The notes beneath the pieces were generated by a model. The model did no database searches, was not told the origin of the DNA, and worked only from the letters and a program-made list of their open reading frames with translations. A stretch of 64,000 nucleotides of DNA, taken from contig JAKAHY010000002.1 of the NCBI GenBank assembly GCA_021814695.1, forward strand, positions 8,920 to 72,919, given 5' to 3'. Numbering within the stretch: the first letter of the stretch is position 1; each line of letters starts with the position of its first letter. The translations under genes and the position numbers were made by a program. Source of the stretch: a bacterium (GTDB taxonomy: Bacteria; Patescibacteriota; Minisyncoccia; UBA6257; JAGOQP01). Positions 1 to 64,000 of the stretch are shown here, piece after piece.

Positions 1-705
1 AAAATAATAACTATTGAAGATCCAATTGAATACCATCTGGAAGGGATAGAACAAACTCAAGTTGACGAAGAGGCGGGATATACGTTTGCCGGAGGTTTGC
101 GTTCGCTGATGAGACAGGACCCGGACGTAATACTCGTTGGTGAAATCAGAGACAGAGAAACTGCCGAGATATCTGTCCAAGCGGCTCTTACGGGACACTT
201 GGTCCTTTCAACTATTCACGCCAATGAAGCTTCCGGAGCCATTCCTCGGCTTTTGGATTTGGGAGTGAAAAATGTCAGTCTTGCTCCTGCGTTAAATCTT
301 TTGATTGCCCAACGTTTGGTGAGGCGTTTGTGCAAATATTGTAAAACGGAATCCGAAATATCCGATGAATTAAGAAAAAATATCGAAACTTTTGTAAATG
401 CAATGCCCGATAGAGTCGATAAAAAACATTATCTGGAGAACATGAAGACGTACAAAGTGGTCGGGTGTGAAAAATGCAACATGACCGGATATAAAGGCAG
501 GGTTGGAATTTATGAATTATTGGAGATAAGCAAAAAAATGCAGGACATGATAGTCCAAGGTTCGGGTCAGCTGGCGATAGAAGAGGAGATAAAAAATACC
601 GATTTTGTAAACGTGCAGCAGGATGGGGTATTGAAATTTATTTCGGGAATAACCACTCTTGAAGAAGTTGAAGGGGTGGCGGGTAAAATAAACTGGAAGG
701 CATAA
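1..705 (+). CDS. Type II/IV secretion ATPase (GspE/PilB family), C-terminal part; gene starts upstream of window
   Basis: Frame-1 translation from nt 1 reads KIITIEDPIEYHLEG...RQDPDVILVGEIRDRETAE...LTGHLVLSTIHAN (GspE Asp/His boxes) plus a C-terminal tetracysteine CKYC...CEKC motif; no start codon in window. Confidence 0.85.
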   Translation, partial: KIITIEDPIEYHLEGIEQTQVDEEAGYTFAGGLRSLMRQDPDVILVGEIRDRETAEISVQAALTGHLVLSTIHANEASGAIPRLLDLGVKNVSLAPALNLLIAQRLVRRLCKYCKTESEISDELRKNIETFVNAMPDRVDKKHYLENMKTYKVVGCEKCNMTGYKGRVGIYELLEISKKMQDMIVQGSGQLAIEEEIKNTDFVNVQQDGVLKFISGITTLEEVEGVAGKINWKA

Positions 706-737
706 AAAAATCCCGACTTTCGTCGGGATTTTTTATT
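706..737. terminator. Bidirectional rho-independent terminator between the PilB-like gene (+) and rplT (-)
   Basis: aaaaaaaTCCCGACtttcGTCGGGAttttttat: 7-bp GC stem flanked by an A-run and a T-run. Confidence 0.6.
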
Positions 738-1077
738 TGACAGCCTTTACTATTTCGGAGAAAACTTTCGGATACTTATTGGCAATTTCGGCCAACACTT
801 TTCTGTCCAGAGCGATGTTGTTTTTCTTTAGGGCATCTATAAATTTACTGTAAGTTGTTCCTTCGGCTCTGACTGCGGCGTTAAGCTGGGTTTGCCATAA
901 TGCGCGGTAGTTCCTTTTGTTTTCTTTTCTTCCTTTGAACATCCGGCTTTGAGCGTGCAGCAAAGCCTCTTTTGCCGCGCGTTCTTTTGACTTGCGGCCC
1001 CATCGGTACCCCTTAACTTTTTTTAGCAGCTTCTCTCTCTTTTTATGGGCGAGAGCTCCTCTTTTGACTCTTGTCAT
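733..1077 (-). CDS. rplT: 50S ribosomal protein L20
   Basis: MTRVKRG..HKKR..LKK.KGYRG....LW...LNAA.R, a canonical bL20 sequence; last gene of the infC-rpmI-rplT operon. Confidence 0.95.
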   Translation of the reverse strand: MTRVKRGALAHKKREKLLKKVKGYRWGRKSKERAAKEALLHAQSRMFKGRKENKRNYRALWQTQLNAAVRAEGTTYSKFIDALKKNNIALDRKVLAEIANKYPKVFSEIVKAVK

Positions 1078-1103
1078 AGCGTTTAGTAATTAGTAAATAA
1101 AAA

Positions 1104-1286
1104 TTATAAACTTCCGGGCTTTTTGAAAATTCTTTCCGAAATGGCGCGAGCTGCCGGATTCATTCCTTGCAATCTGTGAATCTGAGTTGAACTCTTTTTT
1201 GAGCGAAAATGGCACTGTGCCATAGTGCGTCTCATTACCTTTCCGTTTTTTGTTACCCTGAATCTGGTTGTAATTGATTTTTTCAT
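1104..1286 (-). CDS. rpmI: 50S ribosomal protein L35
   Basis: 60-aa basic protein between infC and rplT; the RFRVTKNGKVMRR..HFRSKKS block fits bL35. Confidence 0.8.
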   Translation of the reverse strand: MKKSITTRFRVTKNGKVMRRTMAQCHFRSKKSSTQIHRLQGMNPAARAISERIFKKPGSL

Positions 1287-1289
1287 ATT

Positions 1290-1751
1290 CTATTTTCCTT
1301 TCATTATTTGCATTATGAGGCCTCTTCCTCCCGGTCTTATTGTTGTTGTAACCTGATAATCTGCACTGATCATTTTTATAAAATCGTTGAATCTTTTTCT
1401 GGCCCAATCCTGATTGTATTTCTCCCTGCCCCTTAAGGCCATCATTATTTCAACTTTATTTCCTTTCTCAAGAAATTCTTCCGCCTGGAGTGCTCTGATT
1501 TTAAGATCGTTATCGGCAGCTCTTGGAGTTATTCTTACCTGTTTTAACTCTCCGGTTGGTTTGTGCGCACGCTTCTTCTCCTCTTTTCTTTGTTGATATC
1601 GGAATTTATCGTAGCTGATTATTTTTACTACCGGCGGTTTGATATTAGGTGCGATTTCAACCACATCCAGCCCTTTTTCTTCGGCTAGTGCAAGTGCCTC
1701 AGAGAGTTTCATAACGCCCAAATTAGCTCCTGCTTCGTCAACCACGCGCAC
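1290..1751 (-). CDS. infC: Translation initiation factor IF-3; the true start is probably a non-AUG codon (AUU/AUC) some 10-15 codons upstream (to about 1796)
   Basis: VRVVDEAGANLGVM..LALAEEKGLDVVEIAPN..PPVVKI is conserved IF-3 sequence. The upstream in-frame extension ...YVRINQRITASEV continues the IF-3 N-domain, and the codon at 1749-1751 is GTG. Confidence 0.9.
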   Translation of the reverse strand: MRVVDEAGANLGVMKLSEALALAEEKGLDVVEIAPNIKPPVVKIISYDKFRYQQRKEEKKRAHKPTGELKQVRITPRAADNDLKIRALQAEEFLEKGNKVEIMMALRGREKYNQDWARKRFNDFIKMISADYQVTTTIRPGGRGLIMQIMKGK

Positions 1752-1873
1752 TTCTGATGCCGTAATTCTTTGGTTGATTCTGACGTAGTTATCGATGGTG
1801 AGTGGCGTTACTGTTTTTAACGTCCATTAGATTAACACACAAATAAGCCGTTTGCAATACTTTTGCGGCTGAT

Positions 1874-1902
1874 AAAAAAAGCCCACCGGTGTTCTGGTGG
1901 GG
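1874..1902 (-). terminator. Rho-independent terminator of the GC-rich small gene
   Basis: Minus strand CCCACCagaacaccGGTGGGcttttttt. Confidence 0.6.
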
Positions 1903-1930
1903 CGCCTCGTTGGAGGCGGTTGGGAAGCGC

Positions 1931-2152
1931 TTAGCCGCGCTTCGCTTTGGAGGATGCCGAGACCTTGTGAGTCCCGGCGACGGCCACGCCGCGGTTGGCG
2001 GTGGCCAGGTCGGCCTGAGTCCTCCGCTTGGCCGCCCGGTTCGCGTGCTTGACGCTGTGACGGTCCTTGGGCGCGGTCTTGCCGCAGCGCCCGTTGGGGT
2101 GGCGGTTGCCGCCACCCGAAACCCGACAGTGACACAGTTCGCACACGGCCAT
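1931..2152 (-). CDS. Small basic Cys-containing protein (73 aa) encoded by a 65% GC, GC3-rich ORF; resembles ribosomal protein bL28 (GK...SV.H..R..KRR ... V.V.GT.K....SSKAK)
   Basis: Strong SD GGGAGGTG lies 6 nt upstream of the ATG, with its own promoter and terminator. The sequence MAVCELCHC..CGKTAPKDRHSVKHANRAAKRR..GVAVAGTHKVSASSKAKRG fits bL28 loosely. Two other-frame ORFs over the same DNA are GC-rich artefacts. Confidence 0.5.
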   Translation of the reverse strand: MAVCELCHCRVSGGGNRHPNGRCGKTAPKDRHSVKHANRAAKRRTQADLATANRGVAVAGTHKVSASSKAKRG

Positions 2153-2190
2153 ATTACACCTCCCTTGTCGTTTGATTTACCGCTTTTTAT

Positions 2191-2219
2191 AACATAGCAT
2201 AACTAACTACATTTGTCAA
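2191..2219 (-). promoter_or_regulatory. Sigma70-like promoter (TTGACA-17-TATGTT) for the GC-rich small gene
   Basis: Minus strand reads TTGACAaatgtagttagttatgcTATGTT, about 40 nt upstream of the SD/ATG. Confidence 0.45.
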
Positions 2220-2246
2220 TATTTATGGGAAAACAAAATCACCCGC

Positions 2247-2275
2247 AAGGGGTGATCTTATTTTTGTGGAGATGG
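2247..2275. terminator. Terminator hairpin downstream of the GIY-YIG gene
   Basis: ATCACCCgcaaGGGGTGAT flanked by T-runs on both strands. Confidence 0.5.
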
Positions 2276-2290
2276 GAGAGTTGGCTCCGA

Positions 2291-2530
2291 CTAAACTAAA
2301 TGCTTGTTTCTAAAAGCTATTCCCGAACCACTTTTCAGATATTTTTCAAAGTTGATCGCCTGTTCCTTGTTATGAAAAGTGCAGTGCCAAGCAATAATAA
2401 ATGGCGCTCTACTTGAGCTATATTTGGAACCATAACTATTATGTTCCAATAGTCTTTTCTTAATATCAATTGTGATGCCCGTATAGAAACTCCCATCTTT
2501 TAAACTGCGAAGAATATAGACAAAATACAT
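2291..2530 (-). CDS. GIY-YIG nuclease family protein (small, stand-alone)
   Basis: MYFVYILRSLKDGSFYTGITIDIKKRLLEHN matches the GIY-YIG motif arrangement; 79 aa. Confidence 0.8.
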   Translation of the reverse strand: MYFVYILRSLKDGSFYTGITIDIKKRLLEHNSYGSKYSSSRAPFIIAWHCTFHNKEQAINFEKYLKSGSGIAFRNKHLV

Positions 2531-2596
2531 ATTATCTATAATTATATGGCCCTCCTTCGCATAAAGCTACGGAGGACTCACTACTCGCACCATAAA

Positions 2597-2622
2597 ACTC
2601 CCCAGATGGGGAGTTTTATTGC
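2597..2622 (-). terminator. Rho-independent terminator of the tmRNA
   Basis: Minus strand AAAACTCCCCAtctGGGGAGTTTTAT. Confidence 0.55.
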
Positions 2623-2672
2623 AATGCTTCTTGTGCAAGGAGTGCTTGCACTACGAAGCCTTGGCGAAGTAG

Positions 2673-2988
2673 TGGAGATGGCGAGAGTTGAACTCGCGTC
2701 CAGAAAGAGGGATTGAAAGCGTCTACGGGCGTATCTTCTTTTGGAAGCTGATTTGCTTTCTGATTGTCCCTACGGATACGAAAGCGCTTTCCGTGGGTAA
2801 GCCTCAAATATAACACCGGCGATTTCCCCATGAGACATCGGGAGCCGATGGCTTACGCACGAACTAAAAAGTTCTTAAGCGTATGCAAGTGCTACATTTC
2901 TGTTAGCAGATTTGTTTTGGCGGATTTACAAGTCGCCGCTTGACCCGCAACTTTCAAAGAACTCTATCTGTCAAAGCCCAGCATCCCC
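2673..2988 (-). ncRNA. ssrA: tmRNA (SsrA), about 316 nt, encoding the tag ANRNVALAYA*
   Basis: 5' GGGGAUG pairs with 3' CAUCUCC-A and includes the G3·U Ala identity pair. T-arm is GCGAG-TTCAACT-CTCGC. 5' domain reads CUGGGCUUUGACAG. Tag ORF is GCU AAC AGA AAU GUA GCA CUU GCA UAC GCU UAA, followed by the hairpin GAACUuuuuaGUUC. It lies immediately 3' of smpB. Confidence 0.85.
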
Positions 2989-3426
2989 TTAGGCAATATG
3001 TTTTCTTACTTGGCGCTCGGTTTCCCTTTTTTTAATCGTTTCTCTCTTATCCGTTTTCTTCTTGTGAACGCCCAGTCCTATTTCAAGCTTTATTTTACCG
3101 CGCTTGTTATACAGCTTAAGGGGCACCAGAGTCAAGTTTTTGGATGATGCTTGACCGACAAGAGCGATAATTTCCGACTTTTTTGCCAAAAGTCGGCGCG
3201 ATCGGCGAGGATCGAAATCTTTGGGTGTATTTTTCTCCTGGTAGGGGCCAATTGTTGCGCCAACCAGCCAAAGCTGTCCTCCATAAATTTTAACCAACGA
3301 CCCGACAACACTGGCTTTACCGGAGCGGATAGCTTTAGCCTCATGGCCCAAAAGTTCAATTCCGGCATTTAAAGTGTCGGAAATTTCGTAATCAAAATAG
3401 GCTTTTTTGTTTTGGATTGATTCCAT
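2989..3426 (-). CDS. smpB: SsrA-binding protein SmpB
   Basis: YFDYEI.....GIEL.G.E.K......ASV.GS ... C-terminal basic tail; adjacent to the tmRNA. Confidence 0.95.
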   Translation of the reverse strand: MESIQNKKAYFDYEISDTLNAGIELLGHEAKAIRSGKASVVGSLVKIYGGQLWLVGATIGPYQEKNTPKDFDPRRSRRLLAKKSEIIALVGQASSKNLTLVPLKLYNKRGKIKLEIGLGVHKKKTDKRETIKKRETERQVRKHIA

Positions 3427-3470
3427 CTGTTTATTTATGATAGTGCCTTGTGGGATTTTTTTGCAAGCGA

Positions 3471-3481
3471 TGTGATATAAT
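3471..3481 (+). promoter_or_regulatory. Extended -10 promoter TGTGATATAAT, copy 1 of 4 of a shared motif
   Basis: ttgcaagcgaTGTGATATAATgaaacaaataaaaaactATG, nearly identical to the motifs at 5688, 8367 and 52583. Confidence 0.45.
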
Positions 3482-3498
3482 GAAACAAATAAAAAACT

Positions 3499-5643
3499 AT
3501 GAAAAAATCTTCATTAATCGTGGTCATTTTGCTTGTTGTGGCAAGCGTAGGAATGACCGTCATCTTTTCAAATCAAGTGTCGATAAAGGGATTTCTATCG
3601 AGCGTTTATTCTACTGCATCAGGCAGAAATCATATACAGCTGGCAAACGCTCAGTCCTTGGGACAGGGGGTTGTAGTTTTTAAAGCGCAATTTGGCCATT
3701 TGGAAGCAACCGGCCAAGTTGTCTCCGGTATTTCCGGACTAGCGGGGCTGCCGGTGACAAAATTTGTTCCCGACAGAGACCTTTCGGATTCTGAAAAAAA
3801 GCAGGTTGAAGTAAACATCACCGAAGAGAACACCGTTTTCGGATTTATTGTGGCAAAAAACGTTTCATTAGGGCAGGGAATCGGTTTTAACATTCCCCAA
3901 GGAGAAGTTTATAACTACGGTTTTTATGTGAATTCCGACATCCTTCCTCAAGGATGGACATATAACTCTTCTTGCGTAGAGACGGGAGGAAATATTAAAT
4001 TATCTGCCGGCCAACAAAGCGAATGCACGATAGGTTTTTATCTGAAACCAACGCCTGCGCCGGTTACTCCTCCCGCTTCGACGTCCACTCCCGTCTCACC
4101 TCAGGAAGGAGCGTCAGGTACCGTTATTAGTGAAGATTCCGGTTCTGGATCGCTGCAGTTTGTAAAAAATATTTTGGACTTAAGTACGGGGTGGAAAAAC
4201 CCCGGATCGGATAAAATATTGGACGCAAAAATCGTTGAATTATACGGAAAGAAATTTCTTATTGTTTCGACTCAAAACAAACATTTGCTTGTTTACGATG
4301 CTTCAAACCAGTTTTCGCCGGTTCTTTTGAAAGATAATGATTTATCAGGCAGTAACGTGTCGGCGTTTTATCTTGTGGTTTTAGATAATTTCAATTACGT
4401 ATTTGCCTGGGGAGGAAACTCTGCCAACTACGGATCTTTTAAGATTGAACAAGACGGATCTGCGTCTCTGGTAAAAAGTTACAAACCTGACCAATATAGC
4501 GTTACTCAACCGAATTTGGTTTTCGGGTTGTTTAGAGGGTTAGACGGTAAAGCGTATGGATTTGGAGGGAACGGGGGCGATGGATGGCTAACTATTTATG
4601 ACGTGTCCGATCCGGCAAACATCAGCGAAATTGGATCATATCAAGATGGCTTAGTCGGGAATCACTGCGGCAATTATGGTCTGATTGGATTGGACAGGCC
4701 GCTTCAATGGAATACTTCTCAACAAGGGAACAAGCTTTATCTGGTAACTCATGCGGACCAGTGCGTCCAGCGGCTGCATACTTCCGGAGACGCCAGAATT
4801 TATATTTTTGACGTTTCTGATCCAAAAAATCCGCAGCTTTCCCATCAATATGAGCTTTCCGGTTCTTTTAACCACATACCTTCGGACGCGACTAAGGCCG
4901 AACAGACATTTCTTTTTGGCGGGATCGCCGACATTGCCGTTGATTCAAATTCGGGTAAGGTTTTTGATTTTTACAGGACGGTTTTTGATTGGCAGGGGCC
5001 ATCCTGGTCTCAGATAGCAAACATAGTGCATGGTACTTTGTTTAGATACAGAACCGGACTGGTCACTCTTTCACTGCAATCGGACGGTTCTCTAAAAGAA
5101 TTGTCGCGGGCTTTATTGTGCGAACAAAAGGGCCCAATGTATGATGGTGGCGGTCCGCAATATTATCGATGCGGCGACGTGGATGGAAACGACAAAAATA
5201 CCCAAGGCGGATATGATTATTCGGCAAGAAATTCTCAACAAAATTACAACGGAGTTTTTCTCCTCAGTGGGCCGGGAAATAGCGGTCAGGTGGGCTTACT
5301 AAGGAGTGATAATAGTTTTGTTGTCATTCCCGATACCGCCGGAGAGATGACTAAATTTAAGACGGCTATTAAAGATTCATCTTATTATTCGAATATCTAT
5401 AATCCCGCTATCAATGGTGTTGTGACCCAGGTTGACAGTAAAACATTTGCCATCTATCAATTTGATAGTTATTCGTTAAGCGTCGTTAAGGTTTTGTTGT
5501 CGCAATCTCTTGTGGGGGGATCGAAAAATCCCTCTCCTCCAGTGACCGGAGTTGCGCCTTCGGCAAACGTACCACTAACATCACCCGCATTTTCATTTAA
5601 TGCGCTCCTGAACATCTTCAGAAGGATACTTAACAACTACTAA
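3499..5643 (+). CDS. Cell-surface protein, paralog A: N-terminal signal-anchor, P/T-rich linker, LVIVD-like beta-propeller repeats, conserved C-terminal tail
   Basis: Repeats of the type LTIYDVSDPANISEIGSY and IYIFDVSDPKNPQLSHQY; N-terminal TM MKKSSLIVVILLVVASVGMTVIF; C-terminus ...SPAFSFNALLNIFRRILNNY. Confidence 0.8.
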   Translation: MKKSSLIVVILLVVASVGMTVIFSNQVSIKGFLSSVYSTASGRNHIQLANAQSLGQGVVVFKAQFGHLEATGQVVSGISGLAGLPVTKFVPDRDLSDSEKKQVEVNITEENTVFGFIVAKNVSLGQGIGFNIPQGEVYNYGFYVNSDILPQGWTYNSSCVETGGNIKLSAGQQSECTIGFYLKPTPAPVTPPASTSTPVSPQEGASGTVISEDSGSGSLQFVKNILDLSTGWKNPGSDKILDAKIVELYGKKFLIVSTQNKHLLVYDASNQFSPVLLKDNDLSGSNVSAFYLVVLDNFNYVFAWGGNSANYGSFKIEQDGSASLVKSYKPDQYSVTQPNLVFGLFRGLDGKAYGFGGNGGDGWLTIYDVSDPANISEIGSYQDGLVGNHCGNYGLIGLDRPLQWNTSQQGNKLYLVTHADQCVQRLHTSGDARIYIFDVSDPKNPQLSHQYELSGSFNHIPSDATKAEQTFLFGGIADIAVDSNSGKVFDFYRTVFDWQGPSWSQIANIVHGTLFRYRTGLVTLSLQSDGSLKELSRALLCEQKGPMYDGGGPQYYRCGDVDGNDKNTQGGYDYSARNSQQNYNGVFLLSGPGNSGQVGLLRSDNSFVVIPDTAGEMTKFKTAIKDSSYYSNIYNPAINGVVTQVDSKTFAIYQFDSYSLSVVKVLLSQSLVGGSKNPSPPVTGVAPSANVPLTSPAFSFNALLNIFRRILNNY

Positions 5644-5656
5644 AAATTTAAAATAA

Positions 5657-5685
5657 AGCCCCCTGTAAATACAGGGGGCTTTTTG
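5657..5685 (+). terminator. Rho-independent terminator
   Basis: GCCCCCTGtaaataCAGGGGGCttttt. Confidence 0.7.
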
Positions 5686-5687
5686 AA

Positions 5688-5698
5688 TGTGATATAAT
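5688..5698 (+). promoter_or_regulatory. Extended -10 promoter TGTGATATAAT (copy 2)
   Basis: gaaTGTGATATAATgaaacaaATGaaaaaaac. The first ATG (5697) lies inside the -10 box, so the start at 5709 is preferred. Confidence 0.45.
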
Positions 5699-5708
5699 GA
5701 AACAAATG

Positions 5709-8321
5709 AAAAAAACATTACTCATCGGGTTTATTGTGGTCGGCATTGTAAGCTTTTCGGCATTTACCGCGCATGCTCAGTCGGTCAATTATCTTAGTAA
5801 ATTTTTTGCAGATGTCTACGGAGCGTTTTTTGGGAATTCCCAAACGCAAAAAGTTGACGCCCAAACAGTGGGTAATGGAACACTTACTATTCATGCTCAG
5901 ATATGTCAGACGCTCGGGAATTTCGAAAATCCAAGCAGTGCGACCTGTTCTGGTACTCCTCGCGACCCCAATTCTACGGAGTCTCCGTTATTTGTTTATG
6001 ATGTCCAGCGCATAGTTGGGAATGGAGCGAGCGCTCAAGTTACCACAGTTCTTTCAGGTATCGGTCCCGGACAAAGTTATTCGTTACCGGCGAATACTCC
6101 AAACGCTAGTAATAATAACAGAGATGAGTACGTGATTGTGTTTAAGGGGGCACCGACAAATTATTTGTACGTGAGACAAGGAGGAAATTTTGATTTGCCC
6201 TATAAATTTTCAATTTCTTCCGGACAAAATACTCAAGTAAATATTCCTTATGTTATTTATACGGCGATTGAATCAACGGGTCCTGTTGGCACTACTGTTA
6301 CCGCCGATATTGTTGATGGCAATGGAAATTTTGTCAGAGCGCTGACGGCTTCAGAAATTCAATCGGTATCCTTTGACATCCAGCATTCGGTTCCGGCCAC
6401 CGGAGGATATGTCGGATCGCATGCGAACAATTTTGATACTCAAGTTTCTTCGGGAAAATTAAATACTTCATATCAGCTTGCGACCTATGTCCATTCCGGT
6501 TCAATTTTGACAAATATTAAGCCACCATCCGGTTACGTAGTCAGATCAATTAAGCCGGGAACATATTTTGATCCTACTGATGACGTTACTATTCATTTTA
6601 CCAAGTCTCCTGTTTCGTCTCAGGTTCAAAAAGTTGATCAAATGCTCTATGTTCCTAATGGAATTAGCTATGTAAAAAAAATAGCTCAAACATATTCGGA
6701 CAATGAATACAAATATTCGAATCTTGACGTTGATTTATTTGCTTATTATGGAAACAATAATCGTCCTTTTCCCTTGAACTGGACAGTTGCCAAATATTCG
6801 GGAGTTCCTTATTTGTTTATGAATGGAGCAGGAAAGATAGTTATTTATAATATTTCCGATCCTAAAAATCCCAAACAAGTTAGTGAATATGTTCTTTCCG
6901 GTTTGGAAAAATTTAATCAATACAAAGATCGTCAGGGAAATACTTATGGACAGTGTTCTCCTAACCAAGAAGGTACTCATGATTTTATAACTGGAGCCGG
7001 TAAAGTTTTTGCTCTTGATGATTCCCCTTATCTTTTGATTGACATTCAGAGACCGGGTGGGCCAGGCCCTGGAGGGACGGCAGTTTTGTCCTTAGATCCT
7101 TCAACTATGGCCATAACCGCCTATCCTCAATGGACCGAGTGTAACAGTGGTCAAGATACTCCCGGAACCGCTTTCGGAATGTATAAAGGAAGTGACGGAA
7201 ATACTTATTTTATTTCCCAATTCCCGAATAATGCATATGATACGGGTGGAGTAGATACCGGGAATATTGGTATTTACACAATCAATTCTGCTGGTATTGC
7301 CAATAAAGTTGTCGTTCTCAGCGGAATGTCCGGGATTGCTCCGAGTTTGGATTATTCTAATGGAACAATCTCTGTTGTTTCCGTTGGAAGTAAAAAATAT
7401 CTTATTGGTAATGGAAAATCATCTATCGCAAACATAAATTCGACCAGTGCACCAATTTATATTTACGATATTTCCAATCCAAAAAATATAATCAAAATCA
7501 ATCAACAGATCACGGTGTCTACGTCTGGGTCCGGCAGATTAAAAATTGACGAACAAGCCAATCGTATGTATGTTCAGTCATCCATTCCAAATCCTGCCGC
7601 AACATCAACTTCGTACACCATCCCCAAAACATTACCTATTTGGCAGGTATATGACTTGAGTGTTTTGCCCAGTACTCCAAAATTAATTGCTACTTATAAC
7701 AAACCAACCGACCTACTTAATTCAAGTCAAGTGAATGCTGATTTTTCTCAAATTACCAAGAGATTAAATATTGCATCGTCAGGTAATCTTGTGGATATAA
7801 ATAATTCTTCTTTCACTTACGGCGCCTACGGATATTCTTCTTCACTCCAGTTGATAAATGTTTCAAATAATTTAGCTTATATATCACTGTATACAAACGG
7901 AAAAAACCCTTGGGATACGATTGCCAATCAAGCCGGAGTAACGGACGGAAGCGAATACGGGACCAATGCTATTCAATTTATAGTTGACGTGTCCAATGCG
8001 TCCAGTCCCAAAATACTTGGAATGATATTCGGGCATACGGAATATTCTGCTTACGGACTTTCCGCCGGCGGATGGTTTGATGTTCCTCTTTACGGAAGTA
8101 TCTATAACTATAACGGATATATTTACCGAGCCAATTTCCGCATCGCTGATGTATGGAAATTGGGGAATCCTCCGGCCCAAAGTACGGGAGGTGCTGGAAG
8201 TGGGGCTGGTGCGAGCGGCACTGGAACTACCGAAGGAGGATCTGCGCCATCATCAGTTCAATCTCCATTTTCTTTCAGTTCTCTTTTGAAGATATTCCAG
8301 AGAGTGTTTAATAATCAATAA
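5709..8321 (+). CDS. Cell-surface protein, paralog B: cleavable signal peptide, LVIVD-like repeats, conserved C-terminal tail (the ORF track starts at 5697)
   Basis: Signal peptide MKKTLLIGFIVVGIVSFSAFTAHA|QS; repeats IVIYNISDPKNPKQVSEY and IYIYDISNPKNIIKI; G/S/T-rich linker; C-terminus ...SPFSFSSLLKIFQRVFNNQ. Confidence 0.8.
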   Translation, partial: KKTLLIGFIVVGIVSFSAFTAHAQSVNYLSKFFADVYGAFFGNSQTQKVDAQTVGNGTLTIHAQICQTLGNFENPSSATCSGTPRDPNSTESPLFVYDVQRIVGNGASAQVTTVLSGIGPGQSYSLPANTPNASNNNRDEYVIVFKGAPTNYLYVRQGGNFDLPYKFSISSGQNTQVNIPYVIYTAIESTGPVGTTVTADIVDGNGNFVRALTASEIQSVSFDIQHSVPATGGYVGSHANNFDTQVSSGKLNTSYQLATYVHSGSILTNIKPPSGYVVRSIKPGTYFDPTDDVTIHFTKSPVSSQVQKVDQMLYVPNGISYVKKIAQTYSDNEYKYSNLDVDLFAYYGNNNRPFPLNWTVAKYSGVPYLFMNGAGKIVIYNISDPKNPKQVSEYVLSGLEKFNQYKDRQGNTYGQCSPNQEGTHDFITGAGKVFALDDSPYLLIDIQRPGGPGPGGTAVLSLDPSTMAITAYPQWTECNSGQDTPGTAFGMYKGSDGNTYFISQFPNNAYDTGGVDTGNIGIYTINSAGIANKVVVLSGMSGIAPSLDYSNGTISVVSVGSKKYLIGNGKSSIANINSTSAPIYIYDISNPKNIIKINQQITVSTSGSGRLKIDEQANRMYVQSSIPNPAATSTSYTIPKTLPIWQVYDLSVLPSTPKLIATYNKPTDLLNSSQVNADFSQITKRLNIASSGNLVDINNSSFTYGAYGYSSSLQLINVSNNLAYISLYTNGKNPWDTIANQAGVTDGSEYGTNAIQFIVDVSNASSPKILGMIFGHTEYSAYGLSAGGWFDVPLYGSIYNYNGYIYRANFRIADVWKLGNPPAQSTGGAGSGAGASGTGTTEGGSAPSSVQSPFSFSSLLKIFQRVFNNQ

Positions 8322-8333
8322 TAATTTGAAACA

Positions 8334-8359
8334 ATCCCCCTAGCTGGGGGATTTTTTTG
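8334..8359 (+). terminator. Rho-independent terminator
   Basis: ATCCCCCtagctGGGGGATttttttt. Confidence 0.7.
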
Positions 8360-8366
8360 CAAGCAA

Positions 8367-8377
8367 TGTGATATAAT
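8367..8377 (+). promoter_or_regulatory. Extended -10 promoter TGTGATATAAT (copy 3)
   Basis: tttttttgcaagcaaTGTGATATAATaaaacaaataaaaataaccATG. Confidence 0.45.
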
Positions 8378-8396
8378 AAAACAAATAAAAATAACC

Positions 8397-10580
8397 ATGA
8401 AAAAATATTCATTAATTGTGATTATCTTACTTGTTGTTGCAAGTATAGGGATTACCGCTATCTTTTCAAGTCAAGTGTCGATAACCGGATTTCTTTTGAG
8501 CGTTTACTCAACTGTTTCGGGGAGCAATCAAATACAGAGAGTAAATGCACAAACGACAGGCCAAGGAACCATATTATTCCAAGGCCAATTCGGTCATCTT
8601 GAATCGACCGGAAAGGTCACTACCGGAATTTCGGGCTTATCCGGACTTCCGGTGATGAAATTTGTTAAAGACCGTGACCTATCTAGCGATGAAAAAAATC
8701 AGATTAGAGTGGATGTTATTGAACATAACACTCCTTTTGAATTTGTAGTTGCAAAAAATATTTCGCTTGGAGAGGGTGTTAATTTTAATATTCCCGTAGG
8801 TTCGACATATAGATATAGTTTTTATGTTCACCCCGACTCGATTCCCTCCGGATGGGTTTATTATTCCGGTTGTTTAGAGACCGATGGGAATGTTTCGGTA
8901 CTGGCCGGTCAGCAAAGTACTTGCAGCATAGGATTTTATTTAAAGCCCGAAACAATCTCACCCCCTCCGGTCACATCAACATCTACGATCACGTCTACTC
9001 CTTCGGTAGGTGTTTCGGGAACTGTTGTCGGTGAAGATGCCAGCGCAGGATCGTTGCAGTTTGTAAAAAACGTTTTGGATTTAAGCTCACAAAGAAAGGG
9101 CATTATTTATGGAGTTTTGGACGCAAGAACCGTTAATTTGTATGGAAAAAATCTTCTGATAGTTGCTAGAGGTGGAGCTTACTCTGCTACCACTCCAACC
9201 TGGCATATGCTTGTTTATGATATAACCGATCCGCTTGCCCCGGTTCTTTTGAAGGATAATGATATGTCCGGAAGTGGCATAATCTATAGTTCTCCAATGA
9301 CCGGTTTGGCAGTGCTTGATGGCTTTAATTATGTATTTGTCCGTGGAAATGTCGGTTACGGTTCGTTTAAAATTAATCAGGACGGAACTGCGTCTCTTGT
9401 GAAAAGCTATAAATATTCTGAAGTTCAGCAGATACAGACAGATTTAATCAGGGGATTGTTCAACGGTCTGGATGGAAATATATACGGCTACGGAGGGTTT
9501 GTGCAGGATGGAGGACTCGTGCTTTATAACGTTTCCGATCCCGCTAATATTATTCAAGTTGGAACGTATACTAATGGTCTTGAACCAGCGATTGCCATCT
9601 ATGGACAAATTGGATTGAATCGCCAGAGCACTTGGGGCGTTGTTAAAGAAGGAGGCAAACTTTATCTTATTGCTCATGCGGACCAGTTGGTTCTGCGCCT
9701 TCATACGGATTATGATGGAATGATTTATGTTTTTGATGTGTCCAATCCGGCAAGTCCGCAGCTTTCACATATCTATAAAATGTCCAGCTCCTTTAATCAC
9801 CTTCCTTCCGATATGACTTCGTATGAGAAGATGTTTCTTTACGGAGGAGAAGCTAATATATCGGTTGATCCAATATCAAATAGAGTATTTGATTTTTACA
9901 GAACGGTTTTTGATTGGCAGGGACCCAATCAGCTTAAGATAAAAGACATTCCTAAAGGAGCCTTGTTTCGTTATAGAAATGGAATAGCCGTTCTTTCAAT
10001 AGGAATCGATGGTTCTTTGAAATCAAGTTCCAGTAACATATTATTGTGCGAAAGAATAGCCATTCAAGATAATGGGACGTCAGGCGAAGATAAATGTGAT
10101 ACAAAGAGTCCCGAAACGGTTGGGGGATATTATAGTTCCAGTCTTTATGGAAACAGGAATCCTCAAGAAAATTATAACGGAGTATTTCTTCTTGGCGACG
10201 TGAATAATGTCGGACATGTAGGGCTGTTAAAAAGCGATGGTAGTTTTGTTATCATACCCGATCCAACCGGAGAAATGCTTAAATTCAAATCTGTCTTGGC
10301 TGACCCGTCGTATTATTCCGATCCTGGTTTTCGTTCGTCTCCAATCAATGGCATTGTCACTCAAGTTGATAGCAAAACCTTTGCAATATTTCAGATTGAT
10401 AATTATTCCATAAGTGTTACAAAGCTAAATCTATCACAATCCATAACGAGCGTAACACAAAAATCTTCGCCACCTACCACAAATGCCCCTAGTTCATTAA
10501 ATACATCATCTCCTACTCAGACTCCATTTTCCTTCAGCTCGCTCCTGAGAATATTTCAGAGGGTGTTCAATAGTCAGTAA
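8397..10580 (+). CDS. Cell-surface protein, paralog C (close paralog of A)
   Basis: N-terminal 230 aa nearly collinear with paralog A; repeats VLYNVSDPANIIQVGTY and IYVFDVSNPASPQLSHIY; C-terminus ...TPFSFSSLLRIFQRVFNSQ. Confidence 0.8.
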   Translation: MKKYSLIVIILLVVASIGITAIFSSQVSITGFLLSVYSTVSGSNQIQRVNAQTTGQGTILFQGQFGHLESTGKVTTGISGLSGLPVMKFVKDRDLSSDEKNQIRVDVIEHNTPFEFVVAKNISLGEGVNFNIPVGSTYRYSFYVHPDSIPSGWVYYSGCLETDGNVSVLAGQQSTCSIGFYLKPETISPPPVTSTSTITSTPSVGVSGTVVGEDASAGSLQFVKNVLDLSSQRKGIIYGVLDARTVNLYGKNLLIVARGGAYSATTPTWHMLVYDITDPLAPVLLKDNDMSGSGIIYSSPMTGLAVLDGFNYVFVRGNVGYGSFKINQDGTASLVKSYKYSEVQQIQTDLIRGLFNGLDGNIYGYGGFVQDGGLVLYNVSDPANIIQVGTYTNGLEPAIAIYGQIGLNRQSTWGVVKEGGKLYLIAHADQLVLRLHTDYDGMIYVFDVSNPASPQLSHIYKMSSSFNHLPSDMTSYEKMFLYGGEANISVDPISNRVFDFYRTVFDWQGPNQLKIKDIPKGALFRYRNGIAVLSIGIDGSLKSSSSNILLCERIAIQDNGTSGEDKCDTKSPETVGGYYSSSLYGNRNPQENYNGVFLLGDVNNVGHVGLLKSDGSFVIIPDPTGEMLKFKSVLADPSYYSDPGFRSSPINGIVTQVDSKTFAIFQIDNYSISVTKLNLSQSITSVTQKSSPPTTNAPSSLNTSSPTQTPFSFSSLLRIFQRVFNSQ

Positions 10581-10598
10581 AAATTAAAAATAAAATTG

Positions 10599-10630
10599 CT
10601 CCCATTTTAACGGATGGGGGCTGTTTTTTT
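10599..10630 (+). terminator. Rho-independent terminator
   Basis: CTCCCATtttaacggATGGGGGctgttttttt. Confidence 0.65.
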
Positions 10631-10668
10631 ATCTTTAAATCTCAAAAAAATTGTGATAAAGTAACTTA

Positions 10669-13600
10669 ATGTTGAGAAATCTTAAACACTTTAATCCGCC
10701 GGAAATTGAGGAAAAAGTTTTACAGCTTTGGAAAGAAAAAGGGATATTTCAAAAAACACTCAAAGTTCCAAAAGGAAAAAAGGCCCTGCCTACCGGCAGG
10801 CAGGCAAAAATATTTCGGTTTTGGGAAGGTCCACCGACAGCCAATGGCCGTCCCGGAATTCATCATATTTTAGCCCGTTCTTTTAAGGACGTTGTTTTGC
10901 GTTTTAAAACGATGCAAGGGTATACGGTTCCCCGTAAGGGTGGTTGGGATACTCATGGATTGCCCGTTGAAATCCAGGTTGAAAAGCAGCTCGGATTTAA
11001 AACAAAAAAAGATATAGAAGATTACGGAATAGCCGCATTCAACCAAAAATGTAAAGAATCAGTCTGGCTTTATCAAAGCGAATGGGAAAAATTGACCGAA
11101 CGCATGGGTTTTTGGCTGGATTTGAAAAATCCTTATGTCACATACCACAAAGATTACATAGAGTCGCTTTGGTGGATCATCAAACAAGTTTGGGATAAAG
11201 GGTTGATGTATCAAGGGCATAAAGTGGTTCCTTGGTGTACTCGCTGCGGGACAGCTCTTTCTTCCCATGAATTGGCTCAAGGATACAAAGAGCTTACCGA
11301 TACTTCTGTTTACATAAAATTTAAACTTCTTCCAAAACAAAAAATCGGTTCTTTTATAACCGATGATAAAACATACATCTTATCCTGGACGACGACTCCT
11401 TGGACTTTGCCCGGAAACGTCGCTTTGGCAGTCGGAAATAAAATCAAATATATTGCGGCAAAAATCGGAGGAGAGACTTTTATTATTGCGGAAGATCTTG
11501 CCGGATCGGTTTTGGGATCGGAAAATCATAAAGTTATCAATGAATTTAAAGGCGAGTCGATTTCAGGGAAAGAATACGCCCCACTTTTTGAAATTGCGGC
11601 ATTAAAAAAACCGGAATCGTACAAGGTATATCCGGCTAAATTTGTGACAACCACCGATGGAACGGGGGTGGTGCACACGGCCGTAATGTACGGAGAGGAC
11701 GATTATAACCTGGGAAAAGAAGTCGGACTTCCTCAGCATCATACGGTTACCGAACAAGGAACTTTCACAAAAGACGTTAAAGGATTTGAAGGGATGTACG
11801 TCAAAGCCAAGGAGACCGAGGATAAGATACTAGATTATCTAAAGAAAAATAATTTCCTTTTGCAAACACAGGCTTATACCCATGAATATCCTCATTGCTG
11901 GAGATGTGGAACTCCGCTTTTGTATTACGCGCGCAGTTCATGGTTTGTAGCGATGTCGAAACTGAAAGATAATCTGATCGAAAGCAACCAGGGAACCAAC
12001 TGGGTTCCGGCACATATCAAAGAGGGCAGATATGGAGAATGGCTCTCCGAAATTAAAGATTGGAATTTTTCACGGGAAAGATATTGGGGCACCCCACTGC
12101 CGATCTGGACGTGCGAGAATTGTGGAAACCATAAAGCTGTTGGAAGTTATAAAGAGCTTTCGGAACATCTTCCTTCTAGTACCAACAGATATATTCTTGT
12201 CCGTCATGGAGAAGCGGGGCAAAATGTTTCCAATATAATCAACTGCGACCCCAAAGATAAGGATAAATACCCGTTAACAACCAATGGAATAATCCAGGCG
12301 AAGAGAACTTCCCTGAGCCTCAAGAAAAAAATAAAAAAAATAGACGCGATTATCTCGTCGGATTTTATTCGGACAAAGGAAACCGCAAAAATTATCGGCG
12401 ATGAATTTGGAATAAAGAAAATAATCACCGATCCGCTTTTGAGGGAAGTTAACATGGGAGATTTTAACGGGGACAATGTTTCTCGTTACCACGAGTACTT
12501 TTCTTCGCTTGAAGAAAAATTTATGAAACGGACCCCTAACGGAGAAAACCTCAGAGATCTGGCCGCAAGAAGCTACGATTTTATACAAAAATGTGAAAAA
12601 AAATACAGCGGGAAAACTATTGTTGTGGTAGGGCATGAATATCCGCTGTGGATGGCGGAGACCGTTCTTTCTGGATGGAGTCAGGAAGAATCGGTGTCGG
12701 AAAAAGAAAAAAGAGGTCCCGATTTTATAGAAGTCGGAGGATTTGATTCCGTTACTTTTGTTCCGGCATCAAGAGATGAACAGGGAATCTGTGATTATCA
12801 TAAGCCATATGTGGATTCAATCAGCATCCCTTGCGAAAAATGCGGAAAAAAGATGAATCGAGTTAAAGAAGTTGCCGACGTATGGTTTGATTCGGGGTCA
12901 ATGCCATTTGCCCAAGATCATTATCCTTTTGAGAAGGGTGATAAAGTCGGGAAAGCGCCCCAATCGTTTCCGGCCGATTATATCTGTGAGGCAGTCGATC
13001 AGACCCGCGGGTGGTTTTACACTCTTATGGCCGTCTCTACATTATTGGATTATGAAACGCCGTATAAAAACGTCGTTTGCCTAGGGCATATAAACGACAA
13101 GCATGGACAGAAAATGTCCAAATCAAAAGGGAACATTGTTGATCCATGGATGATAATAGATAAATATGGCATTGATGCCGTTAGGTGGTATTTTTACACC
13201 GTTAATGCTCCGGGGGAGCCGAAGAATTTTGACGAGAATGAGGTTGCTAAAGTACTGAGAAAATTCAGCATGACTCTTTATAATTCGTTCGCGTTTTTGG
13301 CGCTTTATGGAAAACAGAAGGTAAGTATCCAAAAGAAACCTTCATCGCCGAATATTTTGGACAGGTGGATTTTGGCAAGGCTAAATCAAACAACTGTCGG
13401 AGTTTCGGACAAAATGGACGCATATGATTTCTTGGCTACCGGACAAATAATAGAATCGTTTATTGACGATCTTTCCAGATGGTACATTCGCCGATCGAGA
13501 AAGAGATTCCAAAAAATTTCGGATAAATCGGATTGGGGTACGGCGACCGGTGTTTTGGCGTATGTTTTGGCCGAATTTTCAAAAGTGATCGCTCCCTTTA

Positions 13601-14223
13601 CTCCATTTTTCGCCGAAGCTCTTTACAGATCCATAGCCGAATTTTGTTCGTTTAGCGCAAAAGAATCCGTTCATCTCGAATCATGGCCGGAGGGCAGGGT
13701 TTTTAATGACGATGCGGTTATGTCGGAAGCCATGAAACAGATAAGAGACTACGCCAGTGCTGTTTTGGCAAAAAGAGCCGAAGTTGGAATCAAAGTGCGG
13801 CAGCCTTTGAGCTTGTTGAAAATAAGAAGCATTAAGTCTAAAGAAAAAGACTCTAAACAATTATTAGAAGTGTTAAGGGATGAAGTTAACGTCAAAGAAG
13901 TTGTGATTGATCCAAAAATAGAAAATGAATTTGAGTTGGATATCAACATCACTCCGGAACTTAAAGCCGAAGGAATTTTGAGGGAAATAGCCCGGACAAT
14001 TCAGGAATTGAGACAAAGTTCGGCATGTGTTCCCAAGGATAAAATAGAAGTTCGCATTTCCGGACCTGCCGACATTGAAGCGGTGGTCAAAAACGGACAA
14101 GCCACGCTTTGCCAATACGTTAACGCCAAAAATATTCTTTTCGGTAAGAGCGGTAAATTTGATTCCGAAATTGAAACCAAAATTGATTCGTCAAAAATTT
14201 GGATAGGTTTAAGAAAAATATAA
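10669..14223 (+). CDS. ileS: Isoleucyl-tRNA synthetase (1184 aa) with an inserted histidine-phosphatase-like domain
   Basis: HIGH region PTANGRPGIHHILARS; KMSKS motif QKMSKSKGN; CP1/editing region; CxxC..CxxC zinc motifs (CENCG ... CEKCG); about 205 extra residues between the zinc knuckles. Confidence 0.95.
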   Translation: MLRNLKHFNPPEIEEKVLQLWKEKGIFQKTLKVPKGKKALPTGRQAKIFRFWEGPPTANGRPGIHHILARSFKDVVLRFKTMQGYTVPRKGGWDTHGLPVEIQVEKQLGFKTKKDIEDYGIAAFNQKCKESVWLYQSEWEKLTERMGFWLDLKNPYVTYHKDYIESLWWIIKQVWDKGLMYQGHKVVPWCTRCGTALSSHELAQGYKELTDTSVYIKFKLLPKQKIGSFITDDKTYILSWTTTPWTLPGNVALAVGNKIKYIAAKIGGETFIIAEDLAGSVLGSENHKVINEFKGESISGKEYAPLFEIAALKKPESYKVYPAKFVTTTDGTGVVHTAVMYGEDDYNLGKEVGLPQHHTVTEQGTFTKDVKGFEGMYVKAKETEDKILDYLKKNNFLLQTQAYTHEYPHCWRCGTPLLYYARSSWFVAMSKLKDNLIESNQGTNWVPAHIKEGRYGEWLSEIKDWNFSRERYWGTPLPIWTCENCGNHKAVGSYKELSEHLPSSTNRYILVRHGEAGQNVSNIINCDPKDKDKYPLTTNGIIQAKRTSLSLKKKIKKIDAIISSDFIRTKETAKIIGDEFGIKKIITDPLLREVNMGDFNGDNVSRYHEYFSSLEEKFMKRTPNGENLRDLAARSYDFIQKCEKKYSGKTIVVVGHEYPLWMAETVLSGWSQEESVSEKEKRGPDFIEVGGFDSVTFVPASRDEQGICDYHKPYVDSISIPCEKCGKKMNRVKEVADVWFDSGSMPFAQDHYPFEKGDKVGKAPQSFPADYICEAVDQTRGWFYTLMAVSTLLDYETPYKNVVCLGHINDKHGQKMSKSKGNIVDPWMIIDKYGIDAVRWYFYTVNAPGEPKNFDENEVAKVLRKFSMTLYNSFAFLALYGKQKVSIQKKPSSPNILDRWILARLNQTTVGVSDKMDAYDFLATGQIIESFIDDLSRWYIRRSRKRFQKISDKSDWGTATGVLAYVLAEFSKVIAPFTPFFAEALYRSIAEFCSFSAKESVHLESWPEGRVFNDDAVMSEAMKQIRDYASAVLAKRAEVGIKVRQPLSLLKIRSIKSKEKDSKQLLEVLRDEVNVKEVVIDPKIENEFELDINITPELKAEGILREIARTIQELRQSSACVPKDKIEVRISGPADIEAVVKNGQATLCQYVNAKNILFGKSGKFDSEIETKIDSSKIWIGLRKI
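10785..10804. repeat. 20-nt GC-rich near-perfect palindrome CCTGCCTACCGGCAGGCAGG inside ileS (encodes ..ALPTGRQAK..)
   Basis: Inverted-repeat arms CCTGCCTA/CAGGCAGG around CCGG; the same palindrome recurs at 36984..37003 in csaA. Confidence 0.6.
12175..12790 (+). other. Inserted histidine phosphatase (phosphoglycerate-mutase-like, branch 1) domain within IleRS
   Basis: YILVRHGEAGQN (RHG catalytic motif with N at +7) ... VVGHEYPLW (second His); inserted between WTCENCG and YHKPYVDSISIPCEKCG. Confidence 0.6.
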
Positions 14224-14224
14224 A

Positions 14225-15139
14225 ATGACTCCATTTTTTATATCGGTTCCCGTATTCCTGGTGATAATAGCCGGGTGGTTGTTTAAGAAGTACAAAATAG
14301 TAGACGAAGTCTGGATTCATGTTTTAAACCGATTTGTCTATCACGTTTCTCTTCCGGCGCTTATCATTGCCAGTTTTTGGAGTATCAATTTTAGCGACAA
14401 AATTTCATTAATGACCGTTGTATGGAGCGCGTCCTTTATGATTGCTTTTATGATATTAGTCGCAATCGTTTTGTCTTTTTTAAGTCTTCCTCATAAAACA
14501 AAAGCGGCCGCATTTCTAATTATTTGCACAGGAAATACTATTTACATGGGCTTTCCGATAATATCGGATGCATTCGGTGGTGGAGCGATGCCGATGGGGT
14601 CGTTAATAGCCGTTCTATATCTCATTTTACCGATATTGGCGTCGATTTTCATGATCAGAATTTGGGCCAACAGCCATCTTTCGTTATCATCCCAATTTAT
14701 TGAATTTATAAAAAATCCACTTATGATTTCGGCTGTTGCCGGGGTGATGGCAAGTTTTATTCCAAGACAGGCAGTTGGCGTGGAGTTGCTTTATAAAGCA
14801 TTGATTTTGGTTGGAGCGACGGCCTCACCGGTGGCGCTTTTTGCACTGGGGAGCTTTTTGTATAAAAGATTTCTAAAAAGTAATTTTAAACTGGTTTTTT
14901 GGTCGTCTTTTTCAAAAGTTGCCGTATTTCCGGTTGCGGTATTTATTGCAGGAAAACTAATGGGAATTGCCAAGCCGGACTTTGGGCTGATGGTCTTGCT
15001 TGCGGTCATGCCCTCTGCAGTGACTACCTTTATTATCGCCGAGAAATTTTCATTAGATGAAATAGCCGTAGGGAACGCTATATTGCTTTCAACAATCCTT
15101 TCGTTTTTTGTGATTCCTCTGGCGGCTTTAATTATTTAA
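14225..15139 (+). CDS. AEC-family (auxin efflux carrier / malate permease-like) membrane transporter
   Basis: 10-TM profile; N- and C-terminal halves are similar, typical of PF03547-like permeases. Confidence 0.7.
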   Translation: MTPFFISVPVFLVIIAGWLFKKYKIVDEVWIHVLNRFVYHVSLPALIIASFWSINFSDKISLMTVVWSASFMIAFMILVAIVLSFLSLPHKTKAAAFLIICTGNTIYMGFPIISDAFGGGAMPMGSLIAVLYLILPILASIFMIRIWANSHLSLSSQFIEFIKNPLMISAVAGVMASFIPRQAVGVELLYKALILVGATASPVALFALGSFLYKRFLKSNFKLVFWSSFSKVAVFPVAVFIAGKLMGIAKPDFGLMVLLAVMPSAVTTFIIAEKFSLDEIAVGNAILLSTILSFFVIPLAALII

Positions 15140-15142
15140 CAG

Positions 15143-16384
15143 ATGTTTTTGAGATTTCCAAAAGATTTTTTTTGGGGAACAGCCACTTCCGCTCATCAGG
15201 TGGAGGGAAATAACCGCAACGACTGGACCGAATGGGAAAAAGATAATGCTTCTTGCCTTGCCGATGAGTCTCATAGAAAGTGGCAATCTTGGCAGCAAAA
15301 AAAATTTCCGGAAATGTTTAATCCGGACAATTATATTTCGGGAAAAGCCTGTGACCATTACAATCTTTTTGAGAAAGATTTCGATATTGCAAAAAAATTG
15401 GGCCATAATGCCCATAGATTTTCCATTGAGTGGTCTCGGATAGAGCCGGAAGAGGGGAGGTTTAACGAAAAAGAGATTGAGCATTACCGCAAGGTTATTA
15501 CTGCTCTAAAAAAAAGAGAAATGGAGCCGTTAGTAACTTTGTGGCAATTTACCCTGCCGATGTGGATCGCAAATAATGGCGGAGTCAGCCACAGAAAATT
15601 TACGTCGTATTTTGCTCGATATGCGTCAAAAATTGCCAGCGCCTTTCCGGAGGTTAAGTTATGGATTACTTTAAATGAACCAGACGTCTTTGCCGGCCGC
15701 GCCTATCTTAAAGGGTTTTGGCCGCCCGAAAAACATAACGCCTTCTCATATCTGAGGGCGCTTAACAATCTTGTACAAGCTCACAAAGCGGCGCATAAGG
15801 AAATAAAAAAGGTGAATTTGTCGGCGAGGGTTGGGATTGCTAAACACAACGTCTATTTCGAGATGGCAAAAGATACGGCACTGAACCGAATTTTAAAATT
15901 TGGGGCGGATTTATGGTGGAACCGGTACTTCCTGTGGCGGATAAAAAATTATCAGGATTTTATCGGGCTTAACTATTACAATCGTAACCTGATTAATAAC
16001 GGATATTACAAAAATAAAAATATAAAATTAACCGACTTCGGTTGGGAATATTGGCCCTCATCTTTGTACGGCGCTCTAATGGATTTAAAGATGTATAATC
16101 TTCCCGTGTATATAACCGAGAATGGAATTGCCGATTCCGACGACAACCAACGGTCCGAGTTTTTATCAATCACTCTTGAGTCAGCGGCAAAAGCCATTCG
16201 GGACGGAATTGACGTCCGCGGATATTTTTATTGGTCTTTATTGGATAATTTTGAATGGGACAAAGGTTTTTGGCCGAGGTTCGGGTTGGTTGAGGTTGAT
16301 TATAAAACTCAAAAGAGAACTATTCGCAAAAGCGCCGCGTACTATAGAGACATAATTTTAAAAAATGGAGTAGAATTGGGATAA
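15143..16384 (+). CDS. Glycoside hydrolase family 1 beta-glucosidase
   Basis: FPKDFFWGTATSAHQVEG; catalytic acid/base TLNEP and nucleophile ITENG. Confidence 0.9.
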   Translation: MFLRFPKDFFWGTATSAHQVEGNNRNDWTEWEKDNASCLADESHRKWQSWQQKKFPEMFNPDNYISGKACDHYNLFEKDFDIAKKLGHNAHRFSIEWSRIEPEEGRFNEKEIEHYRKVITALKKREMEPLVTLWQFTLPMWIANNGGVSHRKFTSYFARYASKIASAFPEVKLWITLNEPDVFAGRAYLKGFWPPEKHNAFSYLRALNNLVQAHKAAHKEIKKVNLSARVGIAKHNVYFEMAKDTALNRILKFGADLWWNRYFLWRIKNYQDFIGLNYYNRNLINNGYYKNKNIKLTDFGWEYWPSSLYGALMDLKMYNLPVYITENGIADSDDNQRSEFLSITLESAAKAIRDGIDVRGYFYWSLLDNFEWDKGFWPRFGLVEVDYKTQKRTIRKSAAYYRDIILKNGVELG

Positions 16385-16385
16385 T

Positions 16386-17696
16386 ATGATAATTCGTAAT
16401 TACAAATCTCTGGCAACAACGAAACTTCGCAGAGACGGGCTAAAAATTATCGAGAGCGCTTATGAGGCGATTGATATCGAAAAACTTATTAAAAGACGTT
16501 TTTTGCTCAATGGACGAACTCTCGAGGTAAGGGACTTGGCCCAAAAAAACAAAATATTATTGGATAAATATAAGCGGGTTTTTGTAATTGGTTTTGGAAA
16601 GGGGTCATACGCGGCGGTTTCCAAAATGTCGGATATTTTGGGAAAGAAACTTTACGGAGCGATATCGCTTGATATTAATTCTTCGTACAAACCAAAAAGA
16701 CCAAATAAAAAAGTTACAGCTTTTTGGGGGACTCATCCTACGCCATCTAAGGAAAATGTAGAGGCGACAACGACAATAACTTCAATTGCCAGAGATGCGA
16801 ATAAAGACGATTTGATAATTTATTTTATAGGAGGGGGAGGCTCATCTCTTTTGTGCGGTTCTTTGGGAGAGTTGGATTATTCAGGATGGCTTTTTAAAAA
16901 ACTAACCAAGAAGGGAGCGACGATAGAGGAAATCAATACGGTCAGAAAACACATCTCGGAGGTTAAGGGCGGTAATCTGGCCAAGCTTACATATCCGGCA
17001 GACTCCTTTTCACTCATAGTTTCCGATGTTTGCGGCAATTCTTTGGGAACGATCGCTTCGGGCCCCACAATCTATGATAAATCAAAAGTTGAAGATGCTC
17101 TGATGGTGTTGAAAAAATATAAAATACCTGTCGGAAATATCATTTTCACAAAAACTCCCAAAGAAAAGAAATATTTTTCTAAATGTAAGTATTTTCTTCT
17201 GGCTTGTAATCAAGACGCTGTTTTAGCGATGGTAAATACGGCGAGAAAAATCGGATACGATGCTTCCATAGGCTCTCTTCTTGTTAATGGTGAGGCAAGG
17301 AAAGCTATTTTCCCTTTCATTAAAAAAACTAAAGTTGGTCAGGCAACAATTCTTGCCGGTGAAACAACGGTAGTGATAAGAGGAAGGGGAAAGGGCGGCA
17401 GAAATCAGGAGTTGGTACTTTCGGTTATCGCGGCGGCAAGTGATAAAAAAATAGATATGACAGGAACGTTTCTGGCCAGCTTTAATTCGGATGGATTTGA
17501 TAATACTCCGGTTGCCGGAGCGATTGCCGACGATGTTTCGTTTAAAAATTGTAAAAAAAGGAAACTTAATCCTGCCAAATATTTGAATAATAACGACTCG
17601 TTTACTTTCTTCCAAAAAACCGGAGATTTCATCCGGACAGAGAGGAGAGCATTTAATGTTGCCGATTTGATGCTGATTTTGATATCAGATAAATAA
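16386..17696 (+). CDS. Glycerate kinase (MOFRL family, glycerate 2-kinase)
   Basis: IGFGKGSYAAV...YFIGGGGSSLL...EINTVRKHISEVKGGNLAK (MOFRL/DUF4147 signature). Confidence 0.8.
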   Translation: MIIRNYKSLATTKLRRDGLKIIESAYEAIDIEKLIKRRFLLNGRTLEVRDLAQKNKILLDKYKRVFVIGFGKGSYAAVSKMSDILGKKLYGAISLDINSSYKPKRPNKKVTAFWGTHPTPSKENVEATTTITSIARDANKDDLIIYFIGGGGSSLLCGSLGELDYSGWLFKKLTKKGATIEEINTVRKHISEVKGGNLAKLTYPADSFSLIVSDVCGNSLGTIASGPTIYDKSKVEDALMVLKKYKIPVGNIIFTKTPKEKKYFSKCKYFLLACNQDAVLAMVNTARKIGYDASIGSLLVNGEARKAIFPFIKKTKVGQATILAGETTVVIRGRGKGGRNQELVLSVIAAASDKKIDMTGTFLASFNSDGFDNTPVAGAIADDVSFKNCKKRKLNPAKYLNNNDSFTFFQKTGDFIRTERRAFNVADLMLILISDK

Positions 17697-17711
17697 AAAA
17701 ATCGCTTAGTT

Positions 17712-17834
17712 CCGTGGACAACTGTGTGGATGTGAGACCTTTGCCAACAGCAAAGGAGTTCAGAATCTTTCAGAGGTGCACCTCAGCCGGAACCGAGATA
17801 TCCTATGCGTAGAAAAATTCCAAGATTGTCCACG
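17712..17834 (+). ncRNA. Putative structured RNA in the glycerate-kinase/ruvB intergenic region (identity unknown)
   Basis: Closing helix CCGUGGACAA...UUGUCCACG encloses two perfect hairpins, CCUUUGCcaacaGCAAAGG and GAGGUGCACCUC; no ORF with an RBS. Confidence 0.25.
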
Positions 17835-17980
17835 AAACCAAACGATCTTCTATAAGCTAAATATTATCATAAATAATGGAATTTGTCAAGCATGGGAACA
17901 TTCCATTATCTTTAAAATATTTACTTTTATAATGAGCTCTTTTTTGATACAGTTAGGAATAATAGTGGCATAAGTAAATC

Positions 17981-18979
17981 ATGTCAAGTGGAAAAACTGT
18001 GAACAATTCAACACTTCTGTCAAGAGATGAAACTGTAGATTCGGCATTGAGGCCGCTTAATTTTGGCGATTATATAGGACAGGATAGGGTGAAGGGAAAT
18101 CTTAGGATGATGATAGAAGCGGCCAAAAAAAGAACCGAGCCGATAGATCACCTGCTTTTTTACGGTCAGGCGGGGCTTGGCAAAACTACGCTGGCAATGA
18201 TTGTTGCCAAAGAAATGAATGCAAATATAAAAGTTACTTCTGGTCCCGTTCTGGAAAAAACCGGAGATTTGGCAGCGATTCTGTCGACTTTGGACGAAGG
18301 GGATATTCTTTTTATAGACGAAGCTCATAGAATAAACAGAACTATTGAAGAGATGCTTTATCCGGCGATGGAATCAAGAAAGCTTCACTTGGTTATTGGT
18401 AAGGGTCCGGCAGCTCGGATGATGACTCTGGATTTACCGCAATTTACTCTTATTGCGGCGACGACTCGGGTTAATCTTTTAACGTCTCCGCTTCGTTCCC
18501 GATTCGGGGGATTGTTTAAGCTTGATTACTATAATCCGGTAGATATCGAAAAAATTATCGAACGTTCGGCCAAGATATTGGGAGTTTCTATTAGCCCGGA
18601 GGCGATTACCATACTCGCGTCTGCGTCGCGATTTACGCCAAGAATAGCAAACCGTCTTTTAAAACGCGTTCGCGATCTGGTTGAGGTAAGCGATCGAAGA
18701 GTGGTCGACGAAAATGCGGCGCACAAAGTCCTTTCCATGTTTGAGATAGATGAGCTCGGACTCGAAGAGCATGACCGAAAGCTTCTTTACACTATTATAG
18801 AAAGATTTAATGGAGGCCCTGTCGGTCTGGGGTCAATCTCGGCGGCTTTAGGCGAAGACAGGGGGACTATAGAAGACGTCTACGAGCCCTATCTGCTTAA
18901 AATAGGACTTCTCTCCAGGACTTCTCAGGGAAGGATAGCTACAAAAGAGGCTTATAATCATTTAAAAAAAGACAGATAA
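17981..18979 (+). CDS. ruvB: Holliday junction branch migration helicase RuvB
   Basis: Walker A GQAGLGKTTLA; DEAH-like ILFIDEAH; AAA+ sensor motifs. Confidence 0.95.
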   Translation: MSSGKTVNNSTLLSRDETVDSALRPLNFGDYIGQDRVKGNLRMMIEAAKKRTEPIDHLLFYGQAGLGKTTLAMIVAKEMNANIKVTSGPVLEKTGDLAAILSTLDEGDILFIDEAHRINRTIEEMLYPAMESRKLHLVIGKGPAARMMTLDLPQFTLIAATTRVNLLTSPLRSRFGGLFKLDYYNPVDIEKIIERSAKILGVSISPEAITILASASRFTPRIANRLLKRVRDLVEVSDRRVVDENAAHKVLSMFEIDELGLEEHDRKLLYTIIERFNGGPVGLGSISAALGEDRGTIEDVYEPYLLKIGLLSRTSQGRIATKEAYNHLKKDR

Positions 18980-19041
18980 TTCCCCGTTCGAGGCCTCTTG
19001 TGATACAATATAAGCGTTATTAATAACGTTTTTTATTTATT

Positions 19042-21477
19042 ATGGCAAAACCTTTTATTCGTGAGATGGCTTCATTAACAATTAAAGATGTTCCTGAAGC
19101 AGGAGGGAAAAATGCATCACTTGGAGAAATGCTTAAGGTCTTGAGGCCCAAAGGAGTTAACATTCCCGATGGCTTTGTGGTTACAGCCACGGCTTATAGG
19201 CATTTTATAAACGAAGGGATGGTTGTAACCAACGGAGAAAAAGTTAACTTAAAGAAATTTATCAAGGATACCCTTAAAGGACTGGACACTAAAAATGTCA
19301 GGGATTTGTATGCTCGTGGAAAATCAATCAGACAAGCAATTGTTTCGGCGGAACTACCTAAAGATCTACAGCGCCAGATTGTAAATTTTTACAGAAAAAT
19401 GGAAAAACAGTATTTTCCCAACGTCGACGTTGCTGTTCGTTCTTCGGCCACGGCCGAAGATCTTCCAGGGGCATCCTTTGCCGGACAGCAGGAAACTTAT
19501 TTGAACGTAGTCGGAGATGAGAAGTTGCTTGAGGCTGTTAAAAAATGCATCGCTTCTCTTTTTACCGACAGAGCCATATCTTACAGGCAGGATAAGGGAT
19601 TTGATCATCTTAAAATTGCGCTCTCGGTCGGGGTTCAAAAAATGGTTCGTTCGGACAAGGCGGCGTCGGGAGTTATGTTTACTGTCGACACCGAATCGGG
19701 GTTTAAAGACATAGTTATTGTCACGGCTACCTTTGGTTTGGGCGAGTTGATTGTTCAGGGAGAAATAGTCCCGGACGAATATCTGGTACACAAATCTTTT
19801 TTGGGCAAAAAAGACATCGTCCCGATAATCAGCAAAAAACACGGCTCAAAGGACAGAAAAATGATTTATTCGTTTGGCGGAAATAAATCCACAAAAATTA
19901 TCGATACGACTCCTAAAGAGAGAGACTCGTACGTCTTGACCGACGAAGAAATCCTAACTCTTTCAAAGTGGGCAACTCTTGTGGAAGAACATTACACGCG
20001 CGTCAGGAAAACGTGGACGCCCATGGACCTTGAGTGGGCCAAAGACGGCAAAAGCGGGAAACTTTATATAGTTCAGGCAAGGCCCGAGACGGTTCAGGCC
20101 GGGAGAGACTTTTCTAAAATTAAGGAATTTGAACTGTTGGGAAAAGGAAGTTTGCTTTGTAAGGGAACTTCCGTGGGAAGCCAAATTGCATCAGGCAAGG
20201 CCCAGATTATTCTTGATGTAAAACATATTGAATCGTTCAAAGCGGGGGAGGTATTGGTAACGGACATGACCGATCCGGACTGGGAGCCAATAATGAAGAT
20301 TGCGTCGGCAATAATTACGGATAAAGGCGGGCGTACTTCGCATGCGGCAATAGTTTCCCGGGAACTAGGAATTCCCTGTATTGTCGGGACGGAAAATGCC
20401 ACTAAAAAAATAAAAACTGGGCAAGCCGTAACGGTGGATACTACCGGAGGCGAGGGGTATGTGTATGATGGATTGATTAAATTTAAAGTTATCGAGCATG
20501 ACGTAAAACACATCCCTAAACTTAAAACGAAGATAATGATGAACATAGCTACTCCTGATACTGCTTTTGAAAAATCATTTTTACCCAATAGCGGGGTAGG
20601 ATTGGCTCGTGAAGAATTTATTATAGCTTCCGATATCGGAATTCATCCGATGGCCCTGCTCGAATTTCCGGAATTGGAAAAAAGAGCCAAGCGGGATCCA
20701 AAAATAAAGAAAATAGTGACGGAAATAGAAAAGCGGACTCGGGGATGGAAAGATAAAAAGAAATATTATGTTGAGAATTTGGCTTATGGGATTGCAAAAA
20801 TCGCCACAGCTTTTTACCCCAAGGATATTATTGTCAGATTCTCGGATTTTAAGACCAATGAGTATAGGCAACTTGTGGGCGGAGAATTATATGAACCACA
20901 CGAAGAAAATCCGATGATAGGATGGCGCGGAGCTTCCCGATATTATAATCCTTCGTTTGCCCCGGCATTTGCTCTTGAAGTAAAAGCCATAAATAAAGTC
21001 AGGGAGGAAATGGGACTCTCTAATGTCCAGGTGATGATTCCTGTATGCCGAACTGTGGATGAGGGTAAAAAAGTTGTTGCGTTGATGGCAAAATACGGCC
21101 TCAAAAAACACGATGGATTTAAAATCTACGTAATGTGTGAAATTCCATCAAATGTTATCTTGGCGGATGATTTTCTGGATATTTTTGATGGTATGAGCAT
21201 TGGCTCCAACGATCTCACCCAAATGACTTTGGGTCTGGACAGAGACGGAAATGAGCGCATCAGAGGTATTGGGAATGAAAAGAACGAAGCGGTAAAGACT
21301 CTGATTTCTCAGGTAATAAAGCGCTGCAATGCCAGAAAAAAATATATAGGCATCTGCGGACAAGCCCCCAGCGATTATCCTGATTTCGCCAAGTTCCTGG
21401 TGGATGAAGGAATTCAAAGCATGTCACTTAATCCCGACTCAATCGTAAAAACAATTTTGTATTTGGCCAAAAAATAA
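19042..21477 (+). CDS. ppsA: Phosphoenolpyruvate synthase (pyruvate, water dikinase)
   Basis: N-terminal PEP/pyruvate-binding domain; phospho-His domain GGRTSHAAIVSRELGIPCIVG; C-terminal PEP-utilizing TIM barrel. Confidence 0.9.
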   Translation: MAKPFIREMASLTIKDVPEAGGKNASLGEMLKVLRPKGVNIPDGFVVTATAYRHFINEGMVVTNGEKVNLKKFIKDTLKGLDTKNVRDLYARGKSIRQAIVSAELPKDLQRQIVNFYRKMEKQYFPNVDVAVRSSATAEDLPGASFAGQQETYLNVVGDEKLLEAVKKCIASLFTDRAISYRQDKGFDHLKIALSVGVQKMVRSDKAASGVMFTVDTESGFKDIVIVTATFGLGELIVQGEIVPDEYLVHKSFLGKKDIVPIISKKHGSKDRKMIYSFGGNKSTKIIDTTPKERDSYVLTDEEILTLSKWATLVEEHYTRVRKTWTPMDLEWAKDGKSGKLYIVQARPETVQAGRDFSKIKEFELLGKGSLLCKGTSVGSQIASGKAQIILDVKHIESFKAGEVLVTDMTDPDWEPIMKIASAIITDKGGRTSHAAIVSRELGIPCIVGTENATKKIKTGQAVTVDTTGGEGYVYDGLIKFKVIEHDVKHIPKLKTKIMMNIATPDTAFEKSFLPNSGVGLAREEFIIASDIGIHPMALLEFPELEKRAKRDPKIKKIVTEIEKRTRGWKDKKKYYVENLAYGIAKIATAFYPKDIIVRFSDFKTNEYRQLVGGELYEPHEENPMIGWRGASRYYNPSFAPAFALEVKAINKVREEMGLSNVQVMIPVCRTVDEGKKVVALMAKYGLKKHDGFKIYVMCEIPSNVILADDFLDIFDGMSIGSNDLTQMTLGLDRDGNERIRGIGNEKNEAVKTLISQVIKRCNARKKYIGICGQAPSDYPDFAKFLVDEGIQSMSLNPDSIVKTILYLAKK

Positions 21478-22746
21478 ATGATTCTTTCGGAAACAAAAAT
21501 CGTAGCCATTAAAGATTCAAGAGGCAGTCAAACGCTTGAAGCGCACATCACAGCCCATGAAGGCGATAGTAAGGAAATTTCCGTTGTGGCAAGCGTTCCT
21601 GCCGGGAAAAGTACCGGAATTCACGAAGTAAAGTCGTTGAGTCCGGCTCTTGCATTTGAACAGTTTGAAAAAATAAAACGCAATATCATCGGAGTTAACT
21701 TTCATGACCAGCAGGAATTTGATGCTTTGTTGATCGCATTAGACGGAAGTTTGGATAAGCATGTTTTGGGAGGTAATTTAATCCTTGTTTTGTCGGAAGG
21801 ATTTGCGCGGGCTTTTGCTGCAACCCGAGATCTAGGGCTTAACCAATACCTTCATCAGCTGCTTGGGTCAAAACATAAAATTCCGGACCGGTTTCCCAGA
21901 CCTTTATTTAATATAATAAACGGAGGGGCTCATGTGACGATTCCCTCGGACTGGGATAAAAAATTCGGAGTTTCAAAATCTCTGGATATCCAGGAATTTC
22001 AGGTGGTTCCAGCGACAGATGATTTTGCTTTAGGATTAAGTGTGGGAAAAGAATTTTATTCAAAACTTGGATATGAGCTTGGAAAAATATATGGAGCAGA
22101 AAATGTAATCTTAGGGGATGAGGCGGGATATGTCTGTCCGTTTAAAACAAATGAAGAAGCGCTCGAAATTATCCAAGAGCTGATTAATCGGTATTTATAT
22201 CCACTCAAAATAGGGCTGGATGCGGCAGCATCCCAATTTCATAATGATGCCGACGATTCTTATATGATAGAAGGAGCCGAAAGGACCCCAGAAGAGTTGA
22301 CGATGCTTTATTACGACCTTGCTCATGCTTACGAATTGATATCGCTTGAGGATCCTTTTAACGAAGAGGCATTTGATGATTTTGCCGGTCTTCAAGAAAA
22401 AATTCCCAAGACTATTCTTATTACCGACGATCTTACGACAACCAATCCCGAAAGATTATCCAAGGCGATTTCTAAAAAATCGGCCAATGCCATACTTATT
22501 AAACCCAATCAAATCGGAACAATAACAGAAACGATTGATGTTATTTCTATGGCTTATGAAAACGGATGGAAGACAATAGTCAGTCACCGGAGCGGTGAAA
22601 CCAAAGATGATTTTATCGCCGACTTAGCTGTTGGTGTCGGAGCTTGGGGATTAAAATCCGGAGCGCCGGCGACAGAATACAGAATGGCAAAATATTCCAG
22701 GGCTCTCGATCTATGGCAAAAAATTAACCCTTCCGGCCCCTTTTAA
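21478..22746 (+). CDS. eno: Enolase
   Basis: SHRSGETKDDFIADLAVG and IKPNQIGTITE motifs; the ATG overlaps the ppsA stop (TAAATG). Confidence 0.95.
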   Translation: MILSETKIVAIKDSRGSQTLEAHITAHEGDSKEISVVASVPAGKSTGIHEVKSLSPALAFEQFEKIKRNIIGVNFHDQQEFDALLIALDGSLDKHVLGGNLILVLSEGFARAFAATRDLGLNQYLHQLLGSKHKIPDRFPRPLFNIINGGAHVTIPSDWDKKFGVSKSLDIQEFQVVPATDDFALGLSVGKEFYSKLGYELGKIYGAENVILGDEAGYVCPFKTNEEALEIIQELINRYLYPLKIGLDAAASQFHNDADDSYMIEGAERTPEELTMLYYDLAHAYELISLEDPFNEEAFDDFAGLQEKIPKTILITDDLTTTNPERLSKAISKKSANAILIKPNQIGTITETIDVISMAYENGWKTIVSHRSGETKDDFIADLAVGVGAWGLKSGAPATEYRMAKYSRALDLWQKINPSGPF

Positions 22747-22774
22747 ATATTTTCAGGTATGAGGCGACGGATTT

Positions 22775-22806
22775 CTGCCCTAGCTTTTTTATTGCAAAAG
22801 CTGTTT
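22775..22806. terminator. Bidirectional terminator between eno (+) and gpmI (-)
   Basis: AGCTTTTttattgcAAAAGCT with flanking T/A runs. Confidence 0.5.
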
Positions 22807-24330
22807 TATCAGGCTCTCTCCGGTCATGTCTTGAGGTTTAGGAAGTTCCATTAGTTCAAGAATTGTCGGTCCTATATCGGCCAACATTCCGGACATAAAA
22901 CGCTCCCTTTCTTTTACATCAAATGGATTTTGGGGTTTTTTGTATTTGCTTCCCACTAAGTAAATCGGCACCGGACTCGTGTCATGTTTAGTCTCCGGCT
23001 CTCCGGTAAGAGGATTAAAAAGCCGTTCTATGTTGCCATGGTCGGACGTTATAATAGCCGTTGAATTGTGCTGAAGTATCGTTTGGACGATTTTTCCTAT
23101 TTGCTCATCAATTACTTCGATAGCTTTCATAGAGGCGTCAAAATTTCCGGTATGTGCAACCATATCGGCATTGGCATAGTTAACCAATATAAAATCGAAA
23201 GTTTCTTCTTCAATTGCCTGTAGCAGGCGAGTTGTTATTTCGGGAGCCATCATTACCGGATCCTGGTCCTGCTGAGGGACGATTCTCGATGGAATCAAAA
23301 TTCTATATTCATTTTGAAACGCCTTATCGTTAAGACCATTGAAAAAGAAAGTAACATGAGCATATTTTTGAGTTTCGGCCATTCTGAGCTGGCTTTTCTG
23401 GTTGTCAGCGATAACTTTTCCTACGGGATTATTCACTCGTTGGGGTGGAAAAGCTACGGGGATGGTAAAATCTTCCCTGAGCTGAGTCATGGAAGCGACC
23501 AAAAGATTATCGAACTTTTTTATAGGAAATTGGGTAAATGACGGATTAATAAACCCTTCGGCCAGTTGTCTGGTTCGGTCTTCCCTAAAATTAAAAAAGA
23601 AAATCGAATCTCCGTCTTTGATGGCATTGTCGGCCGAACCAATAAGCGCCGGTAATATAAACTCATCATCCAATTTTTTATCGTAGGCTTGTTGAAGATG
23701 GTTTTTTATCTCCGTAATAGGCATTATTGTTCCGTTACCGACAAGCATTTCATAAGCCCGCTGGGTCAGGTCCCACCTGCTGTCTCTGTCCATTGCATAA
23801 AATCTTCCCGCAATACTTCCGATTTTATCTTGGGGAAGTTTTTCTATAAGTGAAAAGGCCGATTGGGGAGCGCTGTCACGACCGTCGGTTATGACATGAA
23901 TTCTGTAGTCAATTTTGCGCCTATTTGCCAGATCTATTAAAGCTTGGAGGTGTTCCATTGAAGAATGAACATTGGCTTCTCCAACGAGGCCTATTAAATT
24001 TATTTTGGAGTTGTTTTTTTGGGCATGGTCAAAAGCGCCGTTAATCGTCGGATTAGAAAAAAAAGAACCGTCCCGAATCGCCAAGCTTATGCGGGGATAG
24101 TGTTGGTAAATTATTTTCCCCGCCCCCATTGTCAAATGGCCCACTTCGCTGTTACCCTCCTCTCCCCAAGGGAGGCCTACGGCAATGCCGGATGCCTGCA
24201 AGGCTCCGGAAGGAAAGTTGTTTTTTACATATTCTATATTTTTAGGCTTGGCAACATGAATCGGGTTCGAGTCGCCCTCCACTCCAATTCCCCAGCCATC
24301 AAGAACTATAAGAACTACGGTATTTCGCAT
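22789..24330 (-). CDS. gpmI: 2,3-bisphosphoglycerate-independent phosphoglycerate mutase
   Basis: VVLIVLDGWG, metal ligands, and the C-terminal alkaline-phosphatase-like core ITSDHGN. Confidence 0.95.
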   Translation of the reverse strand: MRNTVVLIVLDGWGIGVEGDSNPIHVAKPKNIEYVKNNFPSGALQASGIAVGLPWGEEGNSEVGHLTMGAGKIIYQHYPRISLAIRDGSFFSNPTINGAFDHAQKNNSKINLIGLVGEANVHSSMEHLQALIDLANRRKIDYRIHVITDGRDSAPQSAFSLIEKLPQDKIGSIAGRFYAMDRDSRWDLTQRAYEMLVGNGTIMPITEIKNHLQQAYDKKLDDEFILPALIGSADNAIKDGDSIFFFNFREDRTRQLAEGFINPSFTQFPIKKFDNLLVASMTQLREDFTIPVAFPPQRVNNPVGKVIADNQKSQLRMAETQKYAHVTFFFNGLNDKAFQNEYRILIPSRIVPQQDQDPVMMAPEITTRLLQAIEEETFDFILVNYANADMVAHTGNFDASMKAIEVIDEQIGKIVQTILQHNSTAIITSDHGNIERLFNPLTGEPETKHDTSPVPIYLVGSKYKKPQNPFDVKERERFMSGMLADIGPTILELMELPKPQDMTGESLIKQLLQ

Positions 24331-24513
24331 TCATTAAGTATAACAAATAAAGACTATTTTTCATTATATTGACGTCGCTATTCCACAATAGTATTATAGA
24401 TTTGTGAAACTAAATTAACTTTTGACTTGAGATGAATTCTCGGATTTTATTTGGTCAGCCAATTTCAAAACTGAATAAAGCAGAAGGGAAGAGTCTGCAA
24501 GCCAGCAAAACGT

Positions 24514-26040
24514 ATGAACACGATAGATTTTATGTATCTTGGAATAGCCCTACTTGCGGGAGCGGTAGTCGGCTACATTGTTAGGCAAAACGTCGTTTCA
24601 AAACAAGCGGCGTCGGTCGAAGAAAAAATAAAGCATCAACTTGAGGAAAGTAGGGCCAAATCGAAAGAGGTCATCTTGGAGGCACAGCAAAAATCAGCTC
24701 AAATTCTTGAAGATATAAAACGCGACGAGCGTGACAGGAAGTTGCAGCTGGATAAAGTAGAAGAGAGACTTTTAAAAAAAGAAGAACTCTTGGAACGCGA
24801 AGGGCTTGAGTTGAAGGACAAGGAAAAATCCATACAGACGGATGTCCAAAAATTAATCGACGCCAAAGCTCATATTGAAGAGCTTAAGTCGAATGTTATC
24901 AAGGAGTTGGAAAAAGTATCCGGTCTCAGCGCTGAAGAGGCTAAAAAAATCATTTTAAAGGACGTTGAACAAAAATATCAGCAGGATTTGGCCGAATACG
25001 TCAAAAAAATGATGGGCGAAAGACGGGAAGAAATCGAAAAACAGGCAATCGGAATTTTATCCACGGCAATCCAGCGCTACAGCCGCTCATCGGCAGCTGA
25101 ATTGACAACTACCACCGTTCAGTTACCCGACGAAGAATTTAAGGGTAAAATTATCGGAAAAGAGGGCAGAAACATCCGGACGTTCGAAAAAGTTACGGGC
25201 GTTGAGCTCGTTATCGACGAAACTCCAGATAGTATAGTTATTTCTTCGTTTGATCCGGTCAGAAGAGAAGTGGCCAGGATGGCATTGGAGAAACTTATAA
25301 AAGACGGAAGAATCCAGCCGGCAAAAATCGAGGAAAAAGTGGAAGAGGCTACTCAGGAAATAAACAAAAAAATCGGAGAAGCCGGAGAAGCGGCAGCTTA
25401 TGAAGTCGGAGTTTATGACTTACCCAAAGAAATAATCCAACTTCTCGGTCGGCTTAATTTCAGAACCAGCTATGGTCAAAATGTTCTCAGGCATTCAACG
25501 GAAGTTGCTCATTTTGCCGGAATGATTGCCGAAGAGCTTGGTCTTAATGCCGATATCGCCAAAAAAGGAGCGCTTCTGCATGATATCGGAAAATCGATTG
25601 ACCACGAGGTTGCCGGAAGCCACGTAGACATAGGAAGAAAAATCTTAAAAAAATATGGAGTCAGTGATGTCGTTATCCAGTCAATGGAGGCTCATCATGA
25701 GGAATATCCTTTTGCAATACCCGAAGCGTATGTAGTAGCTGCAGCTGATGCATTATCTGCGGCCAGGCCGGGAGCCAGAAGGGATACTCTTGAAAACTAC
25801 ATCAAACGCCTGGGAGATTTGGAAAATATCGCTTCCGGATTTGAAGGAGTTAAGAATGCATATGCCATTTCTGCGGGAAGAGAGCTTAGGATATTCGTCA
25901 CTCCGGAAAAAATAGACGATTTCGGATCACTCCAATTGGCCCGTGAAATCGCAAAGAAAATAGAGTCGGAATTGAAATATCCCGGAGAAATCAAGGTTGT
26001 AGTTATGAGGGAGACCAGGGCGGTAGAATACGCCAAATAA
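24514..26040 (+). CDS. rny: Ribonuclease Y
   Basis: N-terminal TM, coiled coil, KH domain (GKIIGKEGRNIR), HD domain (LLHDIGK). Confidence 0.9.
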   Translation: MNTIDFMYLGIALLAGAVVGYIVRQNVVSKQAASVEEKIKHQLEESRAKSKEVILEAQQKSAQILEDIKRDERDRKLQLDKVEERLLKKEELLEREGLELKDKEKSIQTDVQKLIDAKAHIEELKSNVIKELEKVSGLSAEEAKKIILKDVEQKYQQDLAEYVKKMMGERREEIEKQAIGILSTAIQRYSRSSAAELTTTTVQLPDEEFKGKIIGKEGRNIRTFEKVTGVELVIDETPDSIVISSFDPVRREVARMALEKLIKDGRIQPAKIEEKVEEATQEINKKIGEAGEAAAYEVGVYDLPKEIIQLLGRLNFRTSYGQNVLRHSTEVAHFAGMIAEELGLNADIAKKGALLHDIGKSIDHEVAGSHVDIGRKILKKYGVSDVVIQSMEAHHEEYPFAIPEAYVVAAADALSAARPGARRDTLENYIKRLGDLENIASGFEGVKNAYAISAGRELRIFVTPEKIDDFGSLQLAREIAKKIESELKYPGEIKVVVMRETRAVEYAK

Positions 26041-26076
26041 AATAATAAGAAAATAAGCCAATTTTGTGTGAATAAC

Positions 26077-26109
26077 CAAAAAACCGGACATTAATTCCGG
26101 TTTTTTGTT
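26077..26109 (+). terminator. Rho-independent terminator after rny
   Basis: AACCGGAcattaatTCCGGTTttttg. Confidence 0.7.
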
Positions 26110-26258
26110 ATAAAAAAGTGAGTATTTAAGCGGTTTTTTGCTATTTCACAGGAAATGCACAAAACACCGCATATTTGCTTGTTTTTTTAAAACAGTATCT
26201 GCTACAATTATCTAAAGTAATAAAAGGTCGTTTATTTAGCGCGTAAAATGTGTTTAAT

Positions 26259-26534
26259 ATGAAAAAGCCAGAATTAGTAGAAGCAGTAATGAAAGCGGCT
26301 GGACTCGAAGTGAAAAAGCAAGCGACAGAAGCCGTTGAAGCTGTATTCGATACTATCTCAAAGGTTTTGAGCAAGGGAGAAGAGGTTGCTATTTCGGGAT
26401 TTGGAACTTTTAAAGTCGCCAAGAGAGCGGCTCGCGAAGGAATCAATCCTCGAACCGGAGAAAAAATCCAGATTGCAGCTTCAATCAAGCCCAAGTTCAG
26501 AGCAGCAAAAGCACTTAAGGAAGCTGTCAAATAA
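26259..26534 (+). CDS. hup: DNA-binding protein HU
   Basis: MKKPELVEAV...ISGFGTF.V..R.AR.GRNP.TGE.I.I; the ORF track's start at 26250 adds MFN. Confidence 0.9.
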   Translation: MKKPELVEAVMKAAGLEVKKQATEAVEAVFDTISKVLSKGEEVAISGFGTFKVAKRAAREGINPRTGEKIQIAASIKPKFRAAKALKEAVK

Positions 26535-26610
26535 TCGTTTCTATAGAAATATAAAAATAACCCTAAGGTGAGGTCTTTGGGGTTATTTTTTATATACAAA
26601 GACAAACAAA

Positions 26611-26640
26611 AAACCGCTTTCAGCGGCTTTTTAGAAAAGA
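26611..26640. terminator. Bidirectional terminator
   Basis: aaaaaaCCGCTttcAGCGGcttttt. Confidence 0.6.
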
Positions 26641-26643
26641 TGT

Positions 26644-27585
26644 TTATTGAAGATATTTTTTAACGTTGACGCTCATATTGATGAATGTATCGTAAGCGTT
26701 CTTTATGTTGTTGTATGCTTCCGAAACGGTGTTTGCGATGTAAGAATCTATATCATCCTGGGTAACTCTAATGGTTGAGGTGTCCGTAAGGGGATACTGA
26801 GCTTCAATTGAGGATATTTTTTGGGAAAGTATTTTTTCCTTAAGTGTAGCCACAAATTCGTCAGTTGAGGTGGTGGTTGTGCTCGTATAAAGATTCAGTA
26901 TTGCCTGGCTTGAATCGTCGTTGAGTGCGTGGGCATTCTTTAGATTTTCGGCCGCTTGATTATAAAGGTTTCTGAGCGCCTGATTTTGGGTCAATTTATT
27001 CGAATAAATTCTATTAACGTCGATTCCTACCTTGGACAATCTGTCATCGGCCACCGAAAGGACGCTATTTATATTAACTGCCGCCAAGACATTGTTGGCT
27101 CTCGCTACGTCTTTGTCTATGTTGTTGGATTTCATCGCCTCAAGAGCTCTGGCAAAGCTTTTCAGATCCGCAGCCGTCATATCCTGATTATCTTGGAGTG
27201 AGGATTGGGTATTGTCGTAGTAGGATGAGTCTTGATTTAAAATGTTCAAAAGGTAATTACGAACGTTATTCCATTCGTCGTTTTTCGGAAGAGTGCTGCT
27301 GGAAAGTTGATTCTGGACATCTGAAAGTTGGGATTGAGCGACATCAATTACATTGGATATGATTTCGCGCCTGAGATCAATTTCCATCTTTTGTTTAGGT
27401 CCCGTGGGGATAGTCATGTCGTCCTGAATCTTGAGAAGCTTGGCTACATCATCTTTAGTCTGGGAAAGCTTTGCGTTTATTGAGTCGTCGGCAAACGCCG
27501 ATTTTGTACCGGCTAAGGTCGTTAAAATTAATACTGTCACGAACAATACGACCAGGACATGTTTTGTTTTATAAAAAATTTTCAT
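26644..27585 (-). CDS. Secreted hypothetical protein (signal peptide, Q/N/D-rich helical); last gene of the ECF sigma operon
   Basis: Signal peptide MKIFYKTKHVLVVLFVTVLILTTLAGTKSAFA|DD. Confidence 0.65.
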   Translation of the reverse strand: MKIFYKTKHVLVVLFVTVLILTTLAGTKSAFADDSINAKLSQTKDDVAKLLKIQDDMTIPTGPKQKMEIDLRREIISNVIDVAQSQLSDVQNQLSSSTLPKNDEWNNVRNYLLNILNQDSSYYDNTQSSLQDNQDMTAADLKSFARALEAMKSNNIDKDVARANNVLAAVNINSVLSVADDRLSKVGIDVNRIYSNKLTQNQALRNLYNQAAENLKNAHALNDDSSQAILNLYTSTTTTSTDEFVATLKEKILSQKISSIEAQYPLTDTSTIRVTQDDIDSYIANTVSEAYNNIKNAYDTFINMSVNVKKYLQ

Positions 27586-27587
27586 AT

Positions 27588-28133
27588 TTATTTAGTAATT
27601 GAATTTAAAATATCATTCACGTCGCTTGTAGTAGATGACGTCGAATCGGATGGATTTGCCGAATTTATCTTTGTTTGCTCCCCTTTAATCACGGACTCGC
27701 TTAAATGAGCGGGGGTGTTGGCAGCTACCTCTTTAAGGGCTGACGCGCTTTCGCTCGCGTCTTGTTCAAAGCGTTGTATATGTGAAAGTTGAACGTCTAT
27801 TGATGCGTTTATCATATCGGCCTCCGCTACAACTCCGCGCTGGTTTAATCCGGGCAAAAATAGGGGAGAAAGCTGGGAGGTGGCCAAATAAATTATTATA
27901 AATAAGCCGACGGTTGCAGTTGCAACGGCTAATCCGCGCCACACATTTTGGAACAAAGAAGTGAATGAAATCGTTCTCAAATCTGCGGTAGCAGCGGCAA
28001 ATGACGGGCTTTCCTGGATAGTGGGTGTAAATGGAGTAGCCAGAATTATATTTTTGGAACGCTCCGAATACGCCTTATCGGGCGTTATGGTTCTGAATTG
28101 TTCCAATATTTTTATAATTTGATTATGCTTCAT
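27588..28133 (-). CDS. Putative anti-sigma factor (single-pass membrane protein)
   Basis: Translationally coupled to the ECF sigma (overlap 28123-28133); central TM GLAVATATVGLFIIIYLA. Confidence 0.55.
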   Translation of the reverse strand: MKHNQIIKILEQFRTITPDKAYSERSKNIILATPFTPTIQESPSFAAATADLRTISFTSLFQNVWRGLAVATATVGLFIIIYLATSQLSPLFLPGLNQRGVVAEADMINASIDVQLSHIQRFEQDASESASALKEVAANTPAHLSESVIKGEQTKINSANPSDSTSSTTSDVNDILNSITK

Positions 28134-28683
28134 ATTTTTCCAGTTCCTTTTTCAGTTGCCGGAGCGCCCTGAATTGCAGCACGCGTACGGCGCCATGGTT
28201 TTTTCCGGTGATTTTAGCTATTTCTTTGGGAGATAGTCCTTCTACGAACCTCATAAGTATAATTTCCTGATAATCCGATGGTAGTCGCTTGATTGTTTTG
28301 TAAACCGTTTCCACCTCTAATTTATTGGAGAGCATTTCCTCGCTGCTTTTTGTGGTCAGTGACAAAACTTCATCGGGGATATCATCAATGTTGGTTATTT
28401 GTTTTTTTGTCCTATAAAAATCAATGACCTTATTTCTGGCAATTTTATATAACCAACTTGCCATAGGAAGGCCCTGATCCTGAAACATCTCAATGTTCTG
28501 CCAAGCACTTAAAAATACCTGATGGGTGAGGTCCTCAGCTTCCTCACGCTGGCTTACTTTTAGGAATATAAACCGAAATAGTTTCGGTTGATATTTGTCG
28601 TAAAGCAAGCCAAAAGCCGAGGCCTCACCCCGGATAGCGCGCTCTAGTAAGTCTCTTTCGTTGTCTATGCGCTCATCTTTCAT
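28123..28683 (-). CDS. ECF (sigma-70 family, group 4) RNA polymerase sigma factor
   Basis: Region 2 LTHQVFLSAWQN..F.....WLYKIARNKVIDFYR and region 4 HTH EIAKITGKNHGAVRV. Confidence 0.9.
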   Translation of the reverse strand: MKDERIDNERDLLERAIRGEASAFGLLYDKYQPKLFRFIFLKVSQREEAEDLTHQVFLSAWQNIEMFQDQGLPMASWLYKIARNKVIDFYRTKKQITNIDDIPDEVLSLTTKSSEEMLSNKLEVETVYKTIKRLPSDYQEIILMRFVEGLSPKEIAKITGKNHGAVRVLQFRALRQLKKELEKYEA

Positions 28684-28846
28684 AATAAACGAATAAGAAT
28701 GCCTTGTGTTTCAGTTGTTTTAGCAGGCATTCTCGTAGTTTTAAGCCCCCTTTTCTGGGGGCATACCACATTATGGCATATATCCTTGAGAAAGGGAAGG
28801 AATATTCAAAGGATGGCTACTTTAGTAACCGAACGGAATAGTAGTA

Positions 28847-28875
28847 TTGACTAATATGTTATATTATGTTAATAT
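28847..28875 (+). promoter_or_regulatory. Sigma70-like promoter TTGACT-17-TAATAT for the GC-rich small membrane-protein gene
   Basis: TTGACTaatatgttatattatgtTAATAT; SD AAAGGAG lies 7 nt before the ATG at 28898. Confidence 0.45.
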
Positions 28876-28897
28876 TATGGCAGAAAGGAGATTGCCC

Positions 28898-29116
28898 ATG
28901 AACAGCACGAATAAGCGGAGGGGTTGGATCGGCGTGATCGGGGCGGCGGGGTTGGCGGTTCTGTTATACGCCAACACTCTCAATGTTGTGGCTCATATGG
29001 CCAGCGGCCGCGGCTCGTTGGGTTTGGGCATCCCGCTCGCCCTCATATTCGGTGGCGGGACCTACTTCTTCGGGGACATCGCGCTCAAGAAGGCGAGGTA
29101 TCTCGCCAGCCACTAG
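28898..29116 (+). CDS. Small 2-TM membrane peptide (72 aa) encoded by about 63% GC, GC3-rich DNA (the ORF track's longer ORF starts inside the promoter)
   Basis: MNSTNKRRGWIGVIGAAGLAVLLYANTL...GLGIPLALIFGGGTYFFGDIALKKARYLASH; own promoter, SD and terminator. Confidence 0.5.
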   Translation: MNSTNKRRGWIGVIGAAGLAVLLYANTLNVVAHMASGRGSLGLGIPLALIFGGGTYFFGDIALKKARYLASH

Positions 29117-29140
29117 CAGTTCTTTGTTTCGTTCGACGTG

Positions 29141-29170
29141 AACGGTTCTACGGAGCCGTTCCTTTTTTTA
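29141..29170 (+). terminator. Rho-independent terminator
   Basis: AACGGttctacggagCCGTTccttttttta. Confidence 0.65.
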
Positions 29171-29233
29171 TCCCACACCTTTTATTTGCAAATAAAAGAT
29201 GCGGGATTTTATAAACCCTGGTAATATGAGGCA

Positions 29234-30157
29234 ATGCTTTTTTCGCGAATAACAAAAAAAGATATTTTGATATTTATCGTCGTTTTCCTGGTTTTGGGCG
29301 CTATTTTTGTTTTACATAAGCCCACATCGTTTATCGGAGATAATTATGCCGTTGTGGAAAATTCGAGCATCCCCAAACTTCAGGTGGCTACCTCATTTCC
29401 ATTGGCGGCTGATTGGATAAATTCCGTCGGCAAAGACCGGGTTCAGGTACAGGTTTTTGCATCACCCACGGATGATGGGCTGATTCAGTGGCTAAAAAAG
29501 CCCTCTTCGGATGCTCCACAGGAGACCAAAGTTTTTGTTTCTATGGGAAATAATTTTGACCAATGGGCCCAAGAACTGTCCGGGGGAGATCCCAAAATAA
29601 AAATTGATGTTATGATTTTGAGTAATTTTGCGTCTCCGGTTAAAACATATCCTACTTTATCGGGTTCTTCTAAGAACGCTGAAAATTCCTCACCTTACTA
29701 TTGGCTTTCACTTGAGAATGTCCGGGAGTCAGTTCAGGGCATTGCCCGGGAATTTGGAAAAGTTGATGCTGCCGATAGGGAATATTTTATAAACAATGCA
29801 TATGAATATTCTGTCAGACTCGATTCGCTGCTGCACGAAACTGTGGATGTTTTGGGAAGTATCAGAAATACCGCAGTGGCACTTGATGGCGCCAGATGGG
29901 CTCCTTTTGTAGACAGTTTGCAGTTGCGGGTTGTCGGGTTGTTTGATTCAAACTCCACAGAAGACATCAAGGCTATTCTTAAAAAAAATAAAATCACCAC
30001 AGTTGTGACCGATAGCGATTCGAACGGCCGATTTTTGGAACCGGCATTATCCGGGACGACCGTATCGGTTGCTGTCATAGATCCCTGGGGACTTAATAGC
30101 AATAACTACGTGGATTTTATGCGCTCTAATATTTCGGAACTGATGAAAGCGCTTTAG
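29234..30157 (+). CDS. ZnuA/TroA-family substrate-binding protein homolog with degenerate metal site
   Basis: Collinear with the ZnuA at 43054 (ATSFPLAADWINSVG ~ ATTIFPVFDIARNIVG; SPYYWLSLEN ~ DPHYWLALNN), but His/Asp ligands are replaced (DPH to SPY). Confidence 0.65.
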   Translation: MLFSRITKKDILIFIVVFLVLGAIFVLHKPTSFIGDNYAVVENSSIPKLQVATSFPLAADWINSVGKDRVQVQVFASPTDDGLIQWLKKPSSDAPQETKVFVSMGNNFDQWAQELSGGDPKIKIDVMILSNFASPVKTYPTLSGSSKNAENSSPYYWLSLENVRESVQGIAREFGKVDAADREYFINNAYEYSVRLDSLLHETVDVLGSIRNTAVALDGARWAPFVDSLQLRVVGLFDSNSTEDIKAILKKNKITTVVTDSDSNGRFLEPALSGTTVSVAVIDPWGLNSNNYVDFMRSNISELMKAL

Positions 30158-30227
30158 TTTTTATAAAAAAGTTTATTAACATGATGGACTTTTTTTAAAA
30201 ATCACGATAACATAAACTCACAAATTT

Positions 30228-30299
30228 GCGGGTATCGTATAGCGGCTATTATACTTCCTTGCCAAGGAAGAGATACGGGTCCGACTCCCGTTACCCGCT
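30228..30299 (+). tRNA. tRNA-Gly (GCC)
   Basis: Acceptor GCGGGTA/TACCCGC; anticodon arm CTTCC-TTGCCAA-GGAAG; T-arm ACGGG-TCCGACT-CCCGT. Confidence 0.9.
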
Positions 30300-30302
30300 C
30301 AA

Positions 30303-30337
30303 AAACAAAAATTACCCAAACGGGTAATTTTTGTTTT
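30303..30337. terminator. Perfect 11-bp hairpin terminator after tRNA-Gly
   Basis: AAAAATTACCCaaaCGGGTAATTTTTgtttt. Confidence 0.6.
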
Positions 30338-30466
30338 GGGTGTTGACGGGGTAGGATGCGGGGTGGTCGAGGGGCTGCAAGCCCCTCGTGTTGGAAATTA
30401 TTCAAAACCGAGGGTTTTGAAGGAGCGAATATAATGAGCGACGTCCGATTTCCCGTTACCCGCTCA
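30336..30466 (+). repeat. tRNA-trailer structured element, copy E1, ending in a duplicate of the tRNA-Gly(GCC) 3' end
   Basis: GGGGTGGTCGAGGGGctgcaaGCCCCTCGTGTTGGAAATTA-TTCAAAACCgagGGTTTTGAAGGAG-CGAATATAATGAGCGACGTCCGATTTCCC followed by GTTACCCGCTCA (= tRNA 3' end). Confidence 0.6.
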
Positions 30467-30502
30467 AAAACAAAAAGCACCACAAGGGTGTTTTTTGTTT
30501 TC

Positions 30503-30650
30503 TGTCCGCCCGGAAGGGAGTCTCACGTCGCTCCGACATTGCGTCGGAGCTCCCAAGACACCCTCGGTTTCTTGACGCTCCTCCGGAGCTTTTTCCTACA
30601 CGGGAGATTAAGCATCTCCCGACCCCTCTCTATTCAATTCCTTGTTGACG
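30503..30650 (-). repeat. tRNA-trailer structured element, copy E2 (minus strand), fused to a duplicate of the tRNA-Lys 3' end
   Basis: Minus strand GGAATTGAATAGAGAG-GGGTCGGGAGATgcttaATCTCCCGTGTAGGAAAAAG-CTCCggaGGAG-CGTCAAGAAACCGAGGGTGTCTTGGGAG-CTCCGACgcaatGTCGGAG-CGACGTGAGACTCCC-TTCCGGGCGGACA. Confidence 0.6.
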
Positions 30651-30689
30651 AACAAAACAAAAAATATTCACAAAGGATATTTCTTATTT

Positions 30690-30826
30690 TGTCCGCCCGG
30701 AAGGGAATCTCACGTCGCTCCGACCTTGCGTCGGAGCTCCTTAAAACCATTCGGTTTTAATATTTCCTCCACGGAAAACCTTCGGTTTCCCGACCCCATC
30801 CGATTTGATTCCTTTACTGACGAATA
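30690..30826 (-). repeat. tRNA-trailer structured element, copy E3 (minus strand), fused to a second duplicate of the tRNA-Lys 3' end
   Basis: Minus strand GGAATCAAATCGGAT-GGGGTCGGGAAACCgaagGTTTTCCGTGGAGGAAATA-TTAAAACCgaatGGTTTTAA-GGAG-CTCCGACgcaagGTCGGAG-CGACGTGAGATTCCC-TTCCGGGCGGACA. Confidence 0.6.
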
Positions 30827-30865
30827 TAAAACAAAAAGCACCACAAGGGTGTTTTTTGTTTTCTG

Positions 30866-30938
30866 TCCGCCCGGAAGGGATCGAACCTTCGACCGTCTCC
30901 TTAAGAGGGAGCTGCTCTACCAGCTGAGCTACGGGCGG
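30866..30938 (-). tRNA. tRNA-Lys (CTT)
   Basis: Minus strand CCGCCCG-TA-GCTCAGCTGGTAGAGC-A-GCTCC-CTCTTAA-GGAGA-CGGTC-GAAGG-TTCGATC-CCTTC-CGGGCGG-A. Confidence 0.9.
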
Positions 30939-30978
30939 TACGAAACCATTCTGCCATCAAAAAAATAATTTTGCAATC

Positions 30979-31920
30979 TTATGGCTGAAAAATCGGTTGG
31001 GTTTGTCCATCAATTGAAAGCGTTATGGATTTTATTGTTGGAAATTGAAGGAGTGTTTGTTTTATTTGTGCCACACGCATTGCCATGGAACATGAACCGC
31101 CCCCAGATTCTGTTAGCGAATTAAAATCGGCATGCGCATTGTCGTTGCTGTCTATGGAAAGAGAATTTAAATCAGAACCTGGTGGCAAGGAGCTTGTATA
31201 TCCGGAATCACTTTCGTCTTGAGTTGGCCCGGCAAAAAGCAATTCCAGTGCTGCCGTCGCTATTTTGGGAGTGGTTATTATCTGTCTTTCTACGGGAACA
31301 ACTTCTTTGCAGGTTTTTTCCGGCTTTATTTTATTGTTGGCAAAATAAACCTTGATTGAAACGAATTCCGGCATGGACGATTTGGAAGAGCTTACTTGTA
31401 AAGATTGGATAATTTTTAATGATTCATCAACCGGTTTCTTCAGATGAGCAATGACAAAACCGGGTGTTTGGGCAAAAATTATCCATTCGTCGGTAATATT
31501 TGAATAAGTAGCAACATCATTCGTCTTATAAGAAAAATTATTTAAAGAAGGTAAACAATCCGGACATTGTGACTTATATTGATTTTCCCAAAAATCTTTT
31601 GCCGAAGGGAAACCGGCAGCACCGTTATAGAAAAAAGAAACCGTATTTATCTGATTATTTGAAAGATTTTCTATGGTAACAAGCGATGGCAATGTAACTT
31701 TTGACTTAAGAGAAAATTTATCTTTGGGGTATGAAAATTGGTAAGCGATATTTTGAAAATCGCCTTCATATCCGACAACGTAAGAGTTTGAGAAGGTTGC
31801 CAGTTCCGGAGAAGGAGATGGGGCATTAACGGTTGAAATGGGATTATTTTTTATGAATCCAAAATAAGCGGCTATTGTCGCCAATAAAAATAATAAAATA
31901 AAAATAATTGTTTTCTTCAT
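30979..31920 (-). CDS. Secreted or lipoprotein-like protein with C-terminal GerMN-like (sporulation/germination, Gmad2-type) domain
   Basis: Signal peptide MKKTIIFILLFLLATIAA; C-terminal LLFAGPTQDE..GYTSSLPPG...AHADFNSLTESGGGSCSMAMRVAQIKQTLLQFPTIKSITLSIDGQ. Confidence 0.65.
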   Translation of the reverse strand: MKKTIIFILLFLLATIAAYFGFIKNNPISTVNAPSPSPELATFSNSYVVGYEGDFQNIAYQFSYPKDKFSLKSKVTLPSLVTIENLSNNQINTVSFFYNGAAGFPSAKDFWENQYKSQCPDCLPSLNNFSYKTNDVATYSNITDEWIIFAQTPGFVIAHLKKPVDESLKIIQSLQVSSSKSSMPEFVSIKVYFANNKIKPEKTCKEVVPVERQIITTPKIATAALELLFAGPTQDESDSGYTSSLPPGSDLNSLSIDSNDNAHADFNSLTESGGGSCSMAMRVAQIKQTLLQFPTIKSITLSIDGQTQPIFQP

Positions 31921-31925
31921 TGTTG

Positions 31926-31997
31926 TGCCCCCGCCAGGATTTGAACCCGGAATTCATGGTTCGAAGCCATGCGTGATATCCATTTCACTACAGGGGC
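31926..31997 (-). tRNA. tRNA-Arg (TCG)
   Basis: Minus strand GCCCCTG...CATGG-CTTCGAA-CCATG...CCGGG-TTCAAAT-CCTGG-CGGGGGC-A. Confidence 0.85.
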
Positions 31998-32149
31998 AAA
32001 TTTCGGCGGGCAGGGAAGCCAGATATTCTACCTGCCCCGTTAAAATTGCTATGCAATTTTTTCGGGGTCCGTTGAAATAAGGGGGCTTATTTTTTTCAGT
32101 AATTTTACTATGCCAGTATGGTATGATTTAATCAATACCTCTTATTAAT

Positions 32150-33643
32150 ATGGATACTAACCTGAAAATTCCCAAAGAAATTTTAGAAATAGTAGGAACG
32201 CTCGGAAAAGCGGGTTTTGAGGCATATCCGGTAGGAGGATGTGTTAGGGATTTACTTATTAAAAAAGAACCTAAAGATTGGGATGTTGCCACCAATGCCA
32301 GACCAGAGGAAATCCAAAAAATATTTCCGGATAGTGTTTATGAGAATAATTTTGGCACTGTTGGAATCAAAACCAGATCCGATGAATCATCCTTAAAAAT
32401 CGTTGAGGTTACTACATTCAGAATTGAAGGGGGGTATAGCGATAGCCGTCACCCGGATTTGGTTAAATTTGCGGACAATTTACAAGACGACCTTTCCAGG
32501 CGTGACTTTACAATAAATGCGCTTGCATTGGAAATTCAAAATGAAAATATCAGAAATAAAAATAGTAATCAAAAATTCAAAATTATTGATCCGTATGAAG
32601 GGGGGACGGATATAAAGAATAAAATCATTAAAGCCGTAGGAGACCCGAATAAAAGGTTTGGAGAGGATGCTTTAAGAATGCTTAGAGCTGTCAGACTTGC
32701 TTGTCAGCTTGAGTTTGATATAGAGAAAAAAACGGAAGAAGAGATAAGGGAAAATGCTCACCTACTCAAAAAAATATCTAAAGAAAGAATAAGGGATGAA
32801 TTTTCTAAAATCATAATGACCGATTATGCCGAGCGGGGAGTTCGAATGCTCCAAAATCTTGGATTGATGAAATTTATTATCCCCGAGTTAATTGAGGGCG
32901 TCGGCGTTGCACAAAATAAACACCATATTTATACGGTTTGGGAACATAACGTTTTGGCATTGGGATACTCTGTTGCCAAGAGATATTCGTTTGAAGTCAG
33001 ATTGGCATCTCTTTTGCACGATGTCGGCAAACCGAGAACAAAACAAGGAGAGGGGCCCGATTCCACTTTTTATCAGCATGAATATGTCGGGGCCAAGATG
33101 ACAAGAAAAATTTTGGAAGATCTTAAATTTCCAAAACACATTGTTGATTATGTAACTCATCTGGTTAAATCACATCTTTTTTATTACAATGTCGGCGAAG
33201 TAACCGAGGCCGGAGTCAGAAGATTTTTGGCCAGAGTTGGACCGGAAAATGTTGACGACCTTATAAAGGTCAGAGAGGCGGACAGAATCGGTTCGGGCGT
33301 CCCCAAAGCATTCCCTTATAAATTGAGACATCTCCTTTTTATGATAGACAAGGTTAGACGGGACCCGATTTCTCCAAAAATGCTTAAAATAAACGGCAAT
33401 GATTTGATGAAAATCCTATCAATCGATCCCGGACCAAAAATCGGCCACATTCTCAATGCTCTTTTGGAAGAAGTTATTGAAGACCCGGAAAAAAACTCAA
33501 AAAAATATCTGGAAAAAAGAGCCGGAGAGTTAAATCGGCTTTCTGTTAAAGAACTTGAAAATTTGAGAAAAAGAGCAGAGAATGCCAAAGAAGAATTTGA
33601 GACGGGTATTGAAAAGGAAATGAAGCGCAGACATCACGTTTAA
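32150..33643 (+). CDS. cca: CCA-adding tRNA nucleotidyltransferase with HD domain
   Basis: Pol-beta nucleotidyltransferase head GGCVRDLLIKKEPKDWDVAT; HD motif LLHDVGK. Confidence 0.9.
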   Translation: MDTNLKIPKEILEIVGTLGKAGFEAYPVGGCVRDLLIKKEPKDWDVATNARPEEIQKIFPDSVYENNFGTVGIKTRSDESSLKIVEVTTFRIEGGYSDSRHPDLVKFADNLQDDLSRRDFTINALALEIQNENIRNKNSNQKFKIIDPYEGGTDIKNKIIKAVGDPNKRFGEDALRMLRAVRLACQLEFDIEKKTEEEIRENAHLLKKISKERIRDEFSKIIMTDYAERGVRMLQNLGLMKFIIPELIEGVGVAQNKHHIYTVWEHNVLALGYSVAKRYSFEVRLASLLHDVGKPRTKQGEGPDSTFYQHEYVGAKMTRKILEDLKFPKHIVDYVTHLVKSHLFYYNVGEVTEAGVRRFLARVGPENVDDLIKVREADRIGSGVPKAFPYKLRHLLFMIDKVRRDPISPKMLKINGNDLMKILSIDPGPKIGHILNALLEEVIEDPEKNSKKYLEKRAGELNRLSVKELENLRKRAENAKEEFETGIEKEMKRRHHV

Positions 33644-33677
33644 ATCTTTTTATTAAATTAAATACAAAATATAGATT

Positions 33678-33956
33678 ATGAAATATGCCAGGCATTTTAT
33701 AGTTACATTGTTGATTTTTTTGGCTCTTTTGGTTGCCGGAATTTTTCTGACCAACCAACCGTCAGTTAGTTATTCCATGTCGCCTGTTTATTCAAAACCG
33801 GTAACAATTGATGTTTGTAATCAAAATATTACAAGGAGCTGGACTGGGGCTTATGAATCGCAAGGATGCGCTACCACGGTTGGTCACGATTGGAACTATT
33901 ATTATCAAAGCACCGTAAACAACGGTTCCGGAACTTATGTTCCGTATATGAATTAA
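33678..33956 (+). CDS. Small secreted hypothetical protein (92 aa, Cys/Tyr-rich)
   Basis: Signal-anchor MKYARHFIVTLLIFLALLVAGIFL; no homology recognised. Confidence 0.45.
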   Translation: MKYARHFIVTLLIFLALLVAGIFLTNQPSVSYSMSPVYSKPVTIDVCNQNITRSWTGAYESQGCATTVGHDWNYYYQSTVNNGSGTYVPYMN

Positions 33957-34022
33957 TGACCGCTCCGGCGGTCTTCTTTTTTTGATCTTTAAATTTTAAA
34001 CTTTCCGCCCTATACTTTATCT

Positions 34023-34340
34023 ATGTTTGATTTTCTTAACTTTCACATTGCTCAACAATGGAGTGAATTTAACTTCATAACTGCAATGCTGGTGTTTGTC
34101 GTCTATATTTTTATTGACGCGCTTTATTCGGGCTATACTTTGAGTGTTGCCGGACACAAACCTTACGCCGCTGCTACTATGGGCTCTTTAATTTATTTTT
34201 TTACCGCGCTCGGAGTAATAAGTTACACACAAAATTATTTGTATATTATTCCCATAGCTGCTGGTTCATGGGTCGGTACGTTTGCGGTAGTATACAACGC
34301 CAGAAAGCATTCAATCAAAAAGAATATAACTGAAAAATAA
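34023..34340 (+). CDS. Small membrane protein (3 TM), hypothetical
   Basis: Hydrophobicity profile; ends one codon before murI. Confidence 0.5.
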   Translation: MFDFLNFHIAQQWSEFNFITAMLVFVVYIFIDALYSGYTLSVAGHKPYAAATMGSLIYFFTALGVISYTQNYLYIIPIAAGSWVGTFAVVYNARKHSIKKNITEK

Positions 34341-34341
34341 C

Positions 34342-35154
34342 ATGCTGGGATTTTTTGATTCGGGACTTGGGGGACTGGCGGTTTTAAAAGAGGTTGAAAA
34401 AGCAATGCCGCAGTATTCGTATATTTATCTTGGAGATAATGCCAGGACTCCTTATGGTTCACATAGCCACGACACGATTTATAAATTTACCAGGCAAGGG
34501 GTGGCTTATTTATTTAAAAAAGGGGCCGAAGTCGTGATATTGGCGTGTAACACGGCATCCTCATCGGCGCTGAGAAGAATCCAGCAGGAATTTTTGCCGA
34601 AATATTATCCCAAAAATAAAGTATTGGGAATTATTATACCGACAGCAGAAGAGGTAATATCCAAAACCAAAACCGGAGAAATCGGAATTTTGGCGACCGA
34701 AGCAACAGTCCACTCCTTTGCTTATCCGAAAGAAATAACCAAGATGGACGAATCTTTAAGAGTTCATCAGCAAGCCGGAACTTTGTTGGTCCCTATAATT
34801 GAGGCGGGAGAATTGGATTGGGACGGACTTGATTCGATTATAAAAAAATACCTAAACGAATTATTTGAAAGAAGTAAAAAAATAGATACTTTAGTTTTGG
34901 CTTGCACTCACTACGCTTTAATTGAAGATAAAATAAGAAAGCATACGCCATCCAAAGTCCAAATTATATCCCAAGGCCAAATTGTTGCACAAAAATTGAA
35001 AGAATATCTTGAAAGGCATCCGGAAATTGAATCCCGATTAAAAAAAAGTAACAGGAGAGATTTTTATTCTACCGAAGATTCCTGGAGAGTAAGAAATCTT
35101 TTTAAGCTTTTTTACGGCAGGCCGGTTGAGATAAAAAAGATTTCTCTTGAGTGA
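34342..35154 (+). CDS. murI: Glutamate racemase
   Basis: FDSGLGGL...LACNTAS...LACTHY (both catalytic Cys motifs). Confidence 0.95.
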   Translation: MLGFFDSGLGGLAVLKEVEKAMPQYSYIYLGDNARTPYGSHSHDTIYKFTRQGVAYLFKKGAEVVILACNTASSSALRRIQQEFLPKYYPKNKVLGIIIPTAEEVISKTKTGEIGILATEATVHSFAYPKEITKMDESLRVHQQAGTLLVPIIEAGELDWDGLDSIIKKYLNELFERSKKIDTLVLACTHYALIEDKIRKHTPSKVQIISQGQIVAQKLKEYLERHPEIESRLKKSNRRDFYSTEDSWRVRNLFKLFYGRPVEIKKISLE

Positions 35155-35394
35155 TTTGATATTTGACGAAGTCAATATATTCTGTTTTTATATTCTTTCG
35201 GACTGGTAATGTGGACAGTTTTCTGAAACAATAAATATGACACTGTGTGGGTGTCGAGCGTTCACGTTCTTTGTTTTAATTATCTATCGGTCTTGAGCCG
35301 AAGAGTTTTTTACACGCATTTATTTGTTTATTTGAATTAAAATTGGAAATTGGTATTTTTTCTTGTATTTCACCCGTGGTGAGGCATAGTATGT

Positions 35395-35425
35395 CGGTAG
35401 TACGTGCATTCGTTACGTTAGATAA
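35395..35425 (+). other. Degenerate partial copy of the tRNA-Pro 5' half (D-arm plus altered anticodon arm) immediately upstream of the tRNA
   Basis: TAGTATGTCGGTAGTACGTGCATTCGTTACGT versus tRNA TAGTATACCGGTAGTACGTGCGCTTCGGGTGCGT. Confidence 0.3.
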
Positions 35426-35429
35426 ATAT

Positions 35430-35500
35430 CGGGCTGTAGTATACCGGTAGTACGTGCGCTTCGGGTGCGTAAAGACCGGGTTCGATTCCCGGCAGCCCGA
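35430..35500 (+). tRNA. tRNA-Pro (CGG)
   Basis: CGGGCTG-TA-GTAT-ACCGGTA-GTAC-G-TGCGC-TTCGGGT-GCGTA-AAGA-CCGGG-TTCGATT-CCCGG-CAGCCCG-A. Confidence 0.9.
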
Positions 35501-35544
35501 CTAAAATAGAAATCCCATTCGGGATTTTTATTTTTGCTTGGACT

Positions 35545-35680
35545 CCGGAAATTGAATCAGAAGGGGTCGGGGAACCTGTGGTTCCCCGTGTAGGAAAAAG
35601 TCCGCCCTGGGCGGACGTCAAGAAACCGAGGGTGTTTTGGGAGGAGTGAAACGACGACGTGAGATTCCCGGCAGCCCGAC
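35545..35680 (+). repeat. tRNA-trailer structured element, copy E4, fused to a duplicate of the tRNA-Pro 3' end (GATTCCCGGCAGCCCGAC)
   Basis: GGAAATTGAATCAGAAG-GGGTCGGGGAACCtgtGGTTCCCCGTGTAGGAAAAAG-TCCGCCCtggGGCGGA-CGTCAAGAAACCGAGGGTGTTTTGGGAGGAGTGAAACGACGACGTGAGATTCCC-GGCAGCCCGAC. It is followed by a second copy of the tRNA flank and the first 16 nt of a further element (GGAATTGAATCGGAAG). Confidence 0.6.
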
Positions 35681-35772
35681 GAAAATAAAATTCCCCTTTA
35701 GGGGAGTTTTATTTATGTTTGGGTTTCAGGGGAATTGAATCGGAAGAAAAATGTTCTTAAATTTGATATACT

Positions 35773-36822
35773 TTGTTTATGTCTTCGAATAAATCTCAAT
35801 CTATTCTGATAGTTCTTTTGCTGGTTTTTTTGCTGGCTATTTCTTTTTTTGTTATTGAACCATATTTAACCTCTATAATATTGGCAACGGTTTTTGCCAT
35901 TGTTTTTTGGCCGGTTTACAGACGGCTTTCTGGAATTATCAAGCTCGGGGGATTTGATGCGTTGATAATGGTCTTTCTTGTACTTGTCGTTTTTTTAATA
36001 CCTCTTACTTTTGTCGGTTCGAGGGTTTTAAGTGAAGCTTACAGCGCCTATAATTCAATTTTTAATGCAAACGGAAATGCTCAAATAACCTCCACTATCA
36101 GCTGGCTAAATCAAAAGATAAATGAATCAGCCCCGACTTTTATCGGTCCAATTGATTTGACTGGATATGCCAAGTCAATATTGGAATGGTTTTTGGGAAA
36201 TCTTGGCACAATCTTTACTGGAGTTGCCAGGGGATTATTTACTTTTGTTCTAAGCTTGTTTATGCTCTTTTATTTTTTCAGGGATGGAAACAAAATAAAA
36301 AAATTTCTTATTGAACATAGTCCGCTGAACGAACCTTACAATACCCGGCTTATAGAAAAAATACGGGAAGCAATTAATTCGGTAGTGAGAGGATCGCTTA
36401 TTGTGGCTTTGCTTCAAAGTATCGTGAGCGGAATCGGATTTTATATATTTGGAGTTCCCAATCCGTCTTTATGGGGAGGTCTGACTTTTGTTGCCGCTTT
36501 CGTTCCAACACTCGGGACTTCTTTAGTAATCGTTCCGGTGATTGTTTATATGTTTTTTGCATCAAACACTCTGATGGCCTTAGGTCTTGCCGTCTGGGGA
36601 ATACTTGCCGTTGGTTTGATAGATAATACTTTAGGGCCGATACTTGTCGGAAGGGGAATGAAAATCCATCCCTTGGTTGTCTTTATTGGAGTTTTGGGAG
36701 GAGTCAGTTTGTTTGGGCCGATAGGTTTTATTGTGGGACCGATAGTTTTTGCTCTTCTATACGCAGTATCGGATATTTATTTTGAATTTATAAAAAAAGA
36801 CAATCAATCCTCCGAAACTTGA
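35773..36822 (+). CDS. AI-2E family transporter (PerM/YhhT-like, UPF0118)
   Basis: 8-TM topology with the characteristic long first periplasmic loop. Confidence 0.8.
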   Translation: MFMSSNKSQSILIVLLLVFLLAISFFVIEPYLTSIILATVFAIVFWPVYRRLSGIIKLGGFDALIMVFLVLVVFLIPLTFVGSRVLSEAYSAYNSIFNANGNAQITSTISWLNQKINESAPTFIGPIDLTGYAKSILEWFLGNLGTIFTGVARGLFTFVLSLFMLFYFFRDGNKIKKFLIEHSPLNEPYNTRLIEKIREAINSVVRGSLIVALLQSIVSGIGFYIFGVPNPSLWGGLTFVAAFVPTLGTSLVIVPVIVYMFFASNTLMALGLAVWGILAVGLIDNTLGPILVGRGMKIHPLVVFIGVLGGVSLFGPIGFIVGPIVFALLYAVSDIYFEFIKKDNQSSET

Positions 36823-36855
36823 TTTTGCCCTTAAATTCAATAGAATTGAAACGTT

Positions 36856-37200
36856 ATGATAAATTATGAAACTTTTAAACAAGTTGAGTTAAAAGTCGCT
36901 AAAGTTTTAGAGGCCGAAAGAGTTGAGGGTTCCGAGAAGCTTTTAAAACTCAGGGTGTCTTTGGGAGCGGAGGAAGAAGCGGACCTGCCTGCCGGCAGGC
37001 AGGTTATTGCCGGTGTCGGAATCAAGTATCAGCCGGAAAATTTGGTCGGCAAAAACATTATTATTGTCGCCAACTTGGAACCGAGAAAGCTTATGGGATT
37101 GGAAAGCCAGGGGATGCTTTTGGCGGCAAGCAACGAAAATGAAGGGCCGATATTGTTGACGACAATGGAAGATATTTTGCCCGGTTCAAATATAAATTGA
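36856..37200 (+). CDS. csaA: tRNA-binding protein (CsaA/Trbp111-type OB-fold domain)
   Basis: FKQVELKVAKVLEAERVEGSEKLLKLRVSLG....IAGVGIKYQPENLVGKNIIIVANLEPRKLMG.ESQGMLLAA. Confidence 0.85.
   Translation: MINYETFKQVELKVAKVLEAERVEGSEKLLKLRVSLGAEEEADLPAGRQVIAGVGIKYQPENLVGKNIIIVANLEPRKLMGLESQGMLLAASNENEGPILLTTMEDILPGSNIN
36984..37003. repeat. 20-nt perfect GC-rich palindrome CCTGCCTGCCGGCAGGCAGG inside csaA (encodes ..DLPAGRQVI.., an apparent 5-7-aa insertion relative to the family consensus)
   Basis: Exact inverted repeat, 22 nt with the A/T flank; the same element occurs at 10785..10804 in ileS. Confidence 0.6.
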
Positions 37201-37281
37201 TCCAGAAATTACTAAATTCCGATTATAAAAATTTTGGTATTTGAATATTGAAGTTTGGAATTTGCCACATTTGTGGCTTTT

Positions 37282-37355
37282 GGGCCTGTAGTAAAACGGT
37301 ATTACGCAGCATTCGCATTGCTGAAGTAGGGGTTCAATTCCCCTCAGGTCCACCA
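37282..37355 (+). tRNA. tRNA-Ala (CGC), CCA encoded
   Basis: GGGCCTG (G3·U70) ... CAGCA-TTCGCAT-TGCTG ... AGGGG-TTCAATT-CCCCT-CAGGTCC-A-CCA. Confidence 0.9.
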
Positions 37356-37359
37356 AAAT

Positions 37360-37406
37360 TATAGTGACATTGCATGAGTGTGGGTTCGGTTCTCGCTGGA
37401 TCTACC
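37360..37406 (+). other. tRNA-like 3' fragment (T-arm-like plus ..CTACCA) immediately downstream of tRNA-Ala(CGC)
   Basis: ATAGTGACATTGCATGAGTGTGGGTTCGGTTCTCGCTGGATCTACCA, which is not the 3' end of the adjacent tRNA. Confidence 0.3.
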
Positions 37407-37491
37407 AAAAACAAATCCCCCCTTAGTTATCTAGTTGACTTTCGGATAACTTTTGATTACTATATCAATATAAATTGATATAGTTTATCAT

Positions 37492-37833
37492 TTGCATATG
37501 AATAAAATAAAAAAATTAACTTCTGCGACAGTCATGTCGGAATGCTGCCTTCCTGGAAAAACTTTAAAAAAAGTCAAAAAAACATCCGATCTTTTGAAAA
37601 TAATTTCCGAAGCCAATCGTCTGAAGATTCTGTGTATTCTAAAAAGGGGTGAGCGATGTGCCTGCGATATTGCTCGTGATATTGGTGTTTCTCAAAATCT
37701 GGCATCGCACCACTTAAAGACATTAAAAGAAGGGGGGGTGGTTGAATCGCGTCGAAAGGGTCTCGAAATTATTTATCGCTTAAGAAAAGAATCACTAAAC
37801 AAATTTAATTCAATATTAAACAATCTTTTTTAA
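37492..37833 (+). CDS. ArsR/SmtB family metalloregulator
   Basis: wHTH block ILKRGERCACDIARDIGVSQNLASHHLKTLKEGGVV with a Cys pair in helix a3. Confidence 0.85.
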   Translation: MHMNKIKKLTSATVMSECCLPGKTLKKVKKTSDLLKIISEANRLKILCILKRGERCACDIARDIGVSQNLASHHLKTLKEGGVVESRRKGLEIIYRLRKESLNKFNSILNNLF

Positions 37834-37837
37834 TTTT

Positions 37838-38086
37838 ATGGAAAATAACATTATTCAGGTTCTGGGTTCCGGTTGTCCCACTTGCCAAAAACTTTATGAA
37901 ATAACTAAAAAAACAGTAGGCGAGCTTGGGCTGAATATAGAAGTTGATTATATTACCGACGTTCAAAAAATATTGGATATGGGGCTTATGCAAAGTCCGG
38001 TTTTGGCGATAAATGGCAAGCCGGCTATGGTTGGCTTTACACCCGATATGGCGAAAATAAAAAAAATAATTAAGGACAACCTATAG
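37838..38086 (+). CDS. Thioredoxin-fold protein (redox-active disulfide protein 2 family)
   Basis: QVLGSGCPTCQKLYE (CPxC) in an 82-aa protein; typical partner of ArsR/permease operons. Confidence 0.75.
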   Translation: MENNIIQVLGSGCPTCQKLYEITKKTVGELGLNIEVDYITDVQKILDMGLMQSPVLAINGKPAMVGFTPDMAKIKKIIKDNL

Positions 38087-38090
38087 TTTT

Positions 38091-38990
38091 ATGGAAAATC
38101 ATAAACACACATCTTCTCCAAAAAATCTCGTTGTCGCAATCGTCATAAATGCTGTAATTGTTGTGACAGAAATCATCTTCGGTGTAATTGCCAGAAGCAT
38201 GGCTTTAATTTCCGAAGCACTGCACAATTTTACCGATATCGGTTCTATGACCTTAAGTTGGTATGGTGAAAAGGTGACTAACAGGCCAAAAACAAGCACA
38301 AAAACTTACGGCTATAAACGTGCGGAAGTTATTATTGCTTTTGTTAATGGTGGCGTACTTTTGGGGGTGAGTGGCTGGGTTTTGATTGAATCGGTCATGA
38401 GAATATTTAACCCGGAACCGGTTGGCGGATTTATTATGCTCGTCGTGGCCATTATATCGCTTTTAGGCAACGGTCTGGCCGCATATATTCTTGAGAGAGA
38501 TTCTAAAAAGAACCTGAATCTAAAAAGTACCTGGCTTCATTCATTGCAAGACGCTCTGTTTTCACTTGGCGTTGTCATGGCGGCCGTTATTATCTACTAC
38601 ACCGGATGGAATATTGTTGACCCCATTGTTTCCATCGTGGTGTCGCTATTTCTGCTCAAGGAGGTTTACAAAATTTTGTCAGAGTCGGTTAGTATGCTTT
38701 TGGACTCGGTACCGGACGATTTGGATTTTGAGGAGATTAAAGAAGCCCTGAAAAAATTTGATGGAGTGACAAATATCAATGATTTACATATATGGCAGAC
38801 GGGATCGCATGATCGTTTTTTGAGCGTGCACATGGTCATTAGCGAAATGCCGGAAGCGGAAAGAGTAAAAATTCTGGCTAAGGTCATGGTTTTACTAAAA
38901 GATAAATACAACATCCAACATCCAACGCTTCAGATGGTATCGGCACGGGAAATAAAAGAGATCGGACTGGAACGTGAGCATTGCAATTAG
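38091..38990 (+). CDS. Cation diffusion facilitator family transporter (CzcD-like)
   Basis: 6 TM; HxxxD-type motifs in TM2/TM5 (EALHNFTD; LHSLQDALFS); C-terminal cytoplasmic domain. Confidence 0.9.
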   Translation: MENHKHTSSPKNLVVAIVINAVIVVTEIIFGVIARSMALISEALHNFTDIGSMTLSWYGEKVTNRPKTSTKTYGYKRAEVIIAFVNGGVLLGVSGWVLIESVMRIFNPEPVGGFIMLVVAIISLLGNGLAAYILERDSKKNLNLKSTWLHSLQDALFSLGVVMAAVIIYYTGWNIVDPIVSIVVSLFLLKEVYKILSESVSMLLDSVPDDLDFEEIKEALKKFDGVTNINDLHIWQTGSHDRFLSVHMVISEMPEAERVKILAKVMVLLKDKYNIQHPTLQMVSAREIKEIGLEREHCN

Positions 38991-39019
38991 AATTAACATT
39001 AATTTGACTGATAAGGATT

Positions 39020-39799
39020 ATGTCTCTTATTACAATTATTATTTTAAGCTCAATCGTTGGTATTATCACCGCCGGTCTTTCTATTAGATTTGACCGATTT
39101 TTTGTCATGCTTCTGCTATTGTTTTTGGCTGGTGTGGAAATAAAAAATGCAGTTAATATTTTTTTGATAATTATTTTTTTGGGTGCGGCGATGATCTTAG
39201 TTGAAAACAAGGAAAATTTAAGAAAAATACCGGCTGAAAATATAACTAAATTTTTGACAATTATACCAATGCTTACATGGCTCTTCTCTTTTTTAGGGAC
39301 GTGGGCATTTATGAGCGTTTCCTCGGTAACATTAATCGCAACGTTTGGTGTGCTGACTTTTTTTTATGGCCTGCGCATGACTCTCATACATTTCAAGGAG
39401 GAAGAAAAAAATCACATACACGGAATGCCGGTAATGCAAAAATTTTGCGGATTGGCTGGACCTATGATCAGCGGATTTTTTGTGGGTTTTATTGGCACCT
39501 CGCTTAAATCGCTTAAGATCCCATTTGCGGTAAAGTTTGGGAAAATGAATTTGTCGCAAGTATATATCGGAAACGCTATTACGGCTGCATATGCGTCTTT
39601 GTTTGCTATTATGTGGCGTTTTGTTTTTGGTATTGGCAATGTTTTATTTCTGTTATATGGCGTGGCGATTTGGGGTACGATCCATGGAGTTTCGGATTTA
39701 GTCTCGCCGGTATTCCCAGGGCGTTGGAAAAAGGGTTTTCAAATTATCGTCGGTCTAGCTTTGTTAATCGCGGCAGTTAAGGTTTTCAAACTGATATAA
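39020..39799 (+). CDS. Polytopic membrane protein, hypothetical
   Basis: 8 predicted TM segments. Confidence 0.55.
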   Translation: MSLITIIILSSIVGIITAGLSIRFDRFFVMLLLLFLAGVEIKNAVNIFLIIIFLGAAMILVENKENLRKIPAENITKFLTIIPMLTWLFSFLGTWAFMSVSSVTLIATFGVLTFFYGLRMTLIHFKEEEKNHIHGMPVMQKFCGLAGPMISGFFVGFIGTSLKSLKIPFAVKFGKMNLSQVYIGNAITAAYASLFAIMWRFVFGIGNVLFLLYGVAIWGTIHGVSDLVSPVFPGRWKKGFQIIVGLALLIAAVKVFKLI

Positions 39800-39813
39800 A
39801 ATTAAAAATAACT

Positions 39814-40239
39814 ATGGAAAAGATATTTAATGTAAGAGTAAGGCAAATAAATGGAGGTCGAGTCGAATCCGAAGCGCATGGACAGAAAATAATTCTTTCT
39901 ACAAATGGCAATGATCCAAATTTGGGGATTACAGCTCCGGAAACTGTTTTGGCGGCTTTGGGAACTTGTATTGTCTCTAATATAAATAAAATTGCCAGTG
40001 AGTTGGGATTAAAAATTGACGACGTAGTCATTACGTTTGAGGCAAAAAAACGTTTGGATCCTTTGGGAATTAAAGATTTATACTACACGGTTAAAATTCA
40101 AAGTCCGGAACCGGTAGAAAAATTGCAGACATTGTATGAAATGGCGACTACTAATGGGACCGCTACCAATGCTCTCTTGGAGGGGATTGAGCCTATTGGA
40201 AAATTATTAATAAATGTAGCAAGTAATGCCGTGCAATAA
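39814..40239 (+). CDS. OsmC/Ohr family peroxiredoxin-like protein
   Basis: Length, ...LAALGTC... and the second Cys region fit the OsmC family. Confidence 0.7.
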   Translation: MEKIFNVRVRQINGGRVESEAHGQKIILSTNGNDPNLGITAPETVLAALGTCIVSNINKIASELGLKIDDVVITFEAKKRLDPLGIKDLYYTVKIQSPEPVEKLQTLYEMATTNGTATNALLEGIEPIGKLLINVASNAVQ

Positions 40240-40254
40240 TAGCACAACGTAGTT

Positions 40255-41457
40255 ATGAAAAAACCAACCCTATCGGAACTTTTTAAAACAGCTCTTTATA
40301 TAGGTGCTATCGGCTACGGCGGAGCAGCAAATTTGGCACTGATGAAAAAGACCTTTGTACATGAAAAGGAATGGATCTCAGAAAAGGATTTTATGGAAGC
40401 GCTTAGTTTATCGCAGATTATTCCAGGTTCTACGGGGGTTAGTTTGATGGGAAATATTGGATTTAGATTTCACCGCATATTGGGTGGCATTTTAATCCCA
40501 CTTGCATTTATGTTCCCGGCAACTATCGCGATTCTTATTCTTTCGTGGGCATATTTTTATTTTGGCAACACTTCATTTGTTCAGTCGTTATTTCTCGGTT
40601 TGGGCGCGCTGGTAGTAGCGCTTCTGGTTAATGCGACGTGGATGTTGGGTAAATCGGTTTTTAAAAAGGTATCTATTAATGATTGGAAAGGTTTCTTTAT
40701 TACTATAATTACCTTTGTTGGTGTTTTTTTTATTAAGGTTAATGTGATTTATCTTATTCTAACCGCTGGATTGTTGGGTTTTGTATTTTATTATTTTACT
40801 AAAGAATTTGAAGGTGAAAAGACAAAAGAGGGAAAATCAATTTTATCCGAACCGACGATATCGGCATGGAAATTAATGAGTGTTGAAGATTGGGGTGCGT
40901 TGTCCATATTACTCATTCTTGTTGTTATTGGATTTATCTTTCCATTAGTTAGTAAATTGTTTGCGACATTCGTTAAAATCGGGCTCTTTGCTTTTGGTGG
41001 AGGATTTGCGGTTATCCCTCTTATTCAGAATCAGGTTGTTGCCGTTCATGGCTGGATGACCACTAAAGAATTTATCGACGGAATCGCGCTGGGACAAGTA
41101 ACGCCGGGACCGGTATTGGTAACCGCAACGTTTGTGGGGTATCGCGTGGCCGGAATTTTGGGTGCGCTGTTTTCTACATTGGCTATATTTTTGATTCCGA
41201 TTCTTTCAGTGATCGCTCTCGCCGATATTCATGCAAAAGTCCGTAATTTAAAAGCGGTAAAAGTTGTCGTAAAGGGATTTTTGTCTGGTTTTATTGGATT
41301 ATTGATTGCCATAACTTTACAATTTGCCTCCAAATCTTTATTGGGTTGGCAAACGTGGCTAATTTTTATCGCGTCATTGGTGTGGATCATGTATTTAAAA
41401 AAAGATTCCATTTGGGCGATATTGGGAACGATCGCGCTATCGTTATTAATATTTTAA
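40255..41457 (+). CDS. chrA: Chromate transporter (ChrA, CHR family, two-domain form)
   Basis: Duplicated CHR halves: GYGGAANLALMKKTFVHEKEWISEKDF... and FGGGFAVIPLIQNQVVAVHGWMTTKEF... Confidence 0.85.
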   Translation: MKKPTLSELFKTALYIGAIGYGGAANLALMKKTFVHEKEWISEKDFMEALSLSQIIPGSTGVSLMGNIGFRFHRILGGILIPLAFMFPATIAILILSWAYFYFGNTSFVQSLFLGLGALVVALLVNATWMLGKSVFKKVSINDWKGFFITIITFVGVFFIKVNVIYLILTAGLLGFVFYYFTKEFEGEKTKEGKSILSEPTISAWKLMSVEDWGALSILLILVVIGFIFPLVSKLFATFVKIGLFAFGGGFAVIPLIQNQVVAVHGWMTTKEFIDGIALGQVTPGPVLVTATFVGYRVAGILGALFSTLAIFLIPILSVIALADIHAKVRNLKAVKVVVKGFLSGFIGLLIAITLQFASKSLLGWQTWLIFIASLVWIMYLKKDSIWAILGTIALSLLIF

Positions 41458-41467
41458 AAATAATTTT

Positions 41468-42436
41468 ATGGACATTTTTTATCCTTTACAGGCGCTTGCC
41501 GATTGGCTGACTTATTCGGTTTTCGGTATTATTCCCAAAACGCTTCTGGCCAGCGCGGTAAATTTTTTTATTTTTGACACGACAAAGATATTAGTTCTTT
41601 TGTCGGTGATTATATTTTTTGTTTCAATTATCCGCTCATATCTGCCACCGGAAAAAATCAGGGCTGTTTTGGCACACAAAAATGAATTTGTTGGGAATAT
41701 TTTAGCGTCTCTCTTGGGGATAATTACTCCGTTTTGTTCCTGCTCGGCCATCCCGCTTTTTTTGGGATTTGTTCAGGCTGGAGTTCCATTGGGGACAACT
41801 TTTTCTTTTTTGGTTTCTTCGCCTATGGTCAACGAGGTGGCCTTGGTAATGCTTCTTGGACTTTTTGGCTGGAAAATTGCCCTAATTTATATTATCAGCG
41901 GACTGATTATTGCCATTTTTTCCGGAATTGTTATTGGAAAAATGAAAATGGAAAATTTAGTTGAGCCATTTGTTTATCAGAACGCTCTTAGTGGTGACAG
42001 CATTGATTTTCCGAGAATGTCTTGTAAGGAAAGAATAATTTACGCCAAAGATTACACGTTGGATATTTTAAAAAAAGTTTGGTTGTATGTTTTAATCGGT
42101 ATTGGTATGGGAGCTTGGATACATGGTTATGTGCCAGCAGATTTTTTGGCACAATACGCCGGATCGGGAAAGTGGTATGCAGTTCCATTGGCGGTACTGA
42201 TTGGCATTCCGCTTTATTCCAATGCCGCCGGAGTAATTCCACTGGTTAGTGCTTTAACCGAAAAAGGAGTGGCAATGGGAACAACGTTGGCTTTCATGAT
42301 GTCGGTAACGGCACTTTCGTTGCCGGAGTTTATGATTTTAAAAAAAGTTATGAAAGTCAGGTTAATTTTGATTTTTGCTGGAATTGTTGGTATTGGAATT
42401 ATGCTCATCGGATTTTTGTTTAACTGGATTTTGTAA
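41468..42436 (+). CDS. Predicted permease (DUF318/COG0701 family, often linked to ArsR and thioredoxin-like genes)
   Basis: ITPFCSCSAIPLFLGF motif; 8-TM inverted-repeat topology. Confidence 0.7.
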   Translation: MDIFYPLQALADWLTYSVFGIIPKTLLASAVNFFIFDTTKILVLLSVIIFFVSIIRSYLPPEKIRAVLAHKNEFVGNILASLLGIITPFCSCSAIPLFLGFVQAGVPLGTTFSFLVSSPMVNEVALVMLLGLFGWKIALIYIISGLIIAIFSGIVIGKMKMENLVEPFVYQNALSGDSIDFPRMSCKERIIYAKDYTLDILKKVWLYVLIGIGMGAWIHGYVPADFLAQYAGSGKWYAVPLAVLIGIPLYSNAAGVIPLVSALTEKGVAMGTTLAFMMSVTALSLPEFMILKKVMKVRLILIFAGIVGIGIMLIGFLFNWIL

Positions 42437-42519
42437 TTTAATTAAATTTTAAACCCTTGCCAGTCGTTCATTTTTGACGTATTGTTTGGTTAGTATTTTT
42501 CAAACGAAAGGAGACAATA

Positions 42520-43005
42520 ATGGACGCCGACGATGTTGTTATCAATGATAGTATGGAAGTCGTTTATGAAGATGATTATCACATCAAGAAATGCCCGACT
42601 GATGGATTTATCCAATTCAGCGAAGTGGTTGAATTAGAAGACCAGAAAATTTACAGATCGGTTCTTTTGGATGAATCTAAAAAAGAGATAGCGGTCGGAT
42701 TTTTCCACCGTTCGGAAATTAAACCATTTGATGCGGTTTATGTAAAAATCATGGACGAAAAAAAGGGTGGATATTTGGTTTATTACAATGCCACATCCCA
42801 AAGCTATGGGTTTATGCAGGGGGGCGCTGTCTGGATTCCCAAGGATTTGTTATCGGTAATGACAAATCGCACAATCAGAGGTATTGTCGATGGCAGAATG
42901 GTAACTCTCAAGTGCAAATGCGGGGAAGAACTGGTGATGGCTGCTGGCCTGCCGAGAACTTTGGCCGCGTGTCCCAAGTGCAAACGTGCTGATCATGTTG
43001 TTTAA
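42520..43005 (+). CDS. Hypothetical protein with C-terminal zinc ribbon
   Basis: SD GAAAGGAG; C-terminal CKCG...CPKCK. Confidence 0.55.
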   Translation: MDADDVVINDSMEVVYEDDYHIKKCPTDGFIQFSEVVELEDQKIYRSVLLDESKKEIAVGFFHRSEIKPFDAVYVKIMDEKKGGYLVYYNATSQSYGFMQGGAVWIPKDLLSVMTNRTIRGIVDGRMVTLKCKCGEELVMAAGLPRTLAACPKCKRADHVV

Positions 43006-43053
43006 TTAATATATTTTTGGGCGCGAAGCGCCCTTTTTTGTTACAATAAAATA

Positions 43054-43938
43054 ATGAGAAAAACATTTTATATTATCTTAATCATACTGCCGGTTGTATT
43101 CGCAGTAGCCATTTATTTATTTTCAAGAAGTTCCACTTCAAAAGAAAGCGGATTAAAAATAGCGACGACTATTTTCCCTGTTTTTGACATCGCAAGAAAT
43201 ATTGTTGGCGATAAAATTCAGGTTATTCAGGTAGTTCCTCCGGGAGCCAGTCCGCATACTTTTGAGGTAACTCCCCAAACGGCATTGGAACTGCAAGGCG
43301 TCAAGGCGATATTTAAAATAGGAAATGGGCTTGATGACTGGATTGACGGCGTTGCCCAAAGCGGCGCCCCAAACGCTCGGATTTTTACGCTCTCGCAAGG
43401 AATAGATTTGAGGAAATTTTCAGACGGCAGTGTTGATCCTCACTACTGGCTGGCGTTAAATAATGCGCAAATAATCGCTCAAAATATTTTTCAGGATGTT
43501 TTGGAAATTGATCCTGCCAATAAAGATTATTATCAATCTAATCTGGATGCTTACTTGAAAAAACTTGATACTGCCGACAAAAAGATATCGGCAACTTTGG
43601 CCGACGTTTCTCAAAAAAACATCGCCACTTTCCATGATGCTTGGTATTATTTTGCCCAAAGATATGGACTTAACGTTATCACCGCTTTTGAGCCGTTTCC
43701 CGGAAAAGAACCCACCCCCCAATATCTTTCGCAATTTATAAACGATATAAAAAAATATAATTTGAAAGTTGTTTTTATAGAACCTCAATTTTCGTCTCAA
43801 AGTTTGGAACAAATCGCTAAAGACCAGGGAGTTAATTTGGTCTTAATCAATCCGGCTGATGGCGGAGCTTCGGGAAATGACGATTTGATAACGCTGCTTG
43901 AAAATGATGCTCAAATAATGGCTTCCGTGCTAAAATAG
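43054..43938 (+). CDS. znuA: Zinc/manganese ABC transporter substrate-binding protein
   Basis: TroA-like: TTIFPVFDIARNIVGDKI..V..PGASPHTFE, DPHYWL, FHDAWYYF. Confidence 0.85.
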   Translation: MRKTFYIILIILPVVFAVAIYLFSRSSTSKESGLKIATTIFPVFDIARNIVGDKIQVIQVVPPGASPHTFEVTPQTALELQGVKAIFKIGNGLDDWIDGVAQSGAPNARIFTLSQGIDLRKFSDGSVDPHYWLALNNAQIIAQNIFQDVLEIDPANKDYYQSNLDAYLKKLDTADKKISATLADVSQKNIATFHDAWYYFAQRYGLNVITAFEPFPGKEPTPQYLSQFINDIKKYNLKVVFIEPQFSSQSLEQIAKDQGVNLVLINPADGGASGNDDLITLLENDAQIMASVLK

Positions 43939-43942
43939 AAAA

Positions 43943-44653
43943 ATGGATCCGCTACTGGATGTTAAAAATTTATCGGTAAAATTTGGTGATGTTTCCGTCT
44001 TGGAAAACGTCAATTTTTCTTTGAACAAGGGAGATATCTTGACGATTATCGGTCCTAACGGAGCCGGCAAAACGGTATTGGTAAAATCCATACTCGGATT
44101 AATTAGTCACGAGGGAATAGTTGAATTTAACGGCCGACCGGTTTTGTCCCAACTTTCAAAAATAGGTTATGTTCCTCAGCGGCTTGATTTTGACCGGACA
44201 TTTCCGATTACCGCCAAAGAATTACTGGATTTGGTTTCAAAAAAAACAACTTCCGAAGAAACAAAAACCGTTTGTCAGCATCTTGAAATAGAAAATATTC
44301 TTTCAAAAAAGATTGGAACGCTTTCAGGTGGTCAAATGCAAAGAGTTTTAATCGCTCGGGCGGTTATGGGTGGTCCCGAACTTTTGATTATGGATGAGCC
44401 GACGGCGGGAGTGGATATCGGCGGCGTTAAAAATTTTTACGACATAGTCGGTCATTTAAACAAAGAACACGGGATGACGATTATATTAATATCCCATGAA
44501 ATAAATATGGTCTATTCGCTGGCAAGCAAGGTTTTGTGTTTGAATAAACAAATGCTTTGCGTTGGAACTCCCAAGCAGGCGATTACCAGAAAAATTTTGG
44601 ATAAGCTTTATGGAGGAAGTGTCGGCCCCAGGGAACATAATCACTTAAATTAG
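43943..44653 (+). CDS. znuC: Metal ABC transporter ATP-binding protein
   Basis: Walker A GPNGAGKT; signature LSGGQMQRV; Walker B LLIMDEP. Confidence 0.9.
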   Translation: MDPLLDVKNLSVKFGDVSVLENVNFSLNKGDILTIIGPNGAGKTVLVKSILGLISHEGIVEFNGRPVLSQLSKIGYVPQRLDFDRTFPITAKELLDLVSKKTTSEETKTVCQHLEIENILSKKIGTLSGGQMQRVLIARAVMGGPELLIMDEPTAGVDIGGVKNFYDIVGHLNKEHGMTIILISHEINMVYSLASKVLCLNKQMLCVGTPKQAITRKILDKLYGGSVGPREHNHLN

Positions 44654-44677
44654 CAAGCAATAATCGATATTCGATAA

Positions 44678-45487
44678 ATGGAAAACATAATCAATCTAAT
44701 TTCATATCCGTTTGTTTTGAGGGCAATATTTGCCGGAATTGTTACTGCGGCACTGCTGGCTTTCTTAGGGGTTTTTGTGGTGTTAAGAAAAATGTCTTTT
44801 TACAGCGACGGTATCGCGCATGCGTCTTTGGCCGGAGTGGCGGCGGGAATTTTGCTTTCCAGCCAGCCGCTTTTGTGGGCAATGATTGTTGGAATTATTT
44901 TTGCGATTTTGGTTTTTTGGCTGGAAAAAAGAACTTCGGTTTCGGTTGATGCGATTATCGGAGTTTTGTTTACCGCTAGTTTGGCCTTGGGTGTGGTTTT
45001 GATGAATTTCAAATCGGGATATCAGCCAGATTTAATCAGTTTTCTTTTTGGAAATATTCTGACGATTCAATATTCGGATATCTGGCTTATTTTAATTATC
45101 GCTTTAATTACCGGAATTTTTATGACAATTAATTACAAAAAATATTTGCTTTTATCGTTAAATAAGGACTTGGCTTATCTTTCGGGAATAAATCTTTCTT
45201 TATATCAATTGTTGTTTTATATCGCCTTATCGGTTTCGGTTATTTTGGGAATAAAAATTGTAGGAGTGGTTTTGGTTAGTGCTTTAGTGATTATTCCCGT
45301 TTCTATCGCGAAACTTTTTTCGGTCTCAGCAAAGTCCTTGGTAGTTTGGAGCATTGTCTTATCGGAAATAATTATGCTTTTAGGCGTAATGCTGTCTTTA
45401 ATATTTAATTTGCCTACCGGAGCGACAATCGTTCTTGTTGGAGCAGTTATATTTTTTGGAGGAGTTTTAATTTTAAAAAAATTATAA
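44678..45487 (+). CDS. znuB: Metal ABC transporter permease
   Basis: ABC-3 family, 8 TM. Confidence 0.9.
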   Translation: MENIINLISYPFVLRAIFAGIVTAALLAFLGVFVVLRKMSFYSDGIAHASLAGVAAGILLSSQPLLWAMIVGIIFAILVFWLEKRTSVSVDAIIGVLFTASLALGVVLMNFKSGYQPDLISFLFGNILTIQYSDIWLILIIALITGIFMTINYKKYLLLSLNKDLAYLSGINLSLYQLLFYIALSVSVILGIKIVGVVLVSALVIIPVSIAKLFSVSAKSLVVWSIVLSEIIMLLGVMLSLIFNLPTGATIVLVGAVIFFGGVLILKKL

Positions 45488-45539
45488 TTTTAACCGGCTG
45501 GAAATGCCGGAGCACAAGTGTATAATCAAGTTAATTTTT

Positions 45540-46055
45540 ATGAATAAGAAAAAATTTTTACCGGCAGCTATAGTGGCTTTTTTTGTGGGAATTTTCTGGG
45601 CATTTCCCGCTCAAGCCGTATGTCCCGTTTGCACCGTTGCCGTTGGGGCGGGCGTGGGATTGGCGAGGTATCTTGGAGTTGACGATACAATTACCGGAAC
45701 TTGGATAGGAGGATTAATGATTTCGTTAATATTTTGGACTCTCAGTTGGTTTGATAAAAAAAAGATATTCTTTAAAGGCAAAGTCGCACTAACGGTAGTC
45801 TTGTATTACGGATTGGTTGTCGTTCCTCTCGTCTGGATAGATGTCATTGGCCACCCTCTCAATAAATTATGGGGTTTTGACAAATTATTGCTTGGGATAA
45901 CATTCGGCAGCGCGGTATTTCTCGCGGCGAATTATTTGTACGAAATATTAAAAAGAAAAAACGGAGGGAGGGCTTGGTTTCCATTCCAAAAAATAATTAT
46001 GCCTGTTTTAGCTCTTATAATAACAAGCGGAATATTTTATTTTATAACCAAATAA
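45540..46055 (+). CDS. Membrane protein, hypothetical (signal peptide plus 4 TM); the ORF track starts at 45504
   Basis: MNKKKFLPAAIVAFFVGIFWAFPAQA signal-like N-terminus. Confidence 0.55.
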   Translation: MNKKKFLPAAIVAFFVGIFWAFPAQAVCPVCTVAVGAGVGLARYLGVDDTITGTWIGGLMISLIFWTLSWFDKKKIFFKGKVALTVVLYYGLVVVPLVWIDVIGHPLNKLWGFDKLLLGITFGSAVFLAANYLYEILKRKNGGRAWFPFQKIIMPVLALIITSGIFYFITK

Positions 46056-46059
46056 ATCT

Positions 46060-46590
46060 ATGAATAATCCGATAAAAAACGTTGACGAGTTCATAAAAAA
46101 AGTCGGTGAAATGAAAAAACAAGACAAGTTCGATTTGTCTTCGGACGAAGACCTGTCTATTGCGGTCATGAATCTGGTTAGTATAGAGGAGCATTTTTTC
46201 TTTACGGCCGAGAAAACCGGCAGGAGTGAATATTTTGACCTGCTCAAGGAGGTGAGAGAAATGCGCAAAGAACTCCTTAAGAAATTAATAAAAGAATATG
46301 AAGGCGAAGTCTGGTGTATTTCAAAACATTTATTGGCTGCTTCTATGCGATTAATGGAGGTTGGCACAAAACAGCTTGGGGCCGGAAATAAAAAGGAGGC
46401 AAGAGAACTTTTTGAAAAGGCCTACAATCTTTATTCGTTGTTCTGGGGAGTAAATATGAAATTAATCGGTTCCAAGGATTTGAAAAAAATAGACGATAAC
46501 GCCTTAAATCGTCATGATTCCAAAAAAAGCGGATTCATGGGCAAACTAGGAGAATTGGTCAAAAAAGCGATTGATTGTTGCATTGAATAA
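46060..46590 (+). CDS. Hypothetical cytoplasmic protein
   Basis: ORF with reasonable codon usage; no recognised motif. Confidence 0.5.
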   Translation: MNNPIKNVDEFIKKVGEMKKQDKFDLSSDEDLSIAVMNLVSIEEHFFFTAEKTGRSEYFDLLKEVREMRKELLKKLIKEYEGEVWCISKHLLAASMRLMEVGTKQLGAGNKKEARELFEKAYNLYSLFWGVNMKLIGSKDLKKIDDNALNRHDSKKSGFMGKLGELVKKAIDCCIE

Positions 46591-46672
46591 AACCTCCAGT
46601 GAGTAGCCACAGATAAATACGGATTAAACAGATTTATGCGGATAATAAAAAAGAGTCGCTAACAGCGATTCT

Positions 46673-46993
46673 TTATTTTTTGGATTTATTTGCGGCTCGG
46701 CGCAGCTGCCAATTGATGTGACGGTAAAAACGGGGAAGGTGCTTACGATCAGTTGCGCGAAGCAAGGATTCCAACCCCCGTTTATCAAGAGACAATCCCA
46801 AGCATCTGAATTTATTCAGCAAAGCGGCATCTTCCTTATAGCCGCACGGATAAAAATTTAATACGCGCTTGAATTGTTTAAATGTTTCAACAAGTTCAAT
46901 GAGCCGTATGATTCTTGGGTCGTTTTTGTCCAATAACGGGATTTGGCTTGTGTGGATATTGCGCAGTTGTTTTCCGAAGGCAGTAGGAACCAC
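46673..46993 (-). CDS. Hypothetical basic protein (106 aa)
   Basis: ORF in the higher-GC islet; no recognised motif. Confidence 0.45.
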   Translation of the reverse strand: MVPTAFGKQLRNIHTSQIPLLDKNDPRIIRLIELVETFKQFKRVLNFYPCGYKEDAALLNKFRCLGLSLDKRGLESLLRATDRKHLPRFYRHINWQLRRAANKSKK

Positions 46994-47125
46994 AAGACCT
47001 CCTTGTGATAAGTTCTAACGGGTAGTATCTGATATTTTTGGATATGAATCAAGTATTTGGTCCAATTGTTTATCGGGATAATTATTGACATTATTCTTTT
47101 ATAGTGGTATAAAATAATCAGCAGC

Positions 47126-47791
47126 TTGATTCAAATACGGCTGCGGAAAAGGACGGACATACACATGTCCGAAGAAGCTATCCGCATCAGCAACACCGCA
47201 GGGATTTTTCTGGTTATTCTTCCATCTTCAGGCGAGACGGAAGTGAAGACGGTATTGGTATTGGGAAAGTCTGAATTGGTAGAGCAGAGCAACGGCACTG
47301 TTTTTTCCAAGCCGCGCATGTGGGGATTGCCCAAGGGAAGGATGAAGTCCGATACGGATGAAGACGTTGTCACAACCGCCCTCCGAGAGTTTCAGGAGGA
47401 AACCGGAATCACCGAGATTTCCAAGGGTATGATCAATTGGGAGTTGTCCGTAACGGAGAAGGAATGTTCACTCCGTCCGGGCTCAGACGAACATCACAAG
47501 ACGTTTTTCCTGGTGGTTATGAAGAAAACGCCCAAGATCGGAATTCCTGTCGATCCCAAGATTGAGAAAGCCCAGATTTTTTCCATCAGCGAACTTCCCA
47601 TCACGGGCGGAACAAAGTTGGCCAAAAGTCATGCTCGGGCCATGAGCGCACTTCTGGAAAAGTGCCGGCCACAGCTTTTGGCAGAAGGCGTCCATCCCAT
47701 GGTTTTGGCTATGTGCGAGGTAGGCCTGTCCCACAAGCCGGGAGAAAATAAACCCGATGACGAAAAGAACAATTTCCGCAATCAGCGGTAA
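47126..47791 (+). CDS. NUDIX hydrolase
   Basis: Nudix box GLPKGRMKSDTDEDVVTTALREFQEETGI; about 52% GC; the start may be the internal Met at 47165. Confidence 0.8.
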   Translation: MIQIRLRKRTDIHMSEEAIRISNTAGIFLVILPSSGETEVKTVLVLGKSELVEQSNGTVFSKPRMWGLPKGRMKSDTDEDVVTTALREFQEETGITEISKGMINWELSVTEKECSLRPGSDEHHKTFFLVVMKKTPKIGIPVDPKIEKAQIFSISELPITGGTKLAKSHARAMSALLEKCRPQLLAEGVHPMVLAMCEVGLSHKPGENKPDDEKNNFRNQR

Positions 47792-47792
47792 C

Positions 47793-47819
47793 TCCGAGCA
47801 TGTCTCGGAGATTTTTTTA
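47793..47819 (+). terminator. Rho-independent terminator
   Basis: CTCCGAGcatgtCTCGGAGattttttt. Confidence 0.7.
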
Positions 47820-47832
47820 ATCAAAAAATAAT

Positions 47833-47960
47833 ATTTGAAAATATCCCGACAAGTGAGGGGATTTTGTATAGTCCTTCTTCGCATAAAGCTTCGAAGGACA
47901 CTTTTCGTCTGGCTTGCACTTCGTAGCTCGCCAGGGCGAAGAAGTGAGCGGGTAAGGGGA
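47833..47960. repeat. Direct repeat copy a (about 128 bp): tRNA-Gly(TCC) downstream flank plus the 16-nt tRNA 3' end
   Basis: Near-identical to 48061..48188 (offset 228 bp); ends in ..GTGAGCGGGTAAGGGGA, the reverse complement of the tRNA 3' end. Confidence 0.8.
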
Positions 47961-48061
47961 AGTCTTACGCTCACCCCCGACCCCCGCTTAAGAAACCTTC
48001 GGGTTTCTTACGTCCCTATTTTCCAACACGGGGGTTCGCATTCGACTCCCAAACTCACCCA
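47961..48061 (-). repeat. Divergent copy (E5) of the tRNA-trailer element between the two direct repeats
   Basis: Minus strand GGGAGTCGAATGCGAACCCCCGTGTTGGAAAATAGG-GACGTAAGAAACCcgaagGGTTTCTTAAG-CGGGGGTCGGGGGTGAGCGTAAGACTTCCCC followed by TTACCCGCTCA. Confidence 0.45.
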
Positions 48062-48188
48062 CAAAAAAATATCCCGACAAGTGAGGGGATTTTGTATAGT
48101 CCTTCTTCGCATAAAGCTTCGAAGGACACTTTTCGTCTGGCTTGCACTTCGTAGCTCGCCAGGGCGAAGAAGTGAGCGGGTAAGGGGA
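48061..48188. repeat. Direct repeat copy b (overlaps the 3' end of the intact tRNA-Gly(TCC))
   Basis: See copy a. Confidence 0.8.
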
Positions 48189-48245
48189 GTCGGACCCCTC
48201 TCATCAGCTTGGAAAGCTGAGGTAATACCGATATACGATACCCGC
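48175..48245 (-). tRNA. tRNA-Gly (TCC)
   Basis: Minus strand GCGGGTA-TC-GTAT..-TCAGC-TTTCCAA-GCTGA-TGAG-AGGGG-TCCGACT-CCCCT-TACCCGC-T. Confidence 0.85.
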
Positions 48246-48307
48246 TTAATGTGAATAAAGGTAACAAATTTTCTTGATTTTTTCAATAACTCAGGTAATC
48301 TGAGCGT

Positions 48308-48922
48308 ATGTTTTTGGACAGGTTCGATAGATTGCCTAAAAAAATTAGAAGGACCGCATGGGTTGTTATCGGATTGGTGGTTTTGATGTTGATTGCATAT
48401 TTGGCGTGGAGTTACTTCGGTTCCCATGTGCCGGGAGATTTCAACGAGGCCAGGATAGCGGCGTCCGTGGAAGCTAAAACGATTGCCGATACCCTGAAAG
48501 ATTCTCCTGAGAATCTTCAAAAAATACAACAACTTCAGGAAAAGTGGAAAGACGATCAGGCGCTGACACTTTTGGTTGCGGAGTTCCAAAAAAACCAGGC
48601 AGCCAGAGATGCATCGGTTAAACTTGCGGGAGAACTGGAAAGAATGGCTCAGGCCATTCCCGACATTCGTCCCAAAAAATCCGCCGAAAATGCTTTAGTT
48701 GCAATAACTACCGAAACTCAGTTGATTTATAAACTGGTCTCGTTTAATGATGATATGAGTCAGTTGCTTAAGTTGATGCAGGATAAAATTACGAATAAAA
48801 TCTACGGGGTGGATAAAGTAAATCAATTAGTGGATGCCATTAATTCCGAAGTCGATTCGATAAATCAGCTCAATAATCAGTTTGAAGATTATCTGAAAAC
48901 GTTTGACGGGTCGTTTAATTAA
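48308..48922 (+). CDS. Membrane-anchored coiled-coil hypothetical protein
   Basis: N-terminal TM RRTAWVVIGLVVLMLIAYLAW; helical remainder. Confidence 0.6.
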   Translation: MFLDRFDRLPKKIRRTAWVVIGLVVLMLIAYLAWSYFGSHVPGDFNEARIAASVEAKTIADTLKDSPENLQKIQQLQEKWKDDQALTLLVAEFQKNQAARDASVKLAGELERMAQAIPDIRPKKSAENALVAITTETQLIYKLVSFNDDMSQLLKLMQDKITNKIYGVDKVNQLVDAINSEVDSINQLNNQFEDYLKTFDGSFN

Positions 48923-48941
48923 TTTAGGTTTTTATAAAATT

Positions 48942-49014
48942 GGGCCGTTAGCTTAGTTGGTAGAGCGCCTCGTTTGCAACGAGGAGGTCACCGGTTCGAA
49001 TCCGGTACGGTCCA
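48942..49014 (+). tRNA. tRNA-Ala (TGC)
   Basis: GGGCCGT (G3·U70)-TA-GCTT-AGTTGGTA-GAGC-G-CCTCG-TTTGCAA-CGAGG-AGGTC-ACCGG-TTCGAAT-CCGGT-ACGGTCC-A. Confidence 0.9.
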
Positions 49015-49020
49015 CATAAC

Positions 49021-49047
49021 AAAAAAATTGCCTAGCGCAATTTTTTT
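49021..49047. terminator. Hairpin terminator after tRNA-Ala
   Basis: AAAAAAATTGCctagcGCAATTTTTTT. Confidence 0.55.
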
Positions 49048-49054
49048 GTTATGA

Positions 49055-49184
49055 TGAATCAGGGTCGGTTTGAATATTTAGGGGTCGGGGTATTTGTAAA
49101 TACCCCGAGTAAGAAAATTTGAGAAACCGTGGGTTTCTCACGAACGAATGAAATGAGTGAGGTGAGATTCCGGTACGGTCCACA
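49055..49184 (+). repeat. tRNA-trailer structured element, copy E6, fused to a duplicate of the tRNA-Ala(TGC) 3' end
   Basis: GGTTTGAATATTTAG-GGGTCGGGGTATTTgtaAATACCCCGAGTAAGAAAAT-TTGAGAAACCgtgGGTTTCTCA-CGAACGAATGAAATGAGTGAG-GTGAGATTCC-GGTACGGTCCACA. Confidence 0.6.
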
Positions 49185-49188
49185 AAAT

Positions 49189-49500
49189 ATGAAAAAATCA
49201 GAATATCTTTTGAGAAGTTTTATAAATGCGGCTGGAGTATTTGTTTATGTAGCATTGATTGCCTGGCTGGGTTTTAACAGCAAAACAATTTTTGGAGAAG
49301 CTCCAAGTTTTATTGCGCCATTGTTTATGCTTCTTTTGTTTGTCGTGTCGGCTTGTATAACGGGCCTATTGGTCTTGGGTAAGCCAATTCTTATGTATTT
49401 GAACAATCAGAGAAGAGAGGCCATTGTTTTATTTTCGGTTACTCTTAGCTGGCTCGTATTGTTTTTGGCGATTATCGCGACTGCTCTTGCCTTAAGATAA
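49189..49500 (+). CDS. Small membrane protein (3 TM); the ORF track's longer ORF (49129) runs through the repeat element
   Basis: MKKSEYLLRSFINAAGVFVYVALIAWLGF... Confidence 0.55.
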   Translation: MKKSEYLLRSFINAAGVFVYVALIAWLGFNSKTIFGEAPSFIAPLFMLLLFVVSACITGLLVLGKPILMYLNNQRREAIVLFSVTLSWLVLFLAIIATALALR

Positions 49501-49569
49501 ATTAATATAGAAGGCGGTTAATTTGCATTTGGAAAAAAGTGCGCTATTTTATAACCAGAACGCAAAGAG

Positions 49570-50097
49570 GTGAGCGTGCGCGCTCTTTCCCATCCGATAT
49601 CCGTTTTTGTTTGCGGTTTTGAGGAACTGGACGAACAGGAGCAGGCGTTACTGCTTGTAGCGGCGGATGCTATGACTAAGGCTCAAGCGCCGTATTCGCA
49701 TTATCTGGTTGGTGCTGCCGTGTTGGATGGTGACGGCCACATAACTGCCGGATGTAACGTTGAGCGGTGTACGTATACGCAGACGACGCATGCGGAACAG
49801 GCGGCCGTGGATGCGATGGTTGTTCATGGCAAATCCAGAAAAATTCAAGCGGTTGCGGTTGTCGGGGGACCGGATGGCACGATCAATGGACCCATTGAGA
49901 GATTTCCCAAAGGAGAAGTTGTTGCTTCTTTTGATGAAATTCCGGCGCCATCTTGCGGGCATTGCCTTCAGATTATCTGGGAGAATTGCCGGGGCGATAA
50001 CAAGGTTAAGTTGTATTCCTGGGCCGATGGCTGGGTTTACATCACGACCATTGGTGATGCGCTTCCGATGAAGTTCGGGCCCAATGATTTGTTGTAA
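49570..50097 (+). CDS. Cytidine/deoxycytidylate deaminase-fold zinc enzyme (cytidine deaminase-like)
   Basis: HAEQAAV ... PCGHCLQ zinc-binding motifs; about 55% GC. Confidence 0.75.
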   Translation: MSVRALSHPISVFVCGFEELDEQEQALLLVAADAMTKAQAPYSHYLVGAAVLDGDGHITAGCNVERCTYTQTTHAEQAAVDAMVVHGKSRKIQAVAVVGGPDGTINGPIERFPKGEVVASFDEIPAPSCGHCLQIIWENCRGDNKVKLYSWADGWVYITTIGDALPMKFGPNDLL

Positions 50098-50104
50098 TTT
50101 GCGA

Positions 50105-50140
50105 GTGCTCTTGTTTGGAGCACTTTTTCTTTGACTGAAT
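50105..50140 (+). terminator. Rho-independent terminator
   Basis: GAGTGCTCttgtttgGAGCACTttttctttg. Confidence 0.6.
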
Positions 50141-50171
50141 TTCGGGTATCGTGTATAAAAGTAACATTACT

Positions 50172-50258
50172 GGAGGGGTGTGTGAGTGGTTGAAACAAAC
50201 GGTCTTGAAAACCGTTATGCCCGCAAGGGCATCGCGAGTTCGAATCTCGCCCCCTCCG
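50172..50258 (+). tRNA. tRNA-Ser (TGA), class II long variable arm
   Basis: GGAGGGG...ACGGT-CTTGAAA-ACCGT-TATGCCCGCAAGGGCAT-CGCGAG-TTCGAAT-CTCGC-CCCCTCC-G. Confidence 0.9.
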
Positions 50259-50342
50259 CTTTGTGCGGAAAATAAAATATCACCATTTTTTTGACAGTTG
50301 TATTTTATATGATATCTTTTTGTCAGTACTAAAAAACATGGA

Positions 50343-50960
50343 GTGACCGTGCCTGACAACTGCGTGTTTTGCGATCGGGTGAAGGTTGAAGAAAGAATCG
50401 TCGGAGAGACTGCCGATTTCTTTATTGTTGCAACTATTGGCCAGATCAGTGACGGGGGATATCTTCTTTTGATCCCCAAGCGTCATGTGGCATGCATTGC
50501 CGCAATGAGTGAACCGGAAATTCGTCTTGCTTATTACGCGATTCAAGAAGTGCGCACGGCAGTTTCATGGGAATATTCATTCGCGCCAGTGACGATTTTT
50601 GAACATGGGATTGTCGGACAAACGGTAGAGCATGCGCACATTCATTTTGTTCCTGCTGCGTGCGACATTACCGCCAGAGTTAGAAAGGATTTTCCGGATT
50701 GCAGAATCATCTCTCCGATAACGCTGGAGGAAATCCGACATTCTTATTTGATTGATCCTCGTCCGTATTTGATGTGGCGGGACCAGAATTTTAACATCAG
50801 TGTTTGCTGGAATCCTCCTGCTCCGCCAATGTACTTTAGGATTGTTGTCGCCGAAGCGCTTGGGCGTCCCGAAAGAGCCAACTGGCGCACGATGGACAGG
50901 GAAGTCGATAATCGTCTGGTCTCTGAAACTATTGCCCATTTGAAGCCGTATTTTTCATAA
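50343..50960 (+). CDS. HIT (histidine triad) family hydrolase; GTG start
   Basis: N-terminal CVFC zinc motif; HIT motif EHAHIHFVP. Confidence 0.8.
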   Translation: MTVPDNCVFCDRVKVEERIVGETADFFIVATIGQISDGGYLLLIPKRHVACIAAMSEPEIRLAYYAIQEVRTAVSWEYSFAPVTIFEHGIVGQTVEHAHIHFVPAACDITARVRKDFPDCRIISPITLEEIRHSYLIDPRPYLMWRDQNFNISVCWNPPAPPMYFRIVVAEALGRPERANWRTMDREVDNRLVSETIAHLKPYFS

Positions 50961-50990
50961 GCCCGCATATTTGGGGCTTTTATTTTAGAG
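50961..50990 (+). terminator. Rho-independent terminator
   Basis: AAGCCCgcatatttgGGGCTTttatttt. Confidence 0.6.
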
Positions 50991-51099
50991 CCATAATATT
51001 TGACAAAAATATAAATATGTATTATCTTATAAATATCTTTAGTGAGAATCCTGCACATAGTAGCAATAAAAGGTTCTTACCCGAGGATTTTTTATTTCT

Positions 51100-52479
51100 A
51101 TGAACAACAGATTCGGCAACAAAAGGCCCGTTCACGGGCACAGTAATCACGCAGGCTCGTCTCATTCTTCCAGCTCATATCCGCAGCATAATGCCGGCGG
51201 CAGTTCGAGGCGGAGAAATTTCGGTCGTGGCCGCGGCGCATCGTCAAAAAGCCAAAGGATCAATGAAACGCGATTTATAAACAAATCAAGCGTTGTAAAC
51301 TCGACTCTTGCTTATGAACCCAAAAATTCTTTTGCCGATTTTGAAATCGACGGCCGCTTAAAAGAAAATATTGCCAAAAAAGGATTTACAAAACCGACTT
51401 CAATCCAGGACAAAACCATCCCGGAGATTTTATCCGGCAAGGATGTTGCGGGACTGGCAGATACCGGCACCGGAAAAACCGCAGCTTTTCTTATTCCATT
51501 AATAAATAAAATACTTAAAGATAAAAACCAGAGAATATTGATTTTGGCTCCGACAAGAGAGTTGGCGTTACAGATAAATGCCGAGTCAATGGATTTTTGC
51601 AGAGGGTTGGGAATTTATTCAGTTGAGGCTGTGGGAGGCGAAAGCATCCGCGAACAAATATACCAGATAAGGAGGGGATTCAACCTGCTTATAGGCACTC
51701 CCGGAAGACTTCGGGATTTGGCCGACCGCAAAGCGGTGAACTTGGGAATTTTTCAAAACGTTGTATTGGATGAAGCCGATAGAATGTTGGATATGGGATT
51801 TTTGCCGGATGTTAAATTTTTACTCGGCTTATTGAGAAAGGAGCGGCAAACCGTATTTTTCTCGGCGACATTTTCTCAGGAGATTAGCGACCTGACCAAA
51901 CAATTTTCTCAAAATCCGATAAAGATAGAAACCAAGATCAGAGATACCTCATCCGATGTTGACCAGGATATAGTACGTGTCGGGCTTTCTGATAATAAAA
52001 TAGAGATATTGGAAGAATTATTGAACAAGAAAGAATTTCAAAAAGTTCTGATCTTCGGAAAAACAAAAGTCGGCGTTCAGCACGTGGCCGATGAATTGAA
52101 AAAACATGGATTTGCTGCAGAGGCTATTCATGGAGATAAGTATCAGGCCAGTAGAGAAAAAACCCTCCGCGCCTTCAAGCAGGGGAGATTTAACATTCTT
52201 GTAGCAACCGATGTGGCCGCCAGAGGACTGGATATTCCCGATGTCACTCATGTAATAAACTATGACATTCCATCGACATATGAAGATTATATTCATCGTA
52301 TCGGTAGAACTGGGCGTGCGGGTAAGAAAGGAATGGCGCTCACTTTTATCGGCGGGAAAGAGCATCGTCACGATCTAAGGGCTCAAGGGGGAAATAAAAA
52401 GTTTTTCGGATCAAGTCACGGGCATCCGGGAAGGCGGCCGTTTTCCAAAAGAGGCCGCAGAGATAGAAGGGGAAGATAG
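51100..52479 (+). CDS. DEAD-box ATP-dependent RNA helicase with R/G/S-rich N- and C-terminal tails
   Basis: Q-motif; Walker A AQTGTGKT variant (ADTGTGKTAAF); DEAD; SAT; HRIGRTGRAG. Confidence 0.9.
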   Translation: MNNRFGNKRPVHGHSNHAGSSHSSSSYPQHNAGGSSRRRNFGRGRGASSKSQRINETRFINKSSVVNSTLAYEPKNSFADFEIDGRLKENIAKKGFTKPTSIQDKTIPEILSGKDVAGLADTGTGKTAAFLIPLINKILKDKNQRILILAPTRELALQINAESMDFCRGLGIYSVEAVGGESIREQIYQIRRGFNLLIGTPGRLRDLADRKAVNLGIFQNVVLDEADRMLDMGFLPDVKFLLGLLRKERQTVFFSATFSQEISDLTKQFSQNPIKIETKIRDTSSDVDQDIVRVGLSDNKIEILEELLNKKEFQKVLIFGKTKVGVQHVADELKKHGFAAEAIHGDKYQASREKTLRAFKQGRFNILVATDVAARGLDIPDVTHVINYDIPSTYEDYIHRIGRTGRAGKKGMALTFIGGKEHRHDLRAQGGNKKFFGSSHGHPGRRPFSKRGRRDRRGR

Positions 52480-52515
52480 GCGCAAAGCCTTGCTGCGGGA
52501 GTCAGTATACCAAGG

Positions 52516-52550
52516 GTGGCGGGAATTTTTCCGCCACTTGTTTTTATCGG
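52516..52550 (+). terminator. Rho-independent terminator
   Basis: GTGGCGGgaatttttCCGCCACttgtttttat. Confidence 0.65.
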
Positions 52551-52582
52551 ATGAATTTTGACCTAAGCTATTAAGGCAATAA

Positions 52583-52593
52583 TGTGATATAAT
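52583..52593 (+). promoter_or_regulatory. Extended -10 promoter TGTGATATAAT (copy 4)
   Basis: aaggcaataaTGTGATATAATaataactt... 33 nt upstream of the ATG at 52626. Confidence 0.4.
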
Positions 52594-52625
52594 AATAACT
52601 TAGGATAATAATTAAAAAAACAAAC

Positions 52626-53384
52626 ATGAGAAACAAATTATTTGTATTATTCGTAGCAGTGGCTCTTGTTTTCGGTGGAATATACTATGCTTTCGCTCAA
52701 GAAAGCGGAGGAGCAAAAGTCCAACTACAAGGACAAGTCGAGACCCAAAACAGTGGGGGAGAAGTCCAGGTTCAGGTCCAATCCCGGAACGAGGTACAAA
52801 GTGGGAATGACAGCGAAAAGAATTCTACCGGCACCGAGTCCGAGATGAACCAGAAAAACGAAATTCAAGGCCAGAATGAGATTAAGGGAGAAAATGAAAT
52901 TGAAGCAACGAGCTCACAGGAAGGAACGAGCAGCGATCAGGAAGTCGAAAAAACCGAGCCGGTAAAAATGGCCGAGCAAACCAGAAGCGAAGTCGCTAAC
53001 GCAGTTCAGGAAATGCTTAGCGTTGCCGACAGAGCCGGAGGAATCGGAAGCGAAATCAAAGTTATTGCACAAGCCCAAAATGAAAATCAGCTGAAAATAG
53101 AAAACAGCATAAAAAATATTGAAGGGCGAAACGGCTTCGTTAAATTTTTGATAGGTCCGGACTACAATGAAGTTGATAATGCCCAAAAGGCCTTGAGCCA
53201 AAACAAGGAACAAATTACCCAACTCAACCAAATTAAGGCTAAAATTACCAATCAGGCCGATCAGCAGGTGTTGGCTAACCAAATCTCCATTCTTGAAAAA
53301 GCCAACGTGAATATTGAAACGTCTCTGAATCAATCGCAAGGAGGTTTTAGTCTTTTTGGCTGGCTGTTTAGGATAGTTAAATAA
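52626..53384 (+). CDS. Secreted low-complexity (Q/N/E/S-rich) hypothetical protein
   Basis: Signal peptide MRNKLFVLFVAVALVFGGIYYAFA|QE; repeated NEIQGQNEIKGENEIE; C-terminus GGFSLFGWLFRIVK. Confidence 0.65.
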   Translation: MRNKLFVLFVAVALVFGGIYYAFAQESGGAKVQLQGQVETQNSGGEVQVQVQSRNEVQSGNDSEKNSTGTESEMNQKNEIQGQNEIKGENEIEATSSQEGTSSDQEVEKTEPVKMAEQTRSEVANAVQEMLSVADRAGGIGSEIKVIAQAQNENQLKIENSIKNIEGRNGFVKFLIGPDYNEVDNAQKALSQNKEQITQLNQIKAKITNQADQQVLANQISILEKANVNIETSLNQSQGGFSLFGWLFRIVK

Positions 53385-53394
53385 TAGCGAACAA

Positions 53395-53440
53395 AAAAGC
53401 CGCGAAAGATAAATGTCCGAGCGGCTTTTTGTTTTATCGG
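53395..53440 (+). terminator. Rho-independent terminator
   Basis: AGCCGCgaaagataaatgtccgaGCGGCTttttgtttt. Confidence 0.6.
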
Positions 53441-53765
53441 CGGGTATTGTAATGAATATATGAAAAATATAATTATAAGCGTTGTTATAACGCCGTTGGT
53501 TGTGGCAGCGGGTTTTTCGCTTGGCAGTATTTTACAAATAAAAACCAAGCGCCGTTTATGATATAAACTCAAAAACTTATCAGACGCCAGAAACGTCATT
53601 TCCGATGGAACTTAAGACGGGGGCAATATCGGATGTGGTACTTTGTCCCAGCAGGTGGGAGTATATGAATACAAATTATATCTGGACAATATTCTCGTGG
53701 AGATTATTCCGTTTCGGGTTAAATAGATTATAATAAGCAAAAGGTCATAAAATTAGAAAAATAAT

Positions 53766-54158
53766 ATGAGTATTACAGATGCGATTTTTCTTATCGGCCG
53801 GATAATTTACGGCGGGTATCTTATAAAAAGTTCCTGGAACCATTTTGCCCATCATAAAGATTTGGTCGGATACGCTTCGTCAAAAAATGTCCCGATGCCA
53901 AATATTTCTGTCTTGTTAGCGGGGATATTTTTACTACTTGGTGGATTGGGAATAGTATTTGGGGTTTATGTGCAATGGGCGGTTATCTCTATCGCATTAT
54001 TCTTTATTCCGGTGACATTTATGATGCACCAATATTGGAAAGAGCAGGATGGCCAAAGAATGTCGGATAATGTCAATTTTTACAAAAACTTGGCATTGCT
54101 TGGAGCAGCGCTGATATTTTTGGCGATTCCGCTCCCTTGGCCGTTGGCGTTATTTTAA
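53766..54158 (+). CDS. DoxX family membrane protein
   Basis: 4-TM 130-aa protein; IIYGGYLIKSSWNHF...LLLGGLGIV fits the DoxX profile. Confidence 0.8.
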   Translation: MSITDAIFLIGRIIYGGYLIKSSWNHFAHHKDLVGYASSKNVPMPNISVLLAGIFLLLGGLGIVFGVYVQWAVISIALFFIPVTFMMHQYWKEQDGQRMSDNVNFYKNLALLGAALIFLAIPLPWPLALF

Positions 54159-54189
54159 AGCTGTCAGTTATCAGGATATTATGCGGATA

Positions 54190-54235
54190 AAAACACCCCA
54201 AATAATTTGGGGTGTTTTCCACTTTTTATTTTGTA
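54190..54235 (+). terminator. Rho-independent terminator
   Basis: ACACCCCAAAtaatTTGGGGTGTtttccactttttatttt. Confidence 0.65.
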
Positions 54236-54261
54236 TAAAAAGGTACAATTAAAGGAAAACT

Positions 54262-54495
54262 ATGTCTACTAAAAAAACAACAATTGTGATTATTCTCCTG
54301 GTTATACTGGTGGCAGCAGCCATTCTTGCATATTCCTGGTATACAAAGAAAGCTTCGGTTTCTACTACAGAAACATCTACCGCGCCCACATCCGGATTGG
54401 GTAGTCAATTATATCAGCAGACAGGAGCTCCGGCAGCCAGCCCGCTTCAAAATACCAACCCCTTCGACAAGGTAAAAACTAATCCTTTTGAGTAA
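54262..54495 (+). CDS. Small membrane-anchored protein (77 aa)
   Basis: TM TTIVIILLVILVAAAILAYSWY followed by an S/T-rich tail. Confidence 0.5.
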   Translation: MSTKKTTIVIILLVILVAAAILAYSWYTKKASVSTTETSTAPTSGLGSQLYQQTGAPAASPLQNTNPFDKVKTNPFE

Positions 54496-54496
54496 T

Positions 54497-56239
54497 ATGA
54501 AAAAAAATATCTTACGGCACCTTCCTCATTTGATTATTTTTTCCGCAATCATTATTTCGGGGATAATTATCGGAGGGGCTGCTTATGCTCAACAAGTAAG
54601 TTCGACATCGACATCAAATATAACTTTTCCGATAGCGGAATTGGGAAATTGTACTGATCAGGTAGCTTGTAAGGCGTATTGTGATATTGATGCCAATAAG
54701 ATTGCCTGCGTCAATTACGCTCAATCTCATGGACTAATGTCTTCTGATGATACCAATCGTGCCAAAAAATTTCTGCAGGCCGGTCCGGGACCGGGAGGCT
54801 GTACCGATGCCCAAACTTGTCGTTCGTATTGTTCCGATATTAATCATATCGATGAATGTTTAGCTTATGCCAAGAAAACGGGAATCCTTTCGAGTAGTGA
54901 ATTGGACGAAGCCCAAAAAATCGCCAGCGCACTTTCTCAAGGCGCACAACTTCCGGGCGGGTGCACCACTAAGGATCAATGCGAGGCTTATTGTAAAGAC
55001 TCGTCTCATTTAACCGAATGCGTTGCCTTTGCCGAAAAGGCGGGAATGATTTCCCAGCAAGAGGCCGACATAGTCCGTAAAACCGGAGGCAAGGGTCCCG
55101 GCGGATGTGATTCACAACAATCGTGTGATGCCTATTGTAACAATAAAGATAATGCCAATACGTGTTTCGCATTTGCCCAGGAACACGGATTGATATCACA
55201 AGATCAGATTGACCAAATGAAAGAAGGAATGACTCGTCTACGAGCGGGATTAACTCAGGCTCCTGAGGAAGTTGTCCAGTGTCTAAAAGATGCTTTGGGC
55301 TCGGATATTATAGGGAAAATAGAGTCGGGAAATTTTACTCCGACACAATCGGACGGACAGACAATCCAAAATTGCTTCAATCAGTTTAAGAGTCAATCAA
55401 CACAAAAAATGTTGGAAGGATTTAATCAGGTTCCTGGCGCTGAGGCGTGTATTCAAAATAAATTAGGCACCAGCACTCTTGACCAAATAAAACAGGGGAA
55501 TATGCCAAATGACCCCAATATTGGAGATCAAATCCGATCCTGTTTTGAAGAAAATGCAAAAGAGGCCCAACAAAAAGGATTGGAGCAGATAAAAAATGCC
55601 CTTGAAAACGCTCCCGAATCGGTCAAGGCGTGTCTTCAAGATGCGATAGGAGCTGACGGTCTTGCCAAAATTCAACAGGGAGATTCATCGGTTTTAACTC
55701 AAGATTCGGAAAATAAAATCAAACTGTGTTTTTCCCAGATGCAGCAACAGGGAGTTAACCAACTACAAAGCGCCCCCGCCGAGATTCAAAGTTGCCTCAA
55801 AGAACAAATGGGTAGTGAGAGATACGGCAGAATTATAAGCGGCCAGGGAACAGCCGAAGACCAAAAAGAAATGCCTCAGGCAATCCAGGAATGCACAAAA
55901 AAATATCAGGAACAAATGCAGAATCAGATTCAGGAAAGAATGCAGCAAATCCCCGGATCCGGAGAGGGATTGCCGGGAATGCCGATTAACGGACTTAATG
56001 TTATTCAGAATCAGGGAGGGTCCGGCACTCAGGGAATGATGCCTCCGCAAGGACAGCAAGGAATAACCGGCCAGCAAGTTCCTTCGTTTCCCAGTGGTGT
56101 AAAAGATTGTTTGGAACAAGTATATGGAAGCGATATAGTGGATAAAATTCAAAGCGGACAGTCTCAACTTCCGGCTGATTATATGCAAAAGATAGGCTCT
56201 TGCATGGCTCAAAAAATGGGAGCTCCGAGCGGTAATTAG
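54497..56239 (+). CDS. Secreted repetitive Cys-rich protein (four roughly 45-aa 4-Cys repeats plus five roughly 40-aa 2-Cys repeats); the ORF track's 54488 start is a TTG
   Basis: Signal peptide; repeats GGCTDAQTCRSYCSDINHIDECLAYAKKTGILS / GGCTTKDQCEAYCKDSSHLTECVAFAEKAGMIS / GGCDSQQSCDAYCNNKDNANTCFAFAQEHGLIS, then xCLKDALGSDIIGKIESG...QNCF-type repeats. Confidence 0.7.
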   Translation: MKKNILRHLPHLIIFSAIIISGIIIGGAAYAQQVSSTSTSNITFPIAELGNCTDQVACKAYCDIDANKIACVNYAQSHGLMSSDDTNRAKKFLQAGPGPGGCTDAQTCRSYCSDINHIDECLAYAKKTGILSSSELDEAQKIASALSQGAQLPGGCTTKDQCEAYCKDSSHLTECVAFAEKAGMISQQEADIVRKTGGKGPGGCDSQQSCDAYCNNKDNANTCFAFAQEHGLISQDQIDQMKEGMTRLRAGLTQAPEEVVQCLKDALGSDIIGKIESGNFTPTQSDGQTIQNCFNQFKSQSTQKMLEGFNQVPGAEACIQNKLGTSTLDQIKQGNMPNDPNIGDQIRSCFEENAKEAQQKGLEQIKNALENAPESVKACLQDAIGADGLAKIQQGDSSVLTQDSENKIKLCFSQMQQQGVNQLQSAPAEIQSCLKEQMGSERYGRIISGQGTAEDQKEMPQAIQECTKKYQEQMQNQIQERMQQIPGSGEGLPGMPINGLNVIQNQGGSGTQGMMPPQGQQGITGQQVPSFPSGVKDCLEQVYGSDIVDKIQSGQSQLPADYMQKIGSCMAQKMGAPSGN

Positions 56240-56279
56240 TGATGAGTAAAAAATATCCCGAATCGATTCGGGATATTTT

Positions 56280-56978
56280 TTATGCCTTTGCCACCACTAA
56301 GCCGATTATTTTTTGGGCGCCATATTTTTTAAGAAGAAGAGAAATTTCGTTAAGCGTTGCCCCTGATGTTGAAACGTCATCTATCAGGATAATGTTTTTG
56401 CCCGAAACCGACTCCGGGCCGGTAATTTGAAAACATTCGGAAATATTTTTTATTCTTTCGGAAAAATCTTTGGTTTTGGCCTGGGGTGGATTATTTTTTA
56501 CTCTTTTCAGGACATCAAGACAGGGGAGAGAAAAATAATCCGAAACAACAGAGGCAATAATTTGCGCCTGATTGAATCCTCGGGCGCGAAATTTGGATTT
56601 ATGAAGGGGAACGAATGTTATAACATATCGGCTCAAATCGATTCCGGTTTCTTTAAGATATGAAATTAACATGGCACATAATATTGTTCCTATGCCCTCT
56701 ATTTTTTTATATTTAAATGTATGGATCAGGGACGGTATGGGTGCTTCAAATCTGCTTGCGGGCGCCAAGACATAGCTTGTGTCGTGGCATTTATCTGTCC
56801 CCGGCAGGCGGGACATACACTTCGGGCAATAAAGAGCCGAGTTGAGACGTATTTCATCAAAGCATGATTGGCAAAGAAATTGTTTCTGATCGGGAATGGA
56901 GGATTTGCAGTTTACGCATACAGGAGGAAAAACGGTGTCCGAGGCTAATTTATTCAATTGAGCGATGATTTTTATCAT
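56280..56978 (-). CDS. comFC: ComF family protein (ComFC-like phosphoribosyltransferase with N-terminal 4-Cys zinc finger)
   Basis: CVNCKS...CQSC zinc finger; PRTase motif IILIDDVSTSGATL. Confidence 0.85.
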   Translation of the reverse strand: MIKIIAQLNKLASDTVFPPVCVNCKSSIPDQKQFLCQSCFDEIRLNSALYCPKCMSRLPGTDKCHDTSYVLAPASRFEAPIPSLIHTFKYKKIEGIGTILCAMLISYLKETGIDLSRYVITFVPLHKSKFRARGFNQAQIIASVVSDYFSLPCLDVLKRVKNNPPQAKTKDFSERIKNISECFQITGPESVSGKNIILIDDVSTSGATLNEISLLLKKYGAQKIIGLVVAKA

Positions 56979-57047
56979 AAATTCGGATATAATAATTATA
57001 AAAGATAGAGGTTACCGGTTTCCAGATCTTCGTGATCGGCAATCTTT

Positions 57048-58142
57048 TTGTCTTATACGACCATGTTTGATCTCTTAAAAAAAATTATTCCCGGACGATC
57101 TTCTTATCTTGGCGTTGATATCGGGACTACCTCAATTAAAGCTGTCGAACTTACCAAAGGAGCGCAAAATCCGACTCTGACGAATTACGGACTTTTGGAA
57201 AGTTATGGCCACTTTGAGCGTGCTAATAATGTCATACAGGCCAACGCCCTTAAGCTTTCAGAAAAAGAGACAACGTTTATGCTTAAGACTCTTGTAAAAC
57301 AATCGGGATTTAAAACCAGCGCGGCGATTGCATCCATTCCTTCGTTTGCTTCTTTCATAACAATGATTGAAATGCCCTCCATGTCAGAAGAAGAGACTAA
57401 TAAAGCTATGGGATTTCAGATAAGACAGAGCGTTCCTCTGCCCCTATCGGAAATTGCCGTAGATTGGATTAGGGTCGGCGAACGCAATGATGAAAACGGG
57501 TTTGCTAAACAGCAGATGGTTCTCATCGCAATTCCAAACGAAACGGTTTCCAGATATAAATCTATTTTCAAGGGAGCGGGACTTTCTTTAAAAGCGCTCG
57601 AAGTGGAAAGCCTGTCCTATATACGATCGGTTATTGGAGGAGATAAAACTCCTTCGATGATTATTGATATCGGTGCGCGCTCCACAAACATCACTGTCGT
57701 TGACCAGGGATTTTTGAAACATAATTCTCAGATAGATTATGCCGGAGATTCTTTAACGCAAGCGATTACCAAGGGACTGGGTATAAGCTACAAGAGAGCC
57801 GAGGAGCTCAAGAAACAACGGGGCATAAGCGGAGGGTCCGGAGAATATGAGTTATCCACATTGGAACTACCTTTCATAGATGTTATAATTAGTGAGGTAA
57901 ATAAGGTTAAGGACAATTTTGAGTCCAATTTTGGCTTAAAAATTCAGCGGGCCATACTCATAGGGGGAGGCTCAAGCTTGATAGGAATAGATAAATATTT
58001 TGAAAGCCAAATGCAAATAACCTCAGTGTTGGGCAATGGATTACTTTTTGTGAATACTCCAAGTCAGTTGAACGTTGTTGAAAAAGAGTTGCAGGTAAGA
58101 TTTGCGACAGCGATAGGGCTTGCGATAAAGAATTTCGTTTAG
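57048..58142 (+). CDS. pilM: Type IV pilus assembly protein PilM (actin-like ATPase)
   Basis: LGVDIGTTSIKAVEL...IIDIGARSTNI...LIGGGS. Confidence 0.85.
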   Translation: MSYTTMFDLLKKIIPGRSSYLGVDIGTTSIKAVELTKGAQNPTLTNYGLLESYGHFERANNVIQANALKLSEKETTFMLKTLVKQSGFKTSAAIASIPSFASFITMIEMPSMSEEETNKAMGFQIRQSVPLPLSEIAVDWIRVGERNDENGFAKQQMVLIAIPNETVSRYKSIFKGAGLSLKALEVESLSYIRSVIGGDKTPSMIIDIGARSTNITVVDQGFLKHNSQIDYAGDSLTQAITKGLGISYKRAEELKKQRGISGGSGEYELSTLELPFIDVIISEVNKVKDNFESNFGLKIQRAILIGGGSSLIGIDKYFESQMQITSVLGNGLLFVNTPSQLNVVEKELQVRFATAIGLAIKNFV

Positions 58143-58155
58143 TTTTAAATTTTTC

Positions 58156-58719
58156 ATGGCAGATTTAAATACAACAGTAAATCGAGCGCGAGCGGCAGGA
58201 GCGGCATCCGCCGGTTTTCCTTGGCGGCTTTTAATTATATCTTTCGTTGTGTTCGGGCTGACGATTCTTGTCTGGGCCGGAATTCAATTTGGATACATTC
58301 CGTTTTTGAATTCCCAGTTATCGAACGCTATGGCTAATTTTAATTCCCTTTCCGGAAAAATCAGCGAGCAACAGCAGAAAGACCTGACCGGTTTTTATTC
58401 TCAGCTCTATAATATTCAGTCTTTGCAAGCGTCACATATTTATTCCGCGAAACTGTTTGATTTTTTGGAGAAAAATATTTATCCCAACGTTGTTTTAACC
58501 AGTTTTCAGGCGAGCCTTACCGGAGGAAGTATCCGTTTTGATGGAATTGCTTCCGACTACTCTACCCTAACTAACGAGCTGGCAATACTTAAATCCGATC
58601 CGAACGTAACTTTGGTAACGCTGGATTCGTCGCGCCAAAAAGATGTTAAAGAAGGAGGGGGAGTGGCATTTACAATAAGCGTATCCATTTCGCCAAAATT
58701 ATTTGATTCCGCCCAATAA
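58156..58719 (+). CDS. pilN: PilN-like type IV pilus assembly protein
   Basis: Single N-terminal TM; position after pilM. Confidence 0.55.
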   Translation: MADLNTTVNRARAAGAASAGFPWRLLIISFVVFGLTILVWAGIQFGYIPFLNSQLSNAMANFNSLSGKISEQQQKDLTGFYSQLYNIQSLQASHIYSAKLFDFLEKNIYPNVVLTSFQASLTGGSIRFDGIASDYSTLTNELAILKSDPNVTLVTLDSSRQKDVKEGGGVAFTISVSISPKLFDSAQ

Positions 58720-59305
58720 TATGAAAACAAGCTCCAGAAGAATTCTATTTGTCATATTATCTCTAACCTTGGTTATTGCGGCTGCTTTTGTATATTCCTC
58801 TTTTATTTCTCCGGCCTATGACAATGTCATGACTTTAAGAAGCCAAATTGCGTCCCAGAACTCCGTTATTCAGAGATTCCAGATTACATTCGGAAAGGTG
58901 CAAAAACTTTTATCGGATCTTCAGACCGCTCCGGATGTCCAAAAACAGGTATCTCTGATTCTCCCGACGTCCCGTGACGTGAGTTATTTGGTCGGCCAGA
59001 TTTCAGGACTTGCCGAAGCAAACGGAATGACGCTTTCGCTTCTTTCAACAAATGTTCTTCCGGTTCAGCCGGCACAATCCAAAGTTATTCAGTCTGTGGG
59101 AAAATTGCGAGCGGATATCAAGTTGAACGGAAGTTATGCCGGATTCAAATCTTTTCTGAGGCAATTGCAATCAAATATTCTTCTGCTTGATGTGACGGAT
59201 ATTAAAATAGACAGCAGCGTGGTCAGTGGCACTACCGGTAGGGCCGGCTCAACATCTTTATCGTATTCCATATCTGTAAATAGTTATTATCAAACGAGTC
59301 AATAA
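58703..59305 (+). CDS. pilO: PilO-like type IV pilus assembly protein
   Basis: N-terminal TM, coiled coil; overlaps pilN by 17 nt. Confidence 0.5.
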   Translation: MIPPNNMKTSSRRILFVILSLTLVIAAAFVYSSFISPAYDNVMTLRSQIASQNSVIQRFQITFGKVQKLLSDLQTAPDVQKQVSLILPTSRDVSYLVGQISGLAEANGMTLSLLSTNVLPVQPAQSKVIQSVGKLRADIKLNGSYAGFKSFLRQLQSNILLLDVTDIKIDSSVVSGTTGRAGSTSLSYSISVNSYYQTSQ

Positions 59306-59308
59306 TTT

Positions 59309-59605
59309 ATGGCAATTTTTATTGAAGAAGAAAAAAAGGGAGGTGGCAGGTGGTTTGGTTTCGGGATAATATTTATTTCCCTCATAATTGTTGGGGCAGC
59401 GGTTTATTATCTGTTTTTTGTACAGACTCAATTATTCAACGTAGTCCTTCCGATAAAACTTCAATCCATTGACGAACTGACAAAGATCGCGAATTTTGAC
59501 CCTCAGACGGTTATCAACAGCGATTTTTATAAAAGTCTAAGACAGGTGATTCCGCCGCCGAGTCCTCCTCCGGCCGGCAACGCATCCCCATTTAATGTTT
59601 TTTAG
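59309..59605 (+). CDS. Small single-TM protein with proline-rich C-terminus within the pilus operon
   Basis: TM WFGFGIIFISLIIVGAAVYYLFF; C-terminus PPPSPPPAG. Confidence 0.45.
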   Translation: MAIFIEEEKKGGGRWFGFGIIFISLIIVGAAVYYLFFVQTQLFNVVLPIKLQSIDELTKIANFDPQTVINSDFYKSLRQVIPPPSPPPAGNASPFNVF

Positions 59606-59607
59606 AT

Positions 59608-61344
59608 ATGGAGAACAAAGTTCTCATTGACAAGTTAATTGCATCGGGCGCACTGAGTCAGGATAACGGGCAGAAGCTTCTTCAAGAAGCTTCTTTTGCC
59701 AAACGACCAGTGGAAGAACTCATGTACGAAAGGAGAATTATTCCCGAACAAGCGCTGATGGATGCAAAGAGCCAGCTTCTTAAAGCGCCGTATAAAAAAA
59801 TTGACCCGCAGTCTATTACCGACCAAGTTTTGAAAACAATTCCGGAAACTACCGTAAGAAATTTTAAAGTTGTTCCGATTGAGTTAAAAGAAGATCTGTT
59901 AGTTGTCGGTATGGTTAATCCCGACGATGAGAAGGCCCAGGATGCGCTAAAATTCATAGCCAGGCAACTGAGGGTGAATCTTGGAATATATCTTATTCCC
60001 ATGTCTTTGTGGGACACGATCCTGAGAAGATATTCTCCATACCGGAGTGAAGTTGAAGCGGCAGTGAAATCTATTTCGGCTTTTGGTAAAAAAATGACGC
60101 CGGCATCCCAGATTGTTCAATTGGAAGCTGGCCAGACCGGAGCGGAAGATGCTCCAATCATCCGCATAGTGGCATCAACTTTAAAAGAAGCGGTTTTTGA
60201 GCAGGCGTCAGATATACATATAGAGCCTCAGCGTAATCGACTGCGTATTCGTTTCAGGCTTGATGGGGAATTGAGGGAAGTGGCCTCAATGCCTCTTGAG
60301 CTTTATCAGCCAATCGTTTCGCGCATAAAAGTCCTTTCGGATTTGAAAATAGACGAGACTCGTGTTCCTCAAGATGGGCGCTTTAGGACAATGTTAATGG
60401 GAAGGGATATAGACTTTCGTGTTGCGACATTTCCGACTCCGGTAGGGGAAAAAGTAGCAATACGTGTTTTGGACCCGACTGTCGGGCTGAAGGGGCTTAA
60501 GGAGCTGGGGCTTATGGGAAGAAATTTGGATATTATTCAGCAGGGAATAGAAAAGCCTTACGGCATGGTACTTATCACCGGACCAACCGGTTCGGGTAAA
60601 ACAACGACGCTGTATGCTTTGATGCAGGGACTTAACAACGATTCGGTTAATATCGTCAGCTTGGAAGATCCTGTGGAATATTATATGGACGGATTAAACC
60701 AGTCCCAAGTACACCCCGAAATAGGATACGACTTTGCTTCCGGACTCAGACAGATTCTAAGACAAGATCCCGATATTATTATGGTCGGTGAAATTCGCGA
60801 TAATGAAACTGCGGCACTGGCCGTTCATGCGGCTCTGACCGGACACATTGTTCTATCGACGCTGCACACCAATAACGCAGTCGGAGTTATTCCTCGTCTT
60901 TTGGATATGAAAGTCGATTCATTCCTTATCCCGGCATCGCTAAACTTGATGGTTGGCCAGCGCCTGATTCCAAAACTTTGCCAGCAATGCAAAGAAGAGA
61001 AGCAACTCACTCCGGATTTAACCAGAGAAATGGAAGCTACTCTTAAGGAAATATCCGAAGAGGACAAAAAATCTTTTGGTATAGAAGCTCCTTATAAAGT
61101 TTACGAATCCAAGGGTTGCTCCGCGTGTAAGGGCAAAGGAATTTCCGGACGTATAGCAATGTTTGAAATATTAAGAATGACTCGGGAATTGGCGGAAGTC
61201 ATCAGTCGTAAGGGAACCGAGGGCGATATTGTTAAGGAGGCGGAGCGACAACATATGATTACTTTGCGCCAGGATGGGGTGATGAAGGCGGTTAAAGGTT
61301 TGGTATCTTTGGAAACCGTTCTTCGTGAAACGGAATTGATGTAA
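59608..61344 (+). CDS. pilB: Type IV pilus assembly ATPase PilB
   Basis: N-terminal GSPII_E_N domain; Walker A GPTGSGKTTT; Asp/His boxes; CQQC...CSAC zinc motif. Confidence 0.9.
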   Translation: MENKVLIDKLIASGALSQDNGQKLLQEASFAKRPVEELMYERRIIPEQALMDAKSQLLKAPYKKIDPQSITDQVLKTIPETTVRNFKVVPIELKEDLLVVGMVNPDDEKAQDALKFIARQLRVNLGIYLIPMSLWDTILRRYSPYRSEVEAAVKSISAFGKKMTPASQIVQLEAGQTGAEDAPIIRIVASTLKEAVFEQASDIHIEPQRNRLRIRFRLDGELREVASMPLELYQPIVSRIKVLSDLKIDETRVPQDGRFRTMLMGRDIDFRVATFPTPVGEKVAIRVLDPTVGLKGLKELGLMGRNLDIIQQGIEKPYGMVLITGPTGSGKTTTLYALMQGLNNDSVNIVSLEDPVEYYMDGLNQSQVHPEIGYDFASGLRQILRQDPDIIMVGEIRDNETAALAVHAALTGHIVLSTLHTNNAVGVIPRLLDMKVDSFLIPASLNLMVGQRLIPKLCQQCKEEKQLTPDLTREMEATLKEISEEDKKSFGIEAPYKVYESKGCSACKGKGISGRIAMFEILRMTRELAEVISRKGTEGDIVKEAERQHMITLRQDGVMKAVKGLVSLETVLRETELM

Positions 61345-61382
61345 ATTAGCCAATAAATATTCGATAAGTTATACTTAAATAT

Positions 61383-62453
61383 ATGACTGACTACAAACAG
61401 AAACTGAACGATCTTTTGTTGATGTGCGCCAAACAAGATGCTTCCGACCTGCATATTGCCGTTGGGCGCCACCCGACTTTGCGTATAGACGGAGCATTGG
61501 TTCCGCTGACAAAAGAATTAATATTGACACCCCAGGATGCCGAAGGCCTTGTTTTGGCTTTATTGACCGAATCTCAGAAGGGCGAACTTGCCTTGAAAAA
61601 ACAAGTCGACTTTTCTTATTCCTATGAAGACAAAGCGCGGTTCAGGGTAAATACTTATTATCAGCGCGGATATATGGCTGCGGCTTTGCGTTTAATTCCG
61701 GCCCAAATCAGAACAATTGAGGAACTTAAATTACCTCCGATACTGCATGATTTTGCCAATCTGTCACAGGGATTCGTGCTTGTTGTGGGTCCGGCGGGAC
61801 ACGGCAAGTCAACGACGCTGGCCGCCGTTTTGGATGAGGTAAACCATAATCGCACGGAACACATTGTCACCATTGAAGATCCGATAGAATATATTTTCGT
61901 TCAGGATAAAAGTATCGTTTCCCAAAGAGAGGTGCGGACCGATGCTATGGATTTTTCGCAGGCATTGAGATCGCTTCTCAGACAGGACCCGGACGTAGTT
62001 ATGATAGGAGAAATGCGCGATACGGAATCTATTGCAACTGCCTTAACCGCAGCCGAAACCGGACACTTGGTTCTTTCAACTCTTCACACCAACTCCGCTT
62101 CTCAAACAATCGACAGAATCATAGACAGCTTTCCGGCCGAACAGCAAAGTCAGATAGCTTCTCAACTTGCGGCAACGCTTGTGGGAATCGTTTCCGAGCG
62201 TCTTATTCCACGAATCGAAGGAGGCCGTGTTCCGACTTGTGAAATTATGATAGCCAATCCGGCCATAAGAAATTTAATTCGGGAAAGAAAAACCTATCAG
62301 ATAGATTTGGTTATAGAAACTAATGCTCAAGAAGGAATGATCACGCTCAATCGTTCGTTGGCGGATTTGGTGCGCCGCAGGGAAATAAGCTTGGAAAATG
62401 CCGAGTTGTACTCTCTCAATCCTTCCGAGTTAAGAATCCTTTTGGAAAAATAA
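61383..62453 (+). CDS. pilT: Twitching-motility/retraction ATPase PilT
   Basis: Walker A GPAGHGKSTT; PilT signature AIRNLIRE. Confidence 0.9.
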   Translation: MTDYKQKLNDLLLMCAKQDASDLHIAVGRHPTLRIDGALVPLTKELILTPQDAEGLVLALLTESQKGELALKKQVDFSYSYEDKARFRVNTYYQRGYMAAALRLIPAQIRTIEELKLPPILHDFANLSQGFVLVVGPAGHGKSTTLAAVLDEVNHNRTEHIVTIEDPIEYIFVQDKSIVSQREVRTDAMDFSQALRSLLRQDPDVVMIGEMRDTESIATALTAAETGHLVLSTLHTNSASQTIDRIIDSFPAEQQSQIASQLAATLVGIVSERLIPRIEGGRVPTCEIMIANPAIRNLIRERKTYQIDLVIETNAQEGMITLNRSLADLVRRREISLENAELYSLNPSELRILLEK

Positions 62454-62459
62454 ATAGAA

Positions 62460-63674
62460 ATGAAGTTCAAATATCAAGCCAGAAATAAAACAGGGGAATT
62501 ACAGGTGGGATTTGTTGAGGCTACCACGAGAGATGCGGCTTCCAACACCCTTACTTCCCATGACCTCTACGTTCTTAGCATTGAATCGGCGGAGAAAAAG
62601 AGCGTCTTTGACGCACTAACCAAAGTTTTCAAGAGAGTAAAAACAAAAGACCTGATGATATTTACCAGACAGCTGGCGACTCTTTTGGAATCCCAAATGC
62701 CTCTTAATAATGCACTGCAATCTTTGTATCAGCAGACTAATAACGAAACACTCAAAGAGTCGGTTTTTTTGATACTTCAGGACGTAGAAGCGGGACTTTC
62801 TTTGTCACAAGCTCTTGAGAGGCAGCGGCCGATATTTTCCGAATTTTATGTGAGCATGGTACGTTCGGCCGAAGTCACCGGACGTCTTGAGGAGGCGATG
62901 ACTTTTTTGGCTTATTACATAGAACGCGAAGCTAAATGGAAAGGAAAAATCGGCAATGCTCTTATTTATCCGGCAGTTCTTTTGGGTATGTTTGTCATAG
63001 TTGCCGGAATTATGGTTGCGGTGGTATTTCCTAAAATTCAGCCTGTTTTTACCGAAAGCAATGTCCAGCTTCCGTTTGTCACCCAGGCTTTAATGTCCGG
63101 GGGACAGTTAATTAGCAATTGGTGGTGGTTGGTGATTTTGGTTATGGCGGGCATAGTTTTTATTATCGTCGACTATCTTAGGAGCAATGAAGGAAAGGCG
63201 GTGGGCAACCAGCTGATATTGGTCATCCCCGTATTTGGAGAGCTTTTTAAAAAAATATATATCGCCCGTTTTTGCCAATCCCTTAGCGTTTTAATCAAAG
63301 GAGGCATTCCCATAACTCAGGCAATCGAAATAGCATCTTCTACTATTAACAACGTTATATACGAAGAAGTATTAAAACAAATAGCCGAAGGCGTCAGAGG
63401 TGGCGCGCTGTTTTCCCAGCTTCTGGGGGACAACATTAAATATTTTCCGATAATGGTCAGTCAAATGGCGGCAGTAGGAGAAACTACCGGCAGAGTGGAC
63501 GAAATGATGAATAAAATCGCGGATTTTTATGACAGCGAAGTAAACGATATGATGGCCAATCTTTCGGAATTAATTCAACCTATTTTAATTCTTATTATCG
63601 GCGTATTAATTGCCCTGCTATTTGCCGCCATTCTTCTTCCTATTTACAATATGGCCCAAACATTTAAAATATAA
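62460..63674 (+). CDS. pilC: Type IV pilus platform protein PilC (GspF family)
   Basis: Two T2SF domains; 3 TM. Confidence 0.9.
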   Translation: MKFKYQARNKTGELQVGFVEATTRDAASNTLTSHDLYVLSIESAEKKSVFDALTKVFKRVKTKDLMIFTRQLATLLESQMPLNNALQSLYQQTNNETLKESVFLILQDVEAGLSLSQALERQRPIFSEFYVSMVRSAEVTGRLEEAMTFLAYYIEREAKWKGKIGNALIYPAVLLGMFVIVAGIMVAVVFPKIQPVFTESNVQLPFVTQALMSGGQLISNWWWLVILVMAGIVFIIVDYLRSNEGKAVGNQLILVIPVFGELFKKIYIARFCQSLSVLIKGGIPITQAIEIASSTINNVIYEEVLKQIAEGVRGGALFSQLLGDNIKYFPIMVSQMAAVGETTGRVDEMMNKIADFYDSEVNDMMANLSELIQPILILIIGVLIALLFAAILLPIYNMAQTFKI

Positions 63675-63699
63675 TTATAAATTTATAAATAAAATAAGT

Positions 63700-64000
63700 A
63701 TGAAAAAAATATTTTTATCGGCATCGGGATTCACTTTGATCGAAATGATGGTCGTTATCGCAATTATCGCAATTTTGGCGTCCATCTTCCTGGTGGGACT
63801 GGGAGGATTTAGAAGCAGCGCTTACGACACCAGAAGGATTTCCGACTTACAACACGTCCAAAGCTATCTTGAGCTTTATTATAATAGCGCTCATCATTAT
63901 CCGTCATCTGTGGACTATACGGCTCTTGGCACGGATTTGATTGGGGCCGGAATTGGAGTTACGGCATTGCCTCAAGATCCTCAATACAGTAATGGAACCG
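63700..64000 (+). CDS. Type IV pilin (prepilin, class III signal); continues beyond the window
   Basis: MKKIFLSASG|FTLIEMMVVIAIIAILASI, a prepilin peptidase site with Glu+5. Confidence 0.8.
   Translation, partial: MKKIFLSASGFTLIEMMVVIAIIAILASIFLVGLGGFRSSAYDTRRISDLQHVQSYLELYYNSAHHYPSSVDYTALGTDLIGAGIGVTALPQDPQYSNGT

What the first reader, a model, noticed from the sequence alone, without database searches (positions are those of the whole stretch)
36984..37003. Second copy of the in-frame GC-rich palindrome, inside the tRNA-binding protein gene csaA
This is a perfect 20-nt palindrome, 22 nt with A/T flanks: a-CCTGCCTGCCGGCAGGCAGG-t. The surrounding CsaA sequence (VSLGAEEEADLPAGRQVIAGVG) appears to carry a short insertion relative to the usual ..LG-EE--PRQIVSGI.. 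of this domain family. It matches the ileS copy at 17 of 20 positions, and the core GCCGGCAGGCAGG is identical.
Basis: partly seen in the sequence, partly recalled or inferred. Interest (0 to 1): 0.6.

Follow-up and report, generated by a model that had tools for sequence, protein, structure and literature searches.

The report
Cross-phylum 20-bp palindrome inserted in genes
The palindrome in this small tRNA-binding gene is one copy of a sharply defined 20-base repeat, found with the same sequence in many bacterial phyla, that sits in frame inside essential genes and adds a harmless six-residue loop.

Summary
CCTGCCTGCCGGCAGGCAGG lies at 36984-37003 (22 nt with its A/T flanks) inside a 114-aa Trbp111/CsaA-type gene. 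A second copy with one mismatch lies in ileS at 10785-10804. None is expected by chance.

Both copies are 7-codon, in-frame additions compared with the closest homologs. The csaA insert falls in a beta-hairpin loop that solved Trbp111 lacks.

The unit ("PAL") is a discrete 20-mer. At 167 distinct sites found with the 18-nt core, the flanking C and G are nearly always present and the sequence beyond them is unrelated. It occurs in Patescibacteria, Bacteroidota (including cultured isolates), Omnitrophota, Planctomycetota, Bdellovibrionota, Proteobacteria and others, and in viral contigs.

- It is mostly intergenic.
- In real genes (ileS, csaA, ftsK, gatB, rmlB) it is always read as L-P-A-G-R-Q.
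- It is patchy among related genomes and shows decayed variants.
- About 8% of copies carry 7-bp flanking duplications.
- No gene is linked to it, and no paper in the searched library contains the sequence.

In seven csaA orthologs the six codons are identical although third codon positions elsewhere are saturated.

Best reading: a tiny non-autonomous mobile palindrome, tolerated in a loop. How it moves is unknown.

The parts
36984..37003 (.). PAL copy 1: the perfect 20-bp palindrome CCTGCCTGCCGGCAGGCAGG (22 bp with A/T flanks, 36983-37004). It is read on the + strand as (D)-L-P-A-G-R-Q-(V).
   Evidence: 0 expected by chance
36976..36996 (+). The seven extra codons (E-A-D-L-P-A-G, 21 nt) that the window's gene has and the closest 107-aa orthologs lack. 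The last 7 nt of the palindrome (AGGCAGG) coincide with the family-invariant Arg-Gln codons.
   Evidence: DNA alignment with empty-site orthologs L246 and L001; loop table of 120 homologs; native R-Q codons
36856..37200 (+). Host gene: a 114-aa stand-alone tRNA-binding OB-fold protein (Trbp111 / MetRS-beta / CsaA family, PF01588).
   Evidence: The AF2 model places the insert in loop 36-47 between strands 30-35 and 48-52, with pLDDT below 50 at 41-45.
10785..10804 (.). PAL copy 2: CCTGCCTACCGGCAGGCAGG (G8>A, the commonest variant of the family). It is read as (A)-L-P-T-G-R-Q-(A) near the N-terminus of IleS.
   Evidence: The same variant recurs in L092, L093, L194, L044 and in 14 viral-contig copies.
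10783..10803 (+). The seven extra codons (A-L-P-T-G-R-Q, 21 nt) in ileS. They are absent from the closest homolog (85% identical) and from nearly all of 120 homologs.
10669..14223 (+). Host gene ileS (1184 aa), which carries the second copy.

Best explanation
The palindrome is one copy of a dispersed family of a fixed 20-bp unit (here called PAL). PAL behaves as a very small, non-autonomous selfish DNA element.

Shown:
- New copies arise from existing copies, since variant subfamilies are amplified within single contigs.
- Most surviving copies are intergenic.
- A minority sit inside genes, where the only survivors are stop-free, in frame, read as L-P-A-G-R-Q, and located in tolerant loops.
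- In this gene PAL lengthens the beta-hairpin turn of the OB fold by seven residues and is translated.
- The right arm of PAL (AGGCAGG) coincides with the invariant Arg-Gln codons.

Inferred:
- The host protein gains nothing from the insert.
- The overlap with the Arg-Gln codons suggests that insertion or re-copying is anchored on sequences resembling a PAL half-site. That would also explain repeated occupation of the same codon in diverged orthologs and PAL-within-PAL nesting.
- A trans-acting, PAL-specific enzyme encoded elsewhere, patchily distributed and probably itself mobile, is presumed to copy or restore the unit. It was not identified.
For: - Discrete unit: at 167 distinct sites found with the 18-nt core, the flanking C is present in 166 and the flanking G in 163. 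Beyond those bases the flanks are unrelated.
A further 35 stretches came from viral contigs.
- Presence/absence: csaA orthologs 91-93% identical lack the 21 nt, and the closest ileS homolog lacks 21 nt.
- Patchiness: of 80 related csaA loci (769 kb), only one contig has intact copies (4 in 19 kb) and three have decayed ones.
- Gain/loss pattern: on a rough tree, filled and empty alleles are interleaved.
- Decay series and amplified variants.
- Not amino-acid constraint: the LPAGRQ codons are 18/18 identical in 21 ortholog pairs, while third positions elsewhere are 28-56% identical.
- Intergenic bias: 61 intergenic sites against 17 in ORFs, with 31 sites unplaced.
- Single reading frame in real genes such as FtsK, GatB, RmlB and PMT.
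- Insert lies in a loop: 1pyb gap and AF2 model.
- Transposition-like signature in a subset: 7-bp flanking direct repeats in 8.0% of sites against 0.4% of controls, and period-7 duplication in 9.4% against 1.3%.
- Self-targeting: PAL nested in PAL at L023, L048 and L026.
Against: - No mobilising gene was found. No protein family recurs near the 120 genomic copies, and a Y1 transposase seen in one locus is not associated with PAL.
- About 92% of sites show no target-site duplication, so a single classical transposition mechanism does not fit.
- A 20-bp insertion would shift the frame. The in-gene net additions are 12, 18 or 21 nt, which a fixed-unit insertion does not explain without extra events.
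- The long csaA loops share residues upstream of PAL (K-D-E-[AT]-[DN]) across lineages. This argues for one old insertion, and then perfect conservation of PAL needs selection or gene conversion rather than recent insertion.
- Copy number per complete genome could not be measured. Large chromosomes appeared only once in the truncated scan.
Confidence: 0.6

Rival explanations
1. PAL is a functional nucleic-acid site kept by selection wherever its partner exists. It could be a binding site for a dimeric DNA-binding protein, comparable to parS or an operator, or a structural hairpin. Coding sequences have accommodated it, and it decays where the partner has been lost.
For: - Nucleotides are perfectly conserved at the same codon in seven csaA orthologs whose synonymous sites are saturated.
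- The unit boundaries are sharp and the sequence is identical across phyla.
- Two decayed copies kept their symmetry through paired changes: L243 (two complementary transition pairs) and L242 (T7>G with A14>C).
- The central CCGG is mutated less often than position 8/13.
- Many long records appear only once in the scan.
Against: - Locations are unrelated from genome to genome. They include tRNA pseudogene fragments, a tRNA variable loop and the interiors of essential enzymes.
- Close relatives lack it altogether.
- Most mutated copies are not compensated.
- There is no linked gene.
- There is no positional preference relative to gene ends or promoters.
- It is not a terminator.
Confidence: 0.22
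2. The palindrome arose locally and independently in each gene. Under this view, template-switch (quasi-palindrome) mutation copied the native Arg-Gln codons AGGCAGG in inverted orientation.
For: The right arm overlaps the native R-Q codons, and AGGCAG is the commonest native encoding at this position in orthologs without the insert.
Against: - An inverted copy of AGGCAGG would not give the central GCCGGC.
- It would not give the same 20-mer in ileS or in more than 160 unrelated sites, most of them intergenic and in other phyla.
Confidence: 0.03
3. It is an assembly, library or adapter artefact: a self-complementary oligonucleotide ligated into reads.
For: A perfect self-complementary 20-mer with blunt, sharply defined ends and no target duplication at most sites looks like a synthetic linker.
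Against: - The same in-frame site is occupied in orthologs from independent studies, and one such protein was seen on more than 24 contigs.
- Copies carry mutations and occur as decayed, still in-frame versions.
- It is present in cultured isolates and in long-read assemblies.
- It is absent from most related contigs of the same kinds of dataset.
Confidence: 0.02
4. It is an ordinary variable loop of the protein family whose coding DNA is palindromic by chance.
For: The loop is variable in length in this family; loops of 113-114 aa with unrelated residues exist.
Against: - Zero matches are expected by chance.
- Codons are identical in diverged orthologs.
- The same unit occurs elsewhere in the window and in other phyla.
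Confidence: 0.01

Closest known systems
Rickettsia palindromic elements (RPEs; Ogata et al. 2000, cited from my own knowledge, not read here)
   Same: Selfish palindromic repeats found both between genes and in frame inside essential protein genes, aminoacyl-tRNA-related ones among them. They are translated as extra surface peptides and show insertion polymorphism between relatives.
   Different: RPEs are roughly 100-150 bp, imperfect, confined to Rickettsia and a few relatives, and diverge quickly. PAL is 20 bp, a perfect palindrome, and has the same sequence across many phyla.
REP / REPIN sequences mobilised by RAYT (Y1 HUH) transposases (own knowledge)
   Same: Short (20-40 bp) GC-rich palindromic repeats that are non-autonomous, mostly extragenic, lack a target-site duplication, and sometimes occur as doublets. 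PAL doublets are seen in L132 and L126.
   Different: REPs are imperfect hairpins with a conserved 5' tetranucleotide (GTAG). They are specific to a species or genus, number in the hundreds per genome, and accompany a RAYT gene flanked by REPs. PAL has no such tetranucleotide, has an identical sequence across phyla, also occurs inside genes, and the one Y1_Tnp family tested is not associated with it.
Short GC-rich palindromic elements of organelle genomes: yeast mitochondrial GC clusters, Neurospora PstI palindromes (CCCTGCAGTACTGCAGGG), Allomyces double-hairpin elements, Volvox palindromic repeats (own knowledge)
   Same: Palindromes of about 18-50 bp, much more GC-rich than the host genome. 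They are scattered between genes and next to tRNA genes, occasionally in frame in coding sequence, are polymorphic, and their mechanism of spread is unknown.
   Different: Those are confined to organelles of particular eukaryotic lineages. PAL is in free-living and symbiotic bacteria and in virus-like contigs, and it is also found in GC-rich genomes.
MITEs (miniature inverted-repeat transposable elements)
   Same: Non-autonomous, consisting of terminal inverted repeats, moved in trans. A subset of PAL copies has a fixed-length (7-bp) flanking duplication.
   Different: MITEs are 50-500 bp, have internal sequence and show a consistent target duplication. PAL would be two abutted 10-bp ends with nothing between them, and most copies lack any duplication.
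parS-type centromere sites and similar conserved palindromic protein-binding sites (own knowledge)
   Same: A 16-20-bp palindrome with the same sequence in many phyla, sharply bounded, in unrelated flanks, and often inside coding sequence.
   Different: parS copies are few, cluster near the origin and are found in nearly all members of a lineage together with ParB. PAL is absent from most close relatives, sits in tRNA fragments and virus-like contigs, and has no linked gene.

Membership tests
REP/REPIN-RAYT | Imperfect palindrome preceded by a conserved tetranucleotide (GTAG-like) | tested here: not met
   The palindrome is perfect with no bulge. The flanking bases beyond the 20-mer carry only a weak A/T preference.
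REP/REPIN-RAYT | A RAYT (Y1 HUH transposase) gene in the genome, typically flanked by the repeats | tested here: not met
   A tblastn search with the one Y1_Tnp protein met (L242) finds homologs only in four PAL-free loci and one PAL locus, and none in the window. No gene family recurs next to PAL. Limits: only 64 kb of this genome and 8-kb pieces of the others were available.
REP/REPIN-RAYT | Family specific to a species or genus, with hundreds of extragenic copies | tested here: not met
   The sequence is identical in many phyla. There are 2 copies in 64 kb here, and about 1 in 5 of the placed copies lie inside ORFs. The genome-wide count is not obtainable with these tools.
Rickettsia palindromic elements | In-frame insertion into protein-coding genes, translated | tested here: met
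   csaA, ileS, ftsK, gatB, rmlB and PMT all carry the unit in frame.
Rickettsia palindromic elements | Element length about 100-150 bp, with sequence similarity to the RPE families | tested here: not met
   The unit is exactly 20 bp. No Rfam family covers it in six PAL-rich loci.
MITE | Terminal inverted repeats plus a target-site duplication of constant length | tested here: inconclusive
   The two 10-bp arms could be terminal repeats. A 7-bp duplication is 20-fold enriched but present at only about 8% of sites.
MITE | A related autonomous IS with the same ends | tested here: inconclusive
   No isolated half-sites a kilobase or more apart were found in the loci held. Whole genomes were not searchable.
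Intrinsic terminator | GC-rich hairpin followed by a T run, downstream of a gene | tested here: not met
   No terminator-like site was found in 36700-37400. The copy lies inside the ORF.
parS-like binding site | A cognate binding protein, with sites conserved in position among relatives | not testable with these tools
   Position is conserved only at the csaA codon, and most relatives lack PAL. Binding cannot be tested here.
Trbp111/CsaA tRNA-binding domain (host gene) | PF01588 OB-fold domain over the whole protein | tested here: met
   Pfam E=9e-24 over residues 12-111; 1pyb E=7e-28.

The most novel reading that the evidence does not exclude
PAL is a previously undescribed kind of mobile DNA, the smallest known: a bare 20-bp palindrome with no internal sequence. 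Under this reading it is copied or restored by an unidentified PAL-specific enzyme, has crossed between at least a dozen bacterial phyla (perhaps through virus-like elements or predator/episymbiont contact), and can colonise essential genes because it is stop-free and is kept or re-copied at half-site-like codons (AGG-CAG). Its sequence would then stay perfect for far longer than neutral DNA.
Probability: 0.35. Interest if true: 0.9.

Novelty: new variant of a known kind. Interest (0 to 1): 0.78.

Why it matters
Short palindromic selfish repeats are known, for example REP, the Rickettsia elements and organelle GC clusters. Each known family is confined to one lineage and drifts quickly.

PAL is different. 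It is a fixed 20-bp unit with the same sequence in candidate-phyla-radiation bacteria, cultured Bacteroidota, Planctomycetota, Omnitrophota, predatory bacteria and virus-like contigs. That implies either a very widely travelling copying enzyme with strict specificity or an unrecognised, widely shared DNA-binding function.

Either case would be testable. Correlating PAL presence with gene content across genomes should identify the partner.

There are practical consequences as well:
- The unit explains recurrent 'LPAGRQ'-type loops in proteins of uncultured bacteria.
- It marks insertion-tolerant loops in essential enzymes.
- It is a caution for alignments and for horizontal-transfer detection, because identical 20-mers occur in unrelated genomes.

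Tried and rejected
- **Hairpin-loop targeting.** By eye many flanks looked like inverted repeats. Folding the joined 30+30-nt flanks gave no more cross-pairing than random positions (8.0 against 8.5 pairs, p=0.33). Rejected.
- **A general target-site duplication.** Only about 8% of sites have one, always 7 bp. It is kept as an unexplained subset.
- **A 21-nt unit (A+PAL or PAL+T).** A on the left or T on the right occurs at 59% of sites, fewer than the 67% expected from independence. Rejected.
- **A linked gene.** All-against-all BLAST of ORFs from the 120 genomic loci found that no family occurs in more than 5 loci.
- **RAYT/IS200 association.** Y1_Tnp homologs lie in PAL-free loci.
- **Separated half-sites, as would flank a full-length element.** Only 14 stray half-sites were found, mostly truncated or decayed copies.
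- **Known RNA families.** Rfam found nothing at PAL in six PAL-rich loci.
- **Terminator function.** No terminator-like site.
- **Cultured plasmid and phage records.** Only chance partial matches, with no full 20-mer among the rows listed.
- **Literature.** No paper in the searched library contains CTGCCGGCAGGCAG, LPAGRQ, or a relevant use of the half-site. Keyword searches gave nothing relevant.
- **tRNA interruption.** Most 'tRNA' contexts are 5' pseudogene fragments. Only tRNA-Met in L150 looks intact, with PAL as an extra variable arm.
- **A shared site in the PMT-like proteins L049, L053 and L077.** The alignment is too weak to say.

Full report
**1. The observation**

The 20-nt perfect palindrome CCTGCCTGCCGGCAGGCAGG lies at 36984-37003 and extends to 22 nt with the flanking A and T. 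A search allowing three mismatches finds two copies in the window: this one, and CCTGCCTACCGGCAGGCAGG at 10785-10804. None appeared in 100 dinucleotide-preserving shuffles.

The true figure is 19/20, and the 13-nt 'core' differs at one base. The window is about 41% G+C, so the unit (80% G+C) stands out.

**2. The host genes and the size of the inserts**

The palindrome lies in frame in ORF 36856-37200 (+), which is 114 aa and reads ...LGAEEEADLPAGRQVIAGVG.... The whole protein is a PF01588 tRNA-binding domain. Its best solved relative is Aquifex Trbp111 (1pyb, E=7e-28), whereas CsaA proper scores about 1e-6. The 'csaA' label is therefore right as to fold and family, but the protein is of the Trbp111 / MetRS-beta type.

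- The 1pyb alignment has a 7-residue gap exactly at EADLPAG.
- An AlphaFold model places residues 36-47 as the loop between strands 30-35 and 48-52, with pLDDT below 50 at 41-45.
- The closest homologs split into 114-aa proteins that have the segment and 107-aa proteins, 91-93% identical over aligned residues, that lack it.
- At the DNA level the window has 21 extra nucleotides (36976-36996) compared with L246 and L001.

The second copy lies near the N-terminus of IleS (KKALPTGRQAKIF). Nearly all of 120 homologs lack this segment. The closest, 85% identical, lacks exactly 21 nt.

**3. The unit is a fixed 20-mer shared by many phyla**

Almost all came from different species.

- Patescibacteria: Parcu-, Wolfe-, Uhr-, Davies-, Doudna-, Shapiro-, Yanofsky-, Giovannoni- and Campbellbacteria, WWE3, Saccharibacteria and Peregrinibacteria.
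- Bacteroidota, including cultured strains: Winogradskyella echinorum, Flagellimonas yonaguniensis, Longitalea luteola, Flavivirga sp., Aquiflexum lacus, Agriterribacter humi and Aestuariivivens sediminis.
- Other groups: Omnitrophota (including a single-cell genome), Planctomycetota, Verrucomicrobia, Bdellovibrionales, Gamma- and Deltaproteobacteria, Thermodesulfovibrionales, Ignavibacteria, Elusimicrobia and Chloroflexi.

Some of these assemblies are long-read. A scan of viral contigs found 35 more stretches, one contig holding six copies in 29.5 kb.

At 167 distinct sites retrieved with the 18-mer, the base before it is C in 166 and the base after it is G in 163. Beyond that, the flanks are essentially random, with only a modest A...T preference (26% of sites). 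The unit is therefore a sharply bounded 20-mer, which I call PAL.

No cultured plasmid or phage record contains it among the rows listed. No paper in the 8-million-paper library contains the sequence or the peptide.

**4. Where copies lie**

I placed 109 copies in loci below 55% G+C using simple ORF calls:

| Position | Copies |
|---|---|
| Intergenic, total | 61 |
| – between tandem genes | 42 |
| – between convergent genes | 10 |
| – between divergent genes | 9 |
| Internal to long ORFs | 14 |
| Last 15 codons of an ORF | 3 |
| Could not be placed | 31 |

In ORFs that are demonstrably real genes, the frame is always L-P-A-G-R-Q, although all three frames are stop-free in either orientation. 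Those genes are the FtsK motor domain, the GatB catalytic domain, dTDP-glucose dehydratase, a PMT-family glycosyltransferase, and the two window genes. The GatB and RmlB proteins are again about 7 residues longer at that point than solved homologs.

Several copies lie in the D-loop of 5' tRNA pseudogene fragments next to intact tRNAs. One lies in the variable loop of an otherwise normal tRNA-Met, which ARAGORN calls as 92 nt with PAL and 72 nt without it. That is a net insertion of exactly 20 nt.

**5. Signs that the family is copied and then decays**

Among 80 loci (769 kb) encoding relatives of this csaA gene, only one contig has intact copies: four within 19 kb, one of them at the csaA site. 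Three others have decayed copies.

Secondary copies within the 8-kb genome pieces carry 0-3 mismatches. Independent sites in the viral set compare as follows:

| Form | Count in viral contigs |
|---|---|
| Perfect | 41 copies in 35 stretches |
| G8>A / C13>T variant | 14 copies, about 11 independent sites |
| C10>T control | 2 independent sites |
| C6>T control | 1 independent site |

So copies decay, and position 8/13 is either a mutational hot spot or marks a subfamily. That variant is the one in the window's ileS. It is amplified within single contigs, which points to copying from existing copies.

PAL nested inside PAL occurs: CCTGCCTGCCG + PAL + GCAGGCAGG in L023 and L048, and a longer nested form in the rmlB gene of L026. 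In some genomes PAL is the centre of a longer local repeat (L036, L083, L146, L252/L253).

**6. The csaA site in detail**

Among 120 homologs the loop takes four forms:

- short (G-x-E-K-RQ);
- LPAGRQ, in about 20 homologs;
- a graded series of near-LPAGRQ loops (LPATRQ, LPAVRQ, LSAGRQ, LPVDRQ and others), in about 18;
- other long loops.

DNA was retrieved for a subset:

| State of PAL at the csaA site | Loci |
|---|---|
| Perfect | window, L247, L241, L004, L194 |
| One mismatch at base 1 | L002, L244 |
| 3-4 mismatches | L242, L243, L164, L172 |

L242 still encodes LPAGRQ through synonymous changes, one pair of which is complementary (T7>G with A14>C). L243 is a perfect palindrome with two complementary transition pairs.

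Across the seven orthologs with an intact LPAGRQ, third-codon-position identity outside the insert is 28-56%. Conserved L/P/A/G/R/V/T/S residues use the same codon in only 9-53% of cases. The six insert codons, by contrast, are 18/18 identical in all 21 pairs. The identity is therefore not explained by amino-acid constraint or by neutral descent.

On a rough neighbour-joining tree the filled alleles form one large clade plus at least four scattered occurrences. The window's own group is interleaved with empty alleles.

The last seven bases of PAL, AGGCAGG, coincide with the Arg-Gln codons that are invariant in the family. AGGCAG is the commonest native encoding in empty alleles. The net length gain differs among lineages: +12, +18 and +21 nt.

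**7. Mechanism: what is shown and what is inferred**

Shown:
- a fixed unit;
- copying from copies;
- decay;
- presence/absence differences between close relatives;
- survival inside genes only when in frame and in loops;
- translation of the insert, which follows because removing the 20 nt would break the conserved downstream frame.

Tested and negative:
- flanks are no more self-complementary than random positions, so hairpin loops are not the target;
- there is no recurrent neighbouring gene;
- there is no association with the Y1 transposase family met in L242;
- it is not a terminator.

Positive but partial: exact or one-mismatch 7-bp direct repeats immediately flank PAL at 8.0% of sites, against 0.4% of control positions. 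The peak is at 7 bp and not at 5, 6, 8 or 9. Period-7 tandem duplication across the joined flanks occurs at 9.4% of sites against 1.3%. This looks like a staggered-cut target duplication, possibly with repeated hits leaving heptamer arrays. The other roughly 92% of sites have none.

Inferred: a trans-acting, PAL-specific activity either inserts the unit or re-copies it onto PAL-like sequences. The second option would account for three things together: the overlap with native AGGCAGG, PAL-in-PAL nesting, and the persistence of perfect copies at one codon in diverged orthologs. I could not identify that activity.

**8. Rival readings**

The main rival is that PAL is a selected functional site, either for protein binding or as a structural hairpin. 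The codon-level conservation and the paired changes in two decayed copies fit this. The scattered and gene-disrupting locations, the absence from most relatives, the mostly uncompensated variants and the lack of positional logic argue against it.

Three other readings are contradicted:
- Local origin by template switching does not explain the same 20-mer at unrelated sites.
- Artefact does not fit the mutated and decayed in-frame copies, the independent datasets (more than 24 contigs for one ortholog), or the isolates and long-read assemblies.
- Chance is excluded.

**9. Comparison with known systems**

The following comparisons rest on my own knowledge of the literature.

In what it does to genes, PAL resembles the Rickettsia palindromic elements: in-frame, translated, in essential genes. 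In size and extragenic habit it resembles REP sequences. In being a short GC-rich palindrome scattered in a less GC-rich genome by an unknown mechanism, it resembles the organelle elements (yeast GC clusters, Neurospora PstI palindromes, Allomyces double-hairpin elements).

It fails the defining features of each family:
- it is 20 bp rather than about 100-150 bp;
- it has no GTAG-type leader and no RAYT association;
- it is not confined to a lineage.

I therefore file it as a new variant of the known kind 'short selfish palindromic repeat', not as a member of any named family. Its identity across phyla and its bare-palindrome structure are the unusual features.

**10. Limits**

- The genome scan was truncated, so total numbers and copies per genome are unknown.
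- Many taxon labels come from MAG submitters.
- ORF calls in GC-rich loci are unreliable, so those loci were excluded from the context counts.
- The csaA tree rests on about 100 alignment columns.
- The literature search covers open-access papers only.

Noticed in passing
window 12193-12687 (IleS residues 509-673): The isoleucyl-tRNA synthetase carries a complete histidine-phosphatase (His_Phos_1, PF00300, E=4e-28) domain inserted in the middle of the catalytic domain. This is an unusual fusion or insertion for IleS.
   Followed up: partly
L004 about 3240-3290 (Wolfebacteria csaA ortholog, P0099): The same gene has a second, unrelated insertion of about 16 residues (FTLRSDSPQQDSGQAGK) in another loop. 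Other homologs carry SGQA/TGQAG-type peptides (P0064 TNLPTGQAGLPAGRQ, P0054, L196, L217). These look like frame-shifted or tandem PAL copies, or a sister element.
   Followed up: no
L108 1815, L088 346, L134 8396, L126 10596/11254, L149 897 and others: PAL is often flanked by tandem heptamer repeats whose sequence differs from site to site, for example (AATTACG)n, (TCTAAAA)n and (GGTGAGA)n. These may be footprints of repeated 7-bp target duplications.
   Followed up: partly
L150 2262-2333 and L127 about 8580-8660 (viral contigs): A tRNA-Met gene carries PAL as a 20-nt extra arm in its variable loop and is still recognised as a tRNA (92 nt).
   Followed up: partly
window 10792; L092 4005/5137; L093 1062; L044 3289; L194 8712/15875/16115; L248-L259: The same single change (G8>A, equivalent to C13>T on the other strand, turning GCCGGC into RCCGGY) recurs far more often than other transitions. 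It is either a deamination or methylation hot spot or an amplified subfamily.
   Followed up: partly
L242 15820-16590 (-): A 256-aa Y1 (HUH) transposase-like gene (PF01797) lies 5.5 kb from a decayed PAL. Its homologs are in PAL-free loci, so it is probably unrelated.
   Followed up: yes
window 56795-56814: A GC-rich hairpin, CTGTCCCCGGCAGGCGGGACA, lies inside a 232-aa ORF on the minus strand (encoding ...SRLPGTD...). It shares CCGGCAGGC with the centre of PAL. This may be coincidence.
   Followed up: no
window 2672-2988 (-) and 1971-2118: A tmRNA gene (tag EAYPRKALSYP) lies here, and next to it is a 150-nt stretch of unusually high G+C for this genome.
   Followed up: no
L146 9001-10441 (viral contig 3300037242_000417): An inverted repeat of about 80 nt with PAL at its centre flanks a 1.4-kb segment. 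A third copy of the repeat is in L154. In this genome PAL is part of a larger repeat family.
   Followed up: partly

Follow-up and report, generated by a model that had tools for sequence, protein, structure and literature searches.

The window, a stretch of 64,000 nucleotides, carries eight tRNA genes. One of them, tRNA-Gly(TCC), is a complete gene at 48174/5-48245 on the reverse strand, recognized by ARAGORN and by the Rfam model RF00005 (53.2 bits). Its T loop, UCCGACU, is unusual, and the gene encodes no CCA. The 3' end of this tRNA is part of an exact direct repeat of 123 nt: positions 47838-47960 and 48066-48188 are 100% identical, at a spacing of 228 nt. Each repeat copy consists of the last 15 nt of the tRNA and a structured trailer of 108 nt. 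In the tRNA-proximal copy, R1 (48066..48188, reverse strand), the tRNA part (nt ~60-74) occupies 48174-48188 and the trailer 48066-48173. In the distal copy, R2 (47838..47960, reverse strand), the duplicated tRNA end is found at 47946-47960 and the duplicated trailer at 47838-47945. Only R1 continues into a whole tRNA. The two copies are separated by a unique body of 105 nt, E5 (47961..48065, reverse strand). Read along the tRNA strand, the locus runs from tRNA-Gly(TCC) through the 108-nt trailer and the E5 body to a second copy of the tRNA end with its trailer.

The first-pass annotation had described two nearly identical 128-bp blocks, each ending with 16 nt of the tRNA and only the second being joined to a complete gene. 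The repeat search bears out the duplication and its one-sided attachment, but both lengths have to be reduced. Five nucleotides of each block, ATTTG at 47833-47837 compared to ACAAA at 48061-48065, lie outside the exact repeat. Furthermore, the tRNA coordinates given by ARAGORN and Rfam leave only 14-15 nt of the tRNA (TCCCCTTACCCGCTC) within each repeat copy. The 228-bp tandem duplication proposed for the locus is accurate for the 123-nt segment, whereas the 105 nt in between are not duplicated and come from a dispersed family. Tandem Repeats Finder makes no call at this locus because just 1.54 units (repeat, body, repeat) are present. The ORFs 47835-48254 and 48008-48589, regarded as spurious from the start, run through the repeat and the tRNA, and no gene is called there on the public contigs.

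The trailer contains three hairpins, all on the reverse strand and each present in both repeat copies. H1 (CACTTC...GAAGTG) is located at 48145..48174 and again at 47917-47946. A hairpin related to H1, with a compensatory change in its stem, follows the tmRNA gene. H2 (GTCCTTC-GAAGCTTTATGCGAA-GAAGGAC), which had been quoted earlier as an example of the hairpin-dense flank, is indeed found at 48099..48127 and 47871-47899. Each repeat copy is closed by what reads from the sequence as a terminator-like hairpin with a T run, AAAATCCCC...GGGATATTTT (48066..48093 and 47838-47865); a simple consensus terminator scan makes no call at 48066..48093. The trailer motif of tRNA-Gly(TCC) is absent from all the other loci that were fetched.

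The E5 body starts, in the direction of the tRNA, with an inverted copy of the tRNA 3' half, GTGGGTGAG at 48054-48062 and GGGAGTCGAA from 48050 downward. It continues with CCCCCGTGTTGGAAAA (48019-48034), a P3 hairpin AAGAAACC-CGAA-GGTTTCTT (47990-48009), a G-rich strand GGGGGTCGGGGG (47974-47985) and the T-loop-like GTGAGCGTAAGACTT (47960-47974), all on the reverse strand. Together with its two arms, the whole element comprises 47948..48070 on the same strand, the 3' arm being the copy of the tRNA 3' end inside R2. The predicted fold of the body is rod-like, with an energy of -57.5 kcal/mol and z = -5.1 relative to shuffled sequences, and in this fold GTGGGTGAG pairs with CTTACCCGC by means of two G.U pairs. 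GGGAGTCGAA is the reverse complement of TTCGACTCCC, with N59 being C as in the tRNA, but position 55 is T compared to C in tRNA-Gly(TCC). The 3' arm is identical to tRNA nt 61-73 at 13/13 positions, and the identity runs on for 109 nt.

E5 had been described as a divergent copy of an element found behind other tRNAs of the window. Genome and metagenome collections were scanned for the canonical subtype of this element, and 138 distinct copies were traced. The genome stretches number 36, of which 33 are named as Patescibacteria lineages, two are unclassified 'bacterium' and one is labelled Bdellovibrionales; more than 120 metagenome stretches also contain copies. A conserved core is present under the lineage labels Paceibacterota, Colwellbacteria, Zambryskibacteria, Wolfebacteria and Saccharibacteria. 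The copies form one family and share the architecture of their arms; the E5 locus is polymorphic between strains. Each element is non-coding, 120-190 nt in size, and has a core of hairpins between two tRNA-derived arms. In the usual subtype the core consists of GGGGUC, the P2 hairpin, GUGKAGGAAA (also GTGKWGGAAA), the P3 hairpin AAACC-GNG-GGUUU and optional further hairpins.

A covariance model, also labelled R1, was built from 39 copies and recovers all six copies in the window. E5 is recovered with 27.1 bits (E = 6e-4 in 315 kb), which is weak beside the 67-94 bits of the other five, and the motifs quoted for it earlier are all present. E5 sits behind a co-oriented tRNA, as the other members do. 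It lacks, however, the canonical order of the core: the G-rich strand GGGGGTCGGGGG follows P3 instead of preceding it, and its helix spans a long range. Such a permuted core was seen at only one other locus (L106, 236-432), and E5 has therefore been filed as a separate subtype. E5 is a divergent member of the tRNA-flank hairpin family, of this permuted subtype and with a weak model score.

The position of the elements is strict. About 80-90% of the copies are located 25-100 nt behind a co-oriented tRNA gene, and the orientation of the element is always that of the tRNA. A same-strand tRNA was called within 150 nt upstream of 103 of the 138 copies, and these tRNAs represent 17 amino-acid identities. 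No tRNA was called within that distance of 26 copies, ~12 of which are later copies in tandem arrays or lie behind tRNA-like 3' ends that ARAGORN does not call. In the window, five of the eight tRNA genes are occupied by one or two elements: Gly(TCC), Gly(GCC), Lys (two elements), Pro(CGG) and Ala(TGC). No element follows Arg(TCG), Ala(CGC) or Ser(TGA), whereas tRNAs of those anticodons do have one in other genomes. Orthologous tRNAs likewise bear an element in some genomes and none in others. Tandem arrays are found at the tRNA-Lys locus of the window and at L031. Two copies, E5 and the one behind tRNA-Gly(GCC), are degenerate.

The two arms are copied from the neighbouring tRNA in different ways. 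The 5' arm repeats, in inverted orientation, the T loop, the 3' strand of the T stem and part of the acceptor strand. In 91 of 98 copies it has the complement of the variable N59 of its own tRNA, compared to an N59 match in only 40 of 68 for the 3' arm. The 3' arm repeats tRNA nt 60/61-73 directly and is identical at 13/13 positions in 61 copies and at 12/13 in nine. It sometimes extends through the trailer to the terminator, and homology of the trailers past the tRNA copy was found in 14 of 68 cases. The length of the duplicated segment varies among the copies between about 15 and 123 nt. Most trailers are dissimilar, yet the 3' arm is kept without change, which looks like purifying selection and would point to function, against selfish spread. 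The arm copy contains CCA where the tRNA gene encodes it and lacks CCA where the gene does not, so the template was the gene or its primary transcript, not the mature tRNA.

The arms pair with each other, closing the element as one long stem-loop. Pairing in P2 reaches 99%, five of its eight pairs show compensatory changes, and it contains 12 (+4) G.T pairs compared to one A.C. This bias of P2, the one helix that speaks to the strand, weakly indicates that the tRNA-sense strand is the folding strand. From the window copies it had seemed that G.U pairs in the arms might mark an RNA of the tRNA strand. This idea was dropped, because the arms of the 44 distinct copies in alignment A4 contain 27 G.U and 26 A.C mismatches and show no strand bias. 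Within the closing stem, only 43-64% of the acceptor part is paired. Mini-hairpins with the sequence GCGAAGC recur in the elements; hairpins of this kind have an unusual stability as DNA.

The cores follow a different pattern. Those behind different tRNAs of one genome can be 96%, 90% or 84% identical, with arms that differ and fit each its own tRNA. Some elements behind the same tRNA in different genomes are alike at 0.80 (Pro) or 0.78 (Gln, Leu), against a background of 0.65. This excess of 0.80 over 0.65 is a counter-sign to selfish spread.

The variation of the tRNA-Gly(TCC) locus can be followed in nearly clonal DNA. The contig L002 has no mismatch over 1300 and 3000 nt of flank, and contains one repeat copy and no E5. 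It lacks exactly the 228-bp unit formed by R2 and the E5 body. It differs also directly upstream of the tRNA, where the 34 nt of the window (48246..48279, reverse strand) are replaced by an unrelated 106 nt, and is therefore not a plain deletion derivative. The filled structure is also present in another contig, L001; eight further contigs with the neighbouring gene were grouped as similar places and left out of inspection. Filled and empty alleles occur in one population, and whether the family is a mobile unit or a class of minihelix-mimic RNAs, the tRNA-Gly(TCC) locus would show it in the course of change.

The first-pass annotation had suspected an integration hotspot beside a gene islet of higher GC. 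Its suspicion of a spot of recombination or variation is upheld by L002, but that of a hotspot is not supported by the surroundings. The GC content near the locus is 0.44-0.48 compared to 0.37-0.41, a modest rise that is partly due to the GC-rich repeat itself. The neighbouring genes for NUDIX, cytidine deaminase, HIT, DEAD helicase and ZnuABC are housekeeping genes, and a membrane protein of 204 aa is also encoded there. The gene order on both sides is the same in the filled and the empty alleles. No integrase, transposase, phage or island gene lies within about 6 kb on either side. Comparison with orthologous loci had been recommended, on the understanding that a shared duplication without an island would speak for a fixed feature. 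L001 shares the duplicated structure, L002 lacks the unit, and the two have the same gene order.

Neither an attachment site for an island nor an error of assembly accounts for the locus. A trivial origin, by replication slippage or by misassembly of a repeat, is suggested by the full identity of the two copies and their short spacing. It is hardly credible, since the middle 105 nt are not duplicated and are homologous to elements elsewhere, and since an alternative allele with perfect flanks exists. Furthermore, the structure recurs in independent k141 contigs, L001 being the other one. Their names point to MEGAHIT assemblies at k = 141, a length that exceeds the 123-nt repeat.

Site-specific integration deserves a closer comparison. 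The two tRNA ends would then be the attL and attR of an island, of a prophage or of a mini-element moved in trans by a tyrosine integrase. As at the attachment sites that prophages, ICEs, islands and integrase-less cis-mobilisable elements use in tRNA genes, direct repeats of the tRNA 3' end bracket an insert, the upstream tRNA is intact and the insert is present in some strains and absent from others. The boundary of identity falls where the T loop meets the T stem, one of the places at which integrases are known to cross over. This explanation is nevertheless very unlikely. Only 105 non-coding nucleotides lie between the repeats here, and the elements as a whole are non-coding, 105-190 nt long and devoid of an integrase in cis. 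The locus holds no cargo genes, and L001 and L002 do not differ in the genes beside the tRNA. At this locus the repeat extends 108 nt past the tRNA. One family with matching ends is found at tRNAs of at least 17 identities, which would not be expected of a sequence-specific integrase, and the inverted T loop/T stem copy, present in every element, is not explained by att sites. No copy was found in viral contigs. The spacer and terminator between tRNA and element also differ between near-identical cores, so the element brings no replacement 3' flank for the tRNA. An element carrying its own terminator or a replacement tRNA end had been considered as well, and was rejected on the same kind of evidence, the near-identical cores of L011 and L016 having unrelated spacers.

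Proteins encoded near the elements give no hint of a mobility function. Clustering of 852 ORFs within 3.5 kb of the elements, from ~155 loci, yielded no enriched protein family. The largest clusters are housekeeping proteins, present at no more than 8 of about 155 loci, and there is thus no signal of a reverse transcriptase, an integrase or a transposase. Searches of Rfam 15, both at gathering thresholds and with E up to 10, found only tRNA and tmRNA and left the elements unmatched. The single weak overlap, of sroE with the Pro element (24 bits compared to a gathering score of 51), is at chance level. A search of the literature found no description of the family. The closest report concerns group I introns at position 35/36 of Patescibacteria tRNAs (PMC13011429); tRNA-Gly(TCC) is uninterrupted, and no group I or II intron model of Rfam matches.

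The most likely reading, to which we assign a probability of about 0.55, is that the E5 family spreads non-autonomously by copy-and-paste and takes the recipient tRNA gene as the template for its arms. The core, which at both ends resembles the universal T loop (left end TCGAAC; right end GTTCGA or GTGAGA), would be the part that spreads, and the two arms would be newly made on the recipient tRNA gene. If they are synthesized there, each copy would become re-addressed to its own tRNA. The direct copy would generate a repeat of 15 to about 120 nt, on which homologous recombination could then act. Gene conversion would keep the two repeat copies identical. Unequal exchange between them could remove the unit, as may have happened in the empty allele L002, or multiply it, as in the two elements at tRNA-Lys and the array at L031. 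The 53-nt repeats at tRNA-Lys, identical in this strain and diverged in strain L160, indicate gene conversion.

We infer the chemistry of insertion, including a template-switch or primed-synthesis step; no enzyme or intermediate for it was identified. The E5 locus places a demand on any such scheme. Behind the tRNA and behind the element stands one and the same trailer of 108 nt, which simple templating of the arms does not predict, and either synthesis on to the terminator or a later gene conversion is needed. Fold-back synthesis from the terminator hairpin had been considered as a source of the inverted arm. It fits L025 and L014, where the terminator directly follows the tRNA, but not E5, where a 108-nt trailer lies between.

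If the family is mobile, as the copy-and-paste reading holds, any tRNA gene could be targeted without a sequence-specific integrase, and repeats of tRNA ends would arise that mimic the att sites of islands. It is also conceivable, though this is offered only tentatively, that the elements are of a new kind. They might be a protein-less unit that recognizes T loops and re-addresses itself by templating on its target, with the help of host replication or repair or of an enzyme, or else a class of minihelix-mimic RNAs, each specific to its tRNA, one of which Patescibacteria with their reduced genomes would keep beside most tRNA genes.

Many of the same observations could be accounted for by a functional non-coding RNA linked to the tRNA, a small RNA transcribed together with the tRNA or just after it and closed by a minihelix-like stem. 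RNase P, RNase Z and the CCA-adding enzyme would process it, and it could be a mimic, a decoy or a regulator of tRNA. The duplicated tRNA end would be kept by selection, and the 228-bp polymorphism would reflect gain or loss of a dispensable paralogue. Such a function would agree with a core conserved in several differently named Patescibacteria lineages, with the covariation and 99% pairing of P2, and with a 3' arm that matches at 13/13 positions in 61 copies despite mostly unrelated trailers. Same-tRNA elements that are up to 0.80 identical between genomes, the invariable orientation and the lack of a mobility protein nearby point in the same direction. A functional RNA, however, should not occupy orthologous tRNAs so patchily, nor would one expect degenerate copies (E5, Gly(GCC)), loss at the level of strains, or near-identical cores at different tRNAs of one genome. 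A true minihelix mimic would be expected to keep its stem, whereas the acceptor pairing is 43-64% and the arms have no excess of G.U. Moreover, most copies lie behind a terminator and have no space for a promoter of their own. On balance this explanation is doubtful as a complete account. It overlaps with copy-and-paste spread, as an element could be mobile and functional at the same time. If function is involved, the family would add an unrecognized level to the biology of tRNAs in a major branch of the bacteria, most of which is uncultured.

The spread might alternatively have been mediated by RNA. A reverse transcriptase would copy the transcript of the element and switch templates at the T loop of a precursor tRNA, so that the 3' arm, with or without the trailer up to the terminator, would be the 3' part of that precursor, and the cDNA would enter by recombination within the shared segment. 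Several details are reminiscent of such a process. The direct copy ends a few nucleotides past the tRNA or at the T run of the terminator, as processed or primary transcripts would; it contains CCA only where the gene encodes it; and the 5' arm, antisense to the tRNA 3' end, resembles a primer-binding site. The elements are located after terminators, and group IIC introns also insert after terminators. On the other hand, no reverse transcriptase is found near any copy, neither poly-A nor any other mark of a retro-copy was seen, and the inverted arm is not easily produced in this way. Group II introns were not detected in Patescibacteria (PMC13011429). Spread through RNA is for these reasons improbable.

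Elements that choose tRNA genes are known from other systems. Dictyostelium TRE3 and TRE5, Ty3 and bacterial group IIC introns also insert either a short, constant distance away from tRNA genes or directly behind intrinsic terminators, and use many different tRNA genes. Unlike them, the present elements are ~130 nt long, have neither a reverse transcriptase nor intron domains nor a eukaryotic Pol III context, and are flanked by copies of the tRNA itself. The MITEs and structured repeats of bacteria (REP/BIME, REPIN, Correia, RPE, IS200/IS605 PATEs) are closer in form: they are small, multi-copy, non-coding and intergenic stem-loops closed by inverted repeats, often located beside terminators and variable in copy number between strains. 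In the E5 family, however, the terminal repeats are copied from the target tRNA, position and orientation are strict, and no parent IS or RAYT-like gene was found. The elements do not qualify as MITEs, as the arms vary with the tRNA, the duplicated segment ranges over ~15-123 nt and no transposase family is enriched nearby. The TnpB/IscB omega RNAs and the IS110 bridge RNA share the principle of a structured scaffold with a short stretch that matches the site and changes with it. In the present family this stretch is always a tRNA 3' end, the scaffold is unrelated (no Rfam match), and no TnpB, IscB or IS110 gene lies within or near the copies.

Patescibacteria genomes are among the smallest bacterial ones, yet the family recurs across the phylum. 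In annotation it gives rise to spurious ORFs and to false attL and attR calls at tRNA genes; in metagenome-assembled genomes, to strain-level indels and possibly to assembly breaks beside tRNA genes.

The tRNA-like mimics (the tRNA-like domain of tmRNA, the YrlA Y-RNA-like RNAs and mascRNA) resemble the elements in that their ends pair as a helix with the 3' strands of the acceptor and T stem, and in that a larger structured insert takes the place of the remaining tRNA. The elements differ from them in copying their particular neighbour tRNA and in the poor pairing of the acceptor part. Their T loop usually has a changed sequence (GUGAGA) or is interrupted by a mini-hairpin, and it is drawn into the stem. 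None of the Rfam models for tRNA, tmRNA or mascRNA matches the elements. The elements also bear a resemblance to conserved regions of RNase P (GGAGGAAAGU and AGAAACCG), which was judged coincidental because the pairing partners differ.

The repeat next to tRNA-Gly(TCC) is confirmed. It is a single exact direct repeat of 123 nt (47838-47960 and 48066-48188, spacing 228), and the tRNA gene lies at 48174/5-48245 on the minus strand. Read along the tRNA strand, nucleotides 1-59 of the tRNA are followed by the proximal repeat copy R1, a unique body of 105 nt called E5 (48065 down to 47961) and the distal copy R2. R1 consists of the 15 nt at the tRNA 3' end (TCCCCTTACCCGCTC) and a 108-nt trailer, and R2 is the second occurrence of the same 123 nt. 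Within the trailer lie the hairpins H1 (CACTTC...GAAGTG) and H2 (GTCCTTC...GAAGGAC); a further small hairpin with a T run behind it forms the trailer's end. The first-pass annotation described duplicated blocks of 128 bp, each with 16 nt of the tRNA 3' end. The blocks and the tRNA ends are real, both sizes being slight overcounts, and the remaining description of the locus is accurate. Tandem Repeats Finder makes no call here because just 1.54 units are present. The locus failed the tests for a tandem duplication, a tRNA intron and any Rfam family.

The neighbouring 204-aa protein was found on ten public contigs. One of them (L001) was inspected and has the structure of the window, and eight were grouped with it as similar. 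The contig L002, from another sample, has one repeat copy and no body. It is identical to the window over 1300/1300 nt on one flank and 3000/3000 nt on the other, the sole differences being the 228-bp unit and a stretch just upstream of the tRNA, where the window has 34 nt (48246-48279), presumably the tRNA-Gly(TCC) promoter region, and L002 an unrelated sequence of 106 nt (1601-1706). There are therefore at least two haplotypes, different at two adjacent sites, and L002 is not a simple deletion product. Judging from the contig names, the assemblies were made by MEGAHIT with k = 141, more than the repeat length, and an assembly artefact is very unlikely. The 228-bp unit was thus gained or lost recently within a near-clonal population.

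The suggestion that the tRNA is an integration hotspot beside a higher-GC islet did not hold. The flanking genes (ZnuABC, NUDIX, cytidine deaminase, HIT and DEAD helicase) are all housekeeping genes and are ordered alike in both alleles, filled and empty, no integrase or transposase is found among the genes on either side, and the GC rise is modest and in part due to the repeat itself. An island att site was rejected likewise, there being no integrase, no cargo and equal synteny in both alleles. The idea of a recombination footprint was thus right in spirit, because the unit varies between alleles, but wrong about the island.

The real interest of the locus is the family behind E5. The layout of this locus recurs behind four further tRNAs in the window: tRNA-Gly(GCC) (30329-30465, plus strand), tRNA-Lys(CTT), with two tandem copies (30692-30832 and 30505-30661, both minus), tRNA-Pro(CGG) (35528-35680, plus) and tRNA-Ala(TGC) (49047-49183, plus). 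Within the window, tRNA-Arg(TCG), tRNA-Ala(CGC) and tRNA-Ser(TGA) have none. A scan of 185,579 species genomes for the three-block pattern gave 36 stretches, of which 33 bear names of Patescibacteria lineages, two are unclassified 'bacterium' MAGs and one is labelled Bdellovibrionales; viral contigs gave no match. A metagenome scan, with the 5' half of the element only as query, gave at least 120 stretches. A covariance model built from 39 copies finds 45 copies in the genome set and 103 among the metagenome matches listed. It recovers 6/6 window copies, E5 weakly (27.1 bits, E = 6e-4).

Among the matches listed there are 138 distinct copies, and for 103 of them a tRNA is called on the same strand no more than 150 nt upstream, with a median gap of 33 nt. 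These tRNAs cover 17 amino-acid identities. About 12 of the 26 that lack a tRNA call are second array copies or lie behind tRNA-like 3' ends uncalled by ARAGORN, and in several the upstream end resembles tRNA-Asn. The elements in L043, L046 and L080 lie behind such T-arm/acceptor ends with tRNA-Asn-like ...GCGGAGC termini, where ARAGORN calls none. Group I introns that lie within tRNA-Asn are reported to defeat standard tools (PMC13011429), and these ends probably belong to the intron-containing genes of that report.

Every copy has three parts, a 5' arm, a core and a 3' arm. The 5' arm (...GGA-N-TCGAAC) is the reverse complement of the tRNA T loop and the 3' strand of the T stem, with a variable acceptor stretch. 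The core runs GGGGTC, P2 (GGGG...CCCC), GTGKWGGAAA, an optional hairpin, P3 (AAACC-GNG-GGTTT) and an optional variable hairpin. The 3' arm is a T-loop-like stretch followed by tRNA nucleotides 61-73, identical to the tRNA at 13/13 positions in 61 copies and at 12/13 in nine. The T-loop-like part is subfamily-specific: GTGAGAYT, a true GTTCGAWT, GGGTTC-TAG-minihairpin-GGANT or TCGAGATCC. The 5' arm complements the neighbouring tRNA's own variable N59 in 91/98 copies, whereas the 3' arm matches it in only 40/68. Therefore the inverted copy takes in the T loop and the direct copy mostly begins at nucleotide 60/61. CCA is present in the copy if the tRNA gene encodes it and absent if not; the template of the arm is therefore the gene or its primary transcript. 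None of the six window tRNA genes read at the 3' end (both Gly, Lys, Pro, Ala-TGC and Arg) encodes CCA, and a gene for a CCA-adding enzyme (PolyA_pol, HD and tRNA_NucTran2_2 domains) is present at 32150-33643, within the tRNA-rich stretch.

The T loop of both window tRNA-Gly genes (48174-48245 and 30228-30300) is UCCGACU; its position 55, a nearly universal U (pseudouridine), is C. In the related MAGs L032 and L105, tRNA-Gly(TCC) carries the normal UUCGAUU. The Gly(GCC) element repeats the unusual GTCCGA in its 3' arm, and the E5 5' arm fits the normal TTCGA. At tRNA-Ala(TGC) the 3' arm stops about 5 nt before an ATG at ~49188 (49183-49190), with no terminator after the element. The public gene call at 49129-49500 begins at a GTG within the element, so this start is probably mis-called.

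The two arms pair to form a long closing stem, of which the acceptor part is only 43-64% paired. Because the arms copy different tRNAs, their covariation is not independent structural evidence, and arm mismatches show no strand bias (27 vs 26). Pairing in P2 reaches 99%; 5/8 positions show compensatory changes, and G.T pairs number 12 (+4) vs one A.C. This bias favours folding of the tRNA-sense strand, which may occur as RNA or as single-stranded DNA. The E5 fold is a rod of -57.5 kcal/mol (z = -5.1). It is possible, though rather unlikely, that the element is a functional tRNA-minihelix-like RNA, a reading compatible with mobility. The heptamer GCGAAGC (also GCGTAGC, GCGGAGC) recurs at many loci (e.g. 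L044, L052, L057, L061, L064, L091, L152) where the optional hairpins stand and, within one subfamily, inside the T-loop copy between nucleotides 56 and 57. The mini-hairpin of d(GCGAAGC) is unusually stable in DNA, and its recurrence prompts the question whether the element has a single-stranded DNA form.

E5 itself comprises an inverted tRNA arm (GTGGGTGAG...GGGAGTCGAA), CCCCCGTGTTGGAAAA, P3 and a direct tRNA end. Its G-rich strand GGGGGTCGGGGG is placed after P3, making the P2-equivalent helix a long-range one. A different metagenome contig has this order too, in near-identical blocks beside a different tRNA (L106, 236-432). E5 is therefore a subtype and not a product of random decay. The L106 element (236-452, plus) is oriented oppositely to a canonical element that follows tRNA-Leu(TAA) and directly abuts the latter's 3' arm; it has an AT-rich insertion of ~90 nt in one hairpin and no tRNA upstream on its own strand.

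Signs of mobility are near-identical cores, patchy occupancy of orthologous tRNAs and tandem arrays (the tRNA-Lys locus and L031). Within single genomes, core identities between different tRNAs are 96% for Ser/Arg, 90% for Tyr/Asp and 84% for Gly/Glu, and the arms differ, each fitting its own tRNA. Such pairs have no common spacer between tRNA and element; the moving unit therefore runs approximately from TCGAAC to the T-loop-like stretch. There are also signs of persistence: elements at the same tRNA across genomes reach identities of 0.78-0.80 against a background of 0.65, and trailer similarity is kept in only 14/68 copies, yet the 3' arm stays perfect.

Repeats extending far beyond the tRNA occur in a minority of copies. 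That of E5 is the longest (identity beyond the tRNA of 109 nt), followed by L014 (47 nt), L081 (44), L088 and the distal Lys copy of the window (38 each), L040 (29) and L011 (at least 26). The outer 53-nt repeats at tRNA-Lys, containing the tRNA end and terminator (30467-30519 and 30828-30880), are 100% identical in the window strain and diverged in strain L160 (3917-4765), in which identity falls from 100% to ~93% at a recombination breakpoint within one Lys element; the breakpoint is in the variable hairpin, which is swapped for another. Such a pattern is what gene conversion would produce.

Family membership, tRNA-derived arms and strain polymorphism are plain observations, and the following mechanism may account for them. 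Both core ends resemble the universal T loop and could pair with any tRNA gene, which would then serve as template for their extension. N59 onward would be added at the left end, giving the inverted arm, and nucleotides 61-63 onward at the right end, giving the direct arm; extension that at times reached the terminator would create a long repeat. Between the repeats, homologous recombination could then homogenise, delete or amplify the unit. Rivals are an RNA-mediated version of the spread and an integrase acting in trans; no enzyme gene was found near the element copies. A MITE was rejected in view of variable arms, variable duplication length and the lack of a parent IS. Small structured repeat elements are closest in behaviour, but the terminal repeats of the E5 family, unlike theirs, are copied from its own target. 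No description of the family was found in the searched literature, and the probability that it is something categorically new is put at roughly 0.3.

The tmRNA trailer (2530-2680, minus strand), just 3' of the tmRNA gene (2672-2988), has both hairpin modules of the tRNA-Gly(TCC) trailer, H1 with a compensatory stem change and H2 with a conserved loop GAAGCTTTATGCGAA and a covarying stem. They form a second, apparently species-specific trailer module behind tRNA-like genes, and no other fetched locus contains it. The tag peptide given by ARAGORN, EAYPRKALSYP*, does not have the usual ...ALAA-type end, which points to an unusual tag or a wrong prediction. Two paralogous gene blocks (3449-5000 and 8345-9925), ~4.9 kb apart and 70-94% identical, include near-identical upstream regions (repeat families D1, D10, D11, D17 and D20).

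Follow-up and report, generated by a model that had tools for sequence, protein, structure and literature searches.

The insertion behind tRNA-Ala(TGC)

The locus described here lies within 64,000 nucleotides of Patescibacteria DNA, a stretch that is referred to as a whole as the window. Its target gene is tRNA-Ala(TGC) (48942..49015, plus strand), which is recognized by ARAGORN and by the Rfam model RF00005 (72.9 bits). The gene is complete, does not encode CCA, and is identical in sequence to that of the relative L130. Its 3′ end falls within the first copy of a direct repeat, the 16-mer TCCGGTACGGTCCACA (49001..49016, plus strand), which covers the end of the T-loop, the 3′ strands of the T-stem and of the acceptor stem, and the discriminator, plus CA. 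By exact search, this 16-mer occurs exactly twice in the 64 kb, at 49001–49016 and at 49169–49184. With up to two mismatches there are still just these two sites, compared with a chance expectation of 0.01, and none of 100 shuffled sequences gives two. The two copies are separated by a 152-bp insert that contains no integrase, recombinase, or cargo. On the 5′ side of the repeat the sequences diverge, reading GGTTCGAA in the tRNA and GGTGAGAT in the inserted element, which places the junction inside the T-loop. The inserted element is named E6. An earlier note on this DNA had described it as one copy of a repeated element with a duplicated tRNA 3′ end and a T-loop junction, and both the exact repeat and the match of E6 to a covariance model (R1, 81 bits) bear this out.

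All parts of the insert are read on the plus strand. The first is an AT-rich hairpin (49016..49052) formed by TAACAAAAAAATTGC and GCAATTTTTTTGTTA, with about 15 bp and a run of seven T residues. It had been taken for a terminator in the earlier note; the hairpin and the T-run are indeed present, but a consensus terminator scan gave no terminator call there, having missed the hairpin because it is GC-poor, and judged from its sequence a terminator role is no more than plausible. Between the hairpin and the core, a degenerate 5′ arm and spacer (49053..49080) reads GATGAATCAGGGTCGGTTTGAATATTTA. The 5′ end of the core is partially duplicated within this region, as GAATCAGGGTCGG and then TTTGAATATTTAGGGGTCGG, and the string GGTTTGAATATTTAG is present at 49067–81.

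The conserved core of E6, 87 nt long (49075..49161), scores 81.4 bits with R1 (E = 7e-21), a value that is not independent, as E6 is one of the 20 seed sequences of the model. The core opens with GGGGTCGGGG, followed by a hairpin, and GTGAGATTCC is also present. The spacer is followed by GGGGTC at 49081–86, helix P2 at 49087–106, the joiner GAGTAAGAAAATTT at 49107–20, P3 at 49121–39, and P4, with its tandem G.A pairs, at 49140–61. The core is followed by GTGAGAT (49162..49168), the T-loop-like 3′ end of E6, which stands in place of GTTCGAA and recurs in copies located at other tRNAs and in other genomes (L060, L066, L112, L088, L084). The second repeat copy (49169..49184, plus strand) comes last and is followed by CAAAAT.

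Empty sites and the downstream gene

Relatives identified through the neighboring proteins keep the order NUDIX gene, tRNA-Gly(TCC), 204-aa gene, and tRNA-Ala(TGC), and have no match to R1. In L130, whose neighboring protein is 72% identical, 36 nt separate the identical tRNA-Ala from the next gene, with neither hairpin nor arm nor repeat between them. L131 and L132 keep the gene order as well, and the core, the hairpin, and the repeat are missing. In L134, CAAAAT comes directly after an element-free tRNA-Ala, and the gene that lies downstream of E6 is found 49 nt beyond that tRNA. Since relatives with the same gene order have an element-free tRNA-Ala, E6 is an insertion, and the AT-rich hairpin, which is missing at the empty sites of L130 and L134, is part of the inserted DNA. 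The second repeat copy represents the original tRNA end, now displaced, because it has the same CAAAAT flank as L134; the upstream repeat copy and the hairpin may be either element-borne or newly made. An earlier metagenome scan for relatives of the 204-aa neighbor found none. Exact-protein look-ups of the 204-aa product and of the 123-aa product of the annotated downstream ORF returned the same strain only, with the element present in all cases.

The downstream gene (49189..49500, plus strand) encodes a membrane protein of 103 aa. It is annotated as an ORF spanning 49129–49500, and the earlier note had suspected that this ORF begins too early. Homologue lengths agree with that view: among the 120 homologues listed for the 123-aa ORF, nearly all are 101–109 aa long, and in most of them no more than about 84% of the query is covered, which makes ATG 49189 the true start. 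The gene behind the element-free tRNA-Ala of L134 is this same 103-aa gene. An exact-protein look-up of the 103-aa product gave no match.

Copies in the window and in other Patescibacteria

The model R1 was built from 20 seed copies, and P2, P3, and the base of P4 were set by hand because misalignment within the seed had kept P3 out of the RNAalifold consensus. Run over the window with filters off, it detects exactly six cores; no further match is better than E = 0.02, and the next one stands at 0.03. In addition to E6, these are E1 behind tRNA-Gly(GCC) (30357..30442, plus strand; 83.7 bits), E2 behind tRNA-Lys(CTT) (30714..30803, minus strand; 59.9 bits), E3 in tandem after E2 (30527..30632, minus strand; 44.1 bits), E4 behind tRNA-Pro(CGG) (35557..35655, plus strand; 45.7 bits), and E5, which is circularly permuted, behind tRNA-Gly(TCC) (47966..48062, minus strand; 19.5 bits). 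E1 and E2 belong to the seed, and E3, E4, and E5 lie outside it. All six copies stand behind a same-strand tRNA and are followed by a copy of the 3′ end of that tRNA, so the layout that the earlier note had seen as common to several loci, and for which it had proposed a covariance-model search, holds for all of them. In E5 the flanking repeat is perfect over 123 nt. The layout is absent behind the tRNA-Arg, tRNA-Ala(CGC), tRNA-Ser, and tmRNA genes of the window, and at the gathering threshold Rfam reports eight tRNAs and the tmRNA only over the whole window.

Patchy distribution is also seen at the tRNA-Lys and tRNA-Gly(GCC) genes. L140 (78%) and L141 (67%) have these two tRNAs in tandem, 15–46 nt apart, and E1–E3 are absent. 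In the more distant L142 (59%), an orthologue of E2 stands behind tRNA-Lys, and its repeat, 50 nt long, takes in the terminator. Over its full length this copy shows 87% identity to E2, a figure that rises to about 95% when P4 is left aside, and P3 carries a compensatory change. For comparison, identity is 85% in the tRNA-Lys next to it and 66% in the neighboring gene. Such high identity could reflect horizontal spread or very strong constraint through purifying selection, and the compared sequences point either way.

When one genome per species was scanned for an exact pattern, at least 120 stretches matched. About two-thirds of the matches listed come from Patescibacteria, including Saccharibacteria and many Parcubacteria lineages, and the remaining ones are chance matches in high-GC genomes. 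The R1 set contains 101 copies from 88 sources, nearly all of them Patescibacteria. No description of the element was found in the literature, and a paper on tRNA introns in Patescibacteria does not mention it (PMC13011429); the family is apparently undescribed so far. Clustering of the ORFs around 77 loci gave no recurring enzyme family, recombinases, transposases, reverse transcriptases, and nucleases included. The sole recurring neighbor family is that of the translation GTPases (13 of 77 loci). GIY-YIG genes are found near cores in 4 loci only, too few to establish a link to the element.

Target sites at tRNAs and protein-gene ends

A same-strand tRNA lies within 150 nt upstream of the core in 38 of the 101 copies, and an opposite-strand tRNA in none. 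Behind the core of 34 copies from other genomes, which together involve 15 amino-acid species of tRNA, the 3′ end of the tRNA is repeated over 9 nt or more. These repeats start 11–24 nt from the tRNA 3′ end, mostly at 14–18 nt, and a junction in the T-loop is therefore a rule of the family; the earlier note had likewise placed the junction there. The 3′ end of the element itself resembles a T-arm and reads GGGUUCGA, GAGUUCGAU, or the recurrent GUGAGAU variant. Across all copies the direct repeat ranges from 9 to 123 nt, a spread not expected of a target-site duplication of constant length or of one att core, and in several copies it ends in a terminator T-tract.

Protein genes are also used as sites. 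Copies are located at the 3′ ends of genes which, from their translations, encode EF-G (L018), a histidine kinase (L092), and a Mur-ligase-like protein (L098), and another one is found at the 3′ end of a likely bL28 gene (L044). The repeats at protein genes span the region from the insertion point to the stop codon, and their first 45–63 nt are identical. In the final codons the two copies show synonymous differences only (for example CGT/AGA for Arg and TGA/TAG for stop). As the differences are solely synonymous, both repeat copies have evolved as functional gene ends, and the sequences fit a replacement gene end that was brought by the element from another lineage.

Insertion by an integrase likewise leaves a direct repeat of the tRNA 3′ end, a T-loop junction, and an intact upstream tRNA, and E6 might thus be read as the scar (attL/attR) of an integrase-borne phage or island that entered tRNA-Ala and was later deleted to its ends. 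A search for cargo-bearing versions, in which the repeat lies more than 350 nt upstream, found none save one ambiguous case, L072, where a truncated large serine recombinase between tRNA-Met and the core could be seen as a remnant of such an island. However, one core occurs at 15 tRNA species and at several protein genes, its repeats are only about 60–250 nt apart, no integrase is located nearby, and no distant repeat encloses a cargo. A scan of 2.9 million viral contigs gave four chance-level matches and no real copies, and the core shows covariation of the RNA type. A scar is very unlikely on these grounds. E6 is a roughly 170-bp insertion in tRNA-Ala(TGC) that belongs to a protein-less family found throughout the Patescibacteria, and this family is probably selfish and spreads horizontally by recombination.

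Fold of the core

Across the family the core measures 90–140 nt, and its parts follow a constant order when read 5′ to 3′ on the tRNA strand. A locus-specific arm, X′ (12–20 nt), is followed by a purine spacer, GGGGUC, P2, the joiner GUGKAGGAAAAYAG, an optional P2b, P3, RGGAG, an optional hairpin, CGAC, and X, the start of the direct repeat. P3 typically has the form UUAGAAACC-GWG-GGUUUCUAA, with 9 bp and a conserved loop, and RGGAG and CGAC form P4, a helix with tandem G.A/A.G pairs. The conserved nucleotides lie in the junctions, and P2b and P4 are optional and variable in length.

In an alignment of 101 copies, which was fitted to R1 itself and thereby favors the structure, 87% of the cells are paired versus 70% in shuffled alignments, and cells with double changes number 364 versus 105. 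Compensatory changes are found in 19 of 21 pairs, P2 and P3 covary strongly, and the slid controls all fall far below. In E6, P4 differs from that of E1 in a compensatory manner (GGAGC/GCGAC to CGAAC/GUGAG, with G-C to C-G, G-C to A-U, and the G.A pairs kept), and P2 is identical to the P2 of L111, which is located at a tRNA-Gln in another genome. Judged by its sequence, the core of E6 is not decayed.

Of 97 cores, 79 fold better as the sense than as the antisense strand (p = 6e-12), as do 44 of 68 arms, and in P2 the G.U pairs exceed the non-pairs. This folding asymmetry and the excess of G.U pairs favor RNA or single-stranded DNA of tRNA polarity; as far as the strand asymmetry is concerned, single-stranded DNA would also fit. 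In 45 of 52 copies, position 4 of P2 carries the same nucleotide as the position before GGGGUC, and the resulting mirror repeat, xGGG-GUC-GGGx, is suggestive of a tertiary contact. A pairing between the spacer and the 3′ strand of P2 was considered as well and rejected, as the register does not fit.

Circularly permuted copies

In E5, the order of the parts is P2 3′ strand, joiner, P3, a short linker, GGGGUC, and P2 5′ strand. A metagenome scan for this permuted order returned at least 120 stretches, and about 41 of the 120 listed are genuine permuted copies. In these, P2 is an open, covarying closing stem of 8–11 bp, and the side of P4 and the arms is closed by a linker of 4–8 nt. Some permuted copies carry arms of the tRNA type, and others lie directly against the 3′ end of a tRNA gene in antisense orientation. 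The existence of two natural topologies argues that a folded RNA is conserved rather than a linear DNA site.

The permuted copies bear on a further possible reading of the core, as a small self-cleaving ribozyme of a new kind or a self-processing RNA of some other sort. Such an RNA would cut read-through transcripts at gene boundaries, its copies would be retained for that task, and mobility would be secondary. Hammerhead and twister ribozymes typically occur in circularly permuted forms in nature, and theta (HDV-like) ribozymes, which adjoin phage tRNAs, provide a precedent for the location. The frequency of the permuted topology, with E5 as a further example, would fit such an RNA, as would conserved junction nucleotides next to optional, variable helices, and positions directly behind tRNAs or 7–18 nt before start codons. 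A search with Rfam 15 under permissive settings (E ≤ 10), which covered the region of E1–E3 and a 'type B' element, gave tRNAs and tmRNA only and matched no known ribozyme family, though, and no cleavage site can be named. A processing signal would, moreover, need neither locus-specific arms nor duplicated gene ends. A ribozyme is accordingly a possibility to be kept in mind, if a rather unlikely one, and the mobile, protein-less element remains the preferred reading.

About 9–11 of the roughly 41 permuted copies end 7–18 nt before start codons and have GGGGRAUU in the closing stem. Inspected by eye, the genes that follow encode bL22, bL35, bL9, PyrG, and a pyrophosphatase. Together with E6, which ends 4 nt upstream of ATG 49189, these copies would fit a cis-acting expression module that would serve as terminator or insulator for the gene upstream and as a leader or RBS-hiding structure for the gene downstream. 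The hairpin and T-run behind the tRNA, and the repeats that often end in terminator T-tracts, are consistent with the first of these roles. On the other hand, the genes downstream of the copies are unrelated to one another, with no consistent gene set or pathway of the kind that marks a riboswitch or a gene-specific leader, and many copies face convergent genes or tRNAs. In the case of E6, no SD-like sequence precedes ATG 49189, and relatives express the same genes despite the absence of the element. That regulation of neighboring genes explains the family is, for these reasons, quite improbable.

Locus-specific arms and the closing stem

In minimum-energy folds, the duplex of X′ and X closes the whole unit. 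The two flanks pair with a median energy of −16.4 kcal/mol, versus −10.8 kcal/mol for flanks taken from different loci (p = 2e-12), so that in most copies the closing stem consists of a locus-specific antisense 5′ arm and the repeat. In the copies that are not located at tRNAs, X′ ends exactly at the junction of core and X. Within the window, the strongest partner for the arm of E1, E3, or E4 is the flank of the same copy or that of its tRNA species. The arm of E6 pairs with −9.4 kcal/mol and shows no cognate preference; only about 5 bp (GAATC:GATTC) can form with the downstream repeat, and in E6 and other window copies the cognate-specific pairing extends over 4–5 nt only. The closing stem of E6 has been almost lost, and E6 may be inactive.

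Another candidate function of the arm, in which the 5′ part mimics the 5′ strand of the acceptor stem, was rejected, since the pairing in E6 is due to the invariant GGGGTCGG and the pairing fails in the Lys, Pro, and Gly copies. A tRNA-like RNA on the opposite strand was dropped on the sequence of L113.

On the sense strand, the element could be the gene of a tRNA-like small RNA whose 3′ end RNase Z, RNase P, or the CCA-adding enzyme would mature. Its 3′ 16 nt do correspond to the 3′ strands of T-stem and acceptor stem with the discriminator, and the duplex of arm and repeat, where present, could mimic an acceptor/T minihelix. Yet there is no cloverleaf: ARAGORN places no tRNA on the six window elements, and the permissive Rfam search of the E1–E3 region gave no tRNA-like match on the elements. 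In place of the T-loop there is GTGAGAT or a fully paired segment, many arms are not derived from tRNAs, and E6, which has nothing of a tRNA beyond the 3′ strands of T-stem and acceptor, is nearly without a duplex. The idea behind the test proposed in the earlier note, processing at the tRNA-like 3′ end by RNase Z or RNase P, thus finds no support, and a tRNA-like gene is highly improbable.

The arms could also be those of a guide or bridge RNA. In that case the arm of 12–20 nt, complementary to the target, and the repeat, identical with it, would lead a nuclease or recombinase encoded in trans to the T-loop region of tRNA genes and to further conserved sites, in a form of RNA-guided homing. 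The omega RNAs of IS200/605 elements and the homing crRNAs of type V-K CAST systems are examples of RNAs that match flanking or tRNA sequences. As in these, a constant scaffold is combined with target-matching flanks at fixed positions, the arms are specific to the locus and, at non-tRNA sites, end precisely at the border of the core, and the universal T-loop adjoins the matched segment where a TAM or PAM would be expected. What speaks against it is that no tnpB, iscB, cas12, or IS110-type gene is recognizable in the window, whose ORFs look by eye like housekeeping genes, or recurs near the copies, and that no omega-RNA family of Rfam is matched. Furthermore, the intact target persists beside the element, though an active nuclease would cut it, and arm and repeat pair with each other. 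In E6 and other copies of the window, the cognate-specific pairing is short as well. Guiding by the arms is for these reasons improbable. The broader proposal that arm, core, and repeat constitute a new class of self-processing and/or self-targeting RNA, occurring in two permutations and with arms rewritten for each target, is rather unlikely.

Proposed mechanism

The reading of E6 as a member of a selfish, protein-less family builds on established observations: the insertion, the family, a covarying fold of the sense strand, strict tRNA polarity, locus-specific arms, a gene-preserving duplication, and a patchy distribution. In this scheme, recombination would take place at conserved sequences, namely the T-arm of tRNAs and the 3′ ends of EF-G, bL28, and other genes, by means of the T-arm-like end and the arms of the element. 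A replacement gene end would be supplied in the process, as is the case with tRNA-integrating islands, with no enzyme of its own being encoded. The tRNA stays intact in this arrangement, with the complete gene and the element-borne hairpin upstream and the displaced original 3′ end on its native flank downstream. Against mobility stands the result that the copies have no regular neighbor among recombinases, transposases, reverse transcriptases, and nucleases, and that no cargo-bearing parent was found; the movement would presumably be performed by host or trans-acting functions.

The core is most likely transcribed on the tRNA strand. Its RNA would fold as a multi-helix junction of P2, the optional P2b, P3, and P4, which are joined by invariant purine-rich strands, and this junction would be closed in most copies by the target-antisense 5′ arm and the displaced repeat. 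In E6, the closing stem has decayed and the core has been kept. The best guess for the role of the RNA is self-processing or a kind of transcript 'punctuation'. The source of the locus-specific antisense 5′ arm and the variation in repeat length are left unexplained by this mechanism.

Relation to known elements

One close resemblance is to tRNA-integrating islands and prophages, which also insert into the 3′ part of tRNA genes with a junction in the T-loop, leave an intact tRNA upstream and the displaced end downstream, use the 3′ ends of protein genes as well, and bring a replacement end with synonymous differences. These are, however, kilobases long and carry an integrase, whereas the element measures 130–250 bp and has none. 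Each family of islands uses one att core, in contrast to the core of the element, which is found at no fewer than 15 tRNA species and several protein genes, and the locus-specific antisense arm and the absence from viral contigs set the element further apart.

MITEs, Rickettsia palindromic elements (RPEs), Neisseria Correia elements, and REPINs are short, non-coding, multi-copy, and hairpin-forming like the element. They likewise occur between genes and in gene ends without damaging them, and can supply terminators or processing sites. Elements of this type have conserved terminal inverted repeats and a duplication of fixed length, while the ends here are locus-specific, the conserved and covarying part is the interior, the repeats vary over 9–123 nt, and circular permutation occurs. 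With hammerhead, twister, and theta ribozymes, the element shares conserved junctions, optional helices, permutants, sites at tRNAs and gene boundaries, and an association with repeated elements. It matches no Rfam ribozyme in sequence or structure, and we know of no ribozyme class that carries duplicated target ends. Omega RNAs and V-K CAST crRNAs have a scaffold that adjoins a segment of 12–20 nt matching a neighboring target, often a tRNA gene, and so has the element, which differs from them in having no effector nearby, in sense and antisense copies that pair mutually, and in a target that is left intact. E6 is best grouped with the small non-autonomous elements that target tRNAs, in a family that is apparently undescribed.

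To our knowledge, four features have not been found together before, namely a covarying fold outside Rfam, two permutations, arms that match the site, and gene-preserving insertion. There is a non-trivial chance that the core represents a new class of functional RNA. If the RNA were catalytic or guide-like, it would constitute a new ribozyme or a new class of RNA-guided mobility from an uncultivated phylum, and a protein-less element could, throughout the Patescibacteria, home in on the T-loops of tRNAs and on other gene ends that are universally conserved. Although the genomes of these bacteria are tiny, six copies are present in 64 kb, and the core ranges from Saccharibacteria to Parcubacteria.

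Even if it is merely selfish DNA, the element accounts for mis-called ORF starts such as that of 49129–49500 and for contig ends that fall at or within it (L126, L127), and it can be used as a marker for horizontal exchange among Patescibacteria. The element also coincides with local rearrangements around tRNA genes.

Element-associated rearrangement and a second core type

Three of the elements (E1-E3), which are protein-less insertions of about 130-250 bp in the 3' ends of tRNA and other genes, lie between tRNA-Gly(GCC) and tRNA-Lys in the window. In this region (30228-30938) the two tRNAs have opposite orientations, with tRNA-Gly(GCC) inverted. The element-free relatives L140 (1586-1747) and L141 (3986-4178) carry both tRNAs as a same-strand tandem; the elements thus coincide with a local inversion. 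At tRNA-Gly(TCC), which carries element copy E5 in the window, two relatives hold a different core on the minus strand (L130, 2690-2825; L128, 2550-2690). This type B core (...GCCGGAGCATGTTCCGCCCAGCAGAGCGGAACGCGAGGCGG...GCAAAAATTTAGTCGAGACC) is unrelated to the core of E1-E6, the conserved folded interior of those elements, and has no matching family in Rfam. Its layout is identical, with a reverse-complement tRNA arm, then the core, then a duplicated tRNA 3' end.

Coreless fragments and unusual neighbours of the core

Immediately 3' of the terminator behind E4, the copy at tRNA-Pro(CGG), the window contains GGGGAATTGAATCGGAAG (35728-35745), which is the 5' arm (the segment antisense to the target) and spacer of a further copy without a core. 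A stray fragment resembling a tRNA 3' end, GTGGGTTCGGTTCTCGCTGGATCTACCA (37380-37420), is located behind tRNA-Ala(CGC), where the core element is absent. In the locus L072 (1606-3290), tRNA-Met is followed by a large serine recombinase, a terminator, the core and a T-arm-like repeat. The recombinase is N-terminally truncated and encoded on the strand opposite to tRNA-Met; no other locus has a recombinase between a tRNA and a core. In two unrelated genomes, a conserved mini-ORF (MADANRAFAHFA and MAEANRAFAHFAW, each followed by a stop) immediately precedes the core on the minus strand (L110, about 1040-1080; L018, about 7830-7870), and its final codons, which pair with the 5' arm, make up the duplicated repeat.

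GIY-YIG cassettes and a motif behind the tmRNA and tRNA-Gly

At tRNA-Ala(TGC), the target of E6 in the window, three relatives carry GIY-YIG cassettes on the 5' side of the tRNA (L128, 3615-3697; L129, 778-1133; L134, 700-1090). Their ORFs of 83-87 aa are preceded by hairpins, such as CTCCGAC...GTCGGAG, and upstream of each cassette the 5' part of the tRNA is present as a duplicate fragment, while the complete tRNA follows downstream; in L134, the two tRNA parts differ in allele.

In the window, a GIY-YIG ORF (2291-2530) lies immediately downstream of the tmRNA (2672-2988, ARAGORN), all on the minus strand. The region between them (2531-2671) contains the motif CTTCGCC..GGC..CGWAGTGCAAGC and the hairpin GTCCTYCG-AGCTTTATGCGAAG-RAGGRC. 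This motif recurs as the 108-nt trailer of tRNA-Gly(TCC) (48066-48173, minus strand) and is also present behind tRNA-Gly genes in L128, L130 and L142 (in the last at 1300-1380, minus strand). The motif is possibly an orphan upstream region of GIY-YIG cassettes. The tmRNA tag predicted by ARAGORN, EAYPRKALSYP, looks atypical, and the assigned resume codon may be wrong.

Paralogous genes in the window

Two paralogous genes (3499-5643 and 8397-10580), whose products are about 720 aa long, share roughly 70-76% DNA identity. The sequences upstream of them are almost identical (repeat families D1, D10, D11, D15 and D20), and a third large secreted-protein gene sits between the two.
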